A stretch of DNA of 20,000 nt from an uncultured virus (IMG/VR IMGVR_UViG_3300033998_000455) (IMGVR_UViG_3300033998_000455); one strand, 5' to 3'; positions 1-20,000 are shown, numbered from the stretch's first letter. The notes: generated by a model not told the origin, from the sequence alone. Numbers and translations are program-made.

Positions 1-2343
1 ATTGCCTTCATATCGTTTCCAGCCACCAAGCCGCATTAAGATTCCTTCAATCTCATATGAGTCAGCTCGACGAATGGCATTTCTCTCCTTACCAAAGCAC
101 TCACACCAAATTTCCAGGCAGCAGACTCGGGTTCGTAGATTAGCTCCTTCAGGTATGGTTTCACCAAACTCGCTCTCACCAGCCAGATAGCTGCGTCTTT
201 CATAAATGTCCATCTTTGGCCACTTATCAGGAAGCGGTTTTTCAAGATACTGCTCCACCAAACCTTCTCGGTCATCTGCTTCCATGGCGTCACGCTGTTC
301 TTCGTAGGCCATCTTTTCTTCTTCACCAATAAGGATTAGCGGTTCACCAGCTTTATACTTTTCAAGGGCTTCTGCCCATATCTGGTCAATGTCTGTCATC
401 TCCCAGGCCTTTTTCTTTCCGTGATTAACTCTTACTGGCCAGAATCTTCTGTTTCCGGTAACGTCTCTCAAGAAACCGCTGGTGCTGTTGGTGCTTCCGA
501 CGATAACACTCTGTCTCGGATGACTTTCAACATTGATGCCATAGCTTTGTCTGAACTTATCATCCGTTCTGGTAATGAATGATTTCACCGTCTCTACATC
601 AATCTTTCGAAGGCCCGCAAGCTCACCTAGCTCAAGGATCCAATAGCCTTGAAGCTTTTCTGCTCCTGCTTTATCGCGCATGTCCGATACGGTTAAACTG
701 TCTGAGAACCACTTCCCACCAAGCTTTGCAAAGAAGGTGGATTTTCCGATGCCCTGTGGTCCATTAAGAACCAGAATATAATCAAACTTGATGCCTGGTT
801 CATAGATACGAGCAACCGCTGCCACTAAGGTTTTTCTCATAATCGCCCTTGTGTACGGGTTATCCTCTGAACCAAGATAGTCGATAAGAAGCCTATCCAC
901 TCTCTCTGTTCCGTCCCAAACTGGCAGTCCTTCCAGATAATCTTTAATGGGGTGAAACACTCGCTCTGATGCGGCTGTTAATAGCGCATCCTTAATCTTT
1001 GCCGGTGACCAGATGCCGTAATGCTTATCGAAGTACATCTTGAGATTGGCAAGGTCCGAGTCATTCCATCCTGGCTTGACCTGCTTCCAGGGAAGCTTCC
1101 CGTTGACATCTAGTAGATGGGTCATCTGGTTATAGGCCACACCTTTAAGTCTTGAATCGTTTCTGATGATTGTCAGGATGTTGGTTGGTGTATCTTTTAC
1201 CGTTCCGTTTTTATTGAGTTCTAGTTGAAGTTGCCAGGTGAGATCCTCGTCTTCTTCTGACTCAGATTCTTCCGTTTTAAAGTCCTCATCTTCCCTTTCA
1301 AATTCCTCTTTCATTTCCTCTTCACGCTCTTTTGCCAGCTGCTTTCTTACCTTTTCATCTGTTGTGCAAAACTCAAGCATGGCTTTTGCAGATGGGAGCT
1401 GCTTCTTTTCGTCTGCCCCTTCATCTAGTTCACCGAAGCGGTGAATTCTAACAAGGTCAAAGGCATTGCACAGATGGCCACATGCAGGATCCGTCGCATG
1501 ATGGGAGTAGGCATACTTTCTGCTGTAAATCACAACGCCTGCTGTGGAATCTGCCGGGATATAGTCATAACGCTCAGGCATGACACTTGGCTGGTAGACA
1601 TCTGAGAGAAAAGTATCGATGGCTTCTTCAATGGTGTACGTCCTACAGAAAGCTCCGATTAGTCCTTCCTTTCGAATGGGATCCGCTTGCTTTTTCATCA
1701 GCCTATCTATCAGTTTTGATTGTCTTGATGACACCGGCCACGTTGATGAGTCCTGCCAGTTGTCGTATAGTTTTAAGATGCTATCAGGATTTAAGAAGCT
1801 CCCTTTGATTTCTCTAAAGAAATATTCTCCATCACTGGATGTGCTGGGCCAGTACATGAGTCTGTTAGGCTCGTAGGTAGTATCATCGAATAGCTCGATG
1901 CCGATTTCTTTGGCGATTCGTCTACTGACCGCCTGGTACTCATCTGCAGTCACTGTTCTTGATAATGGAATGATCAGTCTGAGTCTAGGCTTCTCCGGTG
2001 TATGTTTATGGGTGGAGTAGATAACCGCTGCGTATCCATAGAGAATTTCCATGTTCTCAGCTATGGCCACCGCATCATCTGCATGGTCCATATCAAGGCT
2101 TAGCATCGACCGATTCATGACACTGGATTTTGTTCTTCTTCCGTCTTTCAGCTGACCGGCGACAAAGCCGCCCACATCTTTCACATTGTCCTGTTGGTAC
2201 TTCTTCATCTTGCGATACTCTTCCTGAGTCTCGCTGGTGACAGTGGTTTGGGAGAGTCGTTTTACAAACTCCTCCCAGGACACCGTCTGCTCCTTCCAAA
2301 CTTTATCTTTACGGCTGTTGCCTGTTGAAATAATAAATTTCAT
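1..2343 (-). CDS. Virulence-associated E (VirE/VapE) family primase-helicase, 3' end outside window
   Basis: Not in the ORF track because it runs off the edge. Manual translation from ATG at 2343 (RBS GAAGGAGG) gives MKFIISTGNSRKDKVWKEQTVSWEEFVKRL...KDVGGFVAG...SLDMD. Walker A LNGPQGIGKST lies near 736-768, and the same frame reads GGWKRYEGN at position 1. Confidence 0.9.
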   Translation of the reverse strand, partial: MKFIISTGNSRKDKVWKEQTVSWEEFVKRLSQTTVTSETQEEYRKMKKYQQDNVKDVGGFVAGQLKDGRRTKSSVMNRSMLSLDMDHADDAVAIAENMEILYGYAAVIYSTHKHTPEKPRLRLIIPLSRTVTADEYQAVSRRIAKEIGIELFDDTTYEPNRLMYWPSTSSDGEYFFREIKGSFLNPDSILKLYDNWQDSSTWPVSSRQSKLIDRLMKKQADPIRKEGLIGAFCRTYTIEEAIDTFLSDVYQPSVMPERYDYIPADSTAGVVIYSRKYAYSHHATDPACGHLCNAFDLVRIHRFGELDEGADEKKQLPSAKAMLEFCTTDEKVRKQLAKEREEEMKEEFEREDEDFKTEESESEEDEDLTWQLQLELNKNGTVKDTPTNILTIIRNDSRLKGVAYNQMTHLLDVNGKLPWKQVKPGWNDSDLANLKMYFDKHYGIWSPAKIKDALLTAASERVFHPIKDYLEGLPVWDGTERVDRLLIDYLGSEDNPYTRAIMRKTLVAAVARIYEPGIKFDYILVLNGPQGIGKSTFFAKLGGKWFSDSLTVSDMRDKAGAEKLQGYWILELGELAGLRKIDVETVKSFITRTDDKFRQSYGINVESHPRQSVIVGSTNSTSGFLRDVTGNRRFWPVRVNHGKKKAWEMTDIDQIWAEALEKYKAGEPLILIGEEEKMAYEEQRDAMEADDREGLVEQYLEKPLPDKWPKMDIYERRSYLAGESEFGETIPEGANLRTRVCCLEIWCECFGKERNAIRRADSYEIEGILMRLGGWKRYEGN

Positions 2344-2361
2344 GGCGTCCTCCTTCTATTG

Positions 2362-2676
2362 CTAATGTTTTTTGATTAAAACAAGGTCATAATCATCGCA
2401 ACTATAAACTACTTCTGCTTGTACTTGTAGCCTGCTACCCTTGTTAGAGTGAATCTTGTCTGCTGGTGGAGGTGACTCATTTTCTGAAAGACCAAGAAGG
2501 TAATCAACGGACTTATTTAATGTTTTTGACAAGTGGACCATTGCCTCAAACTTTGGCTCTCTTTTTCCGGTTTCCCACATGCCGATGGTCCCATTTGAAA
2601 CTTTAAGAATTTCCGCTAACTCCACTTGTGTTAGTCCTGCTTCTTTACGAGAAGCCTTTAATCTTTCAGAAAACAT
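2362..2676 (-). CDS. XRE/Cro-C1 family helix-turn-helix regulator
   Basis: RLKASRKEAGLTQVELAEILKVSNGTIGMWETGKREP is a typical HTH_3 signature; RBS AGGAGG. Confidence 0.88.
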   Translation of the reverse strand: MFSERLKASRKEAGLTQVELAEILKVSNGTIGMWETGKREPKFEAMVHLSKTLNKSVDYLLGLSENESPPPADKIHSNKGSRLQVQAEVVYSCDDYDLVLIKKH

Positions 2677-2685
2677 CGCAACCTC

Positions 2686-2859
2686 CTACTCTATACAATC
2701 CGGACAAATATCCAACCATTCACCATCAACTCTTTTACTCTTCCATCCGATGTCTTCTCTGGCATCTATAGCGTCCTGAAAACTATCGAACTCTTCGTCC
2801 GTTCCCGCTCCGCATATATCACAAATCAAGGTGTATTTCCCGTACTCTTTTGAAATCAT
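2686..2859 (-). CDS. Small 57-aa putative zinc-ribbon protein (CxxC...CxxC)
   Basis: Manual translation: MISKEYGKYTLICDICGAGTDEEFDSFQDAIDAREDIGWKSKRVDGEWLDICPDCIE*. RBS GAGGAG; its stop codon overlaps the RBS of the next gene. Confidence 0.8.
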   Translation of the reverse strand: MISKEYGKYTLICDICGAGTDEEFDSFQDAIDAREDIGWKSKRVDGEWLDICPDCIE

Positions 2860-2908
2860 CTATCTCTCCTCGCTTTCTATTCATTTCTCTTCAAGTGGCG
2901 ATCTTTTG

Positions 2909-4864
2909 TTAATCCTTCTGGTAAAAATCACATTCATAACCGTCTGCATCTAGAGGTAACCCTTCCGACCACTTTGGACTTTCGCTCATAATGCTGCATA
3001 CTTCTTCTACGCTGGACTCACCCATAGGCACTTCACAAATCACCTCATCATGCACATGAGCAACAATGGCAAAGCCTGCTTTATCAAGTCTTAGCATGGC
3101 CTCAGCCAGAAGATCTCTGGATGCAGCTTGAACAATGTTCTCCACAATTTTCGGTCCATAGGTCTCTATCCTCTCCCACTTTTTAGTGGTTCCAATGCCT
3201 TCATAGGTCAGACCCTCTCGTCCGAATTTATTCAGCATGAGCTTCGGCTTCACATAGACCAGGTCACGACCTGATGGCAATGTGACGAAAAGCATCCCGC
3301 TTTTATAAGTGAAGACAATCCCGTGAGTTCTAGTTCTGGTTCTCTCCTTCACTGCTTTGATGGCCATCTTGTCCACTTCCCACCAGAAATTCACGATGTG
3401 GGGATTGGCTCTACGCCAGTTGTCGATCAGCCCTTGCAGCTCGTTTTCTTCCACGCCCATCTCTAAAGCTCCCATGGACTTAAGTGCTCCAACGCCTCCG
3501 CCATAACCGCAGGCAAGTTCGGAGATTTTACCTTTTTGCCTCAGTAGGCTACCCTTTGTGATTTCATCAATAGGCACATGAAACATCTGTGAAGCAGATG
3601 CCTCATAGATCTTTCCGTGGGACTGAAATACTTCAAGTCTCCATTTTTCCCCCGCAAGCCAGGATAGGACCCTCGCTTCTATGGCTGAAAAATCAGCTAC
3701 GATAAACCGATAACCTTCTTTTGGAATGAAGGCGGTTCTTATAAGTTCTGACAGTACCCCCGGTGTATTACCAAAGAGAATCTGCAGATCATCAAAGCGT
3801 CCTTCTTTCACCAGGTCTCTAGCGAGCTTTAAATCTACAAGGTGGTTCTGTGGGAGGTTCTGGACTTGCACCAGCCTTCCGGCAAACCGGCCTGTTCGAT
3901 TGGCTCCATAGAACTGAAAGAGTCCATGGACTCTGCCATCTGAACAAACCGCCCTTTCAATGGCCTCATATTTTCTTACACTGGTCTTGGCCATGAGGAG
4001 CCTAAGCTTAAGCGCTTCTTCCACTTCACCCTCAGTTTCACTAACTAGCTCTTTTACGTTTTTCTTTGAAAGACTCTCCACTTCCACACCACGCTCAGAC
4101 AACCAGTCTTTCAGTTGAGATACCGAGTTCGGATTTTCAAGACCTGTAAGTTCATAGGCTCTTTCTGTTGCAGATACGGTAAACTGCTTATCACAGGAAA
4201 TGGCCTGTATGACGAAATCCATATCTGCCCTGAAGCCTCGATCATTAATTCGCTGGTCCAGTTCATAGAGGGCTTGCTCTGATTCTGGTATTGGATAGTC
4301 TTTAATCTTCTTTCTGATTTCCAGCTCCACTTCAACGTCTCTAATGTTATACTGCTTGAACAGCTCCCATTTGTCCGGTGCATCTGACGGAAGGTTTCTG
4401 GTTCTCCCACCATTGGCTGCTGTTGGCTTACAGGGAATACAGAAGTATCTGATCAGCGGTTTTCCCTCTGACATCTTTTGTGCGTCTAATCTTAGCACTT
4501 TGGCTACCCCCTCAAGGTGGAGAGGAAGTCCAAGCATTGCTGCCTGAACCTCACTGCACCGCCATGAAGATGGATTAAGATACACTTCCTTATCAAGCTT
4601 TCGACTGAGATATCTCATAAGAGCGACCCTTTCGAAGTTGGCATTAAAGGCAGTCTTGATGATGTCTTCACTTAGAATGGCCTCAACGATTTCTTCAGGT
4701 ATTTCCTCACCACTGGCCAGATCAATCAGCTGAACAGGACCTTCATCAATGCTGTAGGCAAACAGTAGGATGTCGAAGTTTGGACTATCGGTGTAGCGGT
4801 AAACACCACACTTTCCAAGGTCAATATCTGAAAATGTCTCAATATCTATGGATAAAGTCTTCAT
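2909..4864 (-). CDS. Phage-type family A DNA polymerase with 3'-5' exonuclease domain
   Basis: ExoI SIDIETFS, motif A ADFSAIEARV, motif B RQKGKISELACGYG, motif C HVHDEV. No 5'-3' exonuclease domain. Confidence 0.95.
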   Translation of the reverse strand: MKTLSIDIETFSDIDLGKCGVYRYTDSPNFDILLFAYSIDEGPVQLIDLASGEEIPEEIVEAILSEDIIKTAFNANFERVALMRYLSRKLDKEVYLNPSSWRCSEVQAAMLGLPLHLEGVAKVLRLDAQKMSEGKPLIRYFCIPCKPTAANGGRTRNLPSDAPDKWELFKQYNIRDVEVELEIRKKIKDYPIPESEQALYELDQRINDRGFRADMDFVIQAISCDKQFTVSATERAYELTGLENPNSVSQLKDWLSERGVEVESLSKKNVKELVSETEGEVEEALKLRLLMAKTSVRKYEAIERAVCSDGRVHGLFQFYGANRTGRFAGRLVQVQNLPQNHLVDLKLARDLVKEGRFDDLQILFGNTPGVLSELIRTAFIPKEGYRFIVADFSAIEARVLSWLAGEKWRLEVFQSHGKIYEASASQMFHVPIDEITKGSLLRQKGKISELACGYGGGVGALKSMGALEMGVEENELQGLIDNWRRANPHIVNFWWEVDKMAIKAVKERTRTRTHGIVFTYKSGMLFVTLPSGRDLVYVKPKLMLNKFGREGLTYEGIGTTKKWERIETYGPKIVENIVQAASRDLLAEAMLRLDKAGFAIVAHVHDEVICEVPMGESSVEEVCSIMSESPKWSEGLPLDADGYECDFYQKD

Positions 4865-4897
4865 GGGTTTACCACCTCCTCTCCGTCTTCTTTACTG

Positions 4898-5431
4898 CTA
4901 AGCCAAGAAATCATCGTCAGCTTCAATCTCAAAGTCATCCTCAGCTCGACTCATGCCACCCAGCGGCTCTCCATCTTTAAGCTTCTGCACGTTACCAAGT
5001 CCCGCTGCTATTCCACGGTTCCCGTTGACATTGAAGGCATATAGGTTCAGGCTTACTTTCCCATAACATCCAGAGTAGACTTCACTTCTATCAAGAATGG
5101 CTTGAATCTTCCCATCCACCACTTGAGGTGCGTTCTTTGAATTGGCGTTGATGAAATAACACCCTTCATATGCCGGATCATCCGGTCTATCAATGTCTCC
5201 ATCTCGAAGAGGAGTCTTAAGATTCGCTGGAACCTTGCCTCCAAACTTTGGCGCACCTTCCTGCTTAGCTGCCTCAATTGCCTTCAAAATCGCATTTACT
5301 GTCTTCTTGTCTGACTTTGGAATGATGACTGAGACGCTGTACTTAGGGTCACTTCCATTGATACTTTTAGGTTCAAAAACATTCACATAGCTTAATCTTC
5401 CGGGTACGACTACTTTCGTTTCTTTACTCAT
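4898..5431 (-). CDS. DUF2815 family ssDNA-binding protein (Gp2.5-like)
   Basis: RLSYVNVFEP, KYSVSVIIPK, PLRDGD, GNRGIAAGLGNVQK and an acidic C-terminal tail ending DDDFLA; directly upstream of the polymerase. Confidence 0.9.
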   Translation of the reverse strand: MSKETKVVVPGRLSYVNVFEPKSINGSDPKYSVSVIIPKSDKKTVNAILKAIEAAKQEGAPKFGGKVPANLKTPLRDGDIDRPDDPAYEGCYFINANSKNAPQVVDGKIQAILDRSEVYSGCYGKVSLNLYAFNVNGNRGIAAGLGNVQKLKDGEPLGGMSRAEDDFEIEADDDFLA

Positions 5432-5540
5432 GATAAAATCCTCCTAAAATTTGTATTGGTTTGCTCTTCTGAGCTTGGTTACAATAATCGATTGGTACTT
5501 CATAACGCTCGAACGTTCATAAGCATTCATAAATCTTGAT

Positions 5541-6677
5541 CTACTCTTCCACCTGAAACTCTGCATGAATTGGATCCACAGCTTGACGCTTGTCTGTTTC
5601 AGGTACTAGGGTGAGTTTCCCCTTTGGTTTTTCTACTAAGTTTCCAAGGATGTCATTGAACTTCTTCTTGCCCATGAGCTTCTCCATCTCAGTGATGGTG
5701 ATAAGACTCTGTTTGAAGATGTCTGTATAACCTGCTTCTTTAGCAGTTTCAGCAACTGCAGTTTCATCCGTGAACTTCCTTCTGGTTCTTCCTTCTACCA
5801 GCTTGAACCCATCCCACTCTCTACCCTCATTGATAGCAAGGGCTGTGGCGTAGGTGTATATATCCCCCGCCCATTTAGCCAGTTCATCTGCAAGTCCAAT
5901 AATTTCTGCTATCTCTTCGTCAGTGAGAAGTGCTGGGTCCTGAAACTCATACTTCAGAAGTTCAAGGTTTTTCACTGCCCTAGCCCTGCACTGATTCTTT
6001 GCTCTACAGAATCTGCAATGATCTCCGGCACAGAACTCTCCACCACCGGTACTAGCCAGTAGAGCTTTGGGTCTTAATTCTTCTTCAGCCCATTTCAGCA
6101 ATTCTTCCACTGTGATCTCCCAAGTAGAGAAGTTATCTACTCTTGGCTGGACGATGGCCATAGACACCTTTTCGATATCGTAGAGCATGTCGAAAAGGGA
6201 TAAGGCCCCAAGTGCATAGAGCATCATCTGCGGGTTCTTTTCTGCTGAAACGATGACACCACGTCCGTATTTTAAATCCACCACATGAAGGGTTCCATTT
6301 CCAACAACAACCAGGTCACCGGTCCCGAATCCTTCAGGTACATAATCAGAAAAATCCAACTTCTGCTCTATTAGGATTTGAAGGTCAGAACAGTTCTCTT
6401 TTGATTTCTCAATCAGTTCTAGACAATACTCCACGTAAAGATCTGTCATCTCGTCCATCTCATCGGAATGATAGGGACTGGTGGGTTTTTTCGACCGCAT
6501 CTTCAGCGCTTTCTTTAGTTTGTGTTCGGCCAGGTCATGGGCTGCTGTTCCTTCTTCTGCATAGGAGCTTGTCTCATTTGGAAACTGCTGCTCTAATTGA
6601 GCGGATGGTGGACAGTTCATCCACCGGTGTGCCCCGGATGCTGAGTAGATGGAATGGGTATTATATGATCCACTCAC
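5541..6677 (-). CDS. DUF2800 family PD-(D/E)XK (Cas4-like) nuclease
   Basis: SASGAHRWMNCPPS, EGTAAH, GFGTGD, VVDLKYG, QMMLYA and the CRFC...C cluster; usual position before DUF2815. Confidence 0.9.
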   Translation of the reverse strand: MSGSYNTHSIYSASGAHRWMNCPPSAQLEQQFPNETSSYAEEGTAAHDLAEHKLKKALKMRSKKPTSPYHSDEMDEMTDLYVEYCLELIEKSKENCSDLQILIEQKLDFSDYVPEGFGTGDLVVVGNGTLHVVDLKYGRGVIVSAEKNPQMMLYALGALSLFDMLYDIEKVSMAIVQPRVDNFSTWEITVEELLKWAEEELRPKALLASTGGGEFCAGDHCRFCRAKNQCRARAVKNLELLKYEFQDPALLTDEEIAEIIGLADELAKWAGDIYTYATALAINEGREWDGFKLVEGRTRRKFTDETAVAETAKEAGYTDIFKQSLITITEMEKLMGKKKFNDILGNLVEKPKGKLTLVPETDKRQAVDPIHAEFQVEE

Positions 6678-7057
6678 TTCAGCTCACCTACTTCCTTAAG
6701 GGCAGCTGCATAGTGTTTAGGGTCCAGTGCCGAGAGGTTATTGGCTCCATACTTTGTGATGATGGCTTTCACCGCCTCTCTGTGTCCGTCTCTGCTTTTA
6801 TCCGCCATAGCTGCTCTGACTTCCTCAAGGGTTGGCTGTTTTTCTTCTGGCTCTTCAACCGGTGCTTCACCAACTTCAGGCTCTTTGGTCTCAGGTTCTT
6901 CCACCTTTGCCTTGGCCTTTGATTTCTTATTAGTTGGTTCTTCGTTGGCTTCATTTGCTACTTCATTTGATTCCATGGCATGTACCAAAGTCTCTATACT
7001 CTCAGCCAGTGACTTAAGATCACTGACAACTTCCAGTGCGAGTTTGATTTTACTCAT
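6674..7057 (-). CDS. Conserved phage replication-module hypothetical protein
   Basis: Acidic/Pro linker plus C-terminal TLEEVRA...VKAIITKYGANNLSALDPKHYAA, typical of the gene preceding DUF2800; overlaps both neighbours. Confidence 0.8.
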   Translation of the reverse strand: MSKIKLALEVVSDLKSLAESIETLVHAMESNEVANEANEEPTNKKSKAKAKVEEPETKEPEVGEAPVEEPEEKQPTLEEVRAAMADKSRDGHREAVKAIITKYGANNLSALDPKHYAAALKEVGELK

Positions 7058-8270
7058 CCTTCGATTCTCCTTTCGTCTTGAAATAGTCTTTAGCCAGTTC
7101 TTTAAGAATTGGAACCAGGTCCTTCATCTCCCAGGGTGTGTTTCTTTCCTCACCGTCCAGCGACATCTTCTCTCTGCCAAAGTGACCGTAGACTGCAAAC
7201 TGTCTGTAGATGGGCCGTCTCAATCCAAAAGACTTGATGATGGTACCGGGTCTCATGTCAATGAGAACTTTGATAATCTCCGTGAGAACCTCATCCGGAA
7301 GTTTTCCGGTACCAAAGGTGTCAACCTTAAACGACACCGGTTTGGCCACACCGATAGCGTAAGAAACCTGCACCTCGCATTCCTTAGCAAGACCTGCTGC
7401 GACAATGTTCTTTGCGATGTATCTGGCTAGATAAGCTCCTGAACGGTCAACCTTGGTCGGATCTTTTCCAGAGAAAGCGCCACCGCCATGACGTCCCTTG
7501 CTCCCGTAGGTATCAACGATGATTTTTCTGCCAGTTAAACCTGAGTCTGCAGCAGGACCACCAAGAACGAATCTTCCAGTAGGATTGATCATCACTTTAG
7601 TCCTTTCAGTAAGAAGCTCATGTGGGATGACTTTAAGGATGATATGCTTCGTCACATCTTCCCTCAGCTTCTTGATGTCCACACCTTCAGCATGTTGGGT
7701 AGAGACTACAATCGCTTCAATGGATAGAGGTTTATGGTCTTTCCCATATCCCAGCGATACTTGGGCTTTGCCATCTGGTTTAAGGTATGGAAGTAGTCCT
7801 GACTTTCTCGCTTCTGCTAGTCTCATGCAGAGCCTATGTGAGAGGACTAATGGCAGAGGCATAAACTCTGGTGTTTCATCGGTTGCGTAACCAAACATCA
7901 TACCCTGGTCCCCGGCGCCGATTTCTTTGTTTACAACACCCATGGCAATATCAGGTGATTGCTTGCTTATGGCTATAAGCATTCTATAGAACTCACCATC
8001 CGTGGATAGCTCGTCTGCTCGATAGCCGATATCATAAATCACATTCTTGATCACTCTTTTGTAGTCGATTCTCTTTTCAGTGCTGGTTTCTCCAAACACA
8101 TGGATGAGTCCATCTGCTGCAGTGACTTCAATTGCTGTTCTTGCTTCTGGATCCTCCGATATAATGGAATCCATAATCGCGTCAGCAATCTGATCGCAAA
8201 GTTTATCAGGGTGGCCCTCCGTTACTGATTCAGAGGTAAAAACATAAGCTGGTTTCTGATTATCTTTCAT
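7050..8270 (-). CDS. metK: S-adenosylmethionine synthetase (methionine adenosyltransferase)
   Basis: FTSESVTEGHPDK, GAGDQG, PDGKAQV, GLTGRKIIVDTYG, HGGGAFSGKDPTKVDRS and YGHFGR motifs are all present. Confidence 0.97.
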   Translation of the reverse strand: MKDNQKPAYVFTSESVTEGHPDKLCDQIADAIMDSIISEDPEARTAIEVTAADGLIHVFGETSTEKRIDYKRVIKNVIYDIGYRADELSTDGEFYRMLIAISKQSPDIAMGVVNKEIGAGDQGMMFGYATDETPEFMPLPLVLSHRLCMRLAEARKSGLLPYLKPDGKAQVSLGYGKDHKPLSIEAIVVSTQHAEGVDIKKLREDVTKHIILKVIPHELLTERTKVMINPTGRFVLGGPAADSGLTGRKIIVDTYGSKGRHGGGAFSGKDPTKVDRSGAYLARYIAKNIVAAGLAKECEVQVSYAIGVAKPVSFKVDTFGTGKLPDEVLTEIIKVLIDMRPGTIIKSFGLRRPIYRQFAVYGHFGREKMSLDGEERNTPWEMKDLVPILKELAKDYFKTKGESKDE

Positions 8271-8284
8271 TTACTTGCTCCTCT

Positions 8285-8533
8285 CTATTTCGATTCTTCA
8301 GATTTGTCCGTTTCTTGTACTTCCATCTCCGTAATGGAAATGGTTCCGACACTTTCGCCTGGTACTAGAACTACCATCTTGTGTCCGTCTCCGAAGATTG
8401 CATTTAGTAAGCGGTCCCGGAGCGTCACTTTTCTGGCTGCAAGCACCTGGTTAGGATTTGGTTTCTTGATGCCAATCTCCACATGGTGCATTGTCTTTGC
8501 CTTTTGCCGATTTAAAACGTCTTGTTTACTCAT
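8285..8533 (-). CDS. Small conserved hypothetical protein
   Basis: 82-aa ORF with RBS AGGTAGGTG; RKVTLRDRLL...VLVPGESV resembles small proteins following the sigma-like gene in related elements (from recall). Confidence 0.7.
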   Translation of the reverse strand: MSKQDVLNRQKAKTMHHVEIGIKKPNPNQVLAARKVTLRDRLLNAIFGDGHKMVVLVPGESVGTISITEMEVQETDKSEESK

Positions 8534-8626
8534 CTCATATCACCTACCTTTCATATTGAGCTTTGAGTTCCATATCAGCGGCCTCTATATATAGGTCATG
8601 GGAGAAACAATAGTTGCCCCCCTAAA

Positions 8627-9172
8627 TCAAAACTTTTTTAATTTTTTACTAAGCTGATCGATAATACGGTTCATTCTTTTCGTCACAGAAGACTTATGAA
8701 CACCATCCCTCCTAGCTACATCTGCCATGGAAAGCCCTCTAAAATAAATGTCCATCACCAGTTCCTGCTGCTGTGGCTCCAAAGCCTGAATAGCTTTTCT
8801 TACAGCTTCTTTCTCAAGATTGGCCAGTACCATATCAAGTGCATCTTCTTCGGCCATGAGGGTGTCGTACTTGTCGTTCTGGTCAGAATAACTATGGTGA
8901 CGCCTCGTTTCCGTCTGATCGTTGTTGTACTCAAGTCTCTCTTCACCTTTGCTGATCACAAGCCAAAGCCATGGTTCTACACCTTCAGTTTCCGAGATCA
9001 TATCTTCTGTGATTTCACACTTTTCATCTGTGGCTTCAAATTCATAAGTGAATGAATCGCACTCACTTAGATCAAATGTGGTTTTCTTTTTACCAACTGC
9101 ATAAGTGACCTTTCCTTCTTCTGAAATCTCGATAGTTGTAGTAACTCCACCCGTTTTGAATGTTTTGAACAT
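8627..9172 (-). CDS. Sigma-70 region-4 (ECF-like) DNA-binding protein
   Basis: C-terminal AIQALEPQQQELVMDIYFRGLSMADVARRDGVHKSSVTKRMNRI is a region-4 HTH; RBS AAGGAGG. Confidence 0.85.
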   Translation of the reverse strand: MFKTFKTGGVTTTIEISEEGKVTYAVGKKKTTFDLSECDSFTYEFEATDEKCEITEDMISETEGVEPWLWLVISKGEERLEYNNDQTETRRHHSYSDQNDKYDTLMAEEDALDMVLANLEKEAVRKAIQALEPQQQELVMDIYFRGLSMADVARRDGVHKSSVTKRMNRIIDQLSKKLKKF

Positions 9173-9222
9173 TGTTTGTTCCTCCTTTGAAATAAGTAGT
9201 TAGGAGGAAGTACAGCCAAAAA

Positions 9223-9337
9223 AGGGCATAAAAAAAGGCCCTAATACGCATCACACGTACTAGGGCCAAATTGGCCGAGGGCATAAAAATAGCCGCTTAG
9301 GTTAAAACTCAAATAAGTCCTAACCCAAGCGGCTATT
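9223..9337 (-). terminator. Two tandem intrinsic-terminator-like hairpins in the leader of the sigma-like gene
   Basis: Stems at 9288-9298/9327-9337 (AATAGCCGCTT/AAGCGGCTATT, with further inner pairing) and 9237-9267 (GGCCCTA.TACG/CGTA.TAGGGCC). Each is followed on the minus strand by TTTTTATGCCCT. Confidence 0.7.
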
Positions 9338-9397
9338 CTGCCACTATATTCATTTTTTGGACACACTTCCCACTATACTCATTATAGAAGGTCCGAA

Positions 9398-9481
9398 CTG
9401 TCAAAACAATTTCAAAAGCCTATCAATTCTCTCTCATTTGACTGTCAATTTCCTGTCAATTGACTCTCAATAAACTGTCAG
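9398..9481. repeat. Eight phased direct repeats with an 11-bp period (consensus CTSTCAA; TTGACAG on minus)
   Basis: Units start at 9398, 9409, 9420, 9431, 9442, 9453, 9464 and 9475. Confidence 0.85.
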
Positions 9482-9498
9482 TTTTAGTCCACATTCCT

Positions 9499-10065
9499 CT
9501 ATTGAAGCTTGTCCCAGTATTCTTTTAGAGGTGGGATTATGTACCCCCAAAGAGCAATCCCCATGAGTTCAGTTGCCTGTTTCTTATAGCGGTAATAGGT
9601 TGACTGGGTCAAATTCAACTTTCTCATGATGGCATCATCACAGATCACATCTTTATCAATGTAACAGTAAGTGATGATGTCATGGTATACCTGTCCATGC
9701 TTTGGATGGGTTTTTAGATGCTTTAGTGCCTTGTCCACGATTTCGATCATCTGCTTCGTTTCCGCAATACACATAAGCCTGTCTTCAATGGCTTTCTTAT
9801 CTTTAGTTAGATCATACTCGTCCAGCTCCAAACTTAAAAAATCAACCAGTTCAGAGATTCTATCGCTTCCGTACTCCTGTGCTGTCTCTTGAACCTCATA
9901 TATGGCAGTCTCTATCCTCCATACCACTGTCCGGTAAATGGATAGAAGAAGCTTTGTTTTATGAAATTGCTGTGTTTCTAGTTTCTTTGTTCCCCCCAAA
10001 GGCCTCACCCCTTTCAACCCCTTGGAAGATGGTTGTTGGTCTTGTAACTTTATATCTCTCTGCAT
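9499..10065 (-). CDS. ArpU/RinA-like putative transcriptional activator
   Basis: Helical protein with a C-terminal HTH, IITYCYID...AIMRKLNLTQSTYYRYKKQA; RBS AAGGAGG. Confidence 0.65.
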   Translation of the reverse strand: MQRDIKLQDQQPSSKGLKGVRPLGGTKKLETQQFHKTKLLLSIYRTVVWRIETAIYEVQETAQEYGSDRISELVDFLSLELDEYDLTKDKKAIEDRLMCIAETKQMIEIVDKALKHLKTHPKHGQVYHDIITYCYIDKDVICDDAIMRKLNLTQSTYYRYKKQATELMGIALWGYIIPPLKEYWDKLQ

Positions 10066-10113
10066 TTTTGAGCCTCCTTTTCAGAATTATCTGTGGCGAA
10101 AAGGCTTATTTAT

Positions 10114-10142
10114 ATTATATAACCGAACATACGTTCTGTCTA
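10114..10142 (-). promoter_or_regulatory. Sigma-A promoter (TAGACA-17-TATAAT) with a LexA/SOS box in the spacer
   Basis: -35 at 10137-10142 and -10 at 10114-10119 on minus. CGAACATACGTTCT (10124-10137) matches the Firmicutes consensus CGAACRNRYGTTCG at 13/14. Confidence 0.85.
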
Positions 10143-10235
10143 ATATAATATTCCTTTTCTTTTCAGCAGATGCCTCTAAAGCTGTTAAATCAACGTTTAT
10201 AGGGTTACATTAATTTTTCACGGGTGAAATATTGT

Positions 10236-10265
10236 ATTTACTCACATTTCACCAAACTGCGTAAT
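10236..10265. promoter_or_regulatory. Putative repressor operator (ATTTCAC-N6-GCGTAA)
   Basis: 25/30 identical to 12107-12136 upstream of the XRE gene. Confidence 0.6.
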
Positions 10266-10273
10266 GGTTAGGT

Positions 10274-10298
10274 AAAAAAAACTAGCGAACTAGTTTTT
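10274..10298 (-). terminator. Intrinsic terminator after the immA-like gene (possibly bidirectional)
   Basis: AAAAACTAG-CGAA-CTAGTTTTT; UUCG loop and U-tract on the minus strand, 11 bp past the stop codon. Confidence 0.7.
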
Positions 10299-10309
10299 CT
10301 TTTGTACTA

Positions 10310-11137
10310 TTAGAACAGTCGAAACTGACTATTTTCTTCTTCAAGGGACTTCGTATCTCTTATAAAGCCAAACTTTCTCAGCTTCACATATGCGGCTGAT
10401 TTAGATACCCCATAGGCATCGACTATGACTTTCGTCAATTTTTCTTTAGCGAAGAAGCGCTCTTTGAGTCCCGCATCTTCAATTACATACCCTTCGGTTA
10501 TTCCATTGGCTTTTAAAGTCTCAAGTACTAACGGTACGAATGTCGCCTTTGGCATTGCAATGGCAGATGCAAAATAATCAGCCTGGTGCTCCCGCCATTC
10601 TTCAGGTGTTCGATAACCTTTCCACGTTCGGCCAAAACTCTCAATGTCAGACCGCCTACAACATGTCACAGGTTTTATGGGTTCTGTATCACTACTAAAA
10701 AGAGAGAGCTGTTCTGCCGGTTCTGAATAAACCATTGGGTGCAACCATAGATGTCCACCTTCGTGTAAACCGGTAAACAGCTCCAATCCTTCTCGACCTT
10801 CCTCTGTTACATAATGGTCTAAAACAACTGAGTTCTTTTCAAGGGTCAGGTGCCTTGTACAAAGATTCTCCTGATCGAAGATTTTCAGTCTTTCTTCATT
10901 AAAGGCCGTCACCCCGAAGATTTGACCTTCATCCTCGCCATAATAGATGTGCTGATACTCAAGATTTGCACCTAGATATGATTCGAGAAAATGTTCGTAT
11001 TTAATTTTTCTTGGTTCTTTTAGGAGTGCCGATTTATAATCCTTCAGCAGCATCTCCGCCAGTTCATCAAGCTCCACGTCCTTGATCACAGGTGTGTTGC
11101 TCTTCTTGTCTATTTTATTCCATCGGAATTCAATCAA
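10310..11137 (-). CDS. ImmA/IrrE family zinc metallopeptidase (anti-repressor)
   Basis: FTGLHEGGHLWLH (HExxH) and EHQADYFASAIAMP; downstream of an XRE gene; TTG start. Confidence 0.9.
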   Translation of the reverse strand: MIEFRWNKIDKKSNTPVIKDVELDELAEMLLKDYKSALLKEPRKIKYEHFLESYLGANLEYQHIYYGEDEGQIFGVTAFNEERLKIFDQENLCTRHLTLEKNSVVLDHYVTEEGREGLELFTGLHEGGHLWLHPMVYSEPAEQLSLFSSDTEPIKPVTCCRRSDIESFGRTWKGYRTPEEWREHQADYFASAIAMPKATFVPLVLETLKANGITEGYVIEDAGLKERFFAKEKLTKVIVDAYGVSKSAAYVKLRKFGFIRDTKSLEEENSQFRLF

Positions 11138-11412
11138 AACTGATCACCACTCTTTCGCATTCTTGTCGGGATAAAGCAACCGCGCCTAATACGGGCTTTA
11201 TTAACAACAAATGTTTGTATTCGGTATTACCTCTTTGCTTCAAAATATGTCTTTAAAATTCTCTAATAAATAATTTGGTTATATAATCTAACATGAAATA
11301 AGTGGTTTTAAATTATTTTAAAATATTTTTCAATGGTTTTATTTTTTTCTCTACTAGGCTCTTTAAGTTTTTAATTTTGGATTATCGTTTTGAGGGCATA
11401 TTCACATTTTAT

Positions 11413-11605
11413 ATAATTGATCTTCTTTTTTTAGTAGCTCTTATTTTTAAGTATTCTTTGTTTTGAGTGATTTTCATTTTAATTGATTTTCATTTAATCG
11501 ATTTTTATATAGTTGATTTTCTCACTTTAATTTGACTTATCATTTTTTAAGTTGGCTTTTCACTTTTTAAATTAGCTTTCATTTCTAATCGATCTTCTCT
11601 TAAAT
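11413..11605. repeat. Degenerate AT-rich tandem repeat, about 11 units of 15-20 bp
   Basis: Units such as AATTGATTTTCATTT, AGTGATTTTCATTTT, AATCGATTTTTATAT, AGTTGATTTTCTCACTTT, AAGTTGGCTTTTCACTTTTT and AAATTAGCTTTCATTTCT. Confidence 0.6.
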
Positions 11606-11641
11606 TATCCATTGCCCATTATAAAATATGTTTTACTCTTT

Positions 11642-12049
11642 TCATTCGCTAGTATTATTTTTCTTTTCCATATCTCTTATAAACTGTTTCCAATCATCTT
11701 CACTTATCTTTCCTGCGTTAGATTTCCTTAAGGCGAGTCTCGCCATATCCCCTATTTCACCATACATCATGATATCTTCAATATCCGATGGCACCTCACC
11801 GCGATCCCTGGCTGCAAGGTCATACATCATTGCTTTTTCTTCATCATCGAGATCAAATAGTTCTGCAAACAGTTCCATCTTGTCCTTATCAAAGGGCTTC
11901 CTTCTGTTATTTTCAACATCGCTTAGAAATGAAAGAGATATTCCGAGCATTTTAGAAACTTCTTTTAGTGTTAGTTCATCTGGATGTTCTTGTCTCTTCT
12001 TCTTAATGAAATCTCCAAACCTAATATACTTTTCTCTCACGATTTGCAC
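11642..12049 (-). CDS. XRE family transcriptional repressor (ImmR-like)
   Basis: FGDFIKKKR...LTLKEVSKMLGISLSFLSDVENNRRKP HTH; upstream of the immA-like gene; RBS AAGGAGG. Confidence 0.9.
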   Translation of the reverse strand: MQIVREKYIRFGDFIKKKRQEHPDELTLKEVSKMLGISLSFLSDVENNRRKPFDKDKMELFAELFDLDDEEKAMMYDLAARDRGEVPSDIEDIMMYGEIGDMARLALRKSNAGKISEDDWKQFIRDMEKKNNTSE

Positions 12050-12106
12050 CTCCTTTCATTCTGAGGTGAACTGTTGAAAATAATATTCTCTCGTTCATCT
12101 TTTATC

Positions 12107-12188
12107 ATTTACTCATATTTCACCTTATAGCGTAATTCTACTACAAAAAAATGTTGTGGTCAATACCCTATTTCACAAATTTGCGTAA
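12107..12188 (-). promoter_or_regulatory. Promoter of the XRE gene (TTGACC-17-TAGAAT) flanked by two operator boxes
   Basis: -35 at 12158-12163, -10 at 12135-12140; ATTTCAC-N6-GCGTAA boxes at 12117-12135 and 12170-12188. Confidence 0.7.
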
Positions 12189-12234
12189 AAATTTTATTTC
12201 AGAATATGATCTCTTACCAGACAGTTAAAACCTA

Positions 12235-12567
12235 CTATTTGAGCAGTTTGAGAAGATCCTCTAAAGGCTCATACTCTTTGTCGTTAAAGACGTACTTCTG
12301 TACTTCACCATTAATAGTAGCTGTGATCAACCCCATCACTTGGCCTGGATTCTTCTTAAAGGTCATGGGCAGCTCACCAAAGAACTCTGACCCAAAGGAT
12401 GATTCAATAAAGTCCAGTTCATTGAGATGAATCGTTCTGATAAAGTTCAAAATGTTAAACTTGATCTGTTCTTCGAGACTCAAATCTCCAGCTTTCAGCA
12501 TTTTCTTTACTTCTACTTCTGAATACTTCAATTGGCCATCCCCTTTCAGTTCACTTCCTATACTCAT
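12235..12567 (-). CDS. Hypothetical protein (true start may be TTG at 12531)
   Basis: Open frame; the RBS-like AAGGGG precedes the in-frame TTG at 12531. Confidence 0.7.
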   Translation of the reverse strand: MSIGSELKGDGQLKYSEVEVKKMLKAGDLSLEEQIKFNILNFIRTIHLNELDFIESSFGSEFFGELPMTFKKNPGQVMGLITATINGEVQKYVFNDKEYEPLEDLLKLLK

Positions 12568-12623
12568 CGTCAGTCACTTTGTAATATTCGTGCTTAATCT
12601 TGTCCCACTCAGTTTTCTTGTAA

Positions 12624-13259
12624 CTATCTATTCTTAAACTCTGCCATTTCATTTGGTGTGAATCCGTTGTTCTCAGGGACTCTAGTATTATTTGCAAGTT
12701 CTCTGATGAGTCCCATGAGCTCATTTACATCCTTTTCATTTTTTATTTTAAGTTCCCTGTTTTCGAATAGATATCCTATATTCGCGAGGCTATCAGCAGA
12801 CTTGCAGTAGCGCTGAATTTCTAATGCTAGTTCATCTGCCCTAGATTTTCGCCAGAATCTTTTCCTGAAGAATCGTCTCACCGCTTCAAACTGCTCATTT
12901 ACCTCAAAATACTCAAGGTGCGCATACTTCAATAGCTCTTCTTTTTCAGGAATATAGTATGGTTTCCCTGCTTTCTGTCTCATAACCTCATCAAAATTCT
13001 CAAAAGCCATTATGAGGGCACTAACAAAATATTCATCTTTGATTCCGATATATGTCTCAATGTTTCTAGTTCTTTCATCTTCTTCTATTAATCTCAAGTC
13101 ATCAAGACTGATTTGATAATCGTTTTGTTTGTTGATGATCTCTATAACCTTTTCTCTATGGATAACACCATAGAGATTGACCATAGCTTGGATGTAGGTG
13201 TAGATTTCATTGTAAACTTCTGGATCCATTCCCGGAGCAGTTGTCTTTTTATTTACCAT
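12624..13259 (-). CDS. Hypothetical protein resembling the helical body of SEC-C-domain proteins
   Basis: AMVNLYGVI, KPYYIPEKEELLKY and NNTRVPENNGFTPNE resemble Firmicutes SEC-C motif proteins, but the CPCGS tail is absent. Confidence 0.65.
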   Translation of the reverse strand: MVNKKTTAPGMDPEVYNEIYTYIQAMVNLYGVIHREKVIEIINKQNDYQISLDDLRLIEEDERTRNIETYIGIKDEYFVSALIMAFENFDEVMRQKAGKPYYIPEKEELLKYAHLEYFEVNEQFEAVRRFFRKRFWRKSRADELALEIQRYCKSADSLANIGYLFENRELKIKNEKDVNELMGLIRELANNTRVPENNGFTPNEMAEFKNR

Positions 13260-13308
13260 TGTAACATCACCCCCATTTTATAACAGGGTTAACAGGCGTA
13301 CAATTCGC

Positions 13309-14433
13309 TTAGAACTCATCACTTACGAGATACTTTGTATATTTCATCCAATGCTTGATGTTGTTTAAAGCTTCATCAACACCCTCAATATCTAACCAAA
13401 GCACATTATCCTTATCAAGAATCTGCATTCTATGTTTTCTTCCATTAAGCTTTACTCTGCCAATTTGCATATTGTCAACCTGGAAATTTATAGTTCTATC
13501 GCTCATTACATTATAGCTTAACTTCTCACGCACCCCTAAATCCTCAAGTTTCTCTTCGAGGGTATTAATAAATAATTTTTCATTGTCATTTAACTTAGAT
13601 AGTTTATCTAGTTGATCGGCCTGACGTTGCAACTCGAAGTTTCCTCTTATTTTTAGGCACTTTTTCATAACCTCAAATGTTGATTCACAATCTGATAATG
13701 CTCTATGCCCGGTGTTTTCAATTCCAAAATGCTTTTTAATTGTATCTAGCTTTCTATTCGGCGTTTCTTTAGATCCTACGGATTGCTTAACTAGATCAAG
13801 TACATCGAACACTTCCACTCTATCGATTTTCTTTTTGCTTCGAGCAAATGCAACACCGAGAAATTTCAAATCAAATTCAACGTTATACCCTGCTATAATC
13901 TTACCGTTGATTCTATCATATACTTCATCAATAACCTCGTATATTCTTGGTTTGTCTACAACCATTTCTTTCGTTATTCCATTAACTCTTGATGCTGCAT
14001 CAGGAATCAAAGAGTCAGGATTTATTAGTTGATTGTAGCTATCGATTTTTTCACTATTTTTGTAATGAACTATTCCGATTTCAAGTATGCGATCATAGTT
14101 TTCATCGAAGCCTGTTGTTTCAATGTCAAGCATCACAAACTCCTCAGGCATCCTATCTAACTCATACATCTTCCTAATCTGTGAGATTCCACTAGAATAA
14201 ACCTTTTGATAATAACTAGGAGTCTTAGGTGAAATCACTTTAGAATCATCATGTTTTAATGCCTTTGAGGACTTCTGATTGCCTTTTGATTTCAAGTAAC
14301 TCTTAACAAATAGGAAGGTTATACCTCCAAAAATTAGGGTGAAAATAAAATCGCCAACACTATGTATATCAGTTAATGATACTAAAGTAAACAGTCCAAA
14401 GAACGCTATGCCAATAATTTTTAAAATTCTCAT
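13309..14433 (-). CDS. DEDDh (DnaQ-like) 3'-5' exonuclease with an N-terminal membrane anchor
   Basis: ExoI LDIETTG, ExoII GYNVEFDL, ExoIII HRALSDC; two hydrophobic segments in the first ~45 aa. Confidence 0.85.
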   Translation of the reverse strand: MRILKIIGIAFFGLFTLVSLTDIHSVGDFIFTLIFGGITFLFVKSYLKSKGNQKSSKALKHDDSKVISPKTPSYYQKVYSSGISQIRKMYELDRMPEEFVMLDIETTGFDENYDRILEIGIVHYKNSEKIDSYNQLINPDSLIPDAASRVNGITKEMVVDKPRIYEVIDEVYDRINGKIIAGYNVEFDLKFLGVAFARSKKKIDRVEVFDVLDLVKQSVGSKETPNRKLDTIKKHFGIENTGHRALSDCESTFEVMKKCLKIRGNFELQRQADQLDKLSKLNDNEKLFINTLEEKLEDLGVREKLSYNVMSDRTINFQVDNMQIGRVKLNGRKHRMQILDKDNVLWLDIEGVDEALNNIKHWMKYTKYLVSDEF

Positions 14434-14486
14434 TTAATCGCCTCCTCAAATCATAACGTAGTTAACTGCATCTAGAATGTATGTTG

Positions 14487-14793
14487 AATAATCAGGCAAG
14501 CTAAAGTTCAATTCTTTACATTAACCTTTTGGGGGATACGGATCATTCCCATGTGAATCTTTGCTTTGAATCTTACCATCTTTACCATGAATAACTAACT
14601 CCGTGCCTTGATTTTTGCTGATATCTCTTGCAATTCTTTCCGCTTCGGCTTTGGTATCAGTATGGTGACTAGCTTTCTGGCCACCACCCCTTTTAACATT
14701 CCAACCGCCATCTTGATTTGGTACTACATGATGTGTGTCTTGTTTTGCCATTTAAGACCTCCTAAAATTGCTATATGTGCTTGCCTGATTATT
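14487..14793. repeat. 15-bp perfect inverted repeats enclosing the DUF2188 gene
   Basis: AATAATCAGGCAAGC (14487-14501) and GCTTGCCTGATTATT (14779-14793). Confidence 0.85.
14521..14751 (-). CDS. DUF2188 domain protein
   Basis: HHVVPNQDGGWNVKRGG...ELVIHGKDGKIQSKDSHGNDP is the characteristic pattern; RBS AGGAGG. Confidence 0.9.
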   Translation of the reverse strand: MAKQDTHHVVPNQDGGWNVKRGGGQKASHHTDTKAEAERIARDISKNQGTELVIHGKDGKIQSKDSHGNDPYPPKG

Positions 14794-14811
14794 ATCGTCT
14801 CATAAAATTGA

Positions 14812-14840
14812 CTACTCATCTTCGCCTCTATGCTCCACAT
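14812..14840 (-). repeat. 29-bp direct repeat copy (27/29) of the 3' end of the gene at 18067-18696
   Basis: CTACTCATCTTCGCCTCTATGCTCCACAT versus CTACTCATCTTCTCCTCGATGCTCCACAT (18067-18095); both read VEHRGEDE* on the minus strand. Confidence 0.9.
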
Positions 14841-14924
14841 CTAGTAAAACCAAGGAAACAGTCCTTCTGGTTTGTATCCTTATGCTTTTTAAAATATGTC
14901 AGGTGCTCATTGAAAATTGCATCA

Positions 14925-16637
14925 TCACCTTTTGAAAAATTGGCTGACATCCTCTCCATCATACACATAATTTCTGGCATTGCGCAAAGCTTTATTAGAC
15001 ACAAGAGACCCGTCCACAAGGGAGTATTTTCTTATTCTGTTGTTATATATAAAAGTAACATCTTGATTAGTCAGGAAAACATAGCGCAATCGTCTATTTA
15101 CCAGGCTTTGATTTGGAATGCTTTCAAGTTCATTAACAAAGATCCAGTGATTACTAACATTTCGAAAAAGAAAGACTCCTTGATTACTACCGTGAATTAT
15201 AGCAAACAAATATTTACCCGACTGATCGAAAAATGCCTTACTTACATGGGATGAAAACACTACTTCATAATCAACTACAGTACTTTCCTCGTTTACTATT
15301 AAAAATGAAAAGTTTAGTGTCTTTACAGACCATCTACCGTCAGAAGAAGTGCACAGCTTTTTTTCAATAGGCAATCTTTTTTCTGTTCCAGACAATGTCT
15401 TATCTTTTAGATAAGTCACTGCAATATCATCCGTACGAAAAATAGACACAGCCGAGCGAGCAATTCCAAGTTTCGCAATTAACTTTTCAAGATTATCCAG
15501 ATTATGTAGTCCGTGACATGCGAAATACCAGCGGACATCTTTGATATTAGGAATCCTTGATACGATTTCGGAAAAATAGTCCCAATCCACAGGCGAAAGA
15601 GAGTGACCGATTGTAACGATATCTTCTATTTTATTTAAACCTGCGAAAAATGCATCTTGATCATAGATAATATCTTTGCTATTCTTTGTCAATGCTTCAT
15701 CGCCTTCACTGATTAGTCGAATTACACTATCCTGAGCAACATCAATCGTTGAAAGTTTAAATGGATCTTTTATCCACTTTAAAGAATTGCCATCAAAATC
15801 ATATGAGTATGTATCTTCCCGAGGCATGTGCCCTAATATCAATCTTTCCTTTGGAAAATACTTCTTCTTTCGTCGACAGCCATGAATATAACAAATGTTA
15901 TCTTCGTGAAATCCGTAAAGTGTCTCAATAAACTCTGTATAATTAAAACAAAGAACCTGTCCATTTTTCCTCAATATATCTTGTAGAGGCCGGTCATCAG
16001 TTCCTATTGAAAGTGATTCGACCCACATACGAAAGCGTCGTGGCAATTCATTTACAACTGTCATAATTGGATTTGCTGCTGCTTCAGTCGCTTGGAAGAA
16101 TTCAGATGCACCAGCATCTTCATCATATGCACCTAATATATCTAGCCAATTGTCAACAATCACACCATTGCTCATGGCATTTGTATTAAAATGTGCGAGA
16201 GCTTCTTCAAAATCTGCCCAAATATCCTCAAAGGTTATAAAATTCTCAAGGGCGTGGAGAAGTGCACTGTTTTTTCCCAAAGTATCCCTAAACGCATAAT
16301 AACTCGACCGTACCCCATGCATTAAATCAAATCCATTTCCAATTACATAAAGAACATGGTCGTTAGAAAAATGAATATCGTCCTTTGCGACAACCCTCCA
16401 CTCATTCAATCGATGATTAAATGTTTTTTTATCTTCTGACTTTTTTTGCTGCCATTTTTCATTTTCTATTCGCTCTATTTCTTTTTCTCGCTGTTCCTGT
16501 GTAGCCTTGCGACACAATGGACAGTGTTTAGGATTTGCATAGCCTCGTTGCTCAAAAAGTTCTCTCTCATAATTTCTAAACAAAAATGCCTTACCGCACA
16601 TTTCACAAGATAGTTCTTGGGTGTTATAAATTAGCAT
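14925..16637 (-). CDS. abiH: AbiH family abortive-infection protein with an N-terminal zinc ribbon
   Basis: LYVIGNGFDLMHG, FNYT, YIHG, LILGH and IGHSLSPVDWDYF are AbiH/SIR2-like motifs. The N-terminus has CEMC...PKHCPLCR. The likely start is ATG 16637 after RBS GAGGAGG (the ORF track starts at 16658). Confidence 0.85.
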   Translation of the reverse strand: MLIYNTQELSCEMCGKAFLFRNYERELFEQRGYANPKHCPLCRKATQEQREKEIERIENEKWQQKKSEDKKTFNHRLNEWRVVAKDDIHFSNDHVLYVIGNGFDLMHGVRSSYYAFRDTLGKNSALLHALENFITFEDIWADFEEALAHFNTNAMSNGVIVDNWLDILGAYDEDAGASEFFQATEAAANPIMTVVNELPRRFRMWVESLSIGTDDRPLQDILRKNGQVLCFNYTEFIETLYGFHEDNICYIHGCRRKKKYFPKERLILGHMPREDTYSYDFDGNSLKWIKDPFKLSTIDVAQDSVIRLISEGDEALTKNSKDIIYDQDAFFAGLNKIEDIVTIGHSLSPVDWDYFSEIVSRIPNIKDVRWYFACHGLHNLDNLEKLIAKLGIARSAVSIFRTDDIAVTYLKDKTLSGTEKRLPIEKKLCTSSDGRWSVKTLNFSFLIVNEESTVVDYEVVFSSHVSKAFFDQSGKYLFAIIHGSNQGVFLFRNVSNHWIFVNELESIPNQSLVNRRLRYVFLTNQDVTFIYNNRIRKYSLVDGSLVSNKALRNARNYVYDGEDVSQFFKR

Positions 16638-16674
16638 ATGATACCAACACCTCCTCACATCTCATATCATTCAC

Positions 16675-17150
16675 TTAGGATGAACTTCCAGCAAAATTCA
16701 ACCCAATAAAACCTAAGTTAAGTGAATAGCCTGTAAGTCTGTTCGATTTTATTAAACCTTTCACACCTTCAAATATCATAAGGCATCCCTCCTTCATAAG
16801 TCTCGCTGGTTTGTTATGTTCATCCATTGGATCTTGAGGGAAATCCATCCTAAGCAAATGATTATATTTTTCCGTTGATACAATGATATCTTTATCAATA
16901 AAATTACTACCAGCTATTTCTATGGTCTGTAAATCCACCTGGATCTAAGTTGTACATCGCCATATAGCTTTCCTTCAAATTGCCTTTCGAGCTTTCTTCT
17001 TTGCAGTCTTGATAATTTGTAATTCAAATGTTCCAAGACAGTGTGGCCCTTATCATTAAGTAGCTGAATCACTTGATCTTCTGATACTTCGTTAATACAC
17101 AATACCTTTCAGCATCAGATTTTGAAACAAGAGTTGATTCTTTTACTATT
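16675..17150 (-). pseudogene. Probable degraded gene remnant (short overlapping ORFs in different frames)
   Basis: ORFs of 60 and 87 aa overlap and have weak start signals; no recognisable domain. Confidence 0.35.
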
Positions 17151-17159
17151 TTCGCTACA

Positions 17160-18050
17160 TCATTTGCGAAAATTATCCCAAATCTTGAGTTCTTCTGATG
17201 ACTTGAATTCTATCTTTTCTTCGTGCATATCCTTCAGTAACCTAGGCTTATTCATATTACCATCATCATCCAATGTTATAATTGGCCTGTCGGTCAACTT
17301 ATTATAAATATCGTTAGGATCATTTATTATAATTGAATATTGCTCACTGATTTCCTTAAATATTTGCTTTCCACTGTCGGTTGCAATCTGAATATTTGAT
17401 GGATCCTCAACAATTCTAATGAAAACATCATTTCCTCCGATATTTTTATATTCCTTTATCTCAGCGTCTAAAACTACATTGTGACCATAATCTGGATTAT
17501 TAAATATTCCCAAGTCTGCAAATCTATACATTAGCATCAATGGACTTTCATTAAACTTCTCATAGGTTATTCCTTTTGGGAGAACGAAAAAATCATATCT
17601 TGCACTTCGTTTTAAATTTGGAAGGTCTATATATTCGCACCTGTTGACGTCCTTCTCTGAAATGCCAATACCATCAGTTTTTAAATCGCAAGGTATGTAT
17701 AGGCTACACACTGGAAAAGCAAAAGGTTCAAAACTATTAATGCTACCTAAATGTCCGACTCTATCAATCTTAGTTCCATGACTCTTCACATGAACAACTG
17801 GTGAATATAATTGTTTACCATCAATAATTTTATAATAACCATGCCAACTGAGAGAGTTAATTTCTAGCTCGGGTAACTTGTAATGCCTGAAATAATTCCC
17901 TAAAACCACATGACTAAAGTACATCCCTTTTCCAGCATCGAGCATTATGTCAGAATCTCCAAGTCTGCTCTTTTTTGAGAGTTTGAAATTCATTTGAAAT
18001 ATTTTCTTTCCCTCTTTCAGTAATATAATTTTATTCTTCAAGCAAATCAC
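17160..18050 (-). CDS. Hypothetical protein (orphan, AT-rich)
   Basis: 296-aa open frame in AT-rich DNA; no motif recognised. Confidence 0.75.
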   Translation of the reverse strand: MICLKNKIILLKEGKKIFQMNFKLSKKSRLGDSDIMLDAGKGMYFSHVVLGNYFRHYKLPELEINSLSWHGYYKIIDGKQLYSPVVHVKSHGTKIDRVGHLGSINSFEPFAFPVCSLYIPCDLKTDGIGISEKDVNRCEYIDLPNLKRSARYDFFVLPKGITYEKFNESPLMLMYRFADLGIFNNPDYGHNVVLDAEIKEYKNIGGNDVFIRIVEDPSNIQIATDSGKQIFKEISEQYSIIINDPNDIYNKLTDRPIITLDDDGNMNKPRLLKDMHEEKIEFKSSEELKIWDNFRK

Positions 18051-18066
18051 CCACCTTCAACTCAAC

Positions 18067-18696
18067 CTACTCATCTTCTCCTCGATGCTCCACATTCATA
18101 GCATCAACCCAATCTTCCTCAACGTAGACCATCCCGTTCCGACCCTCTACCTTACGATTTGGACCAGCCTTATACATCTTACAATTAAGTGGACCATAAC
18201 AGAAAGTTTCAAATCTATATTTTCTCCGACCTCTCGGATTCCAGTTATCAATAATAATCTCAACAGGCATCCTGGCTCCCCACATACAGCTACTACAGAA
18301 AACCTCATATGTCCTGGCTGCCAGCCTGCGGTGTCCTCTTTCTCTGTAAACTTCCAGCTCCGGCGGCACAAGTTCCCAGGGAGATGATGTGTTCGAGATG
18401 GTAGTGCTTTGGGTGATAAGTTTGAGTTTTGAGACTTTGTAATACTCAGTAGGCTCGGTGTCAGGATCCGGTACTGGAACGCATTCTCCGGAGATCACAT
18501 CGTTTACTTTGAATTGATGTTTGGCATGGGCTGCTTTGCCGATGCCGATAGAGAAAGTAGTGGTAGCGCTGTCCAGTTCTCCCTCCAAGGTAATGGCATA
18601 ACCGAGATATGTATGGGAGGCTTCATCGAAGGACCTCATGAGACGAATGCGAGGTTGAATTGATATGATTCTTCCGGTGAAGATATGTTTGTCCAT
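18067..18696 (-). CDS. Hypothetical protein, beta-rich N-terminus with Cys-rich C-terminus
   Basis: 209 aa, RBS AAGGAGG; CSSCMWG...FCYGPLNC could bind metal; visibly more GC-rich than its neighbours. Confidence 0.8.
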   Translation of the reverse strand: MDKHIFTGRIISIQPRIRLMRSFDEASHTYLGYAITLEGELDSATTTFSIGIGKAAHAKHQFKVNDVISGECVPVPDPDTEPTEYYKVSKLKLITQSTTISNTSSPWELVPPELEVYRERGHRRLAARTYEVFCSSCMWGARMPVEIIIDNWNPRGRRKYRFETFCYGPLNCKMYKAGPNRKVEGRNGMVYVEEDWVDAMNVEHRGEDE

Positions 18697-18713
18697 AACT
18701 AGAAGGCCTCCTT

Positions 18714-20000
18714 TTAATCAAATTTAAGTTCTATATATCTACCATCTTTGTGTAAATATTTCTTCATCGAACCTAACTGATATGTTGCATAACTGTTATC
18801 AAACAAAACTACATTTTTACCACTAAGTCCAATTTTGTTCATTCTAGTGCTTCGATATATAATTCCATCATATCCTTTTTCAATCAAATAATTACTAAAA
18901 AATCTAAAAGGAATGTACGCTTTCAATTCTGGATCTTCCATTTTATCTACAGGTTCAAAAATTGTTTTATCAATTATTGTTAAGAACAGCCTTCCTAACC
19001 TTTCATTAGCAACCTTAAATATTTGATCATTGATTCCTAGATTTCTAATGGCATAAAGAATTTCTTCTTTTGACTTGTCTTCAAAGTCACTTTTGTTCTT
19101 TGATTTTTTTATCATTTCATTCATTTTTAGAACGAATTTATCATCATTCAATAAAGAATTAATACCACTTTCTCTTATTTCTTTTGGCAGCTCATAAAAA
19201 TTTCTTGCGATCTCTGAGGGGTTTTCATCTTCATAGTACAAGTTAATTAACTTAGCATTTTTAATGATTGGTTTAAACTCACAAATTACAACTTCGCTGC
19301 CATTCTCGAGTCGAATCTCTTCAAAACAGGTCTTCTGAGGCAAATTTATTATCTCATCAAATTTATCTTCTCGTTCCCCACAAGCAAGATACATAAAAGC
19401 TACTCCATCCGGATTCCATCGATTTTCTTTTGCATATTCTGTCGGTGTTATCATAAGTTCATAATTCTCAGATAGGTCCCAACTTCTTGCTCTATACATG
19501 ATTCCAATATCTTTAAGACTTTTAACGAATTTATCTGGGTATTTTTCAATTACATTATCATGGAAGTCATTAAACAAATCTCTAAAGCCTTTTTCAGCCC
19601 CGATTACGGATTCTCCTTCAGGCATTGATTTCCACAAGTTTTTAACTAACATTTGTGTTCGTTTCCAATATAAATGATCGTACCAATCATAAAATGAATA
19701 TCCCATTTCAAATAATAATACAGCTAAATATTCTTGTATTTTAGGGACTATGATACTTTTCAATTGATCACTATACTCTTCAAACGCGGATATGTCTTTA
19801 AATATTTCTACAAGCAACTCATCAAAGAACTTTACAATATCATACATCTCTCCAAGCACTCTTGCAAAGAGTCTTCTTACTTCAGGATGTTGAAACGAAC
19901 TCATTATATCAATTACTATATCAAGAGAATTATCTTTAAAGCGATTTTTAATTTTATTGCTTTCAAAGATAAGATCAAAAGAGTAATACGTCTTGTCCAT
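18714..20000 (-). CDS. RES domain protein (5' end may extend beyond the window)
   Basis: MYRAR, ENRWNPDGVAFMYL, CFEEIR and GYDGIIYRS...NVVLF supply the conserved R, E and S residues. Confidence 0.85.
   Translation of the reverse strand: MDKTYYSFDLIFESNKIKNRFKDNSLDIVIDIMSSFQHPEVRRLFARVLGEMYDIVKFFDELLVEIFKDISAFEEYSDQLKSIIVPKIQEYLAVLLFEMGYSFYDWYDHLYWKRTQMLVKNLWKSMPEGESVIGAEKGFRDLFNDFHDNVIEKYPDKFVKSLKDIGIMYRARSWDLSENYELMITPTEYAKENRWNPDGVAFMYLACGEREDKFDEIINLPQKTCFEEIRLENGSEVVICEFKPIIKNAKLINLYYEDENPSEIARNFYELPKEIRESGINSLLNDDKFVLKMNEMIKKSKNKSDFEDKSKEEILYAIRNLGINDQIFKVANERLGRLFLTIIDKTIFEPVDKMEDPELKAYIPFRFFSNYLIEKGYDGIIYRSTRMNKIGLSGKNVVLFDNSYATYQLGSMKKYLHKDGRYIELKFD

Follow-up and report, generated by a model that had tools for sequence, protein, structure and literature searches.

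A copy of a gene's 3′ end that recurs beyond a block of defence cargo may mark a dedicated insertion site or may be the trace of ordinary recombination, and the locus analysed here raises this question directly. In the window, which is the whole 20,000-nucleotide stretch of DNA from an uncultured virus (IMGVR_UViG_3300033998_000455), the last 29 bases of an intact 209-aa gene, hereafter c0 (18067-18696), recur downstream of it on the other side of an AbiH gene; all genes and segments located below lie on the minus strand. Copy 1 (18067-18095) is the end of the intact c0, copy 2 (14812-14840) lies downstream, and the two agree at 27 of 29 bases. Both mismatches (CGA/AGA and GGA/GGC) are synonymous, so that each copy encodes VEHRGEDE*, and the coordinates, codons and peptide of the original prediction were all borne out. 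With up to 3 mismatches allowed, a scan of the window placed the repeat at these two sites only.

The sequence around copy 2 was then compared with empty alleles, in which c0 is directly followed by a DUF2188 gene. Such alleles, which had been predicted, were present in six of the 75 loci with a full-length c0 (L011, L012, L029, L039, L049 and L075) and in joined contigs from two metagenome studies (X4 and X6), where 14806 is joined to 18067, one base off a precise deletion, in a T run. Excision products would look alike in contig data. A further joint, 12201 to 18066 in X2, has only 26 letters on one side and was left unused. Alignment of the window to five of the six empty alleles begins at 14840, the first base of copy 2, which corresponds to the first of the last 29 bases of c0 in these relatives, and ends at 14487, with identities of 90.9% (L011), 88.7% (L012), 80.5% (L029), 80.0% (L049) and 79.9% (L039); for L075 it begins at 14798 (82%). 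Homology thus runs for ~353 bp from copy 2 through a spacer and the DUF2188 gene, and the alignment with the empty-allele relatives showed no c0 similarity in the window upstream of 14840. The junction at copy 2 is the same in the contig L084 and in the contigs of all four runs. By these alignments copy 2 is a true remnant of c0, a 29-base 3′ stub of a second allele whose remainder is lost, and chance is excluded. A chance match or an assembly artefact is next to impossible as an explanation: the repeat is short (29 bp), but none of 200 dinucleotide shuffles yielded two matches, homology to the empty alleles continues well past the repeat, and the arrangement recurs in the independent contig L084 and in runs from different studies. 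The two copies had been proposed to derive from different alleles, and indeed copy 1 agrees base for base with the c0 tail in L005, while copy 2 is contiguous with a spacer and DUF2188 gene of the L011 type.

The window is the accessory arm of a temperate siphophage. Replication genes form a module within it, and terminase, portal, ClpP protease and capsid genes are encoded on the colinear 30-kb record G002, which gives the locus the phage or prophage setting of a defence hotspot. In the nearest genome (G001) and in the virus record G002 the contig begins at the place corresponding to ~12622, so that both match the window only below that position, and megablast of window positions 11000-20000 against phage records returned one 519-bp match, in the HTH region. 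The arm is ordered as a promoter element, slot 1, c0, slot 2, DUF2188 or a c7-family gene, HTH/M78 lysogeny genes and replication genes. Beyond slot 2, the segment 14487-14811 comprises the spacer and a 76-aa DUF2188 gene (14521-14751; Pfam DUF2188, E 1.9e-24; PADLOC candidate PDC-S16, E 5.7e-37), flanked by a perfect 15-nt inverted repeat (14779-14793 and 14487-14501) that is invariant in 7 loci; between-lineage homology stops just past its 3′ arm. A third slot follows, holding in the window a 374-aa DEDDh (RNase_T) exonuclease gene (13309-14433; Pfam RNase_T, E 1.5e-34), in L011 and L012 an Endonuclease_NS_2 and LTD gene, and nothing in L039, L049 and L075. The next anchor is a 211-aa gene of cluster c7, which has 10 members (12624-13259).

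The anchor gene itself has a GC content of ~45%, against ~33% in its surroundings. We found 3061 homologues of c0, the best 120 of which are 77-92% identical to it, and protein identity across 79 genome loci was 53-93%. The gene occurs in prophages of anaerobic Bacillota and other phyla. Only one IMG/VR contig carries c0, tblastn in 50,697 phage records found none, and its placement inside a phage is indicated by prophage synteny. No family match was found in Pfam, PADLOC, PHROGs or NCBIfam. In the AlphaFold2 model (pLDDT 85) an OB fold at the N-terminus precedes a C-terminal part in which four cysteines are conserved; residues 1-100 resemble the OB folds of PriB, SSB and RPA (Z 8.2, VIA-align), a generic likeness in a Z range that the tool calls common. 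Foldseek against the PDB gave nothing at E ≤ 0.001, and the best hit in a profile search of PDB sequences reached only E 0.28.

In the 75 loci with full-length c0, the genes on either side of it were highly variable. The first gene downstream belonged to 37 distinct types in 50 loci and the first gene upstream to 48 types in 58 loci, so that variable content lies between conserved flanks as in a defence hotspot. This cargo includes Qat, Thoeris, GajB, SIR2, PD-T4-7, a CBASS effector, AbiLii and an AbiH homologue; 10 of the 37 downstream and 13 of the 48 upstream types matched PADLOC at E ≤ 1e-5, some of them weakly and one as a false friend (DprA scoring as ShosA). In the window, slot 1 holds a 428-aa RES-domain gene (18714-20000; Pfam RES, E 8.3e-7). 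Both slots appear to carry exchangeable cargo, putatively in large part of defence type, and AbiH and the other cargo would presumably protect the lysogen. The expectation that c0 is a site of swappable cargo was in this respect upheld. The usual left boundary of slot 2 is a 21-bp motif directly after the c0 stop codon, GTTGAGTTGAAGGTGGGTGAT (18046-18066), which contains a Shine-Dalgarno sequence; with ≤3 mismatches it was found in 8 loci, where the first cargo genes that it precedes are of 6 kinds. A remnant of the c7 start takes its place ahead of the cargo in L030 and L047, and there are 4 loci in which c7 begins ≤3 bp from the c0 stop or overlaps it.

We next examined what lies between the two copies of the repeat. 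A single cassette had been proposed, but the segment consists of at least two modules, since the AbiH module also occurs apart from the 296-aa gene. The latter (17160-18050) is slot-2 cargo that begins at the 21-bp motif, and its first six codons, together with the motif, are common to a PD-T4-7-like 343-aa gene of L018. It had been taken for an orphan; however, its protein has homologues in 43 clusters (40-94% identity), with no family match in Pfam, PADLOC, PHROGs or NCBIfam and no relatives in the IMG/VR scan. A junction segment with a 60-aa ORF (16869-17159; ORF at 16920-17102) follows, which had no match among the fetched loci by blastn and blastx, and the contigs of other samples part from the window at 16862-16869. 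The AbiH module opens with a 5′ leader of ~75 bp (16791-16868), which is also found in L086 and is common to the leader of a 407-aa slot-1 gene in L042 (87.8% identity over 74 bp). We considered this stretch as a remnant of the 407-aa protein and rejected it, as the L042 counterpart lies upstream of the likely ATG start; the supposed gene remnant at 16791-16868 is accordingly a shared 5′ leader and no protein fragment. A 34-aa ORF (16675-16779), conserved in L084, L085 and L086, accompanies AbiH in every context seen. The AbiH gene with its treble-clef zinc finger (14925-16658; 577 aa as listed, with ATG at 16637 as the probable start) scored 152.9 bits to Pfam AbiH, above the curated cut-off of 30.9, 29.5 bits to zf_Tbcl and E 2.7e-21 to PADLOC AbiH; no relatives of it appeared in the IMG/VR scan. 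L085 is 96% identical over 16662-14919 and divergent beyond, so that its homology to the AbiH module stops at 14919, a few bases into the spacer between the module and the stub (14841-14924), and these 84 bp matched nothing among the sequences fetched. The AbiH module is found elsewhere in the absence of the 296-aa gene, and one contig that has it lacks the stub. A single X12 contig, which has a loose end of 33 letters, brings the conserved slot-1 promoter element right up to the AbiH leader (joined at 16869), and in L039 an AbiH homologue lies upstream of c0. At ≥90% likeness X12 had no cover of c0 and most of the 296-aa gene; c0 may be present there below this threshold.

The original prediction was that the c0 3′ end is an attachment site at which defence cassettes lacking a recombinase are moved in trans, leaving attL/attR-like 29-bp repeats. 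Such a model accounts for the 27/29 direct repeats that flank the cargo, as a site-specific cassette would leave them, for the empty alleles in six genomes and in the contigs of two studies, which need not have arisen by excision, for the great cargo diversity after c0, and for the c0 tails that also flank cargo in L019 and L062. The lack of an enclosed recombinase was confirmed over the 3.2 kb of 14841-18066 with Pfam, PADLOC, PHROGs and NCBIfam, and these searches found none elsewhere in the window; a trans-acting enzyme is possible, but a site-specific cassette would be expected to have its recombinase in or beside the element. A shared crossover position was likewise lacking. Of 45 c0 copies followed by ≥4 kb of sequence, only 3 (L041, L062 and the window) had a second tail, one of them a whole second gene, and in the other copies the best downstream tail match had at least 9 mismatches in 29. 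Stub lengths vary (29, ~75, ~91-99 bp and larger), and 5′-truncated copies begin at residues ~77-96 (L080, L081, L082), 178 (L081), ~180-185 (L062, L019) and, in the window, 201; tandem or decaying second copies were seen in L041, L063, L062, L043, L053 and L061. Moreover, the usual left boundary of the cargo is the 21-bp motif past the stop codon and not position -29, the repeat as read off the sequence has no dyad symmetry, and the empty-form contigs miss a precise deletion by the one base noted above. Alternative cargo was found as predicted, but it was not bounded by the same repeat. The reading of the two copies as attL/attR-like scars was therefore not sustained, and we regard an attachment site as highly unlikely. 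The repeat most likely marks ordinary recombination and no special insertion site; a directly repeated gene 3′ end does not by itself justify calling an attachment site.

We consider it fairly probable that recombination left the repeat as a scar when two versions of the accessory arm were joined in a prophage defence hotspot. Unit A would comprise the RES gene, c0 and the 296-aa gene, and unit B the leader, the 34-aa ORF and AbiH, followed by a c0 cut to its last 29 bases and by DUF2188. If the arm is unit A joined to unit B, AbiH is most likely upstream-slot cargo of the lost second c0, and it probably lay in the slot upstream of that copy and was not inserted downstream of the intact one. 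This placement is favoured because of the promoter-leader join in X12, the L042 leader and the L039 AbiH homologue upstream of c0, and because the 296-aa gene begins at the slot-2 motif. Homologues of the 296-aa gene in G103, G260 and G311 have neither c0 nor any other window gene nearby, and therefore do not reveal the native right-hand neighbour of unit A. Cargo turnover may proceed by homologous recombination between related phages, with c0 and the lysogeny genes as homology arms, and illegitimate joins may also contribute, surviving where they fall at gene boundaries. A mosaic identity pattern was observed around c0: the window and L084 share 93-100% identity between about 18150 and 13150, where the identity stops inside the c7 gene, but 81-91% in the 5′ 500 bp of c0 and only ~50% upstream of c0, the L084 region that corresponds to the RES gene being unrelated in this otherwise colinear contig. 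In a sliding best-match analysis of c0 nucleotides in 24 alleles, the best match shifted along the gene, too noisily to place breakpoints. The stub, both the empty and the alternative alleles, the differing breakpoints and this mosaic pattern were all observed directly; the order of events is our inference.

The same final map could also have arisen in one step, by recombination of a donor phage (c0, the 296-aa gene, further sequence, AbiH and other sequence) with an empty-allele phage (c0, DUF2188). A homologous crossover in or upstream of c0 and an illegitimate one joining 84 bp past AbiH to position -29 of the recipient c0 would suffice; a full tandem second c0 would then never have existed, and AbiH would have been slot-2 cargo of the donor. 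The different allelic origin of the repeat copies is equally expected here, mosaic identity around c0 shows that such exchanges happen, and one old event would leave the same junction throughout, as is seen in L084 and in the contigs of all four runs. On the other hand, the leader of the AbiH module is of the slot-1 type, in X12 the module comes right after the slot-1 promoter element, and L039 has its AbiH homologue on the upstream side of c0; the enclosed segment, moreover, is a composite that breaks at 16862-16869. We thus hold the one-step route to be possible but doubtful, and retain the joining of two arm versions as our explanation. Another thought is that c0 and its flanks form a dedicated exchange platform in which the c0 protein or DNA promotes recombination, and this we consider unlikely; its DNA parts, on the same slim prospect, would be the c0 3′ end, the 21-bp motif past the stop, and the upstream promoter and leader. 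Phages could then stack and exchange units of c0 plus cargo, which would leave stubs and tandem c0 copies behind as footprints, and the locus would be a phage counterpart of the integron without a classical integrase. An integron-like platform has an integrase and a structured site for each cassette, but most cargo here has no repeated end site.

The c0 gene serves as an easily recognised, highly conserved marker of two variable prophage slots. Besides known defence systems (Qat, Thoeris, Gabija-like, SIR2, PD-T4-7 and AbiH), these slots hold many families whose function is unknown (the 296-aa gene, c31/c32, c59, c60, c108 and the 407-aa gene), and the locus could therefore be mined. It also offers a worked example of hotspot turnover through homologous arms, ribosome-binding-site joins and core-gene stubs.

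Restoration of the target's 3′ end by an integrative element is familiar from prophages and islands that integrate into tRNA genes or gene ends. Like them, the window has an intact gene, cargo and a direct repeat of the gene's 3′ end in copies of different allelic origin; unlike them, it carries no integrase within or next to the segment, the length of the repeat varies among independent cases, and most cargo alleles have no repeat. The AbiH protein shares its domain with the AbiH family (PF14253) and adds the N-terminal treble-clef zinc finger and a C-terminal extension of ~180 aa, and it is preceded by the 34-aa ORF and the conserved leader; an abortive-infection role of this protein is putative. 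DUF2188 has been described in operons with CapH/CapP-like HTH and metallopeptidase regulators and a predicted defence role (bioRxiv 10.1101/2022.04.27.489752). As far as that account describes these operons, the window arm resembles them in holding DUF2188, HTH and M78 peptidase genes, but here DUF2188 is a free-standing 76-aa gene within the inverted repeat, ~2.5 kb from HTH/M78. The closest parallel is with the defence hotspots of phages P2 and P4, for which core-gene remnants left by recombination have been reported (PMC13586616). As outlined in that report, conserved core genes of a temperate element enclose variable and mostly defence-type cargo, entire systems replace one another quickly, and small intergenic remnants, some of them core-gene-like, are read as recombination traces, much as here. 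The window phage differs in its lineage, being a siphophage of anaerobic Bacillota whose replication genes include DUF2800, PolA and VapE, in having two slots that flank one uncharacterised gene, in its 21-bp ribosome-binding motif as boundary and in cargo whose function is predicted only. As the P2 and P4 hotspots did, the c0 locus could yield new defence genes.

We took 79 genome loci with c0, the 209-aa gene at 18067-18696 of the window, and called and clustered their ORFs, of which 90 of the 148 multi-member clusters received a Pfam annotation. Full-length c0 was present in 75 loci, the window included, and a recurrent order was observed: polysaccharide genes (UDP-glucose dehydrogenase, epimerase), a variable slot, c0, a second variable slot, lysogeny genes (DUF2188, family c7, HTH, M78) and replication genes. 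With genes shorter than 80 aa and loci with less than 800 bp of flank excluded, the first gene downstream of c0 belonged to 37 distinct types in 50 loci, and the first gene upstream to 48 types in 58 loci. Cargo around c0 included QatABCD (L005, L010, L069), Thoeris ThsA/ThsB (L029, L042), a GajB-like helicase with a PD-T4-7-like gene (L018), SIR2 (L043), a CBASS 4TM effector (L014), AbiLii (L072), an AbiH homologue upstream of c0 (L039), and caspase, HEPN, Mrr and Schlafen-type genes. At E <= 1e-5, PADLOC matched 10 of the 37 downstream and 13 of the 48 upstream types, some weakly and one as DprA scoring as ShosA. We interpret the locus as a prophage defence hotspot whose anchor is a highly conserved, uncharacterised gene. 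The cargo of the window (AbiH, RES, DUF2188 and exonuclease) is predicted from family assignments to protect the lysogen. The epimerase upstream of c0 forms two subfamilies (L075, L029, L036, L042, L049; and L078, L010, L011, L015, L027), within which copies from different orders were 90-95% identical. It is as conserved as c0, so the polysaccharide genes are probably part of the mobile element and not of the host genomes.

Every gene of the window lies on the − strand. A RES-domain gene (428 aa, 18714-20000) precedes c0, which is followed by a 296-aa gene (17160-18050), small ORFs (16675-17102), a treble-clef zinc finger with AbiH (14925-16658), a 29-base copy of the c0 end (14812-14840), DUF2188 (14521-14751), a DEDDh exonuclease (13309-14433) and a 211-aa gene of family c7 (12624-13259). 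Below 12600 lie an HTH gene, an M78 peptidase, sigma factors, S-adenosylmethionine synthetase, a DUF2800 nuclease, an Enc34-type SSB, a family A polymerase and a VapE primase. Between ~12622 and position 2, the window was matched at 92% identity by the 30-kb IMG/VR record G002, in which genes for an SNF2 helicase, methylases, both terminase subunits (small and large), portal, a ClpP-type protease, capsid and connector follow beyond the shared part. Given this colinearity and the terminase, portal and capsid continuation, we take the window to be the left arm of a temperate siphophage. GC content was ~45% in c0, as in the replication genes, and ~33% in its neighbours. The S-adenosylmethionine synthetase is full-length (7050-8270), lies between the sigma-factor and replication genes, and is kept in relatives (cluster c26). 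The exonuclease has an N-terminal extension of ~95 residues ahead of its domain and matches PADLOC candidate PDC-S48 over the domain only; in L011 and L012, its place is taken by a non-specific endonuclease that has a lamin-tail domain.

The duplication of the c0 tail was confirmed as originally described: 18067-18095 (copy 1) recurs at 14812-14840 (copy 2) with two synonymous differences, and both copies translate as VEHRGEDE*. With up to 3 mismatches permitted, the window contained just these two sites, and 0 of 200 dinucleotide shuffles yielded two matches. Similarity to c0 was not found to extend upstream of 14840. Empty alleles, with c0 directly followed by DUF2188, had been anticipated and were found in six loci (L011, L012, L029, L039, L049, L075). 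In four others (L042, L046, L048, L052), c7 begins at most 3 bp from the c0 stop or overlaps it, and in L036 c7 begins a few bases past the stop. The alignments of the six empty alleles with the window start at the first of the last 29 c0 bases and cover the spacer and DUF2188; from 14840 to 14487, identity was 90.9% for L011, 88.7% for L012, 80.5% for L029, 80.0% for L049 and 79.9% for L039, and the L075 alignment begins at 14798 (82%). Copy 2 is thus a genuine c0 stub. Copy 1 is identical to the c0 tail of L005 and continues into a differing sequence, a 21-bp motif whose core is a Shine-Dalgarno sequence. Since copy 2 instead aligns with the empty alleles, the two copies come from different alleles, in agreement with the original prediction.

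DUF2188 itself (76 aa, PADLOC candidate PDC-S16) is flanked by a perfect 15-nt inverted repeat (14487-14501 and 14779-14793), both arms of which were invariant in all 7 loci compared. Between-lineage homology stops immediately past the 3' arm, which gives DUF2188 the look of a separate, bounded cassette. According to bioRxiv 10.1101/2022.04.27.489752, DUF2188 proteins have a predicted role in defence and are found together with HTH and metallopeptidase regulators.

The segment between the two copies is composite. The metagenome contig L084 carries both copies and runs colinear with the window over 18724-13188 (95.5%), with identities of 93-100% from ~18150 to ~13150, 81-91% in the 5' 500 bp of c0 and ~50% upstream of c0; c0 and the upstream slot have thus been exchanged relative to the downstream cargo. 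In L085, the leader, a 34-aa ORF and AbiH are 96% identical to the window, and the match ends 6 bp past the AbiH stop (14919), where an element with a repeat array, terminator and promoter followed by c7 takes over, with neither c0 nor the stub. In L086, the AbiH module is placed after a c7 gene. The window lacks 71-86 bp that separate the 34-aa ORF from the AbiH start in L085 (155-240) and L086 (633-703); a contig of the metagenome run X2 likewise diverges at 16664. Unlike the AbiH module, the 296-aa gene begins right at the motif after c0. This gene and the PD-T4-7-like 343-aa gene of L018 have the 21-bp motif and first six codons in common (window 18017-18050, L018 6557-6590) and then diverge completely, a join made by recombination shortly within the two reading frames.

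The ~75 bp at 16791-16868 also occur upstream of a 407-aa gene that directly precedes c0 in L042. We rejected this stretch as a protein remnant, since it stands there ahead of the likely start codon; the supposed gene remnant is thus a leader. A conserved non-coding element precedes the first upstream-slot gene in L005, L006, L008, L009, L010, L011 and L069, and consists of an array of ~25-bp repeats resembling iterons or operators, a terminator-like hairpin that includes a T run, and a promoter-like box (among others L011 2219-2500, L010 7687-7977, L005 8444-8690, L085 2073-2206). It also occurs ahead of c7 in L085 and upstream of a long c0-proximal ORF in L013, and may represent either a regulatory region or the element's end.

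Part of 14400-18800 was contained in 20 public runs, and contigs of four runs from four studies were compared with the window. The AbiH-to-stub junction was colinear in all four, and contigs diverged from the window at 16862-16869 and immediately ahead of the ribosome-binding site of AbiH (16664). In X12, the loose end of a contig at 16869 matched the promoter box of the upstream-slot element (29/30 letters to L009), so that in this sample the AbiH module is the first gene set after the upstream-slot promoter. One contig each in X4 and X6 joins 14806 to 18067, with 3260 bases skipped and 4 letters between; likeness is at least 90% on both sides, and the contigs represent the empty form, which may or may not stem from excision. 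A precise deletion between the repeats would give the same sequence except for one base in a T run. X2 additionally showed a c0 with other cargo after it (loose end at 18071).

The original prediction took the two copies for attL/attR-like scars of an inserted AbiH cassette. The duplication, the allelic origins and the empty and other-cargo alleles stood. The evidence nevertheless argues against an attachment site. No recombinase was found in the segment, as had been stated, nor anywhere in the window. Many cargo types occur at c0, but the same repeat rarely bounds them: of 45 c0 copies followed by at least 4 kb of sequence, 3 had a second tail (up to 6 mismatches), namely the window, L041 (a complete second c0) and L062 (a second copy with an internal deletion), the remaining copies giving 9-14 mismatches, which is background. 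Breakpoints in relatives likewise vary: c0 copies truncated at the 5' side but retaining the 3' end begin at residues 77-96 (L080, L081, L082), 178 (L081) and ~180-185 (L062, L019), versus 201 in the window. The post-stop motif (up to 3 mismatches) is common to 8 loci with 6 different first genes, so cargo is commonly bounded on its left by the start of its own first gene. In L030 and L047, cargo comes after a c7-start remnant. L063 (1-4786) holds two c0 copies with identical tails and at least 70 identical bp downstream, flanking an IS200-like Y1 transposase, ComM and DprA; in 6 loci (L027, L031, L041, L063, L071, L080), c0 has IS200-like genes nearby.

We therefore regard the repeat, on sequence comparison, as a recombination scar. 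Most likely, the accessory arm is a mosaic whose modules are traded between related phages, with c0 and the lysogeny genes serving as homology arms and illegitimate joins being retained where they land at gene boundaries. The window would combine one unit (RES, c0, 296-aa gene) with a second (leader, 34-aa ORF, AbiH, c0 cut to 29 bases, DUF2188). Other loci hold tandem and decaying second c0 copies, and such stacking and erosion thus occur. A single recombination step with an illegitimate end at -29 would give the same map as this two-unit history.

The c0 protein had 3061 homologues, the best 120 of which were 77-92% identical and came from many Bacillota orders and from MAGs labelled Spirochaetales and Pseudothermotoga; among the loci (window, L005-L083), identity was 53-93% across many orders and several phyla. 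No family match was found in Pfam, PADLOC, PHROGs or NCBIfam, and no relative among PDB sequences. In an AlphaFold2 model from 32 sequences (pLDDT 85), residues 1-100 resembled the OB folds of PriB, SSB and RPA (Z 8.2, rmsd 3.0, 84 aligned residues), a Z range commonly seen according to the tool; in the C-terminal half, C134, C137, C166 and C172 are invariant or nearly so. Among 50,697 phage records, c0 was found in none, and one IMG/VR contig with it was recovered (L004, 391-4409), where c0 is a pseudogene (frameshift and premature stop) with an unbroken tail, followed by two large serine recombinases. The locus is of interest mainly as a mining marker, and for c0 itself.

In the literature on prophage defence hotspots, phage DUF2188 and prophage AbiH, we found no description of c0, which has no searchable family name, or of this hotspot. 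At the hotspots of phages P2 and P4, PMC13586616 describes defence systems exchanged whole, and small intergenic remnants, some core-gene-like, interpreted as recombination traces. The c0 stub resembles these as a core-gene remnant that would mark a past recombination.
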